A DNA stretch of 64,000 nt from Gemmatimonadota bacterium (GTDB lineage Bacteria; Gemmatimonadota; Gemmatimonadetes; Gemmatimonadales; GWC2-71-9): positions 6,753 through 70,752 of the forward strand of contig JANMXA010000046.1 of the NCBI GenBank assembly GCA_031394255.1. Reading direction: 5' to 3'. The notes under the pieces are model-generated. The model was not told the DNA's origin. It searched no databases and saw only the letters and a list, made by a program, of their open reading frames with translations. Shown here piece by piece: positions 1 through 64,000 of this stretch; positions within the stretch are counted from its first letter, which is position 1, and each line of letters opens with the position of its first letter. The position numbers and the translations under genes were made by a program.

Positions 1-161
1 GGGCCCGGCGGTTCGAGGCGAGGGGGGCCGGCCCGCTCAATCAGTCGGCCGAGGACGGGGTCGGCCTGGGCGAGATGGGAGGTGGCCGCGGTCCAGCTCA
101 CGCGGGGACCGGCGTCATCGCGCCAGAACAGCGGGGTCGGGGCGGTGCCGGGCAGTGTCAT
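1..161 (-). CDS. 5' part of a probable DNA-3-methyladenine glycosylase (AlkA/HhH-GPD family); runs off the left edge
   Basis: Manual translation from ATG 161: MTLPGTAPTPLFWRDDAGPRVSWTAATSHLAQADPVLGRLIERAGPPRLE. The 'HL..ADPVLG.LIERAGP' segment resembles AlkA-family N-termini. TAGGTT lies 5 nt before the ATG. Not in the ORF track. Confidence 0.55.
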   Translation of the reverse strand, partial: MTLPGTAPTPLFWRDDAGPRVSWTAATSHLAQADPVLGRLIERAGPPRLEPPG

Positions 162-197
162 GCTGGAACCTAAGCGTCGGCGAGAGGAAACGGGCGA

Positions 198-599
198 GTG
201 GCCGTCAAGGTATTGATCGTCGACGATGATCCGGTCGTCCGCAAGCTCCTGAGCCGGTTGCTCGAGAAGCGGTTCGGCGCCGAGGTTCGCGAGGCCGCGG
301 ACGGTTACGCCGGGTTCATGGCAGCCGAGGCGGATCCGCCGGATTTCATGCTGCTCGATGTGTCGATGCCGATCGTGGACGGGCCGGAGTTGCTCGAGAA
401 GCTGCGAGCGGAGGAGCGGTTCGCCCGATTGCCGGTGATGACCATTTCTGCGGCGGGGGAACGGGAGATCGTGATGCGGATGATCGGCCTGGGTGTGATC
501 GACTATCTCCGCAAACCACTGAATCTTGGCGCGGTACAGAAGCGGCTGGAGCGCGTCTTCGCGGCCGCGGGCCTGACGATACCGGAGACGATGCGATGA
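198..599 (+). CDS. Single-domain response regulator (CheY-like receiver)
   Basis: VLIVDDD, LLDVSMP (phospho-Asp), ISA, YLRKP motifs; GAGGA upstream. Confidence 0.9.
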   Translation: MAVKVLIVDDDPVVRKLLSRLLEKRFGAEVREAADGYAGFMAAEADPPDFMLLDVSMPIVDGPELLEKLRAEERFARLPVMTISAAGEREIVMRMIGLGVIDYLRKPLNLGAVQKRLERVFAAAGLTIPETMR

Positions 600-1831
600 A
601 AGTTCTGGTCGTGGAGGATGATGGCACGACTCGGCGGATCCTGAGCCGGCTGCTGAGCAGTTCGTTCGGGGCCGAGGTGGCCGAGGCCTCGAATGGCGTG
701 GAAGCGCTGGTGTATCTCGAGGGAGATACGCCCGATTTGATCGTCACCGACGTGAACATGCCGCTGCTGGATGGGTTCGGTCTGCTCCGGGCCGTCCGGG
801 CGTCTCCGGCCCACGCCGGCATTCCGGTGGTCGCCGTGTCGACCACCAACGAACGAGCCGATGTGGTACGCCTGATCGAGCTCGGCATTGCCGAATACCT
901 GCTCAAACCGCTCGACATGACGGCCGCGTCCAAACGTCTCGCCCGGGTCATCGCCGACATCCGGTCGACAGTGAAGGCGCCACGCCGGCGCGACGGTACC
1001 GACCGCGGACGGCCCAAGCTCCTGCTGGTTGAGCCTGATCCAGACTTTCGCGCGCTGTTCAAGGGGATGCTCGGCGGCGCGTACGAGGTCATCGACGCGT
1101 CCTCGGGTCCCACGGCGCTCGCGCTGGCGGCCGAGCAGGCGCCCGCCGTGGTCTGTCTCAGCGAGGGGCTCGGGCTGCTGAATGAGCGGCTGCTGGCCGG
1201 TCATCTTCGCCAGCTTGCGACTCCTCCGGAGGCCGTGTATCTCTTGCACGCCGCTGACCGGCCCGAGGACGTTGACGGCTTCGACGGGCTGGTCCGCAAG
1301 TCGTTTGCGCCTGAGGTTCTGGCCGAGCGCTGGGCCGCGGTGGCGGCCGGCAGCGACTTGAACACCGCGATCGAGGAAGCGATCACCGCACTCGGCAACG
1401 AGGTGGTGGCGGCCACGATGCAGACCTTCGGGGTGATGACGCAGCAGGACGTTGATCGGCTTCCGGAGGACGATGCCGCGGTATCCACTGAGGTCGGCAT
1501 GGCGGTCCGGTTCGTGGTGGCCGACAGTCAACTGGAACTGACGGTGGCGATCCACGGGCCCAAGGCGGACGGCGAAAAACTGGCGGGGGCGATTCTCGGT
1601 GAGACGACGGCGTGGGAGGACGGGGGAAATGACGCATTCGGCTCGCTGGTGGAAACGCTGGCCGGACGGATCCGCTCATCCTTTGACGCCCGCTCGATCA
1701 GGCTCACCCAGGAGCCGGTCGTCGCCATGTCCCCCGACGGGGTGGGCCCCGCGGGCTTCCACGCCGGGTTCAGGACACCGGCCGGGGAACGATTCGGCGT
1801 CGTGGTGTCCCTCCCCCGGAAAGTGGTCTGA
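596..1831 (+). CDS. Response regulator: receiver + pseudo-receiver + CheX/CheC-like C-terminal domain
   Basis: N-terminal VLVVEDD/TDVNMP/YLLKP; second REC-like LLLVEPD lacking the phospho-Asp; C-terminal LAGAILG...DAFGSLVETLAGRI resembles CheX; ATGA overlap with the upstream gene. Confidence 0.75.
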   Translation: MKVLVVEDDGTTRRILSRLLSSSFGAEVAEASNGVEALVYLEGDTPDLIVTDVNMPLLDGFGLLRAVRASPAHAGIPVVAVSTTNERADVVRLIELGIAEYLLKPLDMTAASKRLARVIADIRSTVKAPRRRDGTDRGRPKLLLVEPDPDFRALFKGMLGGAYEVIDASSGPTALALAAEQAPAVVCLSEGLGLLNERLLAGHLRQLATPPEAVYLLHAADRPEDVDGFDGLVRKSFAPEVLAERWAAVAAGSDLNTAIEEAITALGNEVVAATMQTFGVMTQQDVDRLPEDDAAVSTEVGMAVRFVVADSQLELTVAIHGPKADGEKLAGAILGETTAWEDGGNDAFGSLVETLAGRIRSSFDARSIRLTQEPVVAMSPDGVGPAGFHAGFRTPAGERFGVVVSLPRKVV

Positions 1832-1849
1832 TCGAGCCAGCGGGGCTGG

Positions 1850-2725
1850 ATGACCGGGCGCGATGTCGCGGTCACCCTGGCCGGCGGCGGCAACCGGGCC
1901 TTCTTCCAGTTGGGCCTCCTCAATCAATGGTGGGACGCGCTGGGGCCGCGGGTGGGCGTGATGGCGACTTGCAGTGCCGGTGCCTGCGTGGCGGTGATCT
2001 TCTTCGGCGGCCGGCAGCGCGAGACGCTCGATTTCTGGCTCAAGCGCCGAGCCCATGTGCGGCGGAACATCGACTGGTCGCGCCTGCTATTCGGTGAGCG
2101 ACCAACTCCCCATTTCCCGGTCTATCGCGACACCATCGGTTTCGCGCTCGCGGACGGGGGCTTCGATCGCTTGCGGTCTCAGCCCTTTCCCATCATGGCC
2201 CTCGCCGCCGCGCCACCGCACGCCCTGCCGATCCCGCTGGCGGTGCCGCTGGGCCTCGGGGCTTACTCGCTGGAGCGCTGGCGCCATCCCGGCCGGCTTC
2301 ATCCCGGTTCGGGGCGCCGGCTCGGGTTCGAGCCGGTGGCCAAGGATCTCAGGAGCTGTGAAAGCATCGACGAGTTGTCGGCGTGGGTGTTAGGCTCGTC
2401 GGCCACGCCGCCGTTTACGCCGGTCGGGCTCGTCGACGGGCGCCGGGTGCTGGACGGCGGGCTGGTGGACAACGCGCCCGCCTTCCTCGCCGACAAGGCG
2501 GGGGTCTGGCGCCGGCACCTGGTGGTGCTGACCCGCCAGTACCCGGATCACGTCATGGGACATCACGCCGGCCGTTGGTACCTGTGCCCGAGCGTCGTTC
2601 CTCCGGCCGACCGCTGGGACTACACCAAACCCGACCGGGTGATGGAGACCATCGACCTCGGCGCCGCCGACGCCACTCGGCGGCACCACGAATTTGATCG
2701 CTGGCTTTCAGGGGGTGACCGATGA
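1850..2725 (+). CDS. Patatin-like phospholipase
   Basis: GGGNR Gly-rich loop, CSAG nucleophile elbow, SSATP, DGG motif. Confidence 0.85.
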   Translation: MTGRDVAVTLAGGGNRAFFQLGLLNQWWDALGPRVGVMATCSAGACVAVIFFGGRQRETLDFWLKRRAHVRRNIDWSRLLFGERPTPHFPVYRDTIGFALADGGFDRLRSQPFPIMALAAAPPHALPIPLAVPLGLGAYSLERWRHPGRLHPGSGRRLGFEPVAKDLRSCESIDELSAWVLGSSATPPFTPVGLVDGRRVLDGGLVDNAPAFLADKAGVWRRHLVVLTRQYPDHVMGHHAGRWYLCPSVVPPADRWDYTKPDRVMETIDLGAADATRRHHEFDRWLSGGDR

Positions 2726-4116
2726 ATCTGGACGAATTCCGCCAGGCGGCGCACGTGACGGCCGACTGGATGGCCGACTACCTCCGCGATCTTGGCGAGC
2801 GGCGAGTGGTCTCGTCGGTTGCTCCGGGAGAGGTCCGTCGCCGATTGCCAGTGTCACCACCGCAAGATGGCGTGCCGTTCGATCGGATCCGGACCGACCT
2901 GGACCAGATCATTCTCCCGGGAATGACGCATTGGGGCCATCCGGGGTTCTTCGGATATTTCCCGGCCAATCACAGTCCCCCGTCGATCCTGGCGGAGATG
3001 TTCGTCGCGGCAATGGGCGCCCAGTGCATGTCCTGGCAGACCTCGCCGGCCGCGACGGAACTGGAACAGGTGGTGATGGAATGGCTCCGGCAGATGCTCG
3101 GTCTGCCGGAGGGGTTTACTGGCGTCATTCAGGATTATGCCTCGACCGCAACACTGGTGGCGCTGATCACGGCGCGGGACCAGCTCGCGGCGCCGGTCGA
3201 CCGGGCGACGGTCTATGTGTCGCCGGAGTCGCACTCGTCGGTGGCCAAGGGGGCGCGGCTGGCGGGGTTCCGTCCCGACTTGATCCGGGCAGTGCCGATC
3301 GATGATCGGTACGCGATGCGGGCGGACGCGCTCCGGGAGATGATTGCGGCGGACCGGGCCCAGGGGCTGGTGCCCGCGGCGATCGTGGCCACGCTGGGAA
3401 CGACCTCGTCGACCGCCTTCGATCCGCTCGCCGCCATCGGCCCGATCGCCCGCGAGGCGGGGGCCTGGCTGCATGTGGACGCGGCCTTCGCCGGTTCCGC
3501 GGCGATCGTCCCCGAGTTCAAGTGGATTCTGGAAGGCATCGACCAGGCGGACAGTCTCGTCTTCAATCCGCACAAATGGCTGTTCGTCAACCACGACTGT
3601 TCGGTGTACTTCGTGCGGGATCCGGGCCGGCTGATCCGGTCGTTCGGCGCGTCCGCCGAATACCTCAAGACGCAGTACGACAGTTCGGTCGTGAACTATC
3701 GGGATTGGGGCGTGCCGCTCGGCCGGCGCTTCCGGGCGCTCAAGCTCTGGTTCGTGATCCGGAGTTACGGGGTGGCGGGGCTCCAGGCGCTGATCCGGGA
3801 ACACGTGCGGCTTGGGCACCTGTTTGCCGGCTGGATCGACGCCGATCCGGATTTCGTGCTGGCCGCACCGGCGCCGGTAGGGCTGGTGTGTTTTCGGTGG
3901 GCGCCCCGCGCCGGTGGCCGGTCGGGTGAGGAGCTGGACCATGCCAACCGGTTGCTGCTGGAGCGGATCAACGCGCCCGGCGACCTGTTTCTTACCCACA
4001 CCGCTCTGAGCGGACGCTTCGTGATCCGGCTGGCTCTCGGCCACGAGTCCACGACGGAGGCCGTGGTCCGGCACGTCTGGGCCCGGATCTGCGACGCCGC
4101 GCGGGATCCTGCCTAA
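2722..4116 (+). CDS. PLP-dependent group II decarboxylase (aromatic L-amino acid decarboxylase-like)
   Basis: THWGHP, SPAATELE, WLHVDAAF, NPHKW (PLP Lys), GRRFRALKLW. Confidence 0.92.
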   Translation: MNLDEFRQAAHVTADWMADYLRDLGERRVVSSVAPGEVRRRLPVSPPQDGVPFDRIRTDLDQIILPGMTHWGHPGFFGYFPANHSPPSILAEMFVAAMGAQCMSWQTSPAATELEQVVMEWLRQMLGLPEGFTGVIQDYASTATLVALITARDQLAAPVDRATVYVSPESHSSVAKGARLAGFRPDLIRAVPIDDRYAMRADALREMIAADRAQGLVPAAIVATLGTTSSTAFDPLAAIGPIAREAGAWLHVDAAFAGSAAIVPEFKWILEGIDQADSLVFNPHKWLFVNHDCSVYFVRDPGRLIRSFGASAEYLKTQYDSSVVNYRDWGVPLGRRFRALKLWFVIRSYGVAGLQALIREHVRLGHLFAGWIDADPDFVLAAPAPVGLVCFRWAPRAGGRSGEELDHANRLLLERINAPGDLFLTHTALSGRFVIRLALGHESTTEAVVRHVWARICDAARDPA

Positions 4117-4948
4117 CGCTTCTTCGCCTGGGCCGCCACGGAGGCGGCCAGAATCACGGCCCCGCCCAGCCACTGCCCGGGCGTGAACCGTTCCCCGAAG
4201 GCCAGGATGCTCACCCCAGCGGCGACGACCGGTTCGAGCGCGAAGATCAACGCGGCCTCCGTCGCCCTGACGAGGCGCTGCCCCATCAACTGGCCGCCGA
4301 ATGACGCCACCGAGGCCAGCGCCAGGAACGGCGTGAGGGTCAACGTCGTGAGGTTGAGTTCGATTCGGGGATGTTCGAACGCTACCGTGGCAAGGGCCGC
4401 CAACCCAGCGATCGCGACGAGTTGCACGGCCAGGAGCCGCATTGGGTCATGGCGCGGCCCAATGTGGCTGGCGAGCACGACATAGAAGGCGGCGAGGGTA
4501 CCGCTACCCAGGGTCGCGAGATCCCCGATCCCGAACCCGGCCGCTCCACCGGCGGGACGAGTGAGCCACCAGGCACCGAGCATCGCGGCGGTGACGGCGA
4601 CCATGTCCCGTGCGGTCGGCGCCCGGCGGTGGGCGGCCAGTACCAGGATCGGGACGAGCGGGGTCTGGACACCGAACAGAAAGGCCGATCGGCCGGGGTC
4701 AATCCGGGCCAGCCCGATGTAGAAAAGGGCCAGTTGGGCCGCGAAGAGCGAGCCGAGGGACAGCCCCACGACCCAGTCGTTCCGGGTGGTCGATCGGTAG
4801 ACCCGGGAGAGGAGCAGGGCCGCGCAGCCGAACCGGAGGGACATGAACAGCAGCGGCGTGGTGTACGCCAGGGCCATCTTGTTGAGGACGAACGAGGCGC
4901 CCCAGATGAAGGTGCACCCCAAAAGGATCCACACCGCACGACGATGGG

Positions 4949-4952
<4 letters not shown>
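4113..4952 (-). CDS. EamA/DMT family transporter
   Basis: IWGASF..K, RF, ~10 hydrophobic segments, FALEPVVA...GE; start set at GTG 4952, overlapping the uvrA stop. Confidence 0.85.
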
Positions 4953-7735
<2,783 letters not shown>

Positions 7736-7781
7736 AACCGGGGAAAATAACCTTGCGGGGGGTTAACTTCCGACCGGAACC

Positions 7782-8852
7782 ATGGCCAAACTCCTCACGC
7801 CCAAGGTACTGCTCCGGGGACTCGAGCTATTCATGCTCGCCTCGGTGGCGAGTTTTGGCGGCGTGCTGATCTACAGCAAGAGCTCCACCGCCTTTCTCCA
7901 GGCCATCCCCTCGATCAAATGGGGCTGGATCGTCGTCAGCATCGGCCTGGCGTCGCTGGACTGGGTCGGCGGTGGCCTTCGGAACTACATCCTCGCCCTT
8001 AACGTGATGGAGCGGCCGCCGCTCAAGGGCATGTTCATGGCCGGCGGGATGAGCGCCTGGGCGGCCTATCTCACCCCCGTGCAGTCCGGGGCGGCGCCCA
8101 TGATGGTCTATACGATGAAGCGCCATGGCGTCCCGGTGCCGGTCGGCCTCACCGTGACATTCATGAGCTTCATCGCGACGGTCGCGTTCTTCGCGATCGC
8201 CGGCCCGATCGCCATCGTGGCCGGGGCCGGCCATTCCCTTGGCACTCACGGGGTGGCGCTGGGGATTTCCCTGTACGACCTGTTCATCGGCAGCCTGTCG
8301 ATCTTCTGTGTTCTTGGCGTCCTGTTTCTGATCGTGATCCTGTTCCCCGGGTTCGTCCGGGATCTGGTGCACCGGCTGGCGCTGTCACTCGGCCGCCGGA
8401 GCAAGCGAATCGGGGCTCGCATCGAGTCGCTGGAGCGGGGGATCGACCAGACCCATGCGGCGGTCGCCAGATTCAATTCGCCGAAGGGTTGGCTGGCCCT
8501 GTTCCTGGCGACGGTGTTGTCGGGGCCGTCCCATGCCAACAAGCTCCTGGCCGGCTATGTCGCGCTCCGGGCGATCGGGATCGAGGCCCAGTTCTTCGAT
8601 GTCCTCCTGCTCAACACCTTCATCACCTTCGTCCTGTATTTCTTCGCGCCGACCCCCGGGGGGGCGGGGATCGGCGAGCTGCTGTCGACGGCGGTGATGT
8701 CGATCTACGTGCCTCAGGCGATTTCTCCGCTGTACATCCTGCTGTGGCGCCTGATGATCAGCTGGTATACGGTCGCCTTCGGCTCATTCGTCTTCTGGCG
8801 CTGGGTCCGGTCCGGTCTCAAGGGGATCGACGATGATCCGATCGCGACGTGA
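7782..8852 (+). CDS. Lysylphosphatidylglycerol-synthase transmembrane (UPF0104/flippase-like) membrane protein
   Basis: Multi-TM; LTPVQSGAAP, PTPGGAGIGE and LLWRL motifs. Confidence 0.78.
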   Translation: MAKLLTPKVLLRGLELFMLASVASFGGVLIYSKSSTAFLQAIPSIKWGWIVVSIGLASLDWVGGGLRNYILALNVMERPPLKGMFMAGGMSAWAAYLTPVQSGAAPMMVYTMKRHGVPVPVGLTVTFMSFIATVAFFAIAGPIAIVAGAGHSLGTHGVALGISLYDLFIGSLSIFCVLGVLFLIVILFPGFVRDLVHRLALSLGRRSKRIGARIESLERGIDQTHAAVARFNSPKGWLALFLATVLSGPSHANKLLAGYVALRAIGIEAQFFDVLLLNTFITFVLYFFAPTPGGAGIGELLSTAVMSIYVPQAISPLYILLWRLMISWYTVAFGSFVFWRWVRSGLKGIDDDPIAT

Positions 8853-10621
8853 GTCAGCTGGATTCCGATGACATTCCCGCCGGCCTGATCGACGGGCGGC
8901 TGCTGCGGCGGCTCCTGGGGTACCTCAAGCCCTACCGGCGCTCCGTCGCCCTGGCAATCGGTCTCCTCTCCATTCACGCGGCTCTCGCGATCATCGGCCC
9001 CGCGATGACCCAGCGCGCCCTCGACCACGCCGTGCCTGCCCGGGATTTTGGGCTCCTTGGCCGGTACGCCGCCATCTACGTCGCGGCGCTGCTCGGCACG
9101 CTGGCTGTGGACTATGCCCAGGTCATCCTCACGACGCGGATCGGCCAGCGGGCGATGTACGACCTTCGGATGGCCATCTTCGATCATTTGAACCGGCTGC
9201 CGATCGGCTATTTCGACCGGAACCCGGTCGGCCGGTTGATGACCAGAGTCACCTCGGATGTGGAAACGCTGAACGACCTGTTCAGTTCCGGGGTCGTGAA
9301 CGTGTTCGGCGACTTGTTCACGCTGGTGGCGATCGCCGCGATGATGCTGGCGACGGACTGGCGCCTGGCCTTGGTGTCGTTTCTGGTCATGCCGGTGATG
9401 TGGCTGGTGGTGTCCGTGTTCCGGCGCCACATCCGCGAGGCGTTCCGGGATATCCGGACCCGGGTGGCGCGGCTCAACAGCTTCATGCAGGAACATCTGG
9501 CTGGAGTCCAGGTCATCCAGCTGTTCTCCCGGCAACGCGATGCCGCCGCCGAGTTCGACGCCGTCAACGCGGCCCATCTGGAGGCCCATCAGCGATCGAT
9601 CACGATCTACGCGGTGTTCTTTCCGATGTTCGAGTTGGTCACGGCCGTCGCCCTTGCCCTGCTGCTGGCCAATGGGGGTGTCCGGATCGCTGCCGGAACC
9701 GCGACGGTCGGGGTCCTCGCGGCGTTCATCCAGTTGACCCGGCGATTCTTTCAACCGCTCCAGGATCTGTCGGAAAAAGTCAACCTGCTCCAGAACGCCA
9801 TGGCAAGTTCGGAACGGATCTTCCGGCTGCTCGATACGCCGGTCGGCATGCCCGCGGCCGACCATCCGGTCGCGTTGCCGACCCCGCTGCGGGGCGAGAT
9901 CGCGTTCGATCACGTGTGGTTTCGGTACGACGACCAGGGTCCGTGGGTTCTCGAAGATGTGAGTTTCACGGCCCCCGCCGGGGAGACGACCGCGGTGGTC
10001 GGTCACACCGGGGCCGGGAAAACGACCGTGGTGAGCCTGTTGCTCCGGTACTACGATGTCACGCGCGGGCGGATCACGCTGGATGGCGTCGATATCCGCG
10101 AGTTGGACGTGGCGACCCTGCGCCGCCAGTTCGGGTTTGTTCAGCAGGACCTCTTCCTGTTCACCGGCGATATCCTGCGGAACCTGGCACTCGATCCGGG
10201 GGTGGGCGAAACCCAGGTCGAGGCGGCCATGGCCCGCGTCGGGGTCGACGGGCTGGTCGGGCGGCTGCCTGGCGGGCTCCGGCACGTCCTGGCGGAACGA
10301 GGCCGGAACCTGTCGGTCGGCGAGCGGCAACTGCTCAGCTTTGCCCGGGCCCTGGCACGCGATCCGAGAATCCTGCTGCTCGACGAAGCGACCAGTTCGG
10401 TCGATTCCGAGTCGGAGGCCCGGATTCAGCGCGGGATTGCCGAGCTGATGAAGGACCGGACCTCGGTGGTGGTCGCCCACCGGCTCAGCACGATTCAGAG
10501 TGCCCGGCAGATCCTCGTAATGCACCACGGGCGGGTGGTGGAGCGGGGGTGTCATGACGATCTCGTCAAGGGGGACGGCATCTACCGGCGGCTCTACCGG
10601 CTCCAGGTTGGCGGGGCCTGA
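8849..10621 (+). CDS. ABC exporter, fused TMD-NBD (MsbA/MdlB-like)
   Basis: N-terminal TM domain; GHTGAGKT Walker A, LSVGERQ signature, LLLDEATS, VAHRLSTI. Confidence 0.93.
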   Translation: MSQLDSDDIPAGLIDGRLLRRLLGYLKPYRRSVALAIGLLSIHAALAIIGPAMTQRALDHAVPARDFGLLGRYAAIYVAALLGTLAVDYAQVILTTRIGQRAMYDLRMAIFDHLNRLPIGYFDRNPVGRLMTRVTSDVETLNDLFSSGVVNVFGDLFTLVAIAAMMLATDWRLALVSFLVMPVMWLVVSVFRRHIREAFRDIRTRVARLNSFMQEHLAGVQVIQLFSRQRDAAAEFDAVNAAHLEAHQRSITIYAVFFPMFELVTAVALALLLANGGVRIAAGTATVGVLAAFIQLTRRFFQPLQDLSEKVNLLQNAMASSERIFRLLDTPVGMPAADHPVALPTPLRGEIAFDHVWFRYDDQGPWVLEDVSFTAPAGETTAVVGHTGAGKTTVVSLLLRYYDVTRGRITLDGVDIRELDVATLRRQFGFVQQDLFLFTGDILRNLALDPGVGETQVEAAMARVGVDGLVGRLPGGLRHVLAERGRNLSVGERQLLSFARALARDPRILLLDEATSSVDSESEARIQRGIAELMKDRTSVVVAHRLSTIQSARQILVMHHGRVVERGCHDDLVKGDGIYRRLYRLQVGGA

Positions 10622-10625
10622 ATTC

Positions 10626-10654
10626 TTGCTAACCCGCCGAGGTCGCCCTACGTT
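10626..10654 (+). promoter_or_regulatory. Candidate sigma70 promoter of the FHA-PP2C operon
   Basis: TTGCTA-N17-TACGTT. Confidence 0.5.
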
Positions 10655-10779
10655 TGTGGCCCACGCTGCAGGGTCGAGAACCACTCGAACGGCGGACGGG
10701 CGTCAGGGTGGCGGCAAGGGGCGGGCAAAGGTCCGCCCTTTGGGCCGCCCATTGGGGGAATCGCGATCGATCGCATGAA

Positions 10780-11703
10780 ATGCTCGTGAACGACCAAGCC
10801 AAAATCCAGCCTGCCACCGCGCAGCGAACTTCCCTCGTTCCGGCCGACCCGATCGAGGGCGCCGGTCGTCTGGTCAGTTTGGCCGACGGACGGGAGCACC
10901 GGATCGTGGTGGTGCCGTTCGTGCTGGGACGGGACGTCAGCGCCCAGGTGGTGCTTGGTTCGCCCGACGCGTCGCGGAGGCATGCCGAGGTCGTCACGCG
11001 GCCGGACGGCGATGTGCTGATCGACTGGTCCGCCAACGGGACCTTCGTCAACGGGGTCCGGATCGAAGGCCGTCAGCCCCTCAAGCCCCTGGATGTCATC
11101 CGGATCGGGTCGGAAGAGTTCCGGTATTACCCCGGGACCGACCTGGCGCCCAGTCCCGCCCACCGACTCAACAACACCCTCGCGGGCTTCCCGTCACTCG
11201 GCCTGGCGGTGTCGCCGATCCCCGTGGTCCGGTCGCTGGCAACCATCCGGGTGAAACGGGGACCGGCGAAGGGCGCTCGGTTCGCCATTCGTGCGCCGAT
11301 TGCCACGTTCGGGAGGGCCGAGGCGAACGACGTTCGGATCGACGACCCGAGCATCAGCGCGTCTCACGCCCGGCTGATGTTGATGGAGGGCGTCTGGACG
11401 CTGCAGGATCTCGGGTCCACCAACGGCACGGTGGTCGATGGCATCCGCATGACCGAGGACGTCGCCCTCTCGCCCGGCGCCACCATCGAACTCGGCGTCG
11501 TGGCTCTGTCGTTCGAACCGCATGACGAACCGACACCCGCAGCCAGCCGGCCGCTACGGATGCCGGCCGAATCGCCGCGGGCCCCCTCGGCACCGATCAT
11601 TCTCGAAACGGGGCGGGAAACCGCGCCCCGGTTCCGCCTCCTCCTACCGCTGGCGATTCTGGTTCTGCTTGCAGGCCTCGCCGCCCTGATCTTCCTGGTG
11701 TAG
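10780..11703 (+). CDS. Double-FHA domain protein with C-terminal TM anchor
   Basis: FHA1 LGR...SRRH...SANGTFVNG; FHA2 FGR...SASH...STNGTVVDG; hydrophobic C-terminus; start (ATG 10780) uncertain. Confidence 0.85.
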   Translation: MLVNDQAKIQPATAQRTSLVPADPIEGAGRLVSLADGREHRIVVVPFVLGRDVSAQVVLGSPDASRRHAEVVTRPDGDVLIDWSANGTFVNGVRIEGRQPLKPLDVIRIGSEEFRYYPGTDLAPSPAHRLNNTLAGFPSLGLAVSPIPVVRSLATIRVKRGPAKGARFAIRAPIATFGRAEANDVRIDDPSISASHARLMLMEGVWTLQDLGSTNGTVVDGIRMTEDVALSPGATIELGVVALSFEPHDEPTPAASRPLRMPAESPRAPSAPIILETGRETAPRFRLLLPLAILVLLAGLAALIFLV

Positions 11704-11706
11704 CCG

Positions 11707-12447
11707 ATGCTGATTTCGTGTGCCGGAGACACCCACGTCGGGGTCGTGCGCAGTGGCAACGAGGATAGCTTCCTCCTCGATTTCCGCCGCGGTGTCTTCA
11801 TCGTCGCCGACGGGATGGGGGGCCATGCGGCCGGTGAGGTCGCGAGCGAGATGGCGGTCGAGATCATTGCGCGGGAGGTCGGAACCCTGAAGGGCCTGAC
11901 CGACGCCGAGACCTTCGACCGGCTCCGGGCATCGATCCGCACGGCCAATCAGGCGATCTACGAGCGGACGCTGGCCGAAGTCGACAAGCGCGGCATGGGC
12001 ACCACCACGACCGTGCTGGCCCTGACTTCCAATCGGTACCTGATCGGCCAGGTGGGCGACAGCCGGGCCTATCTGCTTCGGGGCGGGACCCTGGTCCAGG
12101 TGACCAAGGACCACAGTTACGTGCAGGAGCAGGTGGATGCCGGATTGCTGACCCAGGAACAGGCCAGAACCCATCCCTACAGCAACGTGATTACCCGTTG
12201 CGTCGGCGCCAACGAGGACGTCGTGCCGGACGTCTACTTCGGCAATCTCGAACGAGGCGATGTCCTGTTGATCGCTTCGGACGGGCTGACCGGGATGCTC
12301 GAAGACGATCAACTCGGGCGGATCCTGACGGCCGACGGGACACCCGAGGTTTCGATCAGCCGGATGATCGCCGAGGCCAATCGGCGGGGCGGGCTCGACA
12401 ACATCACGGCCATCATCGTCCGGGTGGACGAGATCGACCCGGCCTGA
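11707..12447 (+). CDS. PP2C/PPM Ser/Thr phosphatase (Stp1/PrpC family)
   Basis: RSGNED, VADGMGGHAAGEVAS, MGTT, VGDSRAY, SDGL, GGLDNIT. Confidence 0.95.
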   Translation: MLISCAGDTHVGVVRSGNEDSFLLDFRRGVFIVADGMGGHAAGEVASEMAVEIIAREVGTLKGLTDAETFDRLRASIRTANQAIYERTLAEVDKRGMGTTTTVLALTSNRYLIGQVGDSRAYLLRGGTLVQVTKDHSYVQEQVDAGLLTQEQARTHPYSNVITRCVGANEDVVPDVYFGNLERGDVLLIASDGLTGMLEDDQLGRILTADGTPEVSISRMIAEANRRGGLDNITAIIVRVDEIDPA

Positions 12448-12454
12448 TCCGGGC

Positions 12455-13738
12455 CTACCGGATCCCCAACAGCGGGTTCCCGCCTTCAATCCGCGCTCTC
12501 AGATCGTCCCCCGAGAGCGTCATCAACTCGACGACCCCTGCCAGTGAACGAGATGTCGGCCGCGCCGTGAAGACCCGGAGCCTTCGGGCGCTCCGATAGA
12601 GCTCGGCCCCGATCCGCGGCAGGCCCAGGTGTCCGGACCGGCCCTCCTCCGTCAGCCGCTCGACTCGGCCATCGCGGGTGGAGAGGGCGATGTCGACGGC
12701 CAGCATGGTCGGGCGGGAGGGGAAGTCGAGCAGCAATTCCGAGTGGCCGAGGCCCGCCTCGGCGGCCAGCGCGTCCTCGACCTGTTCCAACAGCGCCGGA
12801 TTCTCCTCCATCCAATCGCCCGTTCCCGTGACCTCGCTCGCGGGGAGATCGAGCGCCCGTTTGTAGAGCCTGCGCTCGTGGACCGCACGGCTCAACCCGG
12901 TCCCATCCAGGGCGAGCAGGCGCTCGACCAGGGCGCCGTCGGTGGCCTCGGCGATCTCCTCCCTGGGCAGGCGACCGGAACCGGCCACGGAGCGGACCGC
13001 CCGTTTGAACATGCAGGTCGCCGACCGGACGGCGTGGTGCCAGTACACGTTCCGGTACATCTGATACTTGGCGAAGAGCAGGCTCTCGAGCGAGCTCACG
13101 CCCTTCTCGAGGATCCCCATTTCCGCCGGGCCGGTCTCCGGGCGCACCAGGGTCAATGCCGAGAGCAGCCGGTCCACGTCCAGGGCGCCATAGGGGACCC
13201 CGCAGGCGCGTGCATCGCGGCTCAGGTAGTCGATCTTGTCGAGGTCCAGGGTTCCGGAAATCAGCCCCTGCAGCGGGTTCTTGCTCCGGCCTTGAATCAG
13301 CTCGCCGATCGCCGCGATCAGCTCGTTCCCGCCGAGCCCGCGAAGAACCTCCCCAAGCAGGCCCTGGGACAGCCGGGCGACCCCGAGGCCTTCGTGGTGC
13401 GGAAACCCGGCCTCCTCCAGTCCGTGGGAGAACGGATAGTGCCCGATGTCGTGAAGCAGCGCGGCGAAACGAACCGCTTGCTGGTCCAGGTCCGTTATCG
13501 GCCGCAGTTCTCCGCGCTGGCCCAGAATGGCCAGAGCCCGGCCGGTGAGGTGGTAGGCGCCGAGGGCGTGCTCAAACCTGGTATTGGTCGCCCCGGGGTA
13601 CACCAGGAAAGCGTGGCCAAGCTGGCGGACGTAGCGGAGCCGCTGCATCGGGGGAGTGTCGATGACGGCCATGCCGGCCTGGTCAACTTGAATGTTGTCC
13701 CAGAGCGGGTCGCGGATGATGTCAAACGTCGATGGCAT
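12455..13738 (-). CDS. HD-domain phosphohydrolase (YwfO/dNTP triphosphohydrolase-like)
   Basis: QRLRYVRQLG, RFEHALG, LLHDIGHYPFSH, DLDKIDYL.RD, MYRNVYWH. Confidence 0.88.
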   Translation of the reverse strand: MPSTFDIIRDPLWDNIQVDQAGMAVIDTPPMQRLRYVRQLGHAFLVYPGATNTRFEHALGAYHLTGRALAILGQRGELRPITDLDQQAVRFAALLHDIGHYPFSHGLEEAGFPHHEGLGVARLSQGLLGEVLRGLGGNELIAAIGELIQGRSKNPLQGLISGTLDLDKIDYLSRDARACGVPYGALDVDRLLSALTLVRPETGPAEMGILEKGVSSLESLLFAKYQMYRNVYWHHAVRSATCMFKRAVRSVAGSGRLPREEIAEATDGALVERLLALDGTGLSRAVHERRLYKRALDLPASEVTGTGDWMEENPALLEQVEDALAAEAGLGHSELLLDFPSRPTMLAVDIALSTRDGRVERLTEEGRSGHLGLPRIGAELYRSARRLRVFTARPTSRSLAGVVELMTLSGDDLRARIEGGNPLLGIR

Positions 13739-13792
13739 GGTGGGGAGCAGGGTTGGGGACCGGACCGATGTCCGGCCCCCAACGATGCGGGC

Positions 13793-15370
<1,578 letters not shown>

Positions 15371-15677
15371 AATCCTGGGGTGAGAGGGCCATGCCACCGA
15401 GGGGCCGGCTCGTGGGACTGACGTTGTTTCACGGTGAAACGCGAGCTGGAAATCCAAGTCGGTAAATGTCGGAGGATCGGGCCTCTCGGACAAGCGGTAA
15501 CCCGGAGGCGAGCCGGCGACCCGGGAATCGACTACGTCGTGGCCGGGGCGCGACACCAATCCGGCATCGGGTCGATCCACTCCGACTTGTAGGTGCTCAA
15601 GTCGTTTTGATGTGGTGCTTTACGCCCTGCAACCTCGCTTGGGCCGACGGGGTATGCTTCGTGCGAAACTGACGGGC

Positions 15678-17069
15678 GTGCATACCCGCGTCCTGCTCCT
15701 GGGAGACCCCGAATCTCGGCCTGATGGGCTTGAACGGAGCCTCATCCGGTCCGGCTTCGCCCTGAGCGAAGCGGTCTCGCTCCCTGCTGCGCCTGGCGAC
15801 GCCGGCTCGCCCGATCTCGCCATTCTGTGCGTCACCCGCCGCGAGGCCGGAATCGACGATCAGTTGCTGCCAATCACGTCCGAAGCGTGGCGCAACGTCC
15901 CGACGATCGTCCTGCTGCCAAACGGCGCGGCCGACCTGGCCGGACGGGCCCTCGCGGCTGGTGCGGTCGACGCGATGGTCGCCCCGGTCCATCTTCCGGA
16001 ACTCGTGGCTCGGGTGGTGGCCCGGCTCCGCGGCGTGCGCGACGGGTTCCGGGCGGCTTCGTCCAATAACGGGCAGGCCCAGTTGTTCTCGGTGTTCCAC
16101 GAGGTGGCCCTCGCCGCCCGCCCCGAGGAGATGCTGCAGATTCTCGTCCGCAGTATCGCCAAATCGCTTGGCGTGGCCCACTGCGCCTGCATCTTTACCG
16201 TCGATCATCGGCGCGGGCGGCTGGTGGCGGTCGCGGAGCGGAGCGAGGTCCGCAACCTCGAAGTCGACCTGGCCGAGTATCCCGAAGTGCGCCACGCGGC
16301 GGCCACCGAGCGGACGGCGTTCATTCCCGACGGGATGCAGCACCCGCTCTTCGCCGGGTCCGTGGTGCTTCCCGGTCTGGCCCCTTTTCAGCCGGCGAGC
16401 GCGGTGGCGGTTCCCATCACCTTCCAGGGGAAGGGGCTTGGGTTTCTGGTCCTCCGAACCGCCATGCCGGCGCCGAGTCTTACCACCGACGATCTGGTCT
16501 TCGTCGAAACGCTAGTCGCCGCCACGTCCCGTCTGCTCGAGCACGAGGATCGGCGAGCCAATCTCTATCGCCGTCAGGCCAGCGCCGGGGTGATCGATCC
16601 GCTGACCGGCTGTGGCGGGCTCGACGCGCTGGACCGGCGGGTCCGCGAGGAGATTCAGCGCTCGAACCGCTATGGGCGGCGGTTCACCCTGATGCTGCTC
16701 GACATCGATGGCCTTCGATTCGTGAACCAGCGCGCCGGTGTCGGCGCCGGGGATCAGGTCCTGAGCGAATTGGGGTCCCTGCTCCAGCGAGAACTGCGGG
16801 CCCCCGATTTCGTGGCGCGCTACGGGGGCGACGAATTCGCCATCATCATGCCGGAAACCGATATGGAGGCCGCCAGGGACGGACTGGTCCGCATTCGCCA
16901 GGCCATCGCAGGCCATCCGTTCGGCGAGGGACTGACCGGCAGCTTGAGTGTGTCGGCAGGCTGGGTGACTTATCCCAACGCCGGGGTCCTTGCCCCGGAG
17001 GATCTGTTCGCCCGAGTCGAGGTGTCGGTTCAGGAAGCGAAACGCGAAGTGGCCGGCGTCGCGGCCTGA
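15678..17069 (+). CDS. Diguanylate cyclase (degenerate REC-GAF-GGDEF)
   Basis: DPLTG, LLDIDG, intact GGDEF with RxxD I-site (RAPD); central GAF-like region. Start uncertain; GTG 15678 chosen because TATGCT at 15653 looks like a -10 box. Confidence 0.88.
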   Translation: MHTRVLLLGDPESRPDGLERSLIRSGFALSEAVSLPAAPGDAGSPDLAILCVTRREAGIDDQLLPITSEAWRNVPTIVLLPNGAADLAGRALAAGAVDAMVAPVHLPELVARVVARLRGVRDGFRAASSNNGQAQLFSVFHEVALAARPEEMLQILVRSIAKSLGVAHCACIFTVDHRRGRLVAVAERSEVRNLEVDLAEYPEVRHAAATERTAFIPDGMQHPLFAGSVVLPGLAPFQPASAVAVPITFQGKGLGFLVLRTAMPAPSLTTDDLVFVETLVAATSRLLEHEDRRANLYRRQASAGVIDPLTGCGGLDALDRRVREEIQRSNRYGRRFTLMLLDIDGLRFVNQRAGVGAGDQVLSELGSLLQRELRAPDFVARYGGDEFAIIMPETDMEAARDGLVRIRQAIAGHPFGEGLTGSLSVSAGWVTYPNAGVLAPEDLFARVEVSVQEAKREVAGVAA

Positions 17070-17075
17070 CGCCGG

Positions 17076-18278
17076 CTAGTTCCGCCGGCGGAGCCAGTCG
17101 GTCGGATCCAGGGCGATCTGGTTGTCCCCCCGAATTTCGAAGTACAGGTGAGATCCGTCGGGCGTGTTCTCGCCTCCGACGGCTCCGATCGCCTGCCCCT
17201 TGGCGATCTCGTCACCGACTTTCACGGCGGCGGCGGAGAGCTGCATGTACAGCGAGAAGTAGCCGCTGGCATGCTCGAGGATGATCGAGAGCCCGTAGGT
17301 TCCCAGCCGCTGAACCAGCACCACCTTGCCGGCCGAGACGGCGGTGACGGTCGTTCCCGCCTGCGCGGCGATCGAGATGCCGTGCCGGCTGATTCTGGCG
17401 CCGCTGGCGAGGGTGTCCGGGCCGAAGACATGGATGATGCGGCCCTGGACGGGCCAGTCGAGTTTGCCGAGCTCGGCGGTTGAAGCACCTCTCGAGCGGC
17501 CGCCGGAACCGCCGCCGGCATTGGGGGCGGCGGCCCGCGGCGCCGTCCGTCGGTTTCGCTCGATGGTGGCGAGTACGTCGATCAGGTTTTCTTCGTCCTT
17601 GGCGAGGACCGACAGTCGCTTGGCGGTCGTCTGGGTGTTGAGGCGAAGTCGGCGGAGCTGGGCCTGTCGGTCTTCGGCCAGCGTCCGGTAGCTGCTCAAC
17701 TCGGCCTCGCGGTCGGCTCGGCGGCGGTCGAGCTGTTCCTGCACAAGGACGAGTTCGCCCCGCTGCGCCTTGATCCGGTTCGCCAGTCTCTCGACGTCAG
17801 TGACCAACGCGCGGTCCTGCCGGCTCGTCAGGAAGAGATACTTGTAACGGGATAGCAGGTCGGCGAACGAGTCCGCCGCCAGCAGGACCTGGAACGTATA
17901 GAGCGACCCCCGTTTGTAGATGTCGACCAGCCGCCGCTCGAGCACGGCCCGGCGATCGGCCAGGTTGTCCTCGGCGAGGGCCAATTGCACGGAGCTGTTG
18001 TCGACCTGGCTGCCAAGGCCGCCGATCTGGCGCTCGAGTTCGTTGACGATCCGGTTCGTCGCGTCGCGCTGACGCTCGAGGTTGTCGAGTTCACGACCGG
18101 CGTCCCGCACCTGACCCTGGATCTTTTCCTGCTCGCCGCGCAGCCGTTCCCGTTCGGCCCGGATCTGTTCGAGCCGCTGGCGGCTCTTTTCCAGGTCGTT
18201 CGGCTGCTGGGCCACGAGGTTGGTGGCGACCAGGCCGAGCGCCGCGGCGAGGCACAGAACGGTCCGGCGGATCGACAT
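17076..18278 (-). CDS. envC: Murein hydrolase activator EnvC-like (coiled coil + degenerate M23 domain)
   Basis: Signal peptide, long coiled coil, WPVQG, YG..IILEH; Zn ligands degenerate (HGISI, HLYFEIR); follows ftsEX. Confidence 0.82.
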   Translation of the reverse strand: MSIRRTVLCLAAALGLVATNLVAQQPNDLEKSRQRLEQIRAERERLRGEQEKIQGQVRDAGRELDNLERQRDATNRIVNELERQIGGLGSQVDNSSVQLALAEDNLADRRAVLERRLVDIYKRGSLYTFQVLLAADSFADLLSRYKYLFLTSRQDRALVTDVERLANRIKAQRGELVLVQEQLDRRRADREAELSSYRTLAEDRQAQLRRLRLNTQTTAKRLSVLAKDEENLIDVLATIERNRRTAPRAAAPNAGGGSGGRSRGASTAELGKLDWPVQGRIIHVFGPDTLASGARISRHGISIAAQAGTTVTAVSAGKVVLVQRLGTYGLSIILEHASGYFSLYMQLSAAAVKVGDEIAKGQAIGAVGGENTPDGSHLYFEIRGDNQIALDPTDWLRRRN

Positions 18279-18282
18279 CCGG

Positions 18283-19158
18283 CTAGACGCTCCGCAACTG
18301 GCGATCGACCGAAACCAGACTGCCACCGAGACCGATGCCGATGGCGAACAGCATCATCACGGTCATCTGCAGCGTGCCGAAGAAGACCAGGGTGGCTCCG
18401 GTGTCGCCGGTGGTCTGCCGGAAGACGTAAAAGGTGACCCAGCACATCACGATCGCCAGGACCCCGCCCAGAATCCCCTTGATGGCCCCTTCGATCAGGA
18501 ACGGACCGCGAATGTAGTTGTTGGTGGCCCCCACCAGGCGCATGATCGAGATTTCCTTGGCCCGTTGGAGCACCGTGATCCGGATGGTGACGCCGATGAT
18601 GACGATGGCCACCGCCGCGAAAGCCAGGCCGATCACCAGACCCACGACCGCCGCCATGGTGCGGAGCTTGTCGAGCCGCTCGACCCAATCCCGGCCGTAC
18701 CGGACGTCCTCGATGAACGGGAACCCGCGCAGCCGTTCCGCGACCGCCTGGGCCTGCTTCGCGTTGCGGAACTGCGGCTTGAGGCGAATCTCGAACGAGG
18801 CGGGGAGCGGATTGACCTCGAGGTCGCGATAGGCCTCGCGAAACTCGACCAGCTCGCGGCGGGCCCGGGCCAGGGCCTGTTCCTCGGTCACGAACCGGAG
18901 TTCCAGGACTTCGGGGAAGGCGGTGATGTCCTGGGTGGCCTGGCTGATCGCTTCGGTCGGTGTCCCCCGAAGGACAAAAGCCACGACCTCGACCCGTTCG
19001 GCCAGGACGTCGAGGGCTCGCCGGAAGTTGAGCGCCACCAGGAAGAACAGGCCGATGGTGAAGAGCGAGAATCCGATCGATGCAATCGACAGGCTCGACA
19101 GCAGGGGCGTCCGTTGAAAGACAAGGAGGGCCTCCCGCAACGGTGTCCGGTGTCTCAT
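18283..19158 (-). CDS. ftsX: Cell division permease FtsX
   Basis: NPLPASFEI, EISIMRLVGATNNYIRGPFLIEG, 4 TM segments. Confidence 0.93.
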   Translation of the reverse strand: MRHRTPLREALLVFQRTPLLSSLSIASIGFSLFTIGLFFLVALNFRRALDVLAERVEVVAFVLRGTPTEAISQATQDITAFPEVLELRFVTEEQALARARRELVEFREAYRDLEVNPLPASFEIRLKPQFRNAKQAQAVAERLRGFPFIEDVRYGRDWVERLDKLRTMAAVVGLVIGLAFAAVAIVIIGVTIRITVLQRAKEISIMRLVGATNNYIRGPFLIEGAIKGILGGVLAIVMCWVTFYVFRQTTGDTGATLVFFGTLQMTVMMLFAIGIGLGGSLVSVDRQLRSV

Positions 19159-19841
19159 GGGGCCGCCTCGGCGTCATCGACGCCACTGTCATAGACGATC
19201 CGTCCGCCCTTGAGTTCGATCGTCCGGTAGCCGGTGTCGCGGACCAGTTCCATGTTGTGGGTCGCCATGACCACTACGGTTCCCCCCGCGTTGATCTCGC
19301 GTAGCAACTGGAAGATGCCCCGGGTGGCCCGCTCGTCGAGGTTGCCCGTCGGTTCGTCGGCAATCAGGATGTGGGGGTCGTTGACCAGCGCCCGGGCGAT
19401 GGCGACGCGCTGCTGTTCTCCGCCCGACAGTTCCTTGGGGTAGCCGCGGGCCTTCGACGCCAGCCCTACCTGGGTGAGCGCCCGCATGACCCGGTTGGGA
19501 ATCGATTCGTGGCGTGCGCCGGTCACCTCCAGCGCAAAGGCGACGTTTTCCTCGACCGTCCGGTATTCCAGCAGCCGAAAATCCTGGAACACGACTCCGA
19601 GACGGCGCCGGAGCCGGGGGATCTCTCGCGCGGTGAGCTTGCTGATCTGGTAGCCGGAGACCTTCACTTCGCCCTCGGTGGGCTTCTGGTCGGCGATGAT
19701 CATCGACAGAATCGATGATTTGCCCGCTCCGGAATGGCCCGTCAGGAAGACGAACTGGCCGCGGGGAATGTGAAACGACGCGTCCTTGAGGCCAGAGACG
19801 CCGTTTCCGTACGTGAGGCTGACGTGGTTGAATCGGATCAT
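19155..19841 (-). CDS. ftsE: Cell division ATP-binding protein FtsE
   Basis: GHSGAGKS, RRRLGVVFQDFRLL, LSGGEQQR, ADEPTGNLD; start set at ATG 19841. Confidence 0.95.
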   Translation of the reverse strand: MIRFNHVSLTYGNGVSGLKDASFHIPRGQFVFLTGHSGAGKSSILSMIIADQKPTEGEVKVSGYQISKLTAREIPRLRRRLGVVFQDFRLLEYRTVEENVAFALEVTGARHESIPNRVMRALTQVGLASKARGYPKELSGGEQQRVAIARALVNDPHILIADEPTGNLDERATRGIFQLLREINAGGTVVVMATHNMELVRDTGYRTIELKGGRIVYDSGVDDAEAAP

Positions 19842-20995
19842 AGGCCGTCGAGGGCGTGGCGGAGATCGTCGATCAGGTCGTCGATGTCCTCGATGCCGCA
19901 CGAGAGCCGGACCAGGCCATCGGCGATGCCGATGGCCTTCCGCTGCTCGGGTGTGAGCGACGCGTGGGACGTGAGGCGGGGTTCCGAAATCAGACTCTCG
20001 ACGCCGGCGAGACTCGGGGCGTGCGTCACGATCCGCAACCGTCGGAGGAATCGCTCCGCTCCTTCGGACCCACCTTGGATCTCGAGGCCCACCATGCCCC
20101 CGAATCCGCTGAGGATGCGCGCCGCGATGGCGTGATCCGGATGAGCGGTGAGCCCGGGATAGTGGACCGCGACGACCTTGGGGTGATTCGCGGCAAATTG
20201 AGCCACCGCCAAGCCGGTCGCGTTCTGACGGTCGACCCGGAGCGCCAGCGTCTTCATGCCGCGATCCAGGAGCCAGGCCGAGTGAGAATCGAGTGCCGGC
20301 CCCCACACGCGGGACAACCGGATCACCTCATCGACCAGCGACTGGGTCCCCGCCACGGCTCCGCCGGTCACGTCCGAATGGCCATTCAGGTACTTGGTGG
20401 CGCTGGTGATCACCACGTCCGCACCGGTTTCGATCGGCCGGTAGTTGATCGGGCTGGCGAATGTGCTGTCCACCAGCAGGGCCAATCCGAATTCCTTGGT
20501 GATGGCGGTGACCGGGTTCGGGTCGACCACCCGCATCAACGGGTTCGTGGGCGACTCGAAGAACACCGCCCGCGTGTTCTTCTTCACGGCTCGTCGCCAG
20601 GCCCGGGGCTGGACCGGGTTCACATAGGTGATCGCGATGCCGAAGCGGTCGAATTCTTCGTCGAAGAGGCGCCGGGTGCCCCCGTAGATCCACTCGCTCG
20701 CGATCAGGTGATCGCCGGGACGGAGCACGGCCAGGTGTGCCATGGCCGTCGCGGCCATGCCGCTCGAGAGGAAAATGGCGGCTTCCGCGCCCTCGAGCAG
20801 GGCGTATTTTCTTGCCAGCGCCACCTGGTTCGGCGTGTTGCCGTACCGCTCGTACATCACTTCACGATCCGATCCGATCGCATTCACGTAGGTCGTGCTC
20901 TGATAGATCGGCTGCACCACCGGTTGATCCGGGTGCCGGCGGGCCGGCGGCCCGTGAACGGCGGTGGTCGAACGTCCGTGGCTGGGCTTGGTCAT
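19838..20995 (-). CDS. PLP-dependent trans-sulfuration enzyme (cystathionine gamma-synthase/lyase or methionine gamma-lyase family)
   Basis: YERYGN, SSGMAA, ESPTNP, DSTFASP, SATKYLNGHSD, RLSCGIED; start set at ATG 20995. Confidence 0.9.
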   Translation of the reverse strand: MTKPSHGRSTTAVHGPPARRHPDQPVVQPIYQSTTYVNAIGSDREVMYERYGNTPNQVALARKYALLEGAEAAIFLSSGMAATAMAHLAVLRPGDHLIASEWIYGGTRRLFDEEFDRFGIAITYVNPVQPRAWRRAVKKNTRAVFFESPTNPLMRVVDPNPVTAITKEFGLALLVDSTFASPINYRPIETGADVVITSATKYLNGHSDVTGGAVAGTQSLVDEVIRLSRVWGPALDSHSAWLLDRGMKTLALRVDRQNATGLAVAQFAANHPKVVAVHYPGLTAHPDHAIAARILSGFGGMVGLEIQGGSEGAERFLRRLRIVTHAPSLAGVESLISEPRLTSHASLTPEQRKAIGIADGLVRLSCGIEDIDDLIDDLRHALDGL

Positions 20996-21534
20996 AGGAT
21001 GGGCAGGGGGCAGTAGGTGCCGGATGCGGCCTGCACCAATCGGCGCAGGGCCAGGGATTGGAGGGCGTCGGCGGCCCGTTCGATCGTCCATCCGAGGGCG
21101 TCAGCCAGCCGGCCCGAGTCGCCGGCTCCGAGGCGCTGGACGGCATCGAACGCGGCCAGCAGGTCCGGGGTTCGCCAGCCGAGGATGCCAGGGGGGGCGC
21201 CGTCGTCAGGCACCGCGATCACCGTGAGGCGGTGGGTTTCGAGGACGTGATCGATCGCTTCCCGATGGGTGTCGGAGACGTTCACGAGCACGACATATCT
21301 GGGGCGGTCGTCGGCGGCGTTGAGCAGCAGTTTGGCCACGATCTCATCGGCACAGCTGTAATCCAGCAGGCCGATCGAGCCGAAATCCAGCTGAGTGGTC
21401 GGATGCGGGTTGGTGCCGATCCTGGCTTCGATCAGCTGCCGGAGGGAAATGCCGGTGGGCCTGGTGACCAGGTGGTTGTACCCCGAAGTGACCGTTTCCC
21501 GGAGCAGCGGGCGGAGATCGATCCGTTCTCTCAT
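20992..21534 (-). CDS. STAS-like (DUF4325-type) domain + probable C-terminal winged HTH
   Basis: TRPTG..LR, LDFGSIGLLDYSCADEIV (STAS-like phospho-Ser context); C-terminal LADALGWTIERAADALQSL..RRLV HTH-like. Confidence 0.65.
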   Translation of the reverse strand: MRERIDLRPLLRETVTSGYNHLVTRPTGISLRQLIEARIGTNPHPTTQLDFGSIGLLDYSCADEIVAKLLLNAADDRPRYVVLVNVSDTHREAIDHVLETHRLTVIAVPDDGAPPGILGWRTPDLLAAFDAVQRLGAGDSGRLADALGWTIERAADALQSLALRRLVQAASGTYCPLPIL

Positions 21535-22433
21535 CGCGCGGGAGCCTCCTGCGCCGGAATGGTGATCTGCACCTGGGAACCCGGGAAGAACGGCAGGTGC
21601 TCGGCCAGCGGAACGTCATCATCCCATTCGGGCAGGACGGACAGTCTGGCCGTACCGCTCCGGATCGCGATCTTGCCCTGCCACCGCAGCAGGTACCGTT
21701 TGATCCCGGCCAGTCCCTGCCCGCGGCCCGGGTCGCGGAACCGGCTGACCCCGTGCAACAGCGCCGACTCCAGGGCCGCGCCGTCGCCCCAGCGCTCGCC
21801 GACCTTCTTTGCTTCCGAGGCTTCGAGCGAACGGCGAAAGCCGACCCCCGCGTCGCTCACGGCGATGACCGCCACCTTCCGGCCCAGTCTCCGCTGCCAC
21901 ATGTAGGTCTGCACCGCCACCCAGCCGCCGGTACCGGCATGCTCGACGATATTCTGGCAGGCTTCCGAGAGCGCCATGGCGAATCCCATGACGGCCTTGG
22001 CCTCGAGCTTGAGCTCCGAGGTCAGGATCCTGGTGGCGCCTTCCTGGACCCGACCCACCACTTCGTGCACATCCTCTGCCGCCCGCACCGCCGTCACCGG
22101 TACCAGCGTGCTGCCGGGCGCGTCGCCGCTCCGCTTGGGAATCTTGCCCGCGAGCTCGAAATAGTCGACGGCGTGGTGAAAGAAGCCCGTTCGGGCCCAG
22201 TAACTCCTGGTGTCGTCGCTGTCCGGTACCGCGAGGCGCGGCTTGGGCAGCTTGAGTTCGGCGATCGCCTGTCCGAGCGTCAGCATCGCCGCGAGGCCGT
22301 AGGGCGATGCCCAGGTCGTGCCCCGGGCGTCGATCAACAGCCGTTCCGCCGGGGGCCAGGGCCCGAGGGCAAGGGCGAACTGATCGAGAGTTCGATCGTC
22401 GAAGTGGGCCGGAACGGGTGCGACGTGAATCAT
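21531..22433 (-). CDS. STAS-like + GHKL (HATPase_c) Ser-kinase/anti-sigma-like ATP-binding protein
   Basis: N box EACQNIVEHA, G1 SDAGVGF, G2 GRGQGL, G3 PGSQV; no H-box; N-terminal IDARGTTWASPYGL STAS-like; start set at ATG 22433. Confidence 0.75.
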   Translation of the reverse strand: MIHVAPVPAHFDDRTLDQFALALGPWPPAERLLIDARGTTWASPYGLAAMLTLGQAIAELKLPKPRLAVPDSDDTRSYWARTGFFHHAVDYFELAGKIPKRSGDAPGSTLVPVTAVRAAEDVHEVVGRVQEGATRILTSELKLEAKAVMGFAMALSEACQNIVEHAGTGGWVAVQTYMWQRRLGRKVAVIAVSDAGVGFRRSLEASEAKKVGERWGDGAALESALLHGVSRFRDPGRGQGLAGIKRYLLRWQGKIAIRSGTARLSVLPEWDDDVPLAEHLPFFPGSQVQITIPAQEAPAR

Positions 22434-23347
22434 GGTGTGACCAGAGTGCCCTTCAGATGTTGGGCCAGGCCTCCGGCACCCCGGAACCGGGCATTGCGAC
22501 TCGCCATTCGGTTGCCGAAGCGGGCGGCCGTATCGATCGCGTCGCCCCGGAGGATGGCCGAAAAGGTCGCCGCCCCGAACACATCGCCGCAACCGGTCGG
22601 GTCAGGATCGTCGACCGGCTCGGTCGCAATCAGCTCCGTCCGGGTCATCGCGCCGTCCCCGGCAACATAGACGACGCCGCGAGGGCCGAGGGTGACCAGG
22701 ACGCCCTTCGCCCCCTGGCCCAGGATCGCGGTCGCGAGGCTCAACGGATCGGTCGACAGCTCGGCCATCTCGTCCTCGTTGACCTGGATGTAGTCGAAAC
22801 ACCGGTACCAGTTCGGGGCGTCGACCAGCGGCGCCAGGGTCCGGATCCCGTCCCGGCCCATGCCGAGGAGCAGGCTGTGCAGGTCGGCGTAGATCGGCCC
22901 CCGGAATCCGTCGCGGAGCGCCGATGCGGTGCCGAGGCACATCTCGAAGCCCGAGATGAAATTGACGTACAGGGCGTCGAGGTCGCGCACCAGGGGCCCA
23001 AGTTCGGCCCAGTTCCAGCCCGGGACGCCGCCCGCCATCCGCTCGCAGCGGCGTTGCTGGGACTGATAGCGGAGGACAACCCGGTTGTTCGGCGTGGGCA
23101 CCTCGATGAAACGGGCCGCCGGATGGCGGTGGCTCAGCGTGGCGAGAAACCGGTCGGCCTCGCGAATCAGGTCGCTGCCCACCTTGATCAGGGGCACGAT
23201 TTCCCAGTCGTCGCCTAACGATGCCTCGAAGCCCGAGAGAGCGTACGCGATCCCGCCCCATTCCTCGACCGGCCCGCGCGCCGGATCGCGGCCGTGGATC
23301 TGGTCCCAGACCAGCGACCCGACGACGCCGATCCTACGCGTGGGCAT
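22430..23347 (-). CDS. PfkB/ribokinase family carbohydrate kinase
   Basis: WGGIAY, QVNEDE, VTLGPRG, DPTGCGDVFG; start set at ATG 23347. Confidence 0.85.
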   Translation of the reverse strand: MPTRRIGVVGSLVWDQIHGRDPARGPVEEWGGIAYALSGFEASLGDDWEIVPLIKVGSDLIREADRFLATLSHRHPAARFIEVPTPNNRVVLRYQSQQRRCERMAGGVPGWNWAELGPLVRDLDALYVNFISGFEMCLGTASALRDGFRGPIYADLHSLLLGMGRDGIRTLAPLVDAPNWYRCFDYIQVNEDEMAELSTDPLSLATAILGQGAKGVLVTLGPRGVVYVAGDGAMTRTELIATEPVDDPDPTGCGDVFGAATFSAILRGDAIDTAARFGNRMASRNARFRGAGGLAQHLKGTLVTP

Positions 23348-24302
23348 CCAGGAATACCTTGGCCGCCCCAACCACCCCCGCGGTGCCGGGGAGGGCACCC
23401 GGCACGATCCGGCACGCCTGAACCGCCGGGCGGAAGGCCCGCCGGTTCACCTCGCGACGGAGCGGTGTGAACAGCCGGTCCCCGGCCTGAGTGACGCCGC
23501 CGCAGATAACCACGACCTCAGGGTTCAGGATGTTGATCAGGTTGGCCACCCCGACGCCGAGGTACTTGGCGGTGTCCTGAACCACTTCGAGCGCCAGTGG
23601 GTCGCCCGCCGCCGCGGCCTCATAGACGGTCTGGGCGGTGATGGCCGCCAGGTCGCCGCGCACGGCCTGCTGGATTGACGAATCCGCCCCGGCTTCGAGC
23701 GCTTCGATGGTTCGCCGGGCGATCGCGGGTCCCGAGGCATACGCCTCGAGGCATCCGTCGTTGCCGCAGCCGCAGCGGCGCCCGTTGGTTTCGATGGTGA
23801 TGTGGCCGATTTCCGCCGCGACGTCGGACGCTCCGTGCAGGAGTTTGCCGTCCACTACGATCCCCCCGCCGATGCCCGTGCCAAGGGTGAAGGTCACGGC
23901 ATGACGGGCGCCCTGGGCCGCCCCGACCCACCACTCGCCGGCCATGGCGCAATTGGCGTCGTTGTCGAGGGAGGCCGGCAAGGCCAGGCGCTCGCCGATG
24001 CGGTCGCGGACCGGCATGTTGACCCAGCCGAGGTTCGGCGTCAGGAGGACGATCCCGGCGGTTCGGTCGAGCGGTCCAGGCGATCCGATGCCAACACCAG
24101 TGATGTCGGCCTCGGCGTCCCCCTTCCGCGTCTCCGCCATGGTGGCCTCGGCCATCGTGATGATCCGGTCGATGACATGGTCGGCGCCGTGGACCGCGCC
24201 GGTCGGTTCGCTCCGGAGCCCGAGCACCCGCGTGCCATCCTCGGTGACCGCTCCGACGACCAGATTGGTACCGCCGATGTCTACTCCCAGTACGTATCGC
24301 AT
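23334..24302 (-). CDS. ROK family sugar kinase (glucokinase-like)
   Basis: GVDIGGT, DNDANC, TLGTGIGGG, EIGH, CGCGNDGCLEAY. Confidence 0.93.
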   Translation of the reverse strand: MRYVLGVDIGGTNLVVGAVTEDGTRVLGLRSEPTGAVHGADHVIDRIITMAEATMAETRKGDAEADITGVGIGSPGPLDRTAGIVLLTPNLGWVNMPVRDRIGERLALPASLDNDANCAMAGEWWVGAAQGARHAVTFTLGTGIGGGIVVDGKLLHGASDVAAEIGHITIETNGRRCGCGNDGCLEAYASGPAIARRTIEALEAGADSSIQQAVRGDLAAITAQTVYEAAAAGDPLALEVVQDTAKYLGVGVANLINILNPEVVVICGGVTQAGDRLFTPLRREVNRRAFRPAVQACRIVPGALPGTAGVVGAAKVFLDAHA

Positions 24303-24306
24303 CGTG

Positions 24307-25317
24307 TCATCCGATCAGTGCCTGGATCGTGTCCCGGACGGTCGTCGCTGGAATCTCGCGCATGCACCGGTGATGACCAAGCGGACACCGGGCCGGCCCG
24401 TGCGGCGAGCAGGGCCGGCATTTGAGGTCGGTTCGCTCGACGATGGCCGCCCGGCTCGCTCTCGGGCCGAAACCGAAGCGGGGTACGGTCGGCCCGAACA
24501 GGGCAACCGTCGGCGTATTCGTGGCGCTCGCCAGATGGAGCGGCGCCGAATCGTTGGTCACGAGCACGCGGGCTCGTTCGAGCAGGGCCGCGGAAACCCT
24601 GATCGGGATCGTCCCGGATGCATCGAACACCCGTTCCGGCGCGGCGTCCACCAGGGCTGCGGTGGCGGCCCGGTCGTCCGGTCCCCCGACGACGACCACG
24701 TGCCCGGGGACGAGCCGGACCAACTCGGCGAAGCCGCCCCACCGTTTGGTTCCCCAGATCGAGCCAGGGGCCATGGCCACGAATCCGTCACCGATCCCCC
24801 GGCTGGCGAGCCAGGCGTAGGCCTGGGCCCGGTCGTCTTCGGTGATCGCGAGGTGAATTCGGGCCCGCCCGCCCAGGTCAGCCAGGGCGAGCAGGCGGTC
24901 GGCCTCGTGAAGATCTTCCCGTCGTTCGACGCGGCGGGTGTAAAGCCACCGGCCCTCGGCCCCGGCAAAACCAATCCGTTCAGGAATGTGGGCGGCCCAG
25001 ACAATTGCGGCAGACCGCAGGGACCGGTGAGCAAGGTACGCCCGGGCATACCCCCGGGCGGCGAGGTGCTGAGCCAGTCGCCATGCGGGGCCGAGACCCC
25101 GGTCGCGGCGGTGTTTGTCGTAGCTCAAGACGCTCCGAACCGACGGCAGGGAGTCGACCAGCGGAATGGCTGCCGGCGTGACGACGACATCCACCGGCCC
25201 AAATCGCTCCGCCAGGACGTCGAGCAGCCCGGTCGTCAGCACGACGTCGCCGAGGAACGCGGTCTGGACAACCAGCGTGCCGCCTGCTGCGACTCCCTCG
25301 CCCGGGTTCCCCGTCAC
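24307..25317 (-). CDS. GT9 glycosyltransferase (LPS heptosyltransferase WaaF-like)
   Basis: QTAFLGDVVL, APGS.WGTKRW, VTNDSAPLHLA, LFGPT, C-terminal CRPC...C...C. Confidence 0.9.
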   Translation of the reverse strand: MTGNPGEGVAAGGTLVVQTAFLGDVVLTTGLLDVLAERFGPVDVVVTPAAIPLVDSLPSVRSVLSYDKHRRDRGLGPAWRLAQHLAARGYARAYLAHRSLRSAAIVWAAHIPERIGFAGAEGRWLYTRRVERREDLHEADRLLALADLGGRARIHLAITEDDRAQAYAWLASRGIGDGFVAMAPGSIWGTKRWGGFAELVRLVPGHVVVVGGPDDRAATAALVDAAPERVFDASGTIPIRVSAALLERARVLVTNDSAPLHLASATNTPTVALFGPTVPRFGFGPRASRAAIVERTDLKCRPCSPHGPARCPLGHHRCMREIPATTVRDTIQALIG

Positions 25318-25332
25318 GGTGCTGGCCGTCCG

Positions 25333-27138
25333 CTAGTCGCTGTCGACCTGAAGCACCGCAAGGAAGGCTTCCTGCGGGATTTCGACCTGCCCGATCTGCT
25401 TCATCCGCTTCTTGCCCTCCTTCTGCTTCTCGAGGAGCTTGCGTTTCCGGGTGATGTCGCCGCCGTAGCATTTGGCGAGGACGTCTTTCCGCATCGCCGA
25501 AATGGTTTCGCGCGCGATGATCTTCTGTCCGATGGCGGCCTGCAACGCGACCTGGAACAACTGGCGGGGGATCAGCTCCTTGAGCTTCTCCGCCACCTTG
25601 CGGCCCCAATCGTAGGCCTTGGCCTCGTGGATGATGACGCTGAAGGCGTCGATCTGTTCGCCGTTGATGAGCAGGTCGAGCTTCACCAGGTCGCTCTCCC
25701 GGTAGTCCGACATCTCGTAGTCGAGGGAGGCGTACCCCCGCGACAGCGACTTGAGGCGGTCGTAGAAGTCGAGGACAATCTCGCCGAGCGGGAATTCAAA
25801 ACTGAATTCCACCCGCGTCGGGTCGATGAAGTGCATGCCGTGATAGATGCCGCGACGGTCGGTCCCGAGTTTCATGATCGGGCCGATGTAGTCCGTGGGC
25901 GAGACAATCCGGGCCTTGACGTAAGGCTCTTCGATCCGGGCCCGAAGTCCGTCCTCGGGCAGGGTCGAGGGGTTTGCCACCACAACCATCTCGCCGCTGG
26001 TGAGATAGACGTGGTATTCGACCGTGGGAACCGTGGTGATCAGATCGAGATTGAATTCGCGCTCGAGCCGCTCCTGCACGATCTCCATGTGCAGGAGGCC
26101 GAGGAATCCGCACCGAAAACCGAATCCGAGCGCCAGCGACGACTCGGGCTCGTAGCGAAGACTCGCGTCGTTGACCTGCAGGCGTTCGAGCGCGTCCCGC
26201 AGGTCCTCGTACTGATCCGTGCTGGTTGGGTAGACGCCGGCGAACACCATCGATTTGACGTCGCGATACCCCGCCAGCAGGTCGGTCGCCGGGTTGCCGG
26301 AGTCCAGGATGGTGTCGCCGACCCGGGCGTCCCGGACCCCGCGCACGCTGGCGACCACGTATCCTACTTCGCCGGCCTCGAGCTGGTCGGCGCGGTGCTG
26401 CCCCATGGCGGGAAAGCCAACCTCGACGACTTCGTACTTGTCCGCCGGGTGGGAACCGAAGTGCACCATCATGCCCTTGCGGATCGTCCCGTCCACCACC
26501 CGGACCGTCGGGACGGCCCCGCGGTACCGGTCGTAGTACGAATCGAATACCAGCGCCCGAAACGGTCCATCCGGGTTGCCCCTGGGCACGGGGAGGCGAG
26601 CGATGATGGCCTCAAGCAGCTCGGGGACGCCGGTCCCTTCCTTGGCAGAAACGGCGAGGATCTGGTCCCGGGTCACGCCGAGAAGCTCCATCAGTTCGGC
26701 GGCCCGTTTCTCGGGCTCGGCCCCGGGAAGGTCGATCTTGTTGAGCACCGGGATGACTTCGAGGCCCGCCTCGAGTGCGAGAAACAGGTTCGACAGGGTC
26801 TGGGCCTGCACGCCCTGCGAGGCGTCGACCACGAGGATCGCGCCCTCGCACGCCGCCAGTGACCGCGACACCTCATAGGTGAAGTCGACGTGGCCCGGCG
26901 TGTCGATCAGGTTGAGTTCATAGTCCTGGCCGTCCCGTGCCCGATAGGACATCCGGCAGGCGTTGAGCTTGATCGTGATGCCTCGTTCCCGCTCGAGGTC
27001 CATGTTGTCGAGGACTTGCTCCTTCATCTGCCGCTTGGCCAGCGTCCCGGTGGCCTCGATCAGCCGATCGGCCAGAGTCGATTTGCCGTGGTCGATGTGG
27101 GCCACGATGCAGAAATTGCGGATGCGAGACTGCTTCAT
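25333..27138 (-). CDS. lepA: Elongation factor 4
   Basis: [60 protein letters not shown]. Confidence 0.98.
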
Positions 27139-27209
27139 GGCGACGAATATAGTCGAGTCACCCGGTATTCCTTCCTCGCCGCTACGGGGGACTCGATTAG
27201 CTTTGCGCG

Positions 27210-28106
27210 ATGGCTGTCGGCCGCTCCCGCTTCTCCAAACACGATCTCGGCATGCTGGTGGTCTCCCTCATCTGGGGGGCCAATTTCAGCGCCAACAAGT
27301 ATGCGCTTGGTGTCATGCCCCCGTCGGTGTTCGCGGCGGTCCGGTTTGCGGCCGCCAGCGTCATGATGCTCGTCATTGTACGAGTCGTGAACCCGGGCCG
27401 GCCGATTCCCGCCCGGGAAAGCTGGCTGCTCATCGGCCTGGGCGTGATCGGCAATACCTGCTACCAGATCGCGTTCATGACCGGTCTGGTGACCACGACC
27501 GCCATCAATGCGTCGCTGATCCTGGCCGCGCTGCCGACGCTAGTGGCGGTCCTCGGGACCGTGCTGGGCGTCGAGCGATCGGGGCCGCGGGTGTGGTGGG
27601 GCATCGTCGTGGCCACGATTGGTGTCGGCGTCGTGATCGCCGTCAAGGGAATTCACTTTACCGTCGCGAGCCTTCGGGGCGACCTCCTCATCATGGTTGC
27701 CTGTGCCTGCTGGGCGATCTTTACCGTTGGCGTGCGCCAGGTCGGGCGGGGACGGGACCCGCTTCGAGTGACGGCGCTCACGGTCATTGGCGGGACCCCG
27801 GGGCTGCTGGTGGTGGCGGCCCACGACCTCCGGGCGATGGCCTGGGGTTCACTGTCGGGGGCAGCCTGGTTCGCGGTGACGTTTTCTACGGTATTCTCGA
27901 TCACGGTCGCCTACCTGATCTGGAGCTACGCGGTGCAGGGGATCGGCAGCAGCCGCACCGCGATCTACAATTGCGTCACGCCAATCTTTGCGGCGGCGAC
28001 GGCGGCCCTGGTGCTGGGTGAACGGGTCGTGCCGGCCCAGGGCATTGGCGCGGCGCTGGTCTTTGTCGGCGTGTTTCTGAGTCAGAGCGGCCGAGCGGCC
28101 CAGTGA
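27210..28106 (+). CDS. EamA/DMT family transporter (tandem copy 1)
   Basis: [24 protein letters not shown]...LGE. Confidence 0.88.
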
Positions 28107-29005
28107 AGTCGGGATCGCGGCGGTTCGGCTGGCACGACTTCAACCTGGTAATCGTCTCGCTCATCTGGGGCGGCAACTACAGCACCACCAAACTGGCGCT
28201 CGCCCACATCGATCCGCTGGTGATGGGGGCGCTGCGGTTCTCGCTCAGCACGACGCTGCTCTGGGTCCTGGTCGGCGTCCTTCGCCAATACGGCCCGATT
28301 CCCCGCGCGACTGTCTGGCGTCTGCTCGGCTGGGGGGTCGTCGGCCACACGCTGAACCAGTTCGCCTTCCTTTCCGGCCTCAAACTCACCACGGCAACCA
28401 ACAGCGCCTTGATCTTCGGGAACCTGCCGGTGGTCGTGGCGCTGCTTGGTCTGATGCTCGGGCACGAACGGCCCAAACCGCGGGTCTGGCTCGGGATCGG
28501 CCTGGGGACGATTGGCGTGATGGTGGTCGTCGGAGCGAAGGGACTGCACTTCGGCACCGAGACGCTTCGGGGGGACGGATTGAGCGTCCTGGCTCTGCTG
28601 TTCTGGGCCCTGTTCACCGTTGGCGTGCGCCGGGCCTCGCTCGGTCTCAATTCGGCCCAGGTCGCGGCGATCACCCACCTGGGAGGGACGCCGGGGTTTC
28701 TGCTGGCGGCCGCACCGCGTCTGGTCCATCTCGACCCCACGACGATTCACCCGGCGGTCTGGTTCGGGCTGTTCTACTCGTCGGTCTTTTCGTCGGTCTT
28801 TGCGTCGGTGCTCTGGACCCGGAGTCTCAAGGCGCTGGGCGGGAGCCGAACGGCGCTCTACAACTGCATCACGCCGCTGTTCGCGGGGCTCACGGCCTGG
28901 GCCCTGTTAGGCGAACGCCCGGTCCCCGTGCAGGGACTGGGCGCGATCCTGGTGATCGTCGGCGTTCTCGTCAGCCGGGCCCCGGCGGAAGAGGTCGAAG
29001 GCTAG
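28103..29005 (+). CDS. EamA/DMT family transporter (tandem copy 2)
   Basis: LIWGGNY, RF, GDGL, SRTALYNCITP...LGE; GTGA overlap with copy 1. Confidence 0.88.
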   Translation: MKSGSRRFGWHDFNLVIVSLIWGGNYSTTKLALAHIDPLVMGALRFSLSTTLLWVLVGVLRQYGPIPRATVWRLLGWGVVGHTLNQFAFLSGLKLTTATNSALIFGNLPVVVALLGLMLGHERPKPRVWLGIGLGTIGVMVVVGAKGLHFGTETLRGDGLSVLALLFWALFTVGVRRASLGLNSAQVAAITHLGGTPGFLLAAAPRLVHLDPTTIHPAVWFGLFYSSVFSSVFASVLWTRSLKALGGSRTALYNCITPLFAGLTAWALLGERPVPVQGLGAILVIVGVLVSRAPAEEVEG

Positions 29006-29364
29006 GTCCCGCCGGCCGCCCGGACTTCCTCCAGCCGGGCGACCGCCCGGCGGAGGTGGGGGATCACGATCGATCCCCCGACGACCAGCCCGATCGAAAA
29101 CACCTCATGCATCTCGGCGTCGGTCACCCCTTCTTCGGCGCAACGGACGACGTGGTAGGTGATGCAGTCGTCGCAGCGGAGAACCAGCGATGCGACCAGG
29201 CCGAGCATCTCCTTGGTCTTCACACCGAGCACGCCGCCTTCGTAGGCCCGGGTGTCCAAGTTGAAGAAACGGTTGGTCGTCAGATTGCCGGCCGCGAAGA
29301 TCTTCTCGTTCATCGCGGCCCGAAAGGTGTTGAACTCGTCGAGGGTCTCGTGGCTGTGGGCCAT
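29002..29364 (-). CDS. Carboxymuconolactone decarboxylase/AhpD-like protein
   Basis: KTKEMLGLVASLVLRCDDCITYH (CxxC), VGGSIVIPHLR. Confidence 0.85.
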   Translation of the reverse strand: MAHSHETLDEFNTFRAAMNEKIFAAGNLTTNRFFNLDTRAYEGGVLGVKTKEMLGLVASLVLRCDDCITYHVVRCAEEGVTDAEMHEVFSIGLVVGGSIVIPHLRRAVARLEEVRAAGGT

Positions 29365-29365
29365 G

Positions 29366-30910
29366 TCAGGGCACCTGGTTTTCCTTCGAGACGATCTTCT
29401 TGTAGCTCTCCGGGTTCCAGCTGGGCCGGCCGGCGGCGTTCGCCACTTCCTGCCCGAGGTAGAAGACGAGCCGGAGAATCCGGGCTTCCTTTTCGGCGTC
29501 GATCTTGTCGGGCGAATCGGTCACCGCGTGGTAGTCCGCGTGGAGCCCGCTGGTGAAGAACAGGACCGGGATGCCCTTCCGGGCGAAGTTGTAGTGATCG
29601 GAGCGGAAGTAGAGGTTCTCCTGGGGCCACAAGTCGTCCACGATCCTGATGCCGAGGTCCGGATGCTCGACGGTCACCCGGTTGGCCGTGGCGCCGAGGT
29701 CGGAGTGCTCCTTCCCGATCGCGACGACGGTGTCTTTCCAGTTGCGACCGATCATGTCCATGTTGAGATCGGCCACCACCGACCGCGTTTCCACCGGCAT
29801 ATGGCCGGCAAAATAGGCGCTGCCCCAGAGTCCCTTCTCCTCGCCGCTCACGGTGACGAAGATGACCGACCGCTTGGGCCGGGCGAGCATGAACGCTTCG
29901 GCCAGCCCGACCACGCCCACCGTGCCGGATCCGTCATCGTCGGCGCCGTTGCAGATGCGGTCGGCCGGGGTCGAGCCGCTGCAGGCCCCGCCGACATGGT
30001 CCATGTGGGCGGATACCACCAGGTACTCGTTCTTGAGGACCGGATCGGTACCCTCGAGGATTCCGACAGTGTTCGGAGCCATCACGGATTTGCCCTCACC
30101 CATTTTCCCGATCGCATCGACTCGCCAGCCGGGGAGCGCGGTGACGGTGGTCGTTGCCGCACCCCGCGCCGTCGCGATCGCGGCGGCGAGTTCCGGCATG
30201 CCGTCGGCAAGCCGCCGCTCGGCGGTGAGGCCGAAGAATCGGCCGCCGCTTCCGTTCGAGGCCCGCGGTGGACCGAGACGGACCTGGGGCCCCCGCGGCA
30301 TGCCAAGGCCCATCATGCCGGCCATGGAGTCGCTGTTGACGGGCAGCAAGACCCCGCGGGCCCCGCGGCCAACCACCGCGACAGCGGCAGCCTGGAGGCC
30401 CGGGGCCATTCCATGGCTCCAGTCGAAAACCAGCAACGCGATTTTATCGCGGATCAGGTCGGTGGCCAGCTTGGCGGTGTCGAGCGAGGCGCCGGCGGCG
30501 ATCACGACCAGATCGCTGGTCGAGAGGGCTCGCGGTGCCGTTCCCTGGATCATCACATCGGCGCCGAGCTGCAGCTTGAGCAGCTTGCCGGCGGGTGATG
30601 TGAACTGAAAGAATGACGAGTCGGGGTCGGGGGAGGTCAGGTTCACTTCATACCGCTGGATGTAGGCGCCCAGGTCCCCGGCGGGTTTGAGTCCGATCCG
30701 CTTGAATTCGCCCGCCACCCAGGCGGCCGTCTTGTCGAGACCGTCGCTCGGTGTGTCCCGGCCACCCATTGAGTCGTGGGCGATGATCTCGATCCGCCGA
30801 CGGACATCGGCCTCGGTGATGGTGCCCACTGCCTTCTTGATGGCCGCGGTCTGTGCCGATGCCGTGACCGGTGCCAACAATGCCAGTACCGCCAACCGCT
30901 GACGTATCAC
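29366..30910 (-). CDS. Secreted M28 family metallopeptidase with PA-like insert
   Basis: Signal peptide; SAHMDH, NGADDDGSG, GEEKGL, NMDMIGR, RSDH, DYH. Confidence 0.92.
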   Translation of the reverse strand: MIRQRLAVLALLAPVTASAQTAAIKKAVGTITEADVRRRIEIIAHDSMGGRDTPSDGLDKTAAWVAGEFKRIGLKPAGDLGAYIQRYEVNLTSPDPDSSFFQFTSPAGKLLKLQLGADVMIQGTAPRALSTSDLVVIAAGASLDTAKLATDLIRDKIALLVFDWSHGMAPGLQAAAVAVVGRGARGVLLPVNSDSMAGMMGLGMPRGPQVRLGPPRASNGSGGRFFGLTAERRLADGMPELAAAIATARGAATTTVTALPGWRVDAIGKMGEGKSVMAPNTVGILEGTDPVLKNEYLVVSAHMDHVGGACSGSTPADRICNGADDDGSGTVGVVGLAEAFMLARPKRSVIFVTVSGEEKGLWGSAYFAGHMPVETRSVVADLNMDMIGRNWKDTVVAIGKEHSDLGATANRVTVEHPDLGIRIVDDLWPQENLYFRSDHYNFARKGIPVLFFTSGLHADYHAVTDSPDKIDAEKEARILRLVFYLGQEVANAAGRPSWNPESYKKIVSKENQVP

Positions 30911-30933
30911 CGATGCCTCCTCAAAACGAGTGA

Positions 30934-30958
30934 CCCCCGCCGGAAGTGCCGACGGGGG
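30934..30958 (-). terminator. GC-rich hairpin between the small Pro-rich gene and the M28 gene
   Basis: CCCCCGCCGG-AAGTG-CCGACGGGGG inverted repeat; weak U-tract. Confidence 0.35.
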
Positions 30959-30985
30959 CGATTGCCTATGGCCTGCGATTGAAAG

Positions 30986-31198
30986 CTAACGACCAGGGGG
31001 CGGCGCGGGAGCCGGTGACGGCGGCGGTCGGCGGCGTTTGAGCTGGGGCTCGGGTGGTGGTTTGGGTTTGGGGCGGGGCGGCCCCTGCTGCTGGATTGCG
31101 GTTGAGGCCGCCAACGCTACCGGCAATGCCTTGGGGGAGAAAGCACCACCGAGTAGCGTGACGAACCCCACTGCTGTAACGACCTGCCCCATTTTCAC
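30986..31198 (-). CDS. Small secreted Pro/Lys/Arg-rich hypothetical protein
   Basis: Hydrophobic N-terminus ending ALA, then QQQGPPRPKPKPPPEPQLKRRRPPP; fills the intergenic gap; sigma54-like motif upstream. Confidence 0.55.
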   Translation of the reverse strand: MKMGQVVTAVGFVTLLGGAFSPKALPVALAASTAIQQQGPPRPKPKPPPEPQLKRRRPPPSPAPAPPPGR

Positions 31199-31230
31199 GG
31201 CCTGGTTCCATCCTCTCGGGACAGAGACTT

Positions 31231-31246
31231 AGCAGGGCCCATGCCA
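31231..31246 (-). promoter_or_regulatory. Candidate sigma54 (-24/-12) promoter
   Basis: Minus strand TGGCATGGGCCCTGCT = GG-N10-GC. Confidence 0.55.
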
Positions 31247-31352
31247 TCAACGGCCCATTCGGTAACTCATTCCCTCCGAGACGGATAGCCACGCCGAGCT
31301 CGGGATCGGTTCCCCACCTGCGTCCCCGTTGGGGGACAGGGGTGACCTCGCG

Positions 31353-31382
31353 TTGACTTTTGAGCCTCCGGCCCCGTACGTT
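31353..31382 (+). promoter_or_regulatory. Candidate sigma70 promoter of the DUF58-mfd-surA-pdxA run
   Basis: TTGACT-N18-TACGTT, 9 nt before ATG 31392. Confidence 0.5.
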
Positions 31383-31391
31383 CGGCCCCTT

Positions 31392-32309
31392 ATGGTATCG
31401 GCCCGTCCCCGGGAACGTCTTGACCTGCTCGATCCGGCCGAAGTGGCCCGGTTGGGCGGGATTGAAGTGTTGACCTCCGGAGTCGTCGAGGGTTTTCTCA
31501 CCGGATTGCACCGGTCCCCCCGACGGGGGTTCTCGGTCGAATTCGCCGAGCACCGGGCCTATCAGCCCGGCGACGAGTTGCGGTACGTCGACTGGAAGAT
31601 CCTCGCTCGGAACGACCGGCTGTACGTCAAGCAATTCGAGGAAGAAACCAACCTTCGGGCCATGGTGGTCCTCGATGCCAGCAAGTCGATGGGCTGGTCG
31701 GGTGCGCCCGGCGCCCGCCTGAGCAAGCTCGAATACGCCAAGCGCCTGGTTGCGGCCATGACGCTGGTTCTGCTCCGGCAGCGGGATGCCACGGGGCTGA
31801 TCACGTTCGATGACGTTGTGCGGTCAGTGACTCCCCCCCGGGCGCGGATGGGCCACTGGCACCAGTTGCTGTCGGTGATTCACGGGACGGAACCGGGGAC
31901 CCAGACCGCGGCTGAACCGGCCCTGCGGCGGGTGATGGACCAACTGCGCCGACGGGGCCTGGTCGTGTTCGTGTCCGACCTGCTGCTCGACCGTGAGCTG
32001 GCGATCAAGGCGCTTCGGTTTCTGCGCCATCGTGGGCACCAAGTCCTGGTGCTGCACATCATGGACCCGGCGGAGCTTGCCCTGGAGGGGCCAGCCGAAG
32101 CGCGTTTTGAGGATCCCGAGACCGGCCAGCACGTCACGTTGCGCCCGGCCGATTGGGCCGGCCTCTATGCCCAGACCGTCGAGAATGCCATCCTCGACTG
32201 GCGGATGGCTTGCCGCCGCCACGGGATGGCCTACGAGCGAGTGACCACCGATACGCCGTTCGGCCTTGCCCTCCGGCAGGCGCTGGTTCGTTCGACCCAC
32301 GTGGCGTGA
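31392..32309 (+). CDS. DUF58 domain protein (MoxR-associated)
   Basis: GLHRSPRRGFSVEFAEHRAYQPGD, VDWK, VKQFEEETN, LDASKSM, VSD. Confidence 0.92.
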   Translation: MVSARPRERLDLLDPAEVARLGGIEVLTSGVVEGFLTGLHRSPRRGFSVEFAEHRAYQPGDELRYVDWKILARNDRLYVKQFEEETNLRAMVVLDASKSMGWSGAPGARLSKLEYAKRLVAAMTLVLLRQRDATGLITFDDVVRSVTPPRARMGHWHQLLSVIHGTEPGTQTAAEPALRRVMDQLRRRGLVVFVSDLLLDRELAIKALRFLRHRGHQVLVLHIMDPAELALEGPAEARFEDPETGQHVTLRPADWAGLYAQTVENAILDWRMACRRHGMAYERVTTDTPFGLALRQALVRSTHVA

Positions 32310-32310
32310 G

Positions 32311-34095
32311 ATGACTTTCGCTCTTCCGTGGGCCCTGACCGGCCTCGCCTTGGCGGCGGTGCCGATCATCCTGCACCTGATTGCCCGCCGTGAACCGCCG
32401 ACCATTCTGTTTCCGTCGACCCGGTACCTCGCGGACGCCACCCGTCTCCATCAGCGCCGGCTTCAACTCCAGAACCTGGTGCTGCTGATCGTCAGGACGT
32501 TGCTCATGGCCGCCGTGATGCTGGCGGCCGCGGGACCCCGGTGGCAACGCGCCTCGTTGGGAACCCATTCCCCGACAGCGGCGGTCCTGATCCTGGACAA
32601 TTCTCTCTCGAGCGGCGCGATCCGGGCCGGTGTCCCGGTGCTGACCGGGATCAAGCGCGCCGGCCGTGCGGTGCTCGGTCGGGCGACGGCGGAGGATCGC
32701 CTGTGGTTAGTAACGGCGGACGGGATTCCGCGACCGGGGACGCCTGGGGCGCTCGCGGCCAAGGTGGATTCGCTCACCGTCACGCCGGCCCGGGTCGACC
32801 TGGGCGAGCTGGTTGCGACCGCGGCGGCGCTGCTCCGATCGGCCGATCGCCCGGGGGAAGTCGTGGTCATTTCCGATTTCCAGCGATCGGCCATAAGCGG
32901 TGGCCGTCAGGATGAGCCCATCACCGTGTTGCGGGTTGCCGGCGAACCCTCCCCGAACGCAGGACTTGCCGCCCTCCTGGTGGGAAGCCAGCCCTGGGGA
33001 ACGGACGGCGGCAGTGCGGCCGTTCGGGTTGGGGGGACGGGCGAGCGGGCGCGACCGGTATCGATCGTGGCCGAGGGGCGACCGGCCCGGCAGCTGCTCG
33101 TCCCGGTGGGTGGGACGGCGATCCAGCGACTCACCGGTCTGGTCCCGGGTTGGCGGACGGTGACGGCTGAGCTCGATCCTGACGAACTGCGTCTGGATGA
33201 CCGGCGCACCGTCGCGGTTCGGGTGGCGCCGCCGGCCCGGGTGACGGCCGCGGATGCCGGCACCTTCGCCGCGACGGCGCTTCAGGTCCTGGCGCAGAAT
33301 GGCCGGGTTGAGGCCGGCGGCGACGTGACGCTGGGCACGTTAGGCGGGCTGGCGTCCATCGTGCTGCCGCCGGCGGATCCGGCCCGCCTCGGGGCGCTCA
33401 ACCGGGCTCTTGCGGCTCGAGGGGTGGCGTGGCGCTATGGCGATCCGGCGATCACGGCGACTGCCACCGACAGCGGTCCCTGGCTCGGCCGGGAGCGCAC
33501 CCTGCGCCGATACAGGCTGGTGCACCAGGGGGGAGCGGCGACGGACGTCCTCGTGACGGCGGGCGGCGAGCCCTGGGTGGTTCGAAGCGGTCGGACCGTG
33601 CTGGTGGGGAGCCGCCTCGAGCCGGAGTGGACCAGTCTGCCGCTGAGCGCCGGTTTCCTGCCGTTTCTCGACGCCCTCCTCAATCGCGCGGCCCGGGGTG
33701 AATTGATCCAGCTCGAGGCTGCGCCGGGCGACCGGATCCTGGTGCCGGACCGGGTCACCGCCGTCGTGGCCGGAGACCGTCGCTGGCCGATCGAAGGCGG
33801 CTCCCCGTTTCGGCCGGCGACTCTCGGCCCGCACTTCCTTCTGGCGGACCGGGATACGGTGGGATCGATTTCGGTCAATCCTGATGCCCGTGAGTCGGAG
33901 TTGACGCCCGCCACGGCAACGGAGATCGTCGCCTTGTGGCCGAACGCTCGCGTGTCCGACCTCGACCGCGCGGCCCAGGCGGCCTTCCAGGCTGGAACGA
34001 CCAGCGATTTGCGAGGTCCGCTCCTCGTCCTGGCGCTCATCCTGGCCCTGATTGAAACCGTGCTGGCCGCCGGGCGGCGGTTCAAGGCCCGATGA
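32311..34095 (+). CDS. BatA N-terminal + vWA domain membrane protein
   Basis: PIILHL...FPS..L BatA motif, LDNSLS MIDAS-like, ISDFQ, C-terminal TM. Confidence 0.82.
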   Translation: MTFALPWALTGLALAAVPIILHLIARREPPTILFPSTRYLADATRLHQRRLQLQNLVLLIVRTLLMAAVMLAAAGPRWQRASLGTHSPTAAVLILDNSLSSGAIRAGVPVLTGIKRAGRAVLGRATAEDRLWLVTADGIPRPGTPGALAAKVDSLTVTPARVDLGELVATAAALLRSADRPGEVVVISDFQRSAISGGRQDEPITVLRVAGEPSPNAGLAALLVGSQPWGTDGGSAAVRVGGTGERARPVSIVAEGRPARQLLVPVGGTAIQRLTGLVPGWRTVTAELDPDELRLDDRRTVAVRVAPPARVTAADAGTFAATALQVLAQNGRVEAGGDVTLGTLGGLASIVLPPADPARLGALNRALAARGVAWRYGDPAITATATDSGPWLGRERTLRRYRLVHQGGAATDVLVTAGGEPWVVRSGRTVLVGSRLEPEWTSLPLSAGFLPFLDALLNRAARGELIQLEAAPGDRILVPDRVTAVVAGDRRWPIEGGSPFRPATLGPHFLLADRDTVGSISVNPDARESELTPATATEIVALWPNARVSDLDRAAQAAFQAGTTSDLRGPLLVLALILALIETVLAAGRRFKAR

Positions 34096-37000
34096 TTCGC
34101 CCGGTCCTCGACGCGTTCGGGCGGACTCGGTTCGCGGCCGACCTCCGTGACGCCCTGCCCGCGGCGGGCCGAACCATTCGGGTTGGCGGACTTCCGGGGT
34201 CCAGTCCTGCGGTGGTGGCGGCATGGCTGGCCGAGGAACAGGCCAACCGGCTGGTCGCGGTGGTGGCCACGACGCCCGCCGAAGCGGAGCGGTGGCTGGC
34301 CGACCTCGCGCAGCTTACCGATCAGCCGGTGTCGCTCTATCCCCAGAGAGAGGCTCTGGGGGAAGAAGAGCGTCACGTCGAGATCGCCGGCGAGCGCACC
34401 GAAACGATCGAGGCACTCCTGGCCGGGCGGCTTCGGATCGTGATCACGACCGCCCGGGCCAGCGCCGAACGAACGGCCGTGGCGACCGCATTGGCGGAGT
34501 TCCGGCTCGAATTGACCCGGAGCGCGGCCGTGCCCTTGTCGGAGGTCACCACCCGGCTCGAGCACATGGGCTATCAGCGAGTGCCCACCGTCACGGAGGT
34601 GGCGCAGTTCAGCGTGCGGGGCGGCATCATCGATCTCTACGGGTTCGGCATGGCGGCGCCGACCCGGTGCGAATGGTGGGGCGACGTGATCGAAAGCCTC
34701 CGGGGGTTCGATCTCACCAGTCAGCGGAGCCTGGGGGAGATCGACCGGGTTTCCGTGCTCCCGGTCCGGACGGTAACGGCGGCGGACCGCACCGGGCCCG
34801 TGGCCCGGGTCTCGCTCCTTGATCTGCTCCCCTCCGGCACATTGATGATGGTGGACTCCTCGACGGCGAACATCGAGGAGGTCACCCGTGCCTGGCGCGA
34901 AGCCGAGCATCATCTCGACGTGGCCCGTCGGCTCGGGGAGGAGGTCCCTCGGCGGGAGGACCTGTTCATCGAGCCGGAGGTGTGGCGCGCGGGGATGGAG
35001 CGTTTCGGCACATTGGCCTTGCGGGAGGAACCGGTCGAACTCCAGGCCGGATTCATGCCGCCGGAGAAGATCGACCGGGACATCAAGCGGCTCCGCACCC
35101 TGCTGGATGGCGGTTTGCCGACCTTGATCCTCTGTGACAACGAGGGCCAGCTCGAGCGGCTGACCGAGTTGCTTGATGAGCAGGGCCGACCAGGGGGCGC
35201 CGCGCTGGCGGTTGGGGCGCTGGACGGCGGATTCGTGATGCCGTCGCTCCGGGTGATGACGGACCATGAGGTCTTCCGCCGGGCCCGGCGGCTCCGTCGT
35301 CCCCGTCGCTACCGCCAGGCGGCACCGACCGTCGTGGCCGGCACGCTCAGCAACTGCGATTACGTCGTCCATCTCGAACATGGTATCGGGATCTACCGGG
35401 GGATCGCGACGATCGAAGTGGAGGGCGGCCTCATCGAGGTCGCGGTGGTCGAGTACGAGGGCGGCGACCGGCTCCACGTGCCTCTCTACCGTCTCGATCA
35501 GATCGAGCGCTACCGATCTGCCACCGACGACGGCGACGAGCCGCCCCCGCGGATTCACAAGCTCGGCAGCACCTCGTGGAAGAAACTGAGGGAGCGAACC
35601 CGCGAGGCGATTCAGCTGATGGCCGCCGAGTTGCTTGATCTCTATGCCCGCCGCCAGGTCAGCGCCGGGTTCGCCTTCCCACCTGATGCGAAGTGGCAGC
35701 GCGAACTCGAGTCGAGTTTTCTGTATGAAGACACGCCGGACCAGCGCAAGGCTACCGAAGATGTGAAGCGGGACATGGAGCGGCCGGTGCCGATGGACCG
35801 GCTGCTGGTCGGCGACGTGGGTTATGGGAAGACGGAGATCGCGGTTCGGGCGGCCTTCAAGGCGGTGCAGGGGGGGAAACAGGTGGCCGTACTGGTCCCA
35901 ACGACGGTACTGGCCGAACAGCATGGCCGGACGTTCGCCGAGCGGCTGGCGGATTTTCCGGTGAAGGTGGAGGTTCTTTCGCGATTCCGGACCGGCAAGG
36001 AACAGAAGACGGCGCTCGAGCTCCTGGCGGCGGGAACCATCGACATCGTGATCGGTACGCACCGGCTGCTGTCGAAGGACGTCGTATTCAAGGAACTGGG
36101 CCTGGTCGTCATCGACGAGGAACACCGGTTCGGGGTCAAGCACAAGGAGCAACTCCGTGCGCTCAAGCTCGCGGTCGACGTCCTCTCGTTGACCGCGACG
36201 CCGATTCCGCGGACCCTGCACATGTCACTGGCGGGCATTCGGGACATGAGCGTGATCGAAACGGCCCCCCGGGACCGGTCCCCTATCCTCACGTTCGTCG
36301 AACCCTGGGATGACGGGCTCCTCGAGGAGGCCTTCGCCCGGGAGCTCGACCGGGGCGGGCAGGTCTTCCTGGTCCACAACCGGATCGAGACGATCGAGAC
36401 CATCGCTGCCCGGGTCCGGGCTCTGGCACCGCGGGCGCGCGTGGCCGTAGGACACGGTCAGATGACGGCGGATGGCCTCGAGAAGGTCATGCAGCGGTTC
36501 GTTGCGGCCGAGGTGGACATTCTGGTGGCCACGATGATCGTGGAATCCGGGCTCGACGTTCCGAATGCCAATACGATGGTGGTGCATGACGCCCACCGCC
36601 TCGGCCTCGCCCAACTGTACCAGCTCCGGGGCCGTGTTGGGCGGAGCCATCGGCGGGCCTACTGTTACCTGCTGACCCCGGATCTGATCGACGGCGACGC
36701 CGAGGAGCGCCTCCGGGTGCTCGAACATCACACCGAGCTCGGTGCCGGCTATCGAATCGCGCTCAAGGATCTGGAAATCCGCGGTGCCGGCAATCTGCTC
36801 GGCAGCGAACAGTCGGGCCACGCCCACGCGGTCGGCTTCGACCTGTATCTCCGCTGGCTCGAGGAAACGGTCAAGTCGCTGCGGAGCGGCAAGGGGCTGA
36901 TCGAGACGCCGGCCCCGCCGGACGTGGTATTCGACCGGCCGGCCCACCTCCCGGATGACTACATCGCGGACGACGACACCAAGCTCGATATCTACCGGCG

Positions 37001-37358
37001 ACTGGCGCGAGCCCCCGGCCCTGGCGAAATTGATGAGCTGCGCCAGGAGCTTCGGGAAAGGTTCGGTCCGCTGCCTCAGGTGGCCGAGCATCTGCTTGAC
37101 CTGACCCGGCTTCGCACGATCGGGGCCGAGCTCGGGATTCAGCATATCCTGGTTCGGGGCGACGAGGCCCGGGTGAGCTTCCGGGCCGGCACGGCGCCGC
37201 GGATGTCCCGGCTGACGGCAGCGCTCGATCGGGTGCAGCTCTCGGCGGACGTCCGCCGAACGGTACCGCTCTCGCTCCGGCTGGTCCGGCTCGGGGGCGA
37301 AGATATCATCCCGGCGCTGGTGCGGGCGCTGGCGCAGGTGAACAGCAAGGCTACATAG
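34092..37358 (+). CDS. mfd: Transcription-repair coupling factor
   Basis: FSVRGGIIDLY, VVHLEHGIGIY (RID), GDVGYGKTE, DEEHRFGV, TATPIPRT, QLRGRVGR, DLEIRGAGNLLG. Confidence 0.97.
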   Translation: MIRPVLDAFGRTRFAADLRDALPAAGRTIRVGGLPGSSPAVVAAWLAEEQANRLVAVVATTPAEAERWLADLAQLTDQPVSLYPQREALGEEERHVEIAGERTETIEALLAGRLRIVITTARASAERTAVATALAEFRLELTRSAAVPLSEVTTRLEHMGYQRVPTVTEVAQFSVRGGIIDLYGFGMAAPTRCEWWGDVIESLRGFDLTSQRSLGEIDRVSVLPVRTVTAADRTGPVARVSLLDLLPSGTLMMVDSSTANIEEVTRAWREAEHHLDVARRLGEEVPRREDLFIEPEVWRAGMERFGTLALREEPVELQAGFMPPEKIDRDIKRLRTLLDGGLPTLILCDNEGQLERLTELLDEQGRPGGAALAVGALDGGFVMPSLRVMTDHEVFRRARRLRRPRRYRQAAPTVVAGTLSNCDYVVHLEHGIGIYRGIATIEVEGGLIEVAVVEYEGGDRLHVPLYRLDQIERYRSATDDGDEPPPRIHKLGSTSWKKLRERTREAIQLMAAELLDLYARRQVSAGFAFPPDAKWQRELESSFLYEDTPDQRKATEDVKRDMERPVPMDRLLVGDVGYGKTEIAVRAAFKAVQGGKQVAVLVPTTVLAEQHGRTFAERLADFPVKVEVLSRFRTGKEQKTALELLAAGTIDIVIGTHRLLSKDVVFKELGLVVIDEEHRFGVKHKEQLRALKLAVDVLSLTATPIPRTLHMSLAGIRDMSVIETAPRDRSPILTFVEPWDDGLLEEAFARELDRGGQVFLVHNRIETIETIAARVRALAPRARVAVGHGQMTADGLEKVMQRFVAAEVDILVATMIVESGLDVPNANTMVVHDAHRLGLAQLYQLRGRVGRSHRRAYCYLLTPDLIDGDAEERLRVLEHHTELGAGYRIALKDLEIRGAGNLLGSEQSGHAHAVGFDLYLRWLEETVKSLRSGKGLIETPAPPDVVFDRPAHLPDDYIADDDTKLDIYRRLARAPGPGEIDELRQELRERFGPLPQVAEHLLDLTRLRTIGAELGIQHILVRGDEARVSFRAGTAPRMSRLTAALDRVQLSADVRRTVPLSLRLVRLGGEDIIPALVRALAQVNSKAT

Positions 37359-37407
37359 CGCGACGATAGGCGCATCCAGGTCATCATTGAATTCGATTGG
37401 AGCAGAC

Positions 37408-38862
37408 ATGAAGCGGTGGGTTTTGGCGGTGTTGACCGGGGGCGCGCTGCTCTCCGGGTGTGAACGGTTTGCGGCCCGGTCCGATGTCGCGGCCATGGTC
37501 GGCGATCATCAGCTGTCCGCCGAGCGGGTGGCGGGGATCATGGGGAAGTCGGGCGGCGGCCCGACGGTGCAGGCGGCGGAGTTCATCTCCAACCTGTGGC
37601 TCGACTACTCGTTGTTCGCCCGGGCGCTGGCCGAAGGCAAGATCAAGACCGACTCAGCCACGGTCGAGCAGGTCCTGTGGCCGACGCTCGCGACGGCGCG
37701 GGTCCGGATGTGGCGGGATTCGGTTCAGGCGAAGCGCGCCAAGCTCGGTCCCAACGCGGCCGACAGTGCGTATGCCAAGGGTGACGAACGGATCTTCCAG
37801 CACATCATCGTGATTCCGGCCGGCCCGACCGCGGCCGATACCGCGAAGGCCAAGCAGCAGATCGACGCGGTGCTGGTCCGGGTCAAAGGGAAGGCCGTGT
37901 TCGGCGATGTGGCCAAGGAAGTCAGCGCCGACGGCAGCAAGAACGATCAGGGCTTCCTTCCGTTCGGGCCGAAGGGGCAGTTCGTCAAGGAGTTCGAGGA
38001 CGTGGCCTGGGCGCTCAACCCTGGTGACATCAGCGCGGTGGTGAAGAGCCAGTTCGGCTTTCACATCATCCGCCGGCCGCCGTTGGCCGAGGCCAAGGCG
38101 CGGGTGGAACAGGTGCTGGTCCAGAAGACGTCGGGCAAGATCGATTCGGCCTACGTGGCCGAGTTGTCTGCGGCGGCCAATCTCAAGGTGGCTTCCGGTG
38201 CGGCGGCCGCGATGAAGACCGCCATTGCCTATCCCGAGGGCGCCCGGGGATCGAAGCAGACGCTGGTGAGTCTCAAGACGGGTGACGTGACGCTGGGCGA
38301 CTTCGTGCGATGGACCGCAATGTTCCCGCTTCAGGCGAAGATGCAGATCCGGAACGCGACCGACAGCCTGTTGGGTGAGTTCGCCAAGGATCTGGCCTAC
38401 CGGACGTTGATGCTCCGGGCCGCCGATTCGGCCGGGATGAAGCTGGCCGGTCCGATGCGGCAGTTCGCCCAGATGCGTTACCAGCAGACGGTGGACCAGC
38501 TTCGGACCGGACTCGGTCTGGCGGTCCCGGAGCTCGGTGACAGCTCGAAGTTGACGCCGGCCCAGAAGACCAAGGTGGCCGACGACAAAGTGGAAGCGTT
38601 CTTCGGTCTTCTCCTCGAGGGCAAGGCGCAGATGCAGGTCGTCATGCCCGAACTGGCCGATCACCTGCGGACGCTTGAGGGTGGCAAGGTCAACCAGGCC
38701 GGGGTTGCCCGGGCGGTTGAACTCGCGACCGCGCAGTTCCGGAAAGACTCGGCCACTGCGGCGGCGAAGGGTCCGCAGCCGTCGCCGGGTGCAGTACAGC
38801 AGGCGCCGGGTGGTCCGCCGATCGGCGGGGACAAGCCGGCCGTGGAGCCCAAGAAGCCGTAA
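37408..38862 (+). CDS. PpiC/parvulin-type peptidyl-prolyl isomerase, predicted lipoprotein
   Basis: Lipobox LSGC; HII, AKEVSAD, FVKEFE, SQFGFHII. Confidence 0.85.
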   Translation: MKRWVLAVLTGGALLSGCERFAARSDVAAMVGDHQLSAERVAGIMGKSGGGPTVQAAEFISNLWLDYSLFARALAEGKIKTDSATVEQVLWPTLATARVRMWRDSVQAKRAKLGPNAADSAYAKGDERIFQHIIVIPAGPTAADTAKAKQQIDAVLVRVKGKAVFGDVAKEVSADGSKNDQGFLPFGPKGQFVKEFEDVAWALNPGDISAVVKSQFGFHIIRRPPLAEAKARVEQVLVQKTSGKIDSAYVAELSAAANLKVASGAAAAMKTAIAYPEGARGSKQTLVSLKTGDVTLGDFVRWTAMFPLQAKMQIRNATDSLLGEFAKDLAYRTLMLRAADSAGMKLAGPMRQFAQMRYQQTVDQLRTGLGLAVPELGDSSKLTPAQKTKVADDKVEAFFGLLLEGKAQMQVVMPELADHLRTLEGGKVNQAGVARAVELATAQFRKDSATAAAKGPQPSPGAVQQAPGGPPIGGDKPAVEPKKP

Positions 38863-38871
38863 GGAGTTTCT

Positions 38872-40215
38872 GTGACGCCAATTCGATCGCTGGTCACGGC
38901 GGCCGCTGCCCTCTGGGTGGCGACCGCCGTGGCACCCCGGGCCGCCGCTCAGGCGGTGGACACGACCAATACGATCGACCGGGTGGTCGCGGTGGTCGGG
39001 AACAAGACCATTCTTGCTTCCCAGGTGGCGGAACGGCTGTTCGTCGAGCTGAATGGCCGGGAGGTGCCGAAGGACCCCAAGGCGCTTGGCCAGCTTCGCA
39101 AGTCGATTCTCGAGTCGCTGGTCAGCGAAGAGCTGGTGGTACAGGAGGCTTCGCGGGACACGCTCATCAAGGTGACCGATGAGGAAGTGACCCAGTCGGT
39201 GGACGAGTTGTACAAAAACGTTCGGGGGCGGTATACCAGCGAGTCGCTGTTCCGCACCGAGTTGCAACGGACGGGTTTTCAAACGATCGAGGAATGGCGG
39301 AGTTTTTCGGCGGATCAGCAGCGGCGGAAGTTTCAGTCCGATCGCTACTGGGCCCGGCTCAACCAGCAGCAGAAGGTCAAGGACATTCCGCCGACGGACG
39401 CCGAGGTCCGGGAATATTTCGACCAGAACAAGACCTCGTTCCCGGCCCGATCGGAAGGGGTGTCGTTCAAGCAGGTCATCATGGCACCGAAGCCGACCGA
39501 CACGGCCAAGGCGATTGCCAGGGCATTGGCCGATTCGATTCTGGTGGAGTTGCGGAAGGGCGGGGACTTTGCCACGGCGGCGCGGCGGTTCTCGATGGAT
39601 CCGGCGACCAAAGAGCAGGGTGGAGCACTCAACTGGATCCGCCGGGGCCAGGGCTGGGATCCCAAGTTCGAAGACGCCGCATTCTCGCTCCGGCCGGGGC
39701 AAATTTCCGATCCGGTGGAGTCGTCGTTCGGATATCACCTGATCCAGGTCGAGCGGGTGCAGCCGGCGGAGGTTCAGGTTCGGCACATCCTGATCATGCC
39801 GGCCATCGATTCGACCGACGCGGACCGGACCCGGAAGCTCGCGGAAGCGGCCTACATCGCGATCAAGTCCGGTGCCCCGTTCGACAGTCTGCAACGTCTG
39901 TATCACGACAAGGCGGAGGAGCGGGAGGTCGAACAGTTTCCGCTTGATCGTCTGGTCCAATCCGCTCCGGCCTATGGTACCGCTTTGCGGGATGCCAAGC
40001 AGGGCGATCTCATTCCTCTCTTCAAGCTCGACGCCCCGGATCCCTACCGGGCCAAGTGGGCGATCGTCTCCCTGACCAGCCGGATTCCGGCCGGCGAGGT
40101 CCGGTTCGAGGACGTCCGGGACCGGATCCGGACCAGTCTCGCGAGCGTGTTGAGCCGGAAGAAGCATCTCGACCGGCTTCGTTCGGCGACCTTCGTTGAG
40201 GTGCGCGAGATTTGA
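38872..40215 (+). CDS. surA: SurA-like chaperone/PPIase
   Basis: Signal peptide; IDRVVAVVG, ARRFSMD..GG.L, ESSFGYHLI, VRHILI; directly upstream of pdxA. Confidence 0.82.
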   Translation: MTPIRSLVTAAAALWVATAVAPRAAAQAVDTTNTIDRVVAVVGNKTILASQVAERLFVELNGREVPKDPKALGQLRKSILESLVSEELVVQEASRDTLIKVTDEEVTQSVDELYKNVRGRYTSESLFRTELQRTGFQTIEEWRSFSADQQRRKFQSDRYWARLNQQQKVKDIPPTDAEVREYFDQNKTSFPARSEGVSFKQVIMAPKPTDTAKAIARALADSILVELRKGGDFATAARRFSMDPATKEQGGALNWIRRGQGWDPKFEDAAFSLRPGQISDPVESSFGYHLIQVERVQPAEVQVRHILIMPAIDSTDADRTRKLAEAAYIAIKSGAPFDSLQRLYHDKAEEREVEQFPLDRLVQSAPAYGTALRDAKQGDLIPLFKLDAPDPYRAKWAIVSLTSRIPAGEVRFEDVRDRIRTSLASVLSRKKHLDRLRSATFVEVREI

Positions 40216-41129
40216 CGGCCCGGCGGCCGCGACTGGCGATCACGTTAGGCGATCCTCGGGGCATCGGACCGGAGATCGTCGCGAAGGCCCTTCTGGCGCC
40301 ACTCGGCGCCGATCTCACGTTCATCGGCGCTGACGATCAGGTCGCTGACCTGCCGGGGGCCAAGGTGTCGTTGGGCCCGTGGCGGCAGGGGGCCGGGGCC
40401 CGTCCCGAGGACCGGCCGCGGGTGGCCCGAGCCGGGCAGCTGGCGGGGCATGCGGTGCAGCGGGCGGTGGCACTGGCCCTGGCCGGGGAGGTGGACGGCA
40501 TCGTCACGGCGCCGGTCGAGAAGCACGCCCTGCACGTGGCCGGTTTCCGGTTTCCGGGTCACACGGAATGGCTGGCCCATCTGGCGGGCGACGTCGATGT
40601 CGCCATGATGCTGGCGGCTGGTACGCTCCGGGTGGTGCTGGTCACGACTCACGTGGCGCTCCGCGACGTACCGGCGCTGCTCACGACGGATCGGATCGTC
40701 CGGACCGGGCGAGTGGTCGAGCGAGGGCTCAGGGAGTGGTTTGGGATCGCCTCGCCCCGGCTGGCCCTTTGCGCCCTGAATCCCCACGCCGGAGAGCAGG
40801 GCTTGTTCGGCGACGAAGAGGCCCGGGTCCTTCTCCCCGCCGCCAAAGCCCTTGGGGCCACCGGACCCCTTCCAGCCGACACCGTCTTCGTCCGGGCGAT
40901 GCGAGGAGAGTTCGACGCGGTGCTGGCCCCGTATCATGACGTTGGGATGACGGCCATCAAGGTGGCCGCGTTCGGGCAGGGGGTGAACGTGACCCTCGGC
41001 CTGCCGTTTCCTCGTACGAGCCCCGACCACGGCACCGCGTTCGATATTGCCGGCCAGGGGGTCGCCGACGCGGGAAGCATGCGGGAGGCGCTCGAACTGG
41101 CTGTCCGGCTGGCGGCCGGGCGGTTGTAG
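40212..41129 (+). CDS. pdxA: 4-hydroxythreonine-4-phosphate dehydrogenase
   Basis: GDPRGIGPE, PGHTE, LNPHAGE, PADT, YHD, RTSPDHGTAFDIAG. Confidence 0.95.
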   Translation: MTARRPRLAITLGDPRGIGPEIVAKALLAPLGADLTFIGADDQVADLPGAKVSLGPWRQGAGARPEDRPRVARAGQLAGHAVQRAVALALAGEVDGIVTAPVEKHALHVAGFRFPGHTEWLAHLAGDVDVAMMLAAGTLRVVLVTTHVALRDVPALLTTDRIVRTGRVVERGLREWFGIASPRLALCALNPHAGEQGLFGDEEARVLLPAAKALGATGPLPADTVFVRAMRGEFDAVLAPYHDVGMTAIKVAAFGQGVNVTLGLPFPRTSPDHGTAFDIAGQGVADAGSMREALELAVRLAAGRL

Positions 41130-41132
41130 CGT

Positions 41133-42458
41133 CTAGTCCGGATTCTTGCGGGCCACCGCCTCGGCTCGAACCGTCTTCACCCTCCGCCCTTCCATCGCCA
41201 CGATTTCGAAATTGAATCCGCCGGCCGCAATCCGGTCACCGGGGCGGGGGAGCCGCCCGAGGTGGCCGAAAAGGTACCCGCCGATCGTGGTATAGTCCCG
41301 GTCTTCCAGCGCGCCATCGTGGTTGGCATTGAACTCGGCGATGGTCGTGGCGCCGTCGATCATGGGCGCTCCTTCGCCGGTTATGGCCGGCCGTTCAACG
41401 GCGTCGTGCTCATCGAAGATCGGTCCGACGATTTCCTCCAGCAGGTCTTCCATCGTGACCAGGCCGGCGGTGCCGCCGTACTCGTCGAGGACGATCGCCA
41501 TGTGGGTCTTGAGCCGCTTCATGTCGGCGAGCACGTCTTCGACTTCCCTGGTGCCCGGCACCAGGTGCGGCGGCCTGACGATAGTGCGGATCAGGGAACC
41601 CGGCTCGCTCCGCAGCGTCCGGAGGATGTCCTTGGCGTGGACAATGCCGACGATGTCGTCGAGGGAATCGAGGTGGACGGGATACCGGGAGCGACCGGCC
41701 TGGGCGACGATGTCGGCCGCCTGGTCGATGGTCAGACCGGCCTCGAGGGCGACGATCTCGGTCCGCGGCGTCATCACGTCGAGGGCGGTCTTTTCGGTGA
41801 ATTCGAAGACGCCCTCGAGCAGGCGGGCGTCCTGGGTCTCGAGCTGCCCGCCCTCCTGGCTCTGCTCGACCAGCATCCGGATCTCTTCAGGGGAGTGAAG
41901 GCGTTCATGCGAGGACGGCGGTTTGATCCGCATCAGCCTGAGCAGCAGGTTGGCGGTCCAGTTGAGGAAGCGGATCGGGGGCGCCATCACCCAGGCAAAC
42001 GCCACCAGCGGCGGGGCCAGCCAGCTGGCGAGAATCTCGGGATACAGCAGGGCCAGCGCCTTGGGAACCAACTCGCCCAGGATGAGGAGGGTGTAGGCGA
42101 TCACGGCAAAGGCGATGACGGACGCCAGGGCGTGGGTCTCGACGGGGCCAATCCGGGCCGGCAGGGTCTTGAACATCCTGAGGATCAGCTCGGCCAGGGC
42201 CGGTTCGCCGATCCGGCCCAGCCCCAGGGAACAGATCGTGATCCCCAACTGGGTGGCCGAGATGTAGCGGGCGAGCGATTGTAACACACGCTCGGCTACC
42301 ATAGCTTTGCGGTCGCCCGCTTTGGCCATTTCGCCGAGCCGGGTCCGGCGGGCCCCGACCAGGGCGAACTCCGCCGAGACGAAGAAGGCATTGGCCAACA
42401 CGAGACCCAGGACGGCCAGCAGGCCGCCCACGATCGACGCCAGAGGAGTGTGCTCCAT
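41133..42458 (-). CDS. HlyC/CorC (CNNM-CBS-CorC) family Mg2+/Co2+ transport-associated membrane protein
   Basis: NAFFVSAEFALV, QLGIT, GELVPK, VMTPR, SRYPV, DEYGGTAGLVTMEDLLEEIVG; start set at ATG 42458. Confidence 0.92.
   Translation of the reverse strand: MEHTPLASIVGGLLAVLGLVLANAFFVSAEFALVGARRTRLGEMAKAGDRKAMVAERVLQSLARYISATQLGITICSLGLGRIGEPALAELILRMFKTLPARIGPVETHALASVIAFAVIAYTLLILGELVPKALALLYPEILASWLAPPLVAFAWVMAPPIRFLNWTANLLLRLMRIKPPSSHERLHSPEEIRMLVEQSQEGGQLETQDARLLEGVFEFTEKTALDVMTPRTEIVALEAGLTIDQAADIVAQAGRSRYPVHLDSLDDIVGIVHAKDILRTLRSEPGSLIRTIVRPPHLVPGTREVEDVLADMKRLKTHMAIVLDEYGGTAGLVTMEDLLEEIVGPIFDEHDAVERPAITGEGAPMIDGATTIAEFNANHDGALEDRDYTTIGGYLFGHLGRLPRPGDRIAAGGFNFEIVAMEGRRVKTVRAEAVARKNPD
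42279..42307 (+). promoter_or_regulatory. Candidate sigma70 promoter for the CDF gene, embedded antisense in the CorC-like CDS
   Basis: TTGTAA-N17-TAGCTT; coincides with AT-rich codons in the host gene. Confidence 0.55.
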
Positions 42459-43413
42459 ATCGGGGAACGTTAGTACCGCCGGAGCGGCCGAGCGAGAGGC
42501 CATCTCGAAGACCCTGATCGTCGTCCTGGTGATGACGGCGCTGTTCATGGTCGTCGAGGCGGTGGCCGGGTATATCAGCGGGTCCCTGGCCCTGCTGGCG
42601 GATGCCGGGCACATGCTGATCGATGTCGGGGCGCTGGGGCTCACGGCGTTCACGGCCTGGCTGGCCCGGAAGCCGGCTTCGCCGACCAAGACGTACGGCT
42701 ACCTCAGGATGGAGATCTTCGCCGCGGTCGTGAACGGGGCGGCGCTGATCGGGATTGCGGTGGCGGTGGTGCGCGAGGCGATCGGGCGGCTGAATTCGCC
42801 GCCGGCCATCCGGGTCGACATCTTCCTGATGGCCGCGGTTGCCGGCCTGCTGATCAACATCGTGAGCCTCCGAAAGCTGCACGGTCACCGGCATGGCGGG
42901 CTCAACGTCCGGGGGGCCTACCTTCACGTCCTCGGCGACCTGCTGGGATCGGTCGGGGCGGTACTCGCGGCCCTCATCGTCCGCTACACCGGCTGGAATC
43001 TGGCCGACCCGATCATGTCGATCCTTCTGTCGGTTCTGATCCTGGGCGGCGCCTGGCAGCTCCTCAAGGAGAGCACCGCGATCCTGCTGGAGGCGGCTCC
43101 GCCCCATGTTCCACTCGATGAGGTGCGGCGGAAGCTCCTGGCGGTGGACGGGGTCCGGGACGTTCACGATCTCCATGTCTGGACGGTGACCAGCGGGGTG
43201 GTGGCGATGAGCGGGCACGCCGTCATCCCGGAATTGGGACGGCACCCGGCCGCCCTCAAGGCCATGCTCCACGAATTGGAGCATCTCGGGATCCAGCATT
43301 CGACCCTCCAGCTCGAGGTCGAGGACCATTGCGAGGGGCTCGATTGCCTCCGCCGTGACGCGGCCGCCGGAGATCACGCGCACCACCACCCTCAACACGT
43401 CCACGAGCACTGA
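42448..43413 (+). CDS. Cation diffusion facilitator (CzcD/ZitB-like Zn/Co/Cd exporter)
   Basis: SLALLADAGHMLID, TYGYLRME, LHVLGDLLGS, HDLHVW, His-rich C-terminus; start uncertain. Confidence 0.92.
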   Translation: MCSISGNVSTAGAAEREAISKTLIVVLVMTALFMVVEAVAGYISGSLALLADAGHMLIDVGALGLTAFTAWLARKPASPTKTYGYLRMEIFAAVVNGAALIGIAVAVVREAIGRLNSPPAIRVDIFLMAAVAGLLINIVSLRKLHGHRHGGLNVRGAYLHVLGDLLGSVGAVLAALIVRYTGWNLADPIMSILLSVLILGGAWQLLKESTAILLEAAPPHVPLDEVRRKLLAVDGVRDVHDLHVWTVTSGVVAMSGHAVIPELGRHPAALKAMLHELEHLGIQHSTLQLEVEDHCEGLDCLRRDAAAGDHAHHHPQHVHEH

Positions 43414-43502
43414 GTTTCCCCGTCCCGGGCCCCCCGGGGCGGGCTGTCTTGCGCCCCCCACCCGTCCCCCCTATATATGCCCCCTTCAAGGGGGTAGTAG
43501 CT

Positions 43503-45350
43503 GTGAAGATTCGTATCATAGAGATCATTGCCCACGTCGACCACGGGAAGACCACGCTGGTGGATCAGATGCTCCGGCAGGCCGGCGCATTTCGTGAGAA
43601 CCAGCACGTGGAAGAGCGGGTGATGGATTCGAACCCGCTCGAGCGGGAGCGCGGGATTACGATTCTCGCCAAGAACACCTCCGTGCATTGGCATGGGACC
43701 AAGATCAACATCGTGGACACCCCCGGGCACGCTGATTTCGGCGGTGAAGTCGAGCGGATCCTGCGGATGGTGGACGGGGTTCTGATCCTGGTGGACGCGG
43801 CTGAAGGGCCGATGCCGCAGACCCGCTTCGTGACCCGGAAGGCCCTTGCCCTTGGGCTCCGGCCGATCGTGGCGATCAACAAGGTTGACCGGTCCGACGC
43901 CGAGCCGTACCGGGTTCATGACGAGGTGCTTGGCCTCTTCATCGATCTCGAAGCGACCCACGACCAACTCGAAGCGCCGTTCCTCTACACCTCGAGCCGT
44001 CATGGTACGTCGACGACCGTTCTCGAGACGCCCGGCGTCAATCTGGAGCCGCTGTTCGAGGCGATCGTCCGGCACGTCCCGGCCCCGACCGGTGACCCGG
44101 ACGGGAAGTTCCAGATGTTGATCTCGACCCTCGATCATTCGCCCTTCCTCGGTCGGCTCGGCATTGGCCGGGTGGAACGGGGGGTGGTCCGAGTCGGCGA
44201 CCCGGTGGCCCTGCTCCCCCTTGGCGAGCCCGGGCTCGTGTCGGAGGAGATCATCGAGCGGGCCCGGGTCACGAAACTGTTCGTGTTCGAGGGACTGACC
44301 CGACTCGAGGTTACCTCGGCCTCGGCCGGGGACATCGTGGTGGTGTCCGGATTCGACGGGATCGAAATCGGGAAGACGCTCACCGATCCCACGCTGCCGG
44401 AGCGCCTCGAGGGCATTGCCGTCGAAGAGCCGACCATTTCGGTGGATTTTGCGCTTAACAACTCGCCGTTCTCGGGGCGGGAAGGCAAGTACGTTACCAG
44501 CCGCCAGGTCCGGGACCGGCTCTTCAAGGAACTGGAGCGGAACGTGGCGCTCCGGGTCGAGGAGACCGATTCGCCGGACACCCTGGCGGTCAGCGGCCGA
44601 GGTGAGCTCCATCTTGGGATTCTGATGGAGACCATGCGGCGCGAGGGGTACGAGTTCCAGGTGTCCCGGCCCCGGGTGATCACGCGGGAAGGCCCGAACG
44701 GGGAGCGGTACGAGCCCTACGAGGAGCTGCTGGTCGACGTGCCCGAGGCCTACATGGGAGCGGTGATGGAAAAACTCGGCCCTCGCCGGGCCGAGTTGAC
44801 CGAAATGAGGAACCCTGGCCAGGGTACGGTCCGTATGGTGTTCCGGATCCCGGCCCGAGGCCTGTTTGGTTATCGCTCTGAGTTCCTGACCGATACCCGG
44901 GGGACGGGGGTGCTGCACCACCGGTTCCTCGACTACGGGTCCTGGGCCGGGCCGCTCGCCGGCCGGAAGCGCGGGGTGCTGGTCGCGGACCGGGAAGGGT
45001 CGGCCGTGGGATTTGCGCTGGCCAATCTGCAGGAGCGGGCCCAGCTGTTCGTGCGGCCGACCGACGATGTCTATGAGGGCATGGTGGTGGGCGAAAACTC
45101 CCGTCCGGAGGACATGGACGTGAACGTGGCCAAGGAGAAGAAGCTCACCAACATGCGGACCACGGCGACGGACGATAACATCATGCTCGAGCCGCCGCGG
45201 GAGATCTCGCTGGAGTACGCGCTCGAGTACATCGAGGACGACGAGCTGATCGAGGTGACACCGGAGACGATCCGGCTCCGAAAGCGCGTCCTGTCGCAGA
45301 CCGAACGAAGAAAAGCCGCCCGGGCAGCCGCCCGGGTCGCCGGCGCCTGA
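43503..45350 (+). CDS. typA: Translational GTPase TypA/BipA
   Basis: [66 protein letters not shown]; start set at GTG 43503. Confidence 0.96.
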
Positions 45351-45429
45351 AGCGGCGCCAAACACCCCAGTCTCGCGAAAGGTGGGAGTCCCGATGTCGG
45401 CCTTGGTGGCGTCGTACGAGGACGTGAAG

Positions 45430-45606
45430 ATGCGTCGGCGATTCGATGAAGATGAGGACGAGTTCGACAGCGACTCTTTTCAGTTCGATGATGATGACGA
45501 TGAGGAGTCGGATGACGAGGACGAGGACGAGGAACTCGATGGCGACCTTGACGAGGATGAGGATCTCAAGGACGGGTTCGAAATCGTCGACGAGGACGAG
45601 GAGTAG
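45430..45606 (+). CDS. Very acidic 58-aa hypothetical protein
   Basis: GAGGA 7 nt before ATG; 37 of 58 residues are D/E. Confidence 0.65.
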   Translation: MRRRFDEDEDEFDSDSFQFDDDDDEESDDEDEDEELDGDLDEDEDLKDGFEIVDEDEE

Positions 45607-45644
45607 CCGAGGGTCGGGTGCGCTGTCTGGCCGGGCCCCGAGGG

Positions 45645-45673
45645 TTGCCCCGGGGCCCGTTGGCGACTATCGT
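45645..45673 (+). promoter_or_regulatory. Candidate sigma70 promoter of tRNA-Ile
   Basis: TTGCCC-N17-TATCGT, 36 nt upstream of the tRNA. Confidence 0.55.
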
Positions 45674-45709
45674 AGGCGGCCTTCCCGGAACCATCCGTTC
45701 GTGGGTTAA

Positions 45710-45783
<74 letters not shown>

Positions 45784-45796
45784 TTACTGGACCAAG

Positions 45797-45836
45797 AAAA
45801 CCCCGCCTTGACCGTGATGGTCAGACGGGGTCTTTG
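45797..45836. terminator. Probable bidirectional hairpin terminator after the tRNA
   Basis: AAAA-CCCCGCCTTGACC-GTGAT-GGTCAGACGGGG-TCTTT, between convergent genes. Confidence 0.55.
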
Positions 45837-45858
45837 TCGTCCAGGGGCCCAGCTTCGG

Positions 45859-46389
45859 TCAGTGAATGCCGCCGCGGAATCCCGGGGTGAGGCTATGAAT
45901 GGCGATCGGCGAACTGTGGGGATGACGGATATCACAGTCATCATCGGTTCCGCCAACGCCTCCGCGGATGATGACGCCGCCCCGCCTGCCGCCGGTTGAC
46001 CATCCCCCACCCATGCCGCCCCGCTGAAGCCCGATGCCGCCGATGTCGGGCATCGCCGCCGGGGCCGGTCCCGCGACGAGAATCTCGATCGGTTCCGCCG
46101 CTTCCTTGAAGTCGTGGGTCGGTTCGATCAGGGCGGCCGAGGTCGAAGCCAGGGCCAGCTTCGGCGCCGGGGCCTCAAGCGCGGCCGCTGCAGCAGGGGC
46201 CGCGCGCCGGGCGTTGGCGGAGGGCCTTCGGGGCTTGGGCAGGCGGCCGATTTCGATTTCAGACACAACCCCGGTGTCGCGGGTCGCTGTCGTGCCGAGA
46301 TGAAGGTCCCGGGACGCGGGCTGGGTCTGCTGGGGGGCTGAGCAGGCTGCAAGACCAACGGCGGCCAATACCAGGGTACGGATTCGCAC
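45859..46389 (-). CDS. Hypothetical lipoprotein, Pro/Ala-rich, with Gly-rich C-terminal motif
   Basis: AGGAG RBS, GTG start, lipobox LAAC; C-terminal GGVIIRGGVGGTDDDC. Confidence 0.65.
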   Translation of the reverse strand: MRIRTLVLAAVGLAACSAPQQTQPASRDLHLGTTATRDTGVVSEIEIGRLPKPRRPSANARRAAPAAAAALEAPAPKLALASTSAALIEPTHDFKEAAEPIEILVAGPAPAAMPDIGGIGLQRGGMGGGWSTGGRRGGVIIRGGVGGTDDDCDIRHPHSSPIAIHSLTPGFRGGIH

Positions 46390-46546
46390 GGGGCTTCTCC
46401 TACCGCGAGGGGGACTCGGATGGAATGTACGACCGCCCTTCACCGATAGCGAGCAGGGGTCGGTCCGGGCCTGCTAGGTTACCGGGGTGGAACGATCTTG
46501 CCTCTTCGACACGGCCGCCGTCATCTCACCCGGACAGGTCCACCGT

Positions 46547-47032
46547 ATGAGCCGTCAGAGCCTGCTGGTCCTCATTCTCCTGGCCGCCTGCAATCGAGTT
46601 CCCCAACCCGGTTCCGGGTCCGACGCGGCGCTGGCGGACACCCTCAAGGCCCGGATCGTCCAGGCCTACGACTTCACCCGGCCCGGGGTGGTGGAGCGGA
46701 TGGAGGGCCTCTATCCCGATTCGGGGCGGGTGGTGTCGGCGAGCGGGGGGCTGATCATCTCGTCGGTCGACTCGCTCCACGCCGGCATTCAGGCCTTCTG
46801 GGACAACGTCGGGAAGAACATGAAGGACCCGGTCTGGCAGTGGGGCGACGTGTATGTGGAGCGCCTGGGAGCTGACGCGGCCGTGATGACCGCGAGTTGG
46901 TCGATTCCGCACATCGCGCCAACGGGGCACCCACACACCATTCGAGGCGCATGGACGGCGGTTTTCCGGCGCGTCTCAGGGCGCTGGATGATTGTGATGG
47001 AGCACCTCTCGACCCCGCCCTCGGGCGGGTAA
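46547..47032 (+). CDS. NTF2/SnoaL-like (DUF4440-type) lipoprotein
   Basis: Lipobox LAAC; VERLGADAAV...WTAVFRR...WMIVMEHLS. Confidence 0.78.
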   Translation: MSRQSLLVLILLAACNRVPQPGSGSDAALADTLKARIVQAYDFTRPGVVERMEGLYPDSGRVVSASGGLIISSVDSLHAGIQAFWDNVGKNMKDPVWQWGDVYVERLGADAAVMTASWSIPHIAPTGHPHTIRGAWTAVFRRVSGRWMIVMEHLSTPPSGG

Positions 47033-47080
47033 CGTGGGCGGAAACCGCGGGGGGTGCGATGCCGTACGGACCCGCCTCAT

Positions 47081-48340
47081 ATGATCAACACCGTTGCTTT
47101 CGGGGCGAACGTCCGGGTCGGGGTCGACGCCCTCCGCATTCACCCACTTCGCACCATCCTCTCCGTGCTCGGCATCGTGATCGGGTCCGCCTCACTCGTG
47201 GCTACCATGGCGGTGAGCGACGGGATGATGGGATTTGCCCGGGGGCAGATCGAGGCCGAAACGTCGGTCCAGGTGATCGGGATTTCATCGAAGACGTCGG
47301 ACTACCGGGACGGCCAGTGGGTCGCGATCACCGATTATCCGGTGTTCACGATGGCCGACGTGGCCGACGCTCGCCGGGCGATCGAGGGCGTGGGGTCCGC
47401 CACAATGGTGCTTTCGGGGAGCGCCCCAACCCGGTATCGCGGGTCCCAGCACCAGACGTCGATCAGTCTGGGTACGGCGGATCTCCCCGACTTCGTGAAG
47501 GTCGATCTTGGCGCGGGCCGGTTTTTCAGTTCGGCCGAGGCGGCCCATAACGCTCCGGTCGTGGTGCTCAACTATGCGCTGGCCCGGGAGTTGTCCCCCG
47601 GTCGCGATCCGTTCGGGATGGTCGGCGAGGACGTCGTGGTGCGCGGCCGGGTCCGCCGGGTCGTGGGAGTGCAGGCACGGAACGAATTCGACGAGCCGGA
47701 CAATCCGGATTTTTCGATGTTCGCCCCGATCCGGGCCGCCACGGCGCTTCTTGATCCACCCAGGTCCGGGAAGTTCACGCCGACGTTGCAGCTCAAGGCG
47801 CCGACCGTGGAGTCGGTTCAGGCGCTCCGGGCCGCGGCGACGGACTGGCTGGCCCGCCGCTACGTGCGGTGGCCGGATCGGGTCAGGGTCGTGGTGGGGG
47901 CCGAGCGCCTGGCCAAGGTGAACCAGGCGTTCCTGCTGGCCAAGCTGTTCCTGGGCGCTCTGGTTGGGATCTCGCTGGTGGTGGGTGGGGTTGGGATCAT
48001 GAACGTGCTGCTCGCATCGGTGACGGAACGGACCCGGGAGATCGGCATCCGCAAGGCCGTTGGTGCCCGGGGGGCCGACATCCGAACCCAGTTCCTCGCG
48101 GAGTCGGTGTCGATTGCGGTGGCTGGTACCGGGGTGGGGTTGATGCTCGGGCTGCTCCTCGCGGTGGCGATCACGGCGGGGTTCCGGTTATTCGTCGGGG
48201 CGCCGGTGTATCCGGTCCTGTCGCTCAGCACTCTGGTGCTGGCGATCGTCTCGTCATCGTTCGTCGGTCTCGTGTTCGGGACCTATCCGGCGCGACGGGC
48301 GGCGGAATTGCCGGTGATCGCGGCGATTGCGCACGAGTAG
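47081..48340 (+). CDS. MacB/FtsX-like ABC transporter permease
   Basis: LRTILSVLGIVIG, GRFF, VGGVGIMNVLLASVTERTREIGIRKAVGA, YPARRAA. Confidence 0.9.
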   Translation: MINTVAFGANVRVGVDALRIHPLRTILSVLGIVIGSASLVATMAVSDGMMGFARGQIEAETSVQVIGISSKTSDYRDGQWVAITDYPVFTMADVADARRAIEGVGSATMVLSGSAPTRYRGSQHQTSISLGTADLPDFVKVDLGAGRFFSSAEAAHNAPVVVLNYALARELSPGRDPFGMVGEDVVVRGRVRRVVGVQARNEFDEPDNPDFSMFAPIRAATALLDPPRSGKFTPTLQLKAPTVESVQALRAAATDWLARRYVRWPDRVRVVVGAERLAKVNQAFLLAKLFLGALVGISLVVGGVGIMNVLLASVTERTREIGIRKAVGARGADIRTQFLAESVSIAVAGTGVGLMLGLLLAVAITAGFRLFVGAPVYPVLSLSTLVLAIVSSSFVGLVFGTYPARRAAELPVIAAIAHE

Positions 48341-48431
48341 GGCGCGACGGCGGGTTTCAGTCCTGTTTCGGTGCGGTAACGGAGTCGGCCAGGGGCTTGG
48401 CGCCAGGTGAACGGTCTCGGCACCTTGTGGC

Positions 48432-49736
48432 ATGCGCGCTCCGCTCGGCAGCCTGCTTCTGGTTACAACGATAGCCTTCGGCTGCTTCGGCCCGGCAGGT
48501 GACGTTTGCCCGCCGGACGGATCCGCGGCCGTGGGGCGAACGGACGATGGCGACCTGCAGGTGCCGTCCGGGGCAGCACGGGCTGCTCGCCGTGAGTCGA
48601 GGGAGTCAGTCACTGCGTTTCACCGACTCGGCGGCGGCCCGGCCCTCAGGATCTCATACCGTCTGGCAGGCGAAGCCACTCCGATCCCGAGCGTCAGGAT
48701 CACGGCGATCCAGTGTCTCTCGGCCGCGGATCCGCCGATTCTGGAGCCGGACGGAGTGACCGATGGAAACGGCGCTCTGACGTTCCCGTGTCCACCGTCG
48801 CATCCGAGAGTGAGCGGGCGAGCCGAGCTTGCGAGCGCCTTCGTCTCGATCATCGATGGGTCGGGCCACCCGGCGTCGCTCGCCTTCGATCTCCCCGCTG
48901 CCGACGGCGATCTCGAGTTCAGTGTTGCGGCGGGCCGGGCGTACAACGCGATCAACTACGGGGGGCCGATCGCGGCCCTCCGATTCGGGGTGACCCGCAG
49001 CCCGGTGGGCGTTCAGCTGGACGCGCCGGGTCTCCCGGCGCTTGGGGCCCGGTACGCGCCGGACCATGACCGGATCGAGGCGACGAGCGCCGCCATCGAT
49101 TCCTATCCATTCGAGGAGGCGTTCTTCAAGGTCCTCCACGAGTACGGACACGCCTTCCACTATGTCGCCATCGAACCGTGGGGGAGCTACACTTGCCGGA
49201 ACGGGACCCACGCTTTCGAAACCGAGAACTCGCTGTCGTGTGCCTTCGTTGAGGGTTTCGCCCACTTCTTCGCCGCCTGGATCGGCGGGAGCCGGCTCGA
49301 CTCGGACGAGGCGCTGCCGAACGCGGCGTCGGATCGGGTGCTCGAGGAGAACCTCTATCGCGGGCGCCTGTCGGACGGGGCCAGGACTCCCGGCGTGGTG
49401 GCGGCGTTGTTGTACGATCTGGCCGATGGGGCTGATTCTCCCGATGGGCCGGGGAATACCGCGAATGGCGATGACGACCCGATCTCGGTGGGCGGCGCTG
49501 ATCTGGTGAGTGTGATCCGGGGGTGCCGGCTAGTGCCGCCCTCGGGCTGCCCGGTGGTCGACCGTCTCGATGGTGCGGATCAATTGATCGCGTGTGCCGA
49601 GGGCGATCCGGCCGCGAGCGCGGCGGGGCGGCGCTGGCGGAGCTACCAGGCGGTGGAGTCTTCGAGTGCGCCGATCGGCGGCGATCGTGCGGCCCTTCGC
49701 TCTCTCTGGCTTCGCGACCTCTACGGGGAGAATTGA
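48432..49736 (+). CDS. Hypothetical exported/lipoprotein HEXXH metallopeptidase-like protein
   Basis: Possible lipobox AFGC; LHEYGH followed by AFVEGFAHFF (gluzincin-like third ligand). Confidence 0.6.
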   Translation: MRAPLGSLLLVTTIAFGCFGPAGDVCPPDGSAAVGRTDDGDLQVPSGAARAARRESRESVTAFHRLGGGPALRISYRLAGEATPIPSVRITAIQCLSAADPPILEPDGVTDGNGALTFPCPPSHPRVSGRAELASAFVSIIDGSGHPASLAFDLPAADGDLEFSVAAGRAYNAINYGGPIAALRFGVTRSPVGVQLDAPGLPALGARYAPDHDRIEATSAAIDSYPFEEAFFKVLHEYGHAFHYVAIEPWGSYTCRNGTHAFETENSLSCAFVEGFAHFFAAWIGGSRLDSDEALPNAASDRVLEENLYRGRLSDGARTPGVVAALLYDLADGADSPDGPGNTANGDDDPISVGGADLVSVIRGCRLVPPSGCPVVDRLDGADQLIACAEGDPAASAAGRRWRSYQAVESSSAPIGGDRAALRSLWLRDLYGEN

Positions 49737-49755
49737 AAGTGGGACCCGACCCCGG

Positions 49756-50331
49756 TCAGTCGTTGAGCTGCCGGGCCAGCTGCCGGAGCTGTTCGGCCTG
49801 GCGGGTCGCCCGACGGCCAAACCATACCGTCCAGCCAAAGACCGCCGCGGTGACGCCGGTTGGCGGGATCCACCACCAGGTGGTGCCGGCCGGTTCGGCC
49901 CGCGGGCTGACCAGAACCCAGGCAAGGACGGCCCCGCATTCGCCAACGACCAGCCAGAACCCGAAGCGTGCCGCGTACGCCTCCCGTTCGCATCGTGCCA
50001 GCGCCAGGGCCAGGTAACCTGCGACCGCCTGGGACAGCGGGCGCCAGATTCCGCGACGATTCCAGAGCGTGAAGGTCCAGACCACTGCGGAGTGAAGCGC
50101 GGCCGCAGCGCCCCAGACCAGGGCGGCGGTGGTGCGCTCAGCCAGGACGATCCAGAGGACCCCGATCGCGACCAGCAGCGTGACGAGGCATTCCATGGCT
50201 ACCGTGAATCGGAGGCGATGGGTGTGGCGTTCGACGATCAGGCGAATCCCGGCTTCCGGCGACGACACCGTTCCCGCCTGCCTCCAGGCCGTTCCCCAGT
50301 CCTGCCAATCCCGTTCGACGGTGGCGTTCAT
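49756..50331 (-). CDS. Membrane protein, probable anti-sigma factor
   Basis: About 4 TM segments; N-terminal W..WR; ATGA overlap with the ECF sigma gene. Confidence 0.6.
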   Translation of the reverse strand: MNATVERDWQDWGTAWRQAGTVSSPEAGIRLIVERHTHRLRFTVAMECLVTLLVAIGVLWIVLAERTTAALVWGAAAALHSAVVWTFTLWNRRGIWRPLSQAVAGYLALALARCEREAYAARFGFWLVVGECGAVLAWVLVSPRAEPAGTTWWWIPPTGVTAAVFGWTVWFGRRATRQAEQLRQLARQLND

Positions 50332-50828
50332 TCCGATCCTCCAGTGCCCAGCAAGTGCCGGAGCCGTTGCCGGGCTCGTGTCAGCCTAACGGCCACGTTG
50401 TTTTCAGTGACGCCGAGGACCTCGGCGATTTCGGCATGGGTGAGATCTTCGAGGGCGAGCGTAATGACCTGGCGCTGTCCCTCCGGCAGCGACCGGATGG
50501 CTTCCATCAGGCGATCGCGGAGCAGCGCTCGCCCGGCCACGGCGTCGGGCCCGGGGCGCTGATCGGGCAGGGCGTCCTCGATCGGCTCGTAATGGCGGTG
50601 GCGGGTCCGAAAGGTGATGCCGCGGTTGTGGCCGATGCGGAAGGCGAAGGTGCGTTCGCTGCTTTCGCCCCGGAAGGTGGGCAGTGCGCGCCAGAGGCCA
50701 AAGCAGATGTCCTGGAACAGGTCGTCAGCGTCGGCCTGGGCCCGGGCATAGGTCAGCGCCAAGCGGCGGAGGGCCGGGCCGTGGTCCCGGACGATCCGGT
50801 CGAATCGACCGTTGGCCTCCTCGTTCAT
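50328..50828 (-). CDS. ECF (group 4) RNA polymerase sigma factor
   Basis: DDLFQD, FRGESS.RTF.FRI.HN, LPEGQRQVI, EIAEVLG...V.VRL.RAR. Confidence 0.93.
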   Translation of the reverse strand: MNEEANGRFDRIVRDHGPALRRLALTYARAQADADDLFQDICFGLWRALPTFRGESSERTFAFRIGHNRGITFRTRHRHYEPIEDALPDQRPGPDAVAGRALLRDRLMEAIRSLPEGQRQVITLALEDLTHAEIAEVLGVTENNVAVRLTRARQRLRHLLGTGGSE

Positions 50829-50835
50829 GCTCTGG

Positions 50836-50864
50836 GTTGTCCCCGCAAAGGTCGGGATCCTTAC
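50836..50864 (-). promoter_or_regulatory. Candidate autoregulatory ECF promoter (leaderless)
   Basis: Minus strand GTAAGG-N17-GACAAC, ending 7 nt before the sigma ATG. Confidence 0.4.
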
Positions 50865-50899
50865 GGGGACGAGGGGTGGTTCGAGTCAGAGACTCGGCG

Positions 50900-53572
50900 T
50901 TACGGCTTCTTCGAGGCCGAATCCGCGGCGGCGGCCTTCACCGGCGCCGTCCAGAATCCGGGAGCTCCTTTGGCATCTGCTGCCGCCTCGCGTCCAAACA
51001 GCGCGGCGTTGAACACGATCCGGAAGGTGCCCCAGGTCTGGCCCCGCCACTGCGGCCTGAATCCCAGCAACACCACGTGGCCTCGGCCGTGCTTCACGTC
51101 GACCGCCGCGGCATATCCGCGCAGCTTTTCGGCGCCAAGAAGGTAACCGGACGCGAGCGGCGTTCCTTCGCTCTGGTACCGGGCGAGCACGGCGCCTTTG
51201 AATCCCGTGTCCGGCGCAAAGACCGGGCTGTCATCGAAGAAGATTCTGCCGCGCGCCGGCATTCCGGCCATGACCGGGTGCGTCGTGTCGGTGGTGACTT
51301 CGAGAATCGACCCGCTGGCGAAGAAATCCTTCCGGTCGGCCTTGGCCACCAGGTTCTTGACCGGGAGGTGGAACTGTTCGATGGCAAAGTCACTGCTCCG
51401 GTTGAAACACACGACCGTGCCGCCTTGCTGAACGAATTGATCCAGCTCGCGAGCTCCCTCGATGCCGATTCCGCCCTCGTACCGAGGCGGAACGGCTCCC
51501 TTGGGATAGCCCTCCATGAGACCCTGCGGTTCGTCGGACGCAATGATGATGACGTCGAACCGGCGGCCGAGGTTGCCGGCGCGGAGGTCCGCGTTGGTGA
51601 GGGTGGTGTAGCGGAAACGGTACTGATCGAGGAGCCAGGCGGTCCAGCCGGCATCCATGCTGGCGCGCCACGACTGGTACAGGGCGACCCGCGTGGCCAC
51701 GGCGGCGCCGCTGGAGGGGGCGCGCGTGACGGTGAGCCCCAACTCCGTTGCCCATCGGGCGGCGGGGTCGGCTCCGGCTGACGACACCAGGTACGTCCCG
51801 CCCGACACGCGGACCGTCGCGCCGGCGGCCGTCGCCTCGTTCATGGCGCGAAACGCGTTCAACTCCCGGGGATCGAGGGCGAGGGCCGGACCCGACCCGC
51901 CGGTGTGGCCGGCCGGCGTCGGAATCCCGGCGGCGATTTCGCTGGTGCGGAAGTCAGCATCGCCGGCGGTGGCCCAGTCGGCCGCCGGGCCCTTGACGGC
52001 ACCGAGCGCCGCGCGGAATTCGGGGCTCAACGGGGAGCGGACTTCGACGGCATGGACGTCCATCATGTAGGGCAACGTCCAGCCGGCCGCGTCATAGGGC
52101 TGCTCAGGCGGCCCGCCGGGATATTCACGGAGGTCCGGGTAGGTCTGCGGAGTCATCAGCTGGCGAACGAGGGGCGCAAACTCCTGGTCCATCGGGATGA
52201 CCCAGGTTCCCTGCGGGTAACGCACGCCGTCCAGGACCGCGTCCCGGGTCAGGCGGTTGATCCGGACCCCGTTGAAGGCCAGACGCCGGAGCAACTCCAC
52301 GGCCGCCATCGGGTCGCGCTGGTCGGGTGCAACCGTGTAAGCGTAGGGAGGCTCTTTCCGGTAGCGCGCAATTGCAGCCTGTCCGGAGTGGACCCGGTTC
52401 AGGAGAATCTGCTGCCGGAACTTGGCGGCGTAGTCGAGCGTGGCGATCGACGCCGTTTCCATGTAGCCCACCGCATCCTTGAGCCGCCACCAGCCGCCGG
52501 GCCACGGGCTCGAATAGAGGGACTGGTTCCGGAAATCGCGCATCGAGGCGGGGAAATCCTGGAGGGTGTAGAAATAGGGCGTCGCGTACCGGTAGAGCGC
52601 GGTCTCGGTCCAGTAGGCGTTGATGTGCTGCATCATCGGGAGGTAGTCGATGTAGCCCGGATACCAGGCGTCGAAGCCGTCTCCCATGTGGGTGGCCCCA
52701 ACCTGGCCGTTGGTCTCGAGGGCCTGGGCGATCAGCATCCCGATCGCGTTGACCTGACGGGCCATGAGGGGCGGGGTTTCCGTCGCGACGGGTTCGGCGA
52801 ACGGCGGGAGCCAGATCCGGGTGGGAAAGGGCGACGACTGATGGTGGACGTAAATGATCTGCGGCTCCCAGGCCCGCCAGGTCCGGGCCACGACCCGCGA
52901 TTCGGGGACGTTCAGCATGTAGGCGTCGCGGTTGTTGTCGTGGCCGACGTACTTCTGGTAGAGCTCATGCATCGGCGCCGCTTCGTACGGCGTGCCGACG
53001 GTTTCCCGATACCAGTTGACCACGATGCTCTGGCCATCCGGGTTCAACGACGGCCAGAGCATGAGGACGACGTTGTCGAGGATGGCGTCGATGGTCGGAT
53101 CGCCCTTGGCGGTGAGGAGGTCGTAGGCGAGCTGGATGGTGTGCTGGGCGCCGGCCACCTCGGAGGCATGGAGCCCGCCGCTGATGTCGACGAAGGCGCG
53201 GCCCTCGGCGGCGAGCTTTCGGGCCTCGTCGTCGGCCAGCCCTTCCGGATGGGCGAGGCGCTGGGCGATGTCACGGTACCGGTCGAGTCGGGCGAGGTTG
53301 GCGGGTGAGGAAATCAGGGCGAGGTACCAGCGCCGTCCTTCCGAGGTCTTGCCGACCTCGACGAGTTTGATCCGGTCGGAGCTGGCGGCGAGGGCCTGGA
53401 AGTACCGGATCGATTCCTCGTAAGTGGCCATCTTGTAGTCGGCACCGACGGGGAAGCCGAGGACCGACTCGGGGGTCGGAACGGTGCGCTGCGCCGTCGC
53501 TAGCCCGGGGCGCACTGCACTCAAGGCGAGACCCGAGAGGATGACGAGAAGGCCGGAACGACGAGCGGGCAT
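50900..53572 (-). CDS. Secreted M14 zinc carboxypeptidase-family protein
   Basis: Signal peptide; GLHASE (HxxE), NPDG, HDNNRD, VHHQ; C-terminal GATase1-like region. Confidence 0.88.
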   Translation of the reverse strand: MPARRSGLLVILSGLALSAVRPGLATAQRTVPTPESVLGFPVGADYKMATYEESIRYFQALAASSDRIKLVEVGKTSEGRRWYLALISSPANLARLDRYRDIAQRLAHPEGLADDEARKLAAEGRAFVDISGGLHASEVAGAQHTIQLAYDLLTAKGDPTIDAILDNVVLMLWPSLNPDGQSIVVNWYRETVGTPYEAAPMHELYQKYVGHDNNRDAYMLNVPESRVVARTWRAWEPQIIYVHHQSSPFPTRIWLPPFAEPVATETPPLMARQVNAIGMLIAQALETNGQVGATHMGDGFDAWYPGYIDYLPMMQHINAYWTETALYRYATPYFYTLQDFPASMRDFRNQSLYSSPWPGGWWRLKDAVGYMETASIATLDYAAKFRQQILLNRVHSGQAAIARYRKEPPYAYTVAPDQRDPMAAVELLRRLAFNGVRINRLTRDAVLDGVRYPQGTWVIPMDQEFAPLVRQLMTPQTYPDLREYPGGPPEQPYDAAGWTLPYMMDVHAVEVRSPLSPEFRAALGAVKGPAADWATAGDADFRTSEIAAGIPTPAGHTGGSGPALALDPRELNAFRAMNEATAAGATVRVSGGTYLVSSAGADPAARWATELGLTVTRAPSSGAAVATRVALYQSWRASMDAGWTAWLLDQYRFRYTTLTNADLRAGNLGRRFDVIIIASDEPQGLMEGYPKGAVPPRYEGGIGIEGARELDQFVQQGGTVVCFNRSSDFAIEQFHLPVKNLVAKADRKDFFASGSILEVTTDTTHPVMAGMPARGRIFFDDSPVFAPDTGFKGAVLARYQSEGTPLASGYLLGAEKLRGYAAAVDVKHGRGHVVLLGFRPQWRGQTWGTFRIVFNAALFGREAAADAKGAPGFWTAPVKAAAADSASKKP

Positions 53573-53700
53573 CGGAACCTCGGGTCGAGGGGATGGAGAT
53601 GGTCGATGGTAGCGTTGGCCTCGGCGGAGCGGAAGGGTGTGGTTTGCCGCGAGCCGAGGCTTGGTCTTACCTTAGATCGTCCCATCAACGAGTCGCCCCA

Positions 53701-54147
53701 ATGATCGATCGTGCGCACATCGGCCGGACCTGGCCCAGCTGGGAGGTCCTGGTGGAACAGGGCCGGCTCCGGCTCTTTGCCAAGGCCGTTGGCGAGACCC
53801 GGCCCGAATACACCAGCGTGGCCGCGGCCCGGGCGGCCGGCTATCGCTCGATCCTGGCCCCGGTCACCTTTGCGTATTGCCTCGGCGCCGATGACCCGTC
53901 GGGCCTGGCCTACATGGAGGAGGTCGGCATCCCGATTTCCCGGCTGCTGCACGGCGAGGAACAGATCGTGAACCACGAGCCGATCTGCGCCGGGGACCGG
54001 CTCCGGGTGACGCGGCGGATCAAGGACATCTACTCCAAGAAGAGCGGCGCCCTCGATTTCGTAGTTTGGGAACTTGCCGTCGATGACGCGGTGGACGGGC
54101 ATCCGGTGGCGCGAACCGAGACGATCCTGGTGGTGCGCAATGGCTGA
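53701..54147 (+). CDS. MaoC-like dehydratase N-terminal (FAS1/HadA-type) protein
   Basis: FAKAVGE, AARAAGY...APVTF, LLHGEE, PICAGD. Confidence 0.85.
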   Translation: MIDRAHIGRTWPSWEVLVEQGRLRLFAKAVGETRPEYTSVAAARAAGYRSILAPVTFAYCLGADDPSGLAYMEEVGIPISRLLHGEEQIVNHEPICAGDRLRVTRRIKDIYSKKSGALDFVVWELAVDDAVDGHPVARTETILVVRNG

Positions 54148-54538
54148 CCGGTTTGTTGTGGGCGCGGAATTGCCCGCGCTTACCCTGCCACCGCTCGCCC
54201 GGTCCACACTGGCTCTTTACGCCGGCGGTTCCGGCGATCACGTGCCACTGCACATCGACTCCGTCTTTGCGCAGGCGGCGGGATATCCCGACGTGTTCAT
54301 GCACGGGATGCTGGGGATGGCGTATGTCGGGCGTCTGGTCACCACCTGGGTTCCGCAGCGGCGAGTCCGGGAATTCGGGGGACGCTTCGTGGCGATCACC
54401 TATCCGGGGGAAGTGCTGACGGCGCGCGGGAGCGTGACGGAAGTGGACGAGGCCGGCCGGGCGCGGGTTGCGTTGACGCTCGCGAACGGGCAGGGTGAGG
54501 CCAAATTCACCGGGTTTGCGGTCATCGAACCTGATTAG
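54140..54538 (+). CDS. MaoC family (R)-enoyl hydratase/dehydratase (HadB-type)
   Basis: YAGGSGDHVPLHID hydratase-2 motif, HGML. Confidence 0.9.
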   Translation: MADRFVVGAELPALTLPPLARSTLALYAGGSGDHVPLHIDSVFAQAAGYPDVFMHGMLGMAYVGRLVTTWVPQRRVREFGGRFVAITYPGEVLTARGSVTEVDEAGRARVALTLANGQGEAKFTGFAVIEPD

Positions 54539-54610
54539 CGAGTTTCCGCGACGCACACGCCGACGGTGTCGGACGGGGCCGCGGTTCATCCAAACCATAA
54601 CGAGAAAACC

Positions 54611-55438
54611 ATGAGCAAGCTGTTAGGCAGGGTGGCACTGGTGACCGGGTCGGGGCGCGGCATCGGGCGATCGATCGCGGTGAAGCTCGCCTCCGAGGGC
54701 GCCAAGGTGGTGGTCAACGATCTCGACCAGGGCCCCGCCGATGAAACGGTGGCGGCGATCCGGACGGCAGGCGGGCAGGCGGTCGCCTGTGCCGGCAGCG
54801 TGACGGATCTGGCCTTCCCGGATCGATTCGTGAAGACCGCCCTCGATTCCTTCGGCGGGATCGACATCATCGTCAACAACGCCGGATACACCTGGGACAA
54901 CGTCATCCAGAAGATGACGGACGAGCAATGGGATGCGATCCTCGACGTCCACCTCAAGGCGCCGTTCCGAATCCTCCGGGCCGCCAGCGACTTCATTCGC
55001 GAGGCGGCCAAGCGGGAAGCGGCAGACGGTCGCGAGGTGTTCCGGAAGGTCGTGAACATCTCGTCGATCTCGGGCACCGGCGGGAATGCGGGCCAGGCCA
55101 ACTACTCATCGGCGAAGGCGGGCGTGATCGGGCTCACCCGGGCGCTGGCGAAGGAATGGGGCCGCTACAAAGTGACGGTCAACGCCGTGGCGTTCGGCTA
55201 CATCCTGACCCGGCTGACCGAGGCGCCGGCGGACGGCGGCGCCACGATTGACGTGGGCGGGAAGCAGATCCGGGTCGGCGTCAATCCGGAGGCCCACAAG
55301 ATGATGGAGAAGATGATTCCGGTCGGGCGGGCCGGCACGCCGGATGAGGCGGCCGGGGCGGTGTACATGTTCTGTATCCCGGAATCGGACTACGTAACGG
55401 GCGAAGTCCTGATCTGCGGGGGCGGCCTCCGGTCGTAG
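54611..55438 (+). CDS. SDR oxidoreductase (3-oxoacyl reductase-like)
   Basis: TGSGRGIG, NNAG, NISS, YSSAK. Confidence 0.92.
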   Translation: MSKLLGRVALVTGSGRGIGRSIAVKLASEGAKVVVNDLDQGPADETVAAIRTAGGQAVACAGSVTDLAFPDRFVKTALDSFGGIDIIVNNAGYTWDNVIQKMTDEQWDAILDVHLKAPFRILRAASDFIREAAKREAADGREVFRKVVNISSISGTGGNAGQANYSSAKAGVIGLTRALAKEWGRYKVTVNAVAFGYILTRLTEAPADGGATIDVGGKQIRVGVNPEAHKMMEKMIPVGRAGTPDEAAGAVYMFCIPESDYVTGEVLICGGGLRS

Positions 55439-55450
55439 CGGAGGCTCGCC

Positions 55451-56197
55451 TCAGGTCCGATAGTCGGGCGACTCGCGATCGAGGATTCGTTTCAGCGCCT
55501 CGAGGTGCTTCCTCGGCTGGTCGACCGCATCGGCGTTGATGTTCATTGCCTTCACCATCTCGGTGATCACCCGGTCCGGGATCGGGCGGAGCGGCCGGCC
55601 GGTGGACATCGCCAGGACCTGGACCATGCAGGCCCGTTCGAGGAAGTACAAGTCGTTCCAGGCGGCGTGGACCGACGGACCGGTCACGATCACGCCATGG
55701 TGTCCCAGGAACAGGATGGACCGGTCGCCGAGCGCCGCGGCCATCCGGTCTCCCTCGGAGTTGTCGAGGGCCAGTCCTTCGTAATCATCGAGATACGCCA
55801 CCCGGCCGAAGAACTGCAGCGCGTTCTGCGATACCATCTCGAGCCGACCGCGCTCGATGATGGTGAGGGCGGTGGCGTAGGGCATGTGGGTGTGCAGGAC
55901 CGCCCTGGCCCGGGGGTTGTTCCGGTGGAGCGGCGCGTGGATGAAAAAGGCGGTGTCTTCGACGACGTTGGTGCCCTCGAGAATGTGTCGCTCGCCATCG
56001 GCGAGGACCAGCTGGCTGGCGCTGAGCTCGCGCCAGTGGAAGCCGAGCGGGTTGACGAGGAACTGATGGCCGCGGTCATCCACCGCACAACTGAAGTGGT
56101 TGTCGATGCCCTCGTTCAGGCCGAGCCGCTCGGCCCAACGCAGGGCGGCAGCGAGGTCGATCCGGTGGGCGGGGTGCGATTGGGGCATGGGCGCCAT
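55451..56197 (-). CDS. Class II aldolase/adducin family protein
   Basis: EGIDNHFS, FFIH, HTH, HHGVIV, LYFLERAC. Confidence 0.9.
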   Translation of the reverse strand: MAPMPQSHPAHRIDLAAALRWAERLGLNEGIDNHFSCAVDDRGHQFLVNPLGFHWRELSASQLVLADGERHILEGTNVVEDTAFFIHAPLHRNNPRARAVLHTHMPYATALTIIERGRLEMVSQNALQFFGRVAYLDDYEGLALDNSEGDRMAAALGDRSILFLGHHGVIVTGPSVHAAWNDLYFLERACMVQVLAMSTGRPLRPIPDRVITEMVKAMNINADAVDQPRKHLEALKRILDRESPDYRT

Positions 56198-56199
56198 GG

Positions 56200-56580
56200 T
56201 CAGATCGGTTTCTCGGCCATCAGCGCGGCCGTGTTGCCCTCGGAATCGGTGAAGAAGGTCATCCAGAGTTCGTAGGTGTCGGCCCGGTGGACCACGTGAG
56301 GCAAGTCGACGAACGCGACGCCTCGGGCCGCCAGGACGTCGTGGGTGGCGACGACGTCCGGGACCCGATAGTAGAGGATCGAGCCCGGGTGGTCGAACTC
56401 GGGCTTTTCCGCTCTGGATAACATGAAGCGGACGTCGCCGCAGCGGAAGAAGGCCAGGCCGGGGAACTGGAAGAGCAGCGGGAGTCCCAGGGTGTCGCGG
56501 TAGAAGGCGGTGGCGCGGTCGAGGTCGTGGACGCGGATGGCGATCTGCCCGAGGGAGGCGTCGTGGAGGTCTGGGGCCAT
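56200..56580 (-). CDS. VOC/glyoxalase family protein
   Basis: GQIAI.V.DLDRA.AFYRDTLGL, FFTDSEGN. Confidence 0.9.
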   Translation of the reverse strand: MAPDLHDASLGQIAIRVHDLDRATAFYRDTLGLPLLFQFPGLAFFRCGDVRFMLSRAEKPEFDHPGSILYYRVPDVVATHDVLAARGVAFVDLPHVVHRADTYELWMTFFTDSEGNTAALMAEKPI

Positions 56581-56643
56581 GGTTGCTCCTGTCTCTTTAC
56601 GGGGTGGGGTTCGGGGTGTACCCTTGAGCGTCCATCTGAATGA

Positions 56644-56664
56644 TTACTTAGCCAAGCTAACTAA
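56644..56664. promoter_or_regulatory. Inverted repeat, probable MarR operator between the divergent VOC and marR genes
   Basis: TTACTTAGC-CAA-GCTAACTAA (8/9 paired), AT-rich, 5 nt before the marR GTG. Confidence 0.65.
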
Positions 56665-56669
56665 ATTTC

Positions 56670-57149
56670 GTGACCTCGCAAGCAGGACCCCGGGCCCGGC
56701 CGGCCCACGCCGCCGATGTCGCCACGCGGCTCCATTCCGCCGCGATCCACCTCCTGCGCCGGCTCCGGATCGAAGACCAAGCCAGCGGGCTGTCGGGCCC
56801 GCGGCTCTCGGCGCTTTCGGTCGTGGTCTTCGGCGGGGTGACCACTCTTGGCGATCTAGCCCGGGCCGAGCAGGTCCGGCCCCCGACGATGTCCAGGCTG
56901 GTGGCGGGCCTGATCGAGGCCGGGCTGATGGAGGCGGGCCGGAATCCCGACGACCGCCGGGTCCAGCAGATCCGGGCCACGGCCAAGGGCCGCTCGTTGC
57001 TGGAAGCCGGACGGGCCCGCCGAGTCCGGAGGCTCACCCGGGATCTCGAACGCCTGGCCGCCGTTGAGTTCGCCGCGGTGGCTGGGGCCCTGGACGTCAT
57101 CGAACGGATCGCGCGAGCGAACCCCAACCATTCGACCCATGAACGATAA
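56670..57149 (+). CDS. MarR family transcriptional regulator
   Basis: LS..RLSAL, LARAEQVRPPTMSRLV..L...GL, DDRR, T.KG. Confidence 0.9.
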   Translation: MTSQAGPRARPAHAADVATRLHSAAIHLLRRLRIEDQASGLSGPRLSALSVVVFGGVTTLGDLARAEQVRPPTMSRLVAGLIEAGLMEAGRNPDDRRVQQIRATAKGRSLLEAGRARRVRRLTRDLERLAAVEFAAVAGALDVIERIARANPNHSTHER

Positions 57150-58359
57150 ACGCGCCGCCTATCTCGCCGTACTGGTCGCCGCCCTCGGCTACTTCGTGGA
57201 CATCTACGACCTGATCCTGTTCAGCGTGGTCCGGGTCAAGAGTCTGGTGTCGATCGGCGTCGCCCCCGAACATCTGCTGGATGCCGGGGTGACGCTGCTC
57301 AACCTGCAGATGTTCGGGATGCTGCTGGGGGGGATTCTCTGGGGCGTCCTGGGTGACCGGAAGGGCCGGCTGTCGGTCCTGTTCGGTTCGATCCTCCTCT
57401 ATTCGATCGCGAACATCGCCAACGCCTTCGTCACCTCGGTCCCGCTGTACGGGGCGCTCCGGTTCGTGGCCGGCATCGGCCTCGCCGGCGAACTCGGGGC
57501 GGGGGTCACGCTGGTGTCGGAGCTGCTGCCAAGGAACAGTCGCGGCTATGGCACCACGATCGTGGCGTCGGTGGGGATCATGGGGGCGATCGCGGCGGTG
57601 GTCGTGGCGGAGACGTTCGACTGGCGGGCGGCGTACATCGTGGGCGGCGTCCTGGGTCTCGCCCTGCTGGTGATGCGGGTGAGCGTCCGGGAGAGCGGGA
57701 TGTTCCAGGCGGCCAGGACGTCGTCGGCGTCGCGAGGAAACTTCCTGGCGCTGTTTTCCGAACGGAGTCGGGTGATCCGGTACCTGGCGGTGATCATGGT
57801 GGCGGTTCCGGTCTGGTATGTGATCGGGATCCTGGCCACCTTCTCGCCGGAGTTCGCCAAGGCGATGGCGCTGCCCTTTACGCCGAATGCCGGCCGGTCC
57901 ATCCTCTGGTTGTATTCGGGCCTGGTGCTGGGCGGCGTGGGCAGCGGGCTGTTGAGCCAGTTGTTGCGAAGCCGGCGGAAGACGGTGGGGCTGTTCCTGG
58001 CCCTGACGGTCGTCGGGTGCGCGGCCTACTTCCTCAAGGTGGCCACCACACTGACGGGCTTCTATGCTTTATGCGTGGCGATGGGCTTCGCGATCGGCTA
58101 CTGGGCGGTCTTCATCACCATCGCGGCCGAGCAGTTCGGCACCAACATCCGGGCCACGGCCACGACGACGGCGCCGAACTTTGTCCGTGGGGCGGTGGTG
58201 CCGATGACCTGGGCGTTCCAGTGGTTTCGTGACGGGGCTGGCCTCGGAGTCGTCGGGGGCGGCATCGCGGTCGGTGTCATCGTGATGGTGCTGGCGGTCA
58301 TTTCCCTCGCCGGCCTCACGGAAACGTTCGGGAAAGACCTCGATTACATCGAGCCGTAG
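57139..58359 (+). CDS. MFS transporter
   Basis: LGYFVDIYD, GVLGDRKGR (motif A), GLAGELG, AEQFGTNIRAT, ETFGKDL. Confidence 0.92.
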   Translation: MNDKRAAYLAVLVAALGYFVDIYDLILFSVVRVKSLVSIGVAPEHLLDAGVTLLNLQMFGMLLGGILWGVLGDRKGRLSVLFGSILLYSIANIANAFVTSVPLYGALRFVAGIGLAGELGAGVTLVSELLPRNSRGYGTTIVASVGIMGAIAAVVVAETFDWRAAYIVGGVLGLALLVMRVSVRESGMFQAARTSSASRGNFLALFSERSRVIRYLAVIMVAVPVWYVIGILATFSPEFAKAMALPFTPNAGRSILWLYSGLVLGGVGSGLLSQLLRSRRKTVGLFLALTVVGCAAYFLKVATTLTGFYALCVAMGFAIGYWAVFITIAAEQFGTNIRATATTTAPNFVRGAVVPMTWAFQWFRDGAGLGVVGGGIAVGVIVMVLAVISLAGLTETFGKDLDYIEP

Positions 58360-58396
58360 CCGGCCCAGGCCGGCGGGCAGCGAGCAAGGAGATATC

Positions 58397-58819
58397 ATGC
58401 GGGTAGGGGGAATGGCGCTGGCGGTTCTGGCGCTCGGAGTGGCCGGTTGCATCGGCGCGAGTACGGTCGACAACAGCAAGCAGGCTTCGGCCATCGTCAT
58501 GGGTCAGGTCCTCAAGCCGGATGGGGTGACGCCGATCGGGGGGCCGATCGTGGTCGCGCAGTTGCTCGGCCCGGCGGTCAACGGTGTCTCGCAGTTGCTG
58601 AGCCAGGGGAGCTACGTGGGGGACGACAACGGCCGCTTCCTGTTCCTGTTCCTGATGAACGGCGTGGACCCGCAGAACGGCACCGTCAACCTGAGTGTGA
58701 CGGCGCCCATCGCGAGCGGATTTCTGTCGAAGGACACCCTGTCGATCCCCGTCCGGATCGCCAATGGGTGGTCGCCGACCGACACCACGTACGTGCAGAT
58801 CAAACTTCAGGCGCGCTGA
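58397..58819 (+). CDS. Hypothetical lipoprotein (beta-sandwich-like)
   Basis: AAGGAG RBS; lipobox VAGC. Confidence 0.72.
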   Translation: MRVGGMALAVLALGVAGCIGASTVDNSKQASAIVMGQVLKPDGVTPIGGPIVVAQLLGPAVNGVSQLLSQGSYVGDDNGRFLFLFLMNGVDPQNGTVNLSVTAPIASGFLSKDTLSIPVRIANGWSPTDTTYVQIKLQAR

Positions 58820-59160
58820 GCCGGGTTCCCGTTCGCCCGGCTGTGGCATCTGCCGGCCTCGGTCGGGATGGCGCTCGGTCTGGCGGGCGTCGTCTTCGTC
58901 GCCGGGTGGCTGGTCCGCGCGGTACGCCCGCTTCACCCGTCGGCGGCTTTGTAATTCCTCCAACCGCCGAACCACTGCAGTCCAGTGCGCCGTTGGCCCT
59001 GATCCCGGCCGGCGCCTCCCCGCGATCCGCAATGCCAACTCTCTCACCCTGAACCGTCCGGCCGCCCCAAACCACCTTTGCGGCAGGACTTCCGGCCACG
59101 GAACGCGTCAACCTTTGCACCTGCCCCTCGCCGGCCGTCCTGGCCGAGCGAAGATGAACG

Positions 59161-59176
59161 GGGCATGCAATCTGCC
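59161..59176 (+). promoter_or_regulatory. Candidate sigma54 (-24/-12) promoter
   Basis: GGGCATGCAATCTGCC = GG-N10-GC, ~75 nt before the beta-barrel gene. Confidence 0.45.
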
Positions 59177-59250
59177 TTTCTATCCAGCCGAACCCTGAAT
59201 GATCCGCGGATCGCTGCATCGGGCTGCAGGCCGCTCAAGCTGGAGAAAGG

Positions 59251-60033
59251 ATGTCGACAATGCGCTTTCGAATCGGGTGGCGGCCGGTGGTGCTGCTGCT
59301 GCTGCCAGGCGCCGTTGGCGGCCTGTCGGCCCAGGCACCCAAGCCGGCCGCCGTGAAGCAGGCGGCGCCCAAGCCGACGACGATGGTGATTACGACGGCC
59401 GCGAAGGAACCGGCGCCGATCGCCATGCCGACGAAGGTTGTCCCGCCCAAGCGGGCGGTGAGGGCGATCCCGGCGGACGCCCCGATCTACGCCCGGCAGG
59501 GATTCTGGTTCGGTGCTGGTATGGGTGCCGGCGCCGCTACGCTTCACTGTCGTATTTGCGATGGGGCGCAGGGATCAAAGGGTACATCGGGCTATTTCCG
59601 TGCGGGCACGACGGTCAACGGCCGACTCCTGGTCGGGGCCGAGCTCAATGGCTGGGTGCGCGGTGACGAAACCGGCAACCAGCGCCTCTTCTCACTGACG
59701 GGAAACGGCTACTGGTATCCCAATCCGCTGCACGGGTACTACCTCAAGGGTGGGTTCGGGCTCTCGAGCTATCGCCAGCGGGCAACCGACAAGAACAACG
59801 CCGACGTCTCCACGGGCGTGTCGACCGGCGGGTTCACCGGGCAGGTCGGCGGCGGCTATGAAATTCGGGTGAACCCCCGGATGTCATTCGTTCCCTATCT
59901 CAACCTGGTCGGCACCGCGGCCGGTGTGCTGTACACCGAACGGAACGACGGCACTCACTTCGATCGCAACCGACTCCCGAACCGAGCCAACCTCCTGTTG
60001 ATCCAGCTCGGCCTCGGGGTGACCTGGCACTGA
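59251..60033 (+). CDS. Probable outer-membrane beta-barrel protein
   Basis: Signal peptide, Pro/Ala/Lys linker, alternating amphipathic strands, C-terminal QLGLGVTWH beta-signal-like; CxxC in the first loop. Confidence 0.7.
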   Translation: MSTMRFRIGWRPVVLLLLPGAVGGLSAQAPKPAAVKQAAPKPTTMVITTAAKEPAPIAMPTKVVPPKRAVRAIPADAPIYARQGFWFGAGMGAGAATLHCRICDGAQGSKGTSGYFRAGTTVNGRLLVGAELNGWVRGDETGNQRLFSLTGNGYWYPNPLHGYYLKGGFGLSSYRQRATDKNNADVSTGVSTGGFTGQVGGGYEIRVNPRMSFVPYLNLVGTAAGVLYTERNDGTHFDRNRLPNRANLLLIQLGLGVTWH

Positions 60034-60047
60034 GCGTGGGAGACACC

Positions 60048-61289
60048 ATGATCCGGAACATGCTGTACCTGGGAACACCGGCTGCAGCGCTCGTGGTGCT
60101 GGCGGCCTGCGGCGACTCCTCCGTGGCTGGGCTCGACCCGACCGGGGCACAGGCCAGTGTAGCGTACCTGGCCTGGAAGCCCGGGCCGAAGGACACCTGT
60201 CCGATCGCCGTTCACCAGAAGTACTCGACCGTCGGCCCTGACGGGAAACTCTATCCGACCTGGCATCCCCCGGTCGATCCCGAGACGGGCTGCACCTTCG
60301 GTCACGAGCACGGGCGCGATCCGCACGGCTCGAACCTGTATGCCAAGGTCGGGGATCTGCCGCTGGGCTACGCCAACGAGCAGCTGGATACCTGGGATCC
60401 CAGCGGTCGCCGGCACGAGGATCACTTCGGGCACAAGTATGAGTGGGAGAATGACGTGCCGATGCGGGTGGCATCCGCCGGCGGCGTTCTGTCGGTCAAA
60501 TGCGACATCATGTACAAGCTGCACCAGGGAACCCACTCCAAGGACGCGTTTACCAACAATCTCCACGAAGTGGTCTACCACGCCTCGTGCACCGATGGTA
60601 CCGAGGTGCACATGACGATCATGGCGGCGATCGGCACGCCGGGTGAGTTCACCCGGACCTGTGACGGAGCGCATGTCCAGGTCGGTACGGCCACGCCGGC
60701 GAACTCGCCCCGTGGCGGCGGCCAGCGGGTGATTCCGGATATGACCTGCGTCCAGCGCCACATGCTGGTTCCATCCGGCTCGGTCTCCGACGACCGGGCG
60801 GCGCTGCATGAGAGCTGGCAGCAATCGCTCGCGGTCCGCACGCCCGAGGGCAAGGTCCTGGCCAGCATGAATCCGTACTTCCAGGTGTTCCAGCCGAGCC
60901 GGTTCTTTGATCCTGCCAAGGCGGATATCACCGGCCGGCCGATCGAGATGTGCTACTTCGTCGAGGCGAATGGCGACCAGGCCCGGGGTGGTGCGTGCGG
61001 CGCGGCGACCCAGAACGGGAGTCTGACCGGGATCGTCTATGACGACCCCCGCTCGCCGTTCAACGGGGTTCGCCGGGTGTTCGACATGAACTCCCTCAAC
61101 GTCGAGAACGCGGACGGTCCCACGGTGTGGTACAGCGACCCGTTCGGCGGCCACGCCAAGACCAGTCCGTTTCCGGGTTCGATCCGGCAATTCATCGCCA
61201 AGATCGACAACACCGGCCTCGATCTCTCGGGGCCCGGGATCGGTTCGAACCGGAATTATGGCGGCACGGGGGTTCACGCCCCGAACTAG
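60048..61289 (+). CDS. His/Cys-rich hypothetical lipoprotein
   Basis: GGAG RBS; lipobox LAAC; WHPP, GHEHG, HEDHFGHK, LHQGTH, NNLHE; 8 further Cys. Confidence 0.78.
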   Translation: MIRNMLYLGTPAAALVVLAACGDSSVAGLDPTGAQASVAYLAWKPGPKDTCPIAVHQKYSTVGPDGKLYPTWHPPVDPETGCTFGHEHGRDPHGSNLYAKVGDLPLGYANEQLDTWDPSGRRHEDHFGHKYEWENDVPMRVASAGGVLSVKCDIMYKLHQGTHSKDAFTNNLHEVVYHASCTDGTEVHMTIMAAIGTPGEFTRTCDGAHVQVGTATPANSPRGGGQRVIPDMTCVQRHMLVPSGSVSDDRAALHESWQQSLAVRTPEGKVLASMNPYFQVFQPSRFFDPAKADITGRPIEMCYFVEANGDQARGGACGAATQNGSLTGIVYDDPRSPFNGVRRVFDMNSLNVENADGPTVWYSDPFGGHAKTSPFPGSIRQFIAKIDNTGLDLSGPGIGSNRNYGGTGVHAPN

Positions 61290-61326
61290 GGCGAACCATC
61301 GCGGTGACGGCCCCCGGGGGGGCCGC

Positions 61327-61365
61327 AGGAGGGGACGGGGGCCGCGCTCGCTCCCGTCCCCTTCT
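61327..61365 (+). terminator. 16-bp hairpin after the beta-barrel/lipoprotein pair
   Basis: AGGAGGGGACGGGGGC-CGCGCTC-GCTCCCGTCCCCTTCT (two G-U pairs); no long U-tract. Confidence 0.5.
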
Positions 61366-61419
61366 CACGTACCCGCCAGCCTTCGACTAGTTTACGGTAC
61401 CTGTAACCAACCCGAGACC

Positions 61420-62826
61420 ATGCGTTCCTTCATTCTTGCCTCGACTCTGGCCGTGTCGTTGGTCCCTTCGCTTGCCGGTCAGGTTCCCCGGACCGAGCGG
61501 CGGCGCTGGGTTGCCCCGACGACCAACGTGACCGACGACCCCCGGAGGATTCCAGTTCCGGCCGGGTATTTTGCCCCGACCGGCACGATCGTCCTCAAGG
61601 GCGGGCGGCTCTGGGACGGAACGGGCGCCGCGGCCCGGGCCGCCACCGTGGTCATCACCCGGAACAAGATTACCGCGATCCTGCCGATCTCGAGCACCGA
61701 CTGGCCCAAGGATGCCCGGGTCATCGATGTCGCGGGCAAGACCGTGATGCCGGGCCTCATCGACCTCCATACCCACATCGACTACCGGCAGGGCGGCAAC
61801 TCCGACGCCCGGGCCCGGAGCCGCGCCGACGGCGCGCTCCGCGGGGCCGAGCGGTTGCGGTATTACATCGAGAGCGGGATCACGTCGCTTCGGGATACCG
61901 GCTCGGATGGCGAGACGCCGTTCCTGCTCAAGGAATGGATTACGGAGGGCCGGCTGGTGGGCCCCCGGATCTTCGCCGCGGGGCCGGTGATCACCGGGAA
62001 AGGCGGCCACGGAGATGAGCCGGACATTGCAGGCGGCCAGTACCTGGCCGGGGTCCGCGAGGCGTCAGGGCCCGACGACTGGCGGAATGCGGTCCGGGAG
62101 AGCGTGGCCAAGGGCGCCGACTTCATCAAGGTGACGAGCCATTTCACCGACGCGGAGATTCAGGCCGCGGTGGCCGAGGCCCACGACCTGGGCCTCAAGA
62201 TTACCGCGGACGCCGAGACGTTCTACATCGAGCGGGCCGTGCGGGCCGGGATCGACATGATCGAGCATCCGCTCCCGCGGACCGACGAGACGATCCGGAT
62301 GATGGCCGAGAAGAAGACCGAGTCGGATCCGACGCTGATCCCGTATCAGATCATCTTCCGGTTGAGCGGCGGGTACTTCGGCTCGACCAGCCGACGGTTC
62401 ACCTTCTCCGACTCCGCCAACATGGCGCTGGTGAAGAAGATGAAGGATGCCGGCGTCAAACTCGGCATCGGGACCGACCTGGTGGTGGACTGGTTCCAGT
62501 ACCTGCCGTGGCCCTACCACGAGGAGATGCGGAATTTCGTCAAGCTGGGCTACACCGTGCCTGAGGTACTGGGGATTGCGACGCGGGTCAACGCCGAGCT
62601 GCTCGATATGGGGGACAAGCTCGGGACGCTCGAGGTGGGCAAGTTGGCGGATGTCCTGATCCTGAACGGTAACCCGGACGAGCGGCTTGATGACATCGCG
62701 AAGGTGGATGTCGTGATTCGGGATGGTCGGGTGCAGGTTCAGGGCGGGCAGTTGGTGTATCCGCATCATGTGACCCTGCCGCCGCCGGGAGCGACCACCC
62801 AACCCGGTGGCGATATCAAGAAGTAG
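61420..62826 (+). CDS. Secreted metal-dependent amidohydrolase
   Basis: Signal peptide; GKTVMPGLIDLHTH, GADFIKV, IEH, IGTD, LGTLEVGKLAD. Confidence 0.9.
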   Translation: MRSFILASTLAVSLVPSLAGQVPRTERRRWVAPTTNVTDDPRRIPVPAGYFAPTGTIVLKGGRLWDGTGAAARAATVVITRNKITAILPISSTDWPKDARVIDVAGKTVMPGLIDLHTHIDYRQGGNSDARARSRADGALRGAERLRYYIESGITSLRDTGSDGETPFLLKEWITEGRLVGPRIFAAGPVITGKGGHGDEPDIAGGQYLAGVREASGPDDWRNAVRESVAKGADFIKVTSHFTDAEIQAAVAEAHDLGLKITADAETFYIERAVRAGIDMIEHPLPRTDETIRMMAEKKTESDPTLIPYQIIFRLSGGYFGSTSRRFTFSDSANMALVKKMKDAGVKLGIGTDLVVDWFQYLPWPYHEEMRNFVKLGYTVPEVLGIATRVNAELLDMGDKLGTLEVGKLADVLILNGNPDERLDDIAKVDVVIRDGRVQVQGGQLVYPHHVTLPPPGATTQPGGDIKK

Positions 62827-62868
62827 GGAACGACAGGCCGACACCCCTCACGATTCATGGAGCAGGAC

Positions 62869-64000
62869 ATGACGTCACGTCGCGATTTTCTTGCCGCCTC
62901 CGCCGCCCTCGTCGGCGCGCCCGCCGTTCTCCGGGGCCGGTTCCCGGTTTTCCCGTGGAGCGCCGCCGAGTACTCGGCGCGGGCCATCGACCTGGTGAAG
63001 CGGTCGCTGGTGATCGACATGCTGAGCCCGATCACGCTGAACTTCCCGCTGATGGCCAAGTGGTCGGCCAGCCCCGAGACGTTTACCGCGGCCGATTTCG
63101 AGAAGTACCGGGCGAGCGGGATCAACATCTTTCACATCGCCGTGGGTACGGGCGGCCCGGACGCCTGGCAGAGTACCTACGACTTCGTGGCTGGGTGGGA
63201 CAGCTTCCTGGCCGGGACCGATCAGTATTTCATGCGGATTGATTCGCCAGGGGACTTCGACCGGGTCAAGAATTCCGGGAAGATCGGGATTATGATCGGG
63301 GTGCAGAATTCCGAGCACTTCCGGACCCTCAAGGATGTCGATCACTTCCATGCCCTGGGCCAGCGAGTTTCCCAGCTGACCTACAACTCCCGCAACATGA
63401 TCGGCAACGGCTCGACCGAGCGGCGGGACGAGGGGATCAGCGATTTCGGCGTGGCGGTCGTGGAGAAGATGAACGCGATCGGGATGGCGGTCGACGTGTC
63501 GCACTGCGGGGACAAGACGTCGCTCGACGCATTCGAGGTCTCGAAGAAGCCGGTGCTGGTCACTCACTCGAATGTCCGGGCGCTCAACCCGGGCCACCCG
63601 CGCTGCAAGCCGGACGAGGTGATCCGGGCAGTGGGGAAGGCGGGCAGCGTGATGGGGATCACCGGGGTCCGGATGTTCGTGAAGGGGAGCGAGCCCACCA
63701 CGATCGAGGATGCGCTCAATCATTTCGACTACGTGGCGAAAATGATCGGGATCGAGCATGTCGGGGTGGGGAGTGACATCGACCTCGATGGGTACGACGA
63801 CATGGCTCCCGAGGCCAACAAGGCGCTGCGGGCCGGGTATAAGGGGAGTTACGGGTTCCGGGAGAAGATCGATATCGAGGGGATCGACCATCCGAAGCGA
63901 ATGTACGACCTCACGGAGGGCCTGATCCGCCGGAAATATTCCGACGATCAGATCGTCGGAGTGCTGGGCGGGAACTTCAAGCGAGTGCTCTCGCAGATCT
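62869..64000 (+). CDS. Tat-exported M19 (membrane dipeptidase)-family protein; runs off the right edge
   Basis: Manual translation: MTSRRDFL Tat motif, QLTYN, G.SDFG, DVSH, THSN, HPRCK.DE, HVGVGSD, LGGNFKRV. Not in the ORF track. Confidence 0.88.
   Translation, partial: MTSRRDFLAASAALVGAPAVLRGRFPVFPWSAAEYSARAIDLVKRSLVIDMLSPITLNFPLMAKWSASPETFTAADFEKYRASGINIFHIAVGTGGPDAWQSTYDFVAGWDSFLAGTDQYFMRIDSPGDFDRVKNSGKIGIMIGVQNSEHFRTLKDVDHFHALGQRVSQLTYNSRNMIGNGSTERRDEGISDFGVAVVEKMNAIGMAVDVSHCGDKTSLDAFEVSKKPVLVTHSNVRALNPGHPRCKPDEVIRAVGKAGSVMGITGVRMFVKGSEPTTIEDALNHFDYVAKMIGIEHVGVGSDIDLDGYDDMAPEANKALRAGYKGSYGFREKIDIEGIDHPKRMYDLTEGLIRRKYSDDQIVGVLGGNFKRVLSQI

What the first reader, a model, noticed from the sequence alone, without database searches (positions are those of the whole stretch)
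20992..22433. STAS-GHKL kinase + STAS-wHTH pair wired into the lepA-ftsEX-envC housekeeping operon
Seen: 22433-21531 has an N-terminal STAS-like segment and full GHKL boxes (EACQNIVEH, DAGVG, GRGQGL, PGS) with no His phosphoacceptor box. The ATGA-coupled 21534-20992 has a STAS-like LDF..IGLLDYSCADE segment and an HTH-like C-terminus. Established: SpoIIAB/RsbW kinases phosphorylate a STAS serine. From memory, the same two-gene architecture was reported for the CapK/CapS regulators next to anti-phage operons. Inference: this is a sigma-independent partner switch acting on a DNA-binding protein. Here it sits in a chain of 4-nt overlaps (PfkB kinase, this pair, PLP lyase, ftsE, ftsX) with no defence genes, so it may be a housekeeping version linking stress or sugar/sulfur status to division and envelope genes.
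Basis: partly seen in the sequence, partly recalled or inferred. Interest (0 to 1): 0.7.

Follow-up and report, generated by a model that had tools for sequence, protein, structure and literature searches.

The report
Domesticated CapK/CapS-like kinase switch
Two overlapping genes encode a predicted serine kinase and its likely substrate, relatives of a DNA-damage switch found beside phage-defence genes; here the pair was likely captured once into a housekeeping operon and is kept across nearly a whole bacterial class, where it likely signals through protein contacts rather than by repressing its neighbours.

Summary
Observation confirmed. 22433-21531 (K, 300 aa) is a STAS domain plus a SpoIIAB-type GHKL domain; 21534-20992 (S, 180 aa) is STAS plus winged helix. 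Both are homologous to CapK/CapS (HHalign 99.7%/97.9%), S Ser60 aligns with the phosphorylated CapS Ser54, and a predicted complex puts Ser60 at K's active site (0.83 vs best control 0.00). The pair is in 180 of 201 Gemmatimonadota genomes sampled (all of 8 families), mostly single copy, with no defence genes. The sister family shows the empty site (pfkB next to metC), so the pair was likely inserted once and fixed. The link to ftsEX-envC is limited to one order and pfkB can be lost, so the neighbours are probably hosts, not targets. CapS's DNA-reading residues, operators and ssDNA-stacking Trp are absent, and the winged helix was lost at least three times, though it is under purifying selection in this genus. 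K keeps a basic/aromatic hairpin where CapK contacts ssDNA. It works like CapK/CapS but is not a member; input and output are inferred. The scan noted this family on at least 10 other genomes; I found no paper on it. New variant of a known kind.

The parts
21531..22433 (-). K: CapK-like kinase, 300 aa, STAS domain + SpoIIAB-type GHKL domain, no N-terminal HTH
22143..22433 (-). K N-terminal STAS domain (aa 1-97); Pro44 is invariant where STAS antagonists carry a serine, so likely not a phospho-acceptor; CapK's ssDNA-stacking Trp68 aligns to variable His10
21939..21965 (-). N-box E157-ACQ-N161-IVE-H165; E157, N161 and H165 in 90 of 90 homologues; N161 aligns with CapK N218
21876..21905 (-). Aromatic/basic hairpin Y177-x-W179-x-RRLGRK186 at the position of CapK Y236-K237-G-K239; outside the predicted S interface; candidate ligand site
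20992..21534 (-). S: CapS-like STAS (DUF4325-type) + winged-helix protein, 180 aa
21355..21357 (-). Ser60 codon: invariant, aligns with CapS Ser54, predicted to touch K S156/E157/G240
21004..21174 (-). Winged helix of S (aa 121-177): fold intact here, CapS DNA contacts absent, deleted in several lineages
22430..23347 (-). PfkB-family kinase, upstream flank of the insertion site, ATGA overlap with K
19838..20995 (-). Cys/Met PLP lyase (metC-like), downstream flank of the insertion site, ATGA overlap with S
23334..27138 (-). Host operon upstream: lepA, GT9 heptosyltransferase, ROK kinase
17076..19841 (-). ftsE-ftsX-envC(M23), attached only in families f1-f3 (Gemmatimonadales-level)

Best explanation
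K and S are a CapK/CapS-related pair, likely inserted once between pfkB and metC and since kept as core genes, in which K likely phosphorylates Ser60 of S and the signal likely passes through protein contacts on S's STAS face rather than through repression of the host operon. Step by step. (1) Shown: homology, tight coupling, class-wide retention, empty site in the sister family. (2) Predicted: K docks S as SpoIIAB docks SpoIIAA, with Ser60 at the catalytic Glu157. (3) Inferred from CapK: K is switched on by a ligand in the groove between its STAS and GHKL domains; the conserved aromatic/basic hairpin points to a single-stranded nucleic acid, but CapK's Trp68 is missing, so the ligand may differ from CapK's ssDNA. 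(4) Inferred from CapS and VapS: unphosphorylated S holds a partner through its Ser60 face (another S, K itself, or an unidentified third protein encoded elsewhere) and phosphorylation releases it. The winged helix is an accessory part, kept in some lineages (this one included) and dropped in others.
For: Homology over both domains of both proteins to the paper's own E. roggenkampii CapK/CapS (WP_001567865.1 locus): HHalign 99.7%, E 5.9e-26 and 97.9%, E 3.7e-13. Complex score 0.83 against best control 0.00; this mark was reached by 116 of 157 solved complexes and 2 of 215 mismatched pairs; runs agree in at least 90% of contacts, partner pLDDT at least 87. Catalytic residues invariant in 90 of 90; Ser60 invariant in 145 of 145. 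K in 180 of 201 genomes, all 179 of families f1-f8 plus the own genome, one match in 171; S in the same 180; both genes in 90 of 90 loci, within 45 nt in 88. Empty site in 2 of 2 f9 genomes; pair-bearing genomes form one LepA clade (100/98) with f9 as sister. S's conserved face is largely the K-docking face (mean top-residue frequency 0.70 vs 0.51 for other STAS positions and 0.42 for the winged helix). Winged helix less conserved than STAS (0.30 vs 0.47 identity; higher in only 73 of 2628 pairs), the reverse of CapS (0.43 vs 0.40; 7 of 10 pairs). At least three separate losses of the winged helix with K intact. No intergenic space for an operator.
Against: Within this genus the winged helix is under purifying selection (pN 0.13, pS 0.57) and is more conserved than the STAS region (pN 0.19); it is similarly constrained in g16 and g65. 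74 of 90 loci examined do not show a loss, and 79 of the 80 best GTDB hits are full length. The complex resembles solved SpoIIAB-SpoIIAA and RsbW-RsbV pairs, so the pass may reflect that likeness. No third partner was identified. No phosphatase is linked to the locus across relatives. Trp68, essential for CapK's ssDNA response (PMC13373217), is absent. The root of the LepA tree has modest support (90/82) and only two f9 genomes were seen, so loss in f9 and the other classes is not excluded.
Confidence: 0.5

Rival explanations
1. S is still a CapS-type repressor in the lineages that keep the winged helix: a dimer that binds lineage-specific operators elsewhere in the genome (or at the lepA promoter) and falls off on phosphorylation; lineages without it have a different output.
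For: Intact winged-helix fold; purifying selection in this genus; CapS D52, S54 and E58 have invariant counterparts D58, S60, E64; R164/R165 moderately conserved (0.66/0.84); nearest outside cluster is a DUF4325+HTH family in Nitrospirota (TM 0.87).
Against: CapS N145 and K151 align to variable positions (R153 0.45; Q159 top residue D 0.29), the GG wing is not conserved, recognition helix mean net charge -0.8; no spaced palindrome in more than 7 of 54 lepA upstream regions; K-S and S-metC overlap; repeated loss.
Confidence: 0.28
2. One reading: the pair senses sugar-phosphate or sulfur status from the ROK/PfkB/PLP-lyase neighbours and controls ftsEX-envC and envelope genes in the same operon.
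For: pfkB directly upstream of K in 53 of 58 loci; metC directly after S in 33 of 58; five ATGA overlaps; the basic hairpin could bind a phosphorylated metabolite (inference).
Against: The host string exists without the pair; pfkB not found in 8 of 11 selected pair-bearing genomes and present in 7 of 21 genomes without the pair; ftsEX-envC absent from 27 of 27 loci of f4-f8; in G106 the pair left the lepA operon and pfkB.
Confidence: 0.12
3. The pair is a passenger: an inserted cassette kept because deleting it disturbs coupled translation, or because K is harmful without S.
For: It sits inside a translationally coupled chain; parts of S decay repeatedly.
Against: K is at least 39% identical across the class with invariant catalytic and surface residues; pN far below pS in all four domains in 5 of 5 groups; kept in genomes of about 2 Mb and after relocation; neither gene was lost in 180 genomes.
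Confidence: 0.07

Closest known systems
CapK + CapS (Chambers et al., EMBO J 2026, PMC13373217; PDB 9z71, 9z72 matched)
   Same: STAS-GHKL kinase immediately followed by STAS-wHTH; homologous over both domains; same phospho-serine (S60/S54) and N-box Asn (N161/N218); basic hairpin at the ssDNA-groove position.
   Different: No N-terminal HTH; no Trp68; no N145/K151/GG DNA contacts; genes overlap, so no operator-bearing spacers; no immune operon; single-copy, vertical, class-wide instead of sporadic; winged helix dispensable.
VapK-VapS-VapC (same paper)
   Same: Kinase without HTH; STAS serine predicted to gate a protein contact; STAS-only S occurs in genus g47.
   Different: No PIN/VapC gene in any locus examined; S here has a winged helix; not in defence islands.
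SpoIIAB/SpoIIAA, RsbW/RsbV partner switches
   Same: Best structural matches of the kinase domain (Z 14.5, 11.6); predicted docking of the STAS serine at the catalytic Glu.
   Different: K has its own STAS domain; no sigma factor or conserved phosphatase in the locus; the genome has a separate canonical STAS/RsbW/SpoIIE cluster on contig C294.
DUF4325 (PF14213) STAS-like proteins with their ATP-binding partners
   Same: T-R-x-x-G and D-x-S motifs; DUF4325 hits in 2 of 30 homologues and in nearest Atlas clusters.
   Different: Those seen here are sporadic, lower-GC3 insertions; the Gemmatimonadota family has Cys instead of Phe after the serine.

Membership tests
CapK/CapS | Kinase with STAS + GHKL domains homologous to CapK | tested here: met
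   HHalign 99.7%, K 11-292 vs CapK 69-363; fold
CapK/CapS | N-terminal HTH on the kinase | tested here: not met
   K starts at the STAS domain. Weak criterion: deletion had no effect in PMC13373217, and the Sphingobium capKS-like kinase also lacks it
CapK/CapS | STAS-wHTH protein directly downstream with the conserved serine | tested here: met
CapK/CapS | Located beside an immune or stress operon | tested here: not met
   Housekeeping neighbours in the window and in 60 relatives' loci
CapK/CapS | ssDNA-stacking aromatic residue (CapK W68) | tested here: not met
   Aligns to position 10: S 0.43, H 0.15, Q 0.10, T 0.09; mapping is by sequence alignment at the edge of the aligned region, not by superposition
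CapK/CapS | Basic residues of the ssDNA groove (CapK K237, K239) | tested here: met
   Y177 100%, R/K at 181 0.90, 182 0.95, 185 1.00
CapK/CapS | Conserved DNA-contact residues of the wHTH (N145, K151, G169-G170) | tested here: not met
CapK/CapS | Palindromic operators between K and S and after S | tested here: not met
   4-nt overlaps on both sides; no conserved palindrome near the other junctions
CapK/CapS | S homodimer broken by phosphorylation | not tested
CapK/CapS | ssDNA-activated phosphorylation and repression | not testable with these tools
   Needs a kinase assay and reporter
VapKSC | Third gene encoding a VapC/PIN nuclease | tested here: not met
   S is followed by metC or other enzymes
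SpoIIAB/RsbW anti-sigma kinases | HATPase_c_2-type serine kinase fold without His-acceptor domain | tested here: met
SpoIIAB/RsbW anti-sigma kinases | Cognate sigma factor in the same locus | tested here: not met
   None adjacent in the window or conserved beside the pair
SpoIIAB/RsbW anti-sigma kinases | Binds and inhibits a sigma factor | not testable with these tools
   A sigma factor encoded elsewhere is not excluded; 5 Sigma70_r3 matches in the genome

The most novel reading that the evidence does not exclude
A phage-defence regulator was domesticated into a class-wide core signalling pathway: a second, RecA/LexA-independent sensor of single-stranded nucleic acid that all main Gemmatimonadetes lineages keep beside LexA, and whose phospho-STAS output gates an unknown core protein (for example a sigma factor, or a translation or division factor) instead of a promoter or a toxin.
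Probability: 0.25. Interest if true: 0.8.

Novelty: new variant of a known kind. Interest (0 to 1): 0.5.

Why it matters
CapK/CapS was described only as a mobile regulator beside immune operons. Here the same module has a dated-looking single insertion (with an empty site in the sister family) and no loss in 180 genomes of a very abundant, barely studied soil and marine class. That is a clean case of an immune-associated module becoming core machinery, and natural deletions of the winged helix give ready-made variants for asking what the kinase-STAS unit does without DNA binding. It also offers one of few lineage-specific signalling systems for Gemmatimonadota.

Tried and rejected
LexA replacement: rejected, lexA is in 197 of 201 genomes, all 179 f1-f8 relatives included. 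SOS control of the operon: a candidate TTCG-N7-TTCG repeat seen before lexA was found before none of the eight operon genes in 25-59 loci each; the motif itself is unverified. Obligate PfkB-K-S module: rejected. Conserved operator: none found by spaced-palindrome counts or promoter scan (0 sites; weak test in a 67% GC genome). Phage origin: no relative in IMG/VR with three family-specific patterns, which cannot see distant forms. Single-sequence PDB searches found nothing; Foldseek gave only weak, single-domain matches and did not list CapS, nor did the wide VIA search, possibly because those entries are not in the libraries. PADLOC DrmA hit on K (E 3.5e-9, 145 of 1750 profile positions): not a DISARM locus. 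Expression: no RNA holder listed. Low-scoring S in five f7 genomes are full length, not further losses. L074 ends at a contig edge and was not counted as a loss. The K tree is the quick tree with 20 near-duplicate rows left out, and its outgroup branches are too long to name a donor. Literature: searches listed no paper on this pair in Gemmatimonadota; 13 of 14 supplementary files of PMC13373217 hold no Gemmatimon*, Longimicrob* or Gemmatirosa (file 11 not searched; figures not seen).

Full report
Observation. The minus strand carries K (22433-21531, 300 aa) and S (21534-20992, 180 aa) as described. They lie in the string lepA, GT9, ROK, pfkB, K, S, metC-like PLP lyase, ftsE, ftsX, envC, with five consecutive ATGA overlaps from pfkB to ftsX and host-like codon composition. 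Source names of close homologues and GTDB titles place the host in the Gemmatimonadales (79 of 80 loci are Gemmatimonadota, one is a 3.5-kb contig labelled Myxococcales).

Folds. K models well (pLDDT 92). Residues 106-297 match SpoIIAB best (Z 14.5, rmsd 2.6, 135 aligned), then UsfX and RsbW, above the histidine kinases; residues 1-97 are a STAS domain (Z 9.0). There is no His-acceptor domain. S models well (pLDDT 93) as STAS plus a winged helix at 121-177.

Relation to CapK/CapS. I read PMC13373217: abstract, introduction, all results (parts 1-5 of 12), discussion and the bioinformatics methods, part 1 of 4 of Dataset EV2; figures were not visible. Through a Sphingobium plasmid hit I reached a plasmid carrying the paper's CapS accession WP_001567865.1 and its kinase. 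Profile comparisons give 99.7% (E 5.9e-26) for K and 97.9% (E 3.7e-13) for S. Ser60 aligns with CapS Ser54 and N161 with CapK N218. A K-S-ATP-Mg model scored 0.83 against a best control of 0.00 (mark reached by 116 of 157 solved complexes and 2 of 215 mismatched pairs; contacts agree at least 90%, partner pLDDT at least 87), with Ser60 touching K S156, E157 and G240 and the winged helix outside the interface. Similar complexes are solved (SpoIIAB-SpoIIAA), so this shows likeness, not binding.

Distribution. K was found in 180 of 201 phylum genomes: the own genome and 179 of 179 in families f1-f8, 0 of 2 in f9 (same class), 0 of 19 in other classes; 171 of 180 have one match. The S profile finds the same 180 plus two weak hits. 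A K profile over the 21 negative genomes found one distant, unrelated-context copy. These tallies include G157, which is unpublished (one row). Both genes are present in 90 of 90 loci examined, within 45 nt in 88, and K lies just upstream in 77 of 80 GTDB loci, the other three being at contig edges. The K tree groups f2, f4, f6, f7 and f8 each together, as vertical descent predicts (quick tree).

Origin. In both f9 genomes the order is lepA, GT9, rok, pfkB, metC with nothing K- or S-like between; f11 and f12 also have rok-pfkB without the pair. On a LepA tree the pair-bearing genomes are one clade (100/98) and f9 is its sister (root 90/82). The simplest reading is one insertion between pfkB and metC, then fixation. 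Sporadic K plus STAS-only cassettes of lower GC3 still occur in these genomes, which shows the kind of source, not the donor.

Are the neighbours the targets? Probably not. ftsEX-envC follows only in f1-f3 and in 0 of 27 f4-f8 loci. pfkB is directly upstream in 53 of 58 loci but was not found in 8 of 11 pair-bearing genomes chosen for likely loss, and is present in 7 of 21 genomes without the pair. In G106 the pair moved away with metC. No defence genes flank it. LexA is present in 197 of 201 genomes, so the pair does not replace it.

Input. CapK needs Trp68 and has K237/K239 on the ssDNA groove (PMC13373217). Trp68 aligns to a variable small residue in K, while the K237/K239 hairpin is kept and extended (Y177 100%; aromatic at 179 0.96; R/K at 181, 182, 185 0.90-1.00) and is not in the S interface. 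I infer a polyanionic ligand, most likely a single-stranded nucleic acid; this is untested.

Output. CapS represses through N145, K151 and a GG wing at palindromes flanking its gene. In S these positions are variable, the recognition helix averages -0.8 charge, and only 2 of 60 winged-helix positions reach 0.9 conservation against 19 of 110 in STAS (73 full-length rows; 17 short rows set aside). Pairwise identity is 0.47 for STAS and 0.30 for the winged helix, whereas five CapS give 0.40 and 0.43. The domain was cut down in a 10-genome clade of f1 (141-148 aa), removed in genus g47 of f2 (120-127 aa, 4 genomes) and damaged in two more f1 genomes, with K intact: 16 of 90 loci, at least three events; those loci were picked for low scores, so this is not a frequency. 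The genes overlap on both sides, leaving no operator space, and no palindrome recurs before lepA in more than 7 of 54 loci. Against this, the winged helix is under purifying selection in the window's own genus (pN 0.13, pS 0.57; STAS pN 0.19) and in g16 and g65, so it is not vestigial here, and repression at distant sites remains a real rival (0.28).

Verdict. It works like CapK/CapS at the kinase-substrate step (likely, about 0.85) but fails several defining features, so it is not filed as a member. Best mechanism (0.5): a ligand-gated kinase phosphorylates Ser60 and releases a protein partner from S's STAS face. My six literature searches (listings only, plus passages of PMC7159879 that did not bear on it) and a search of 13 of 14 supplements of the CapK paper showed no description of this family. 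Earlier notes of this scan report the same family on at least 10 other genomes with similar readings; they are not independent support. The empty-site and LepA-tree result, the pfkB test and the selection test were done here. New variant of a known kind; interest 0.5.

Noticed in passing
upstream of lexA in L052-L054, L056-L060 and G000:C85:55656-55740: Direct repeats TTCG-N7-TTCG, often two sets, sit just before lexA in about 9 of 11 regions by eye: a candidate Gemmatimonadota LexA box. Not enriched genome-wide as a bare pattern (243 vs 230-257 for neighbouring non-periodic spacings); no paper on it.
   Followed up: partly
window 27139-27155 and many f1 loci: A TATATT box lies about 9-10 nt before the lepA start codon with no Shine-Dalgarno-like run, suggesting a leaderless transcript for the whole string.
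   Followed up: no
L118 (G187), L122 (G039), L121 (G164), L123 (G182): Sporadic distant STAS-GHKL kinases of lower GC3: two with a 107-113 aa STAS-only partner, one with a fused C-terminal STAS, one beside an integrase-like gene.
   Followed up: partly
L120 (G106:C35:15449-18841): A second K-family paralogue with a decayed N-terminal STAS and no S partner seen, next to a ROK-family repressor.
   Followed up: no
L045 and L090 (family f8): A cyclophilin gene is inserted between K and S; in G106 the pair plus metC moved next to an RsbR-S-T stressosome cluster.
   Followed up: partly
L031-L035, L037, L070, L071, L079, L080 (family f2): A 100-aa stand-alone molybdopterin-dinucleotide-binding-like (double-psi barrel) gene is coupled directly after S.
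   Followed up: no
L102 (Nostoc plasmid AP018224.1): An HTH-less K and STAS-wHTH pair without Trp68 precedes a metallo-beta-lactamase-like gene and an E2/E1/JAB-like fusion; it is the best plasmid match to K (E 8e-13).
   Followed up: partly
window 21531-22433: K residues 109-265 match the N-terminal part of PADLOC's DrmA profile (E 3.5e-9), hinting at CapK-type kinases fused to some DISARM helicases.
   Followed up: no
window 22430-23347: The PfkB kinase is a distinct conserved subfamily (DPTGCGD anion hole, WGGIxY) of unknown substrate, present in most of the phylum.
   Followed up: partly
G078:C4 and G078:C50: One genome has two full K-S copies, the lepA-linked one on a long branch.
   Followed up: no
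window 10654-12447: An FHA-domain gene and a PP2C phosphatase lie about 8.5 kb from S on the other strand; not seen beside the pair in relatives, so not assigned as the resetting phosphatase.
   Followed up: partly
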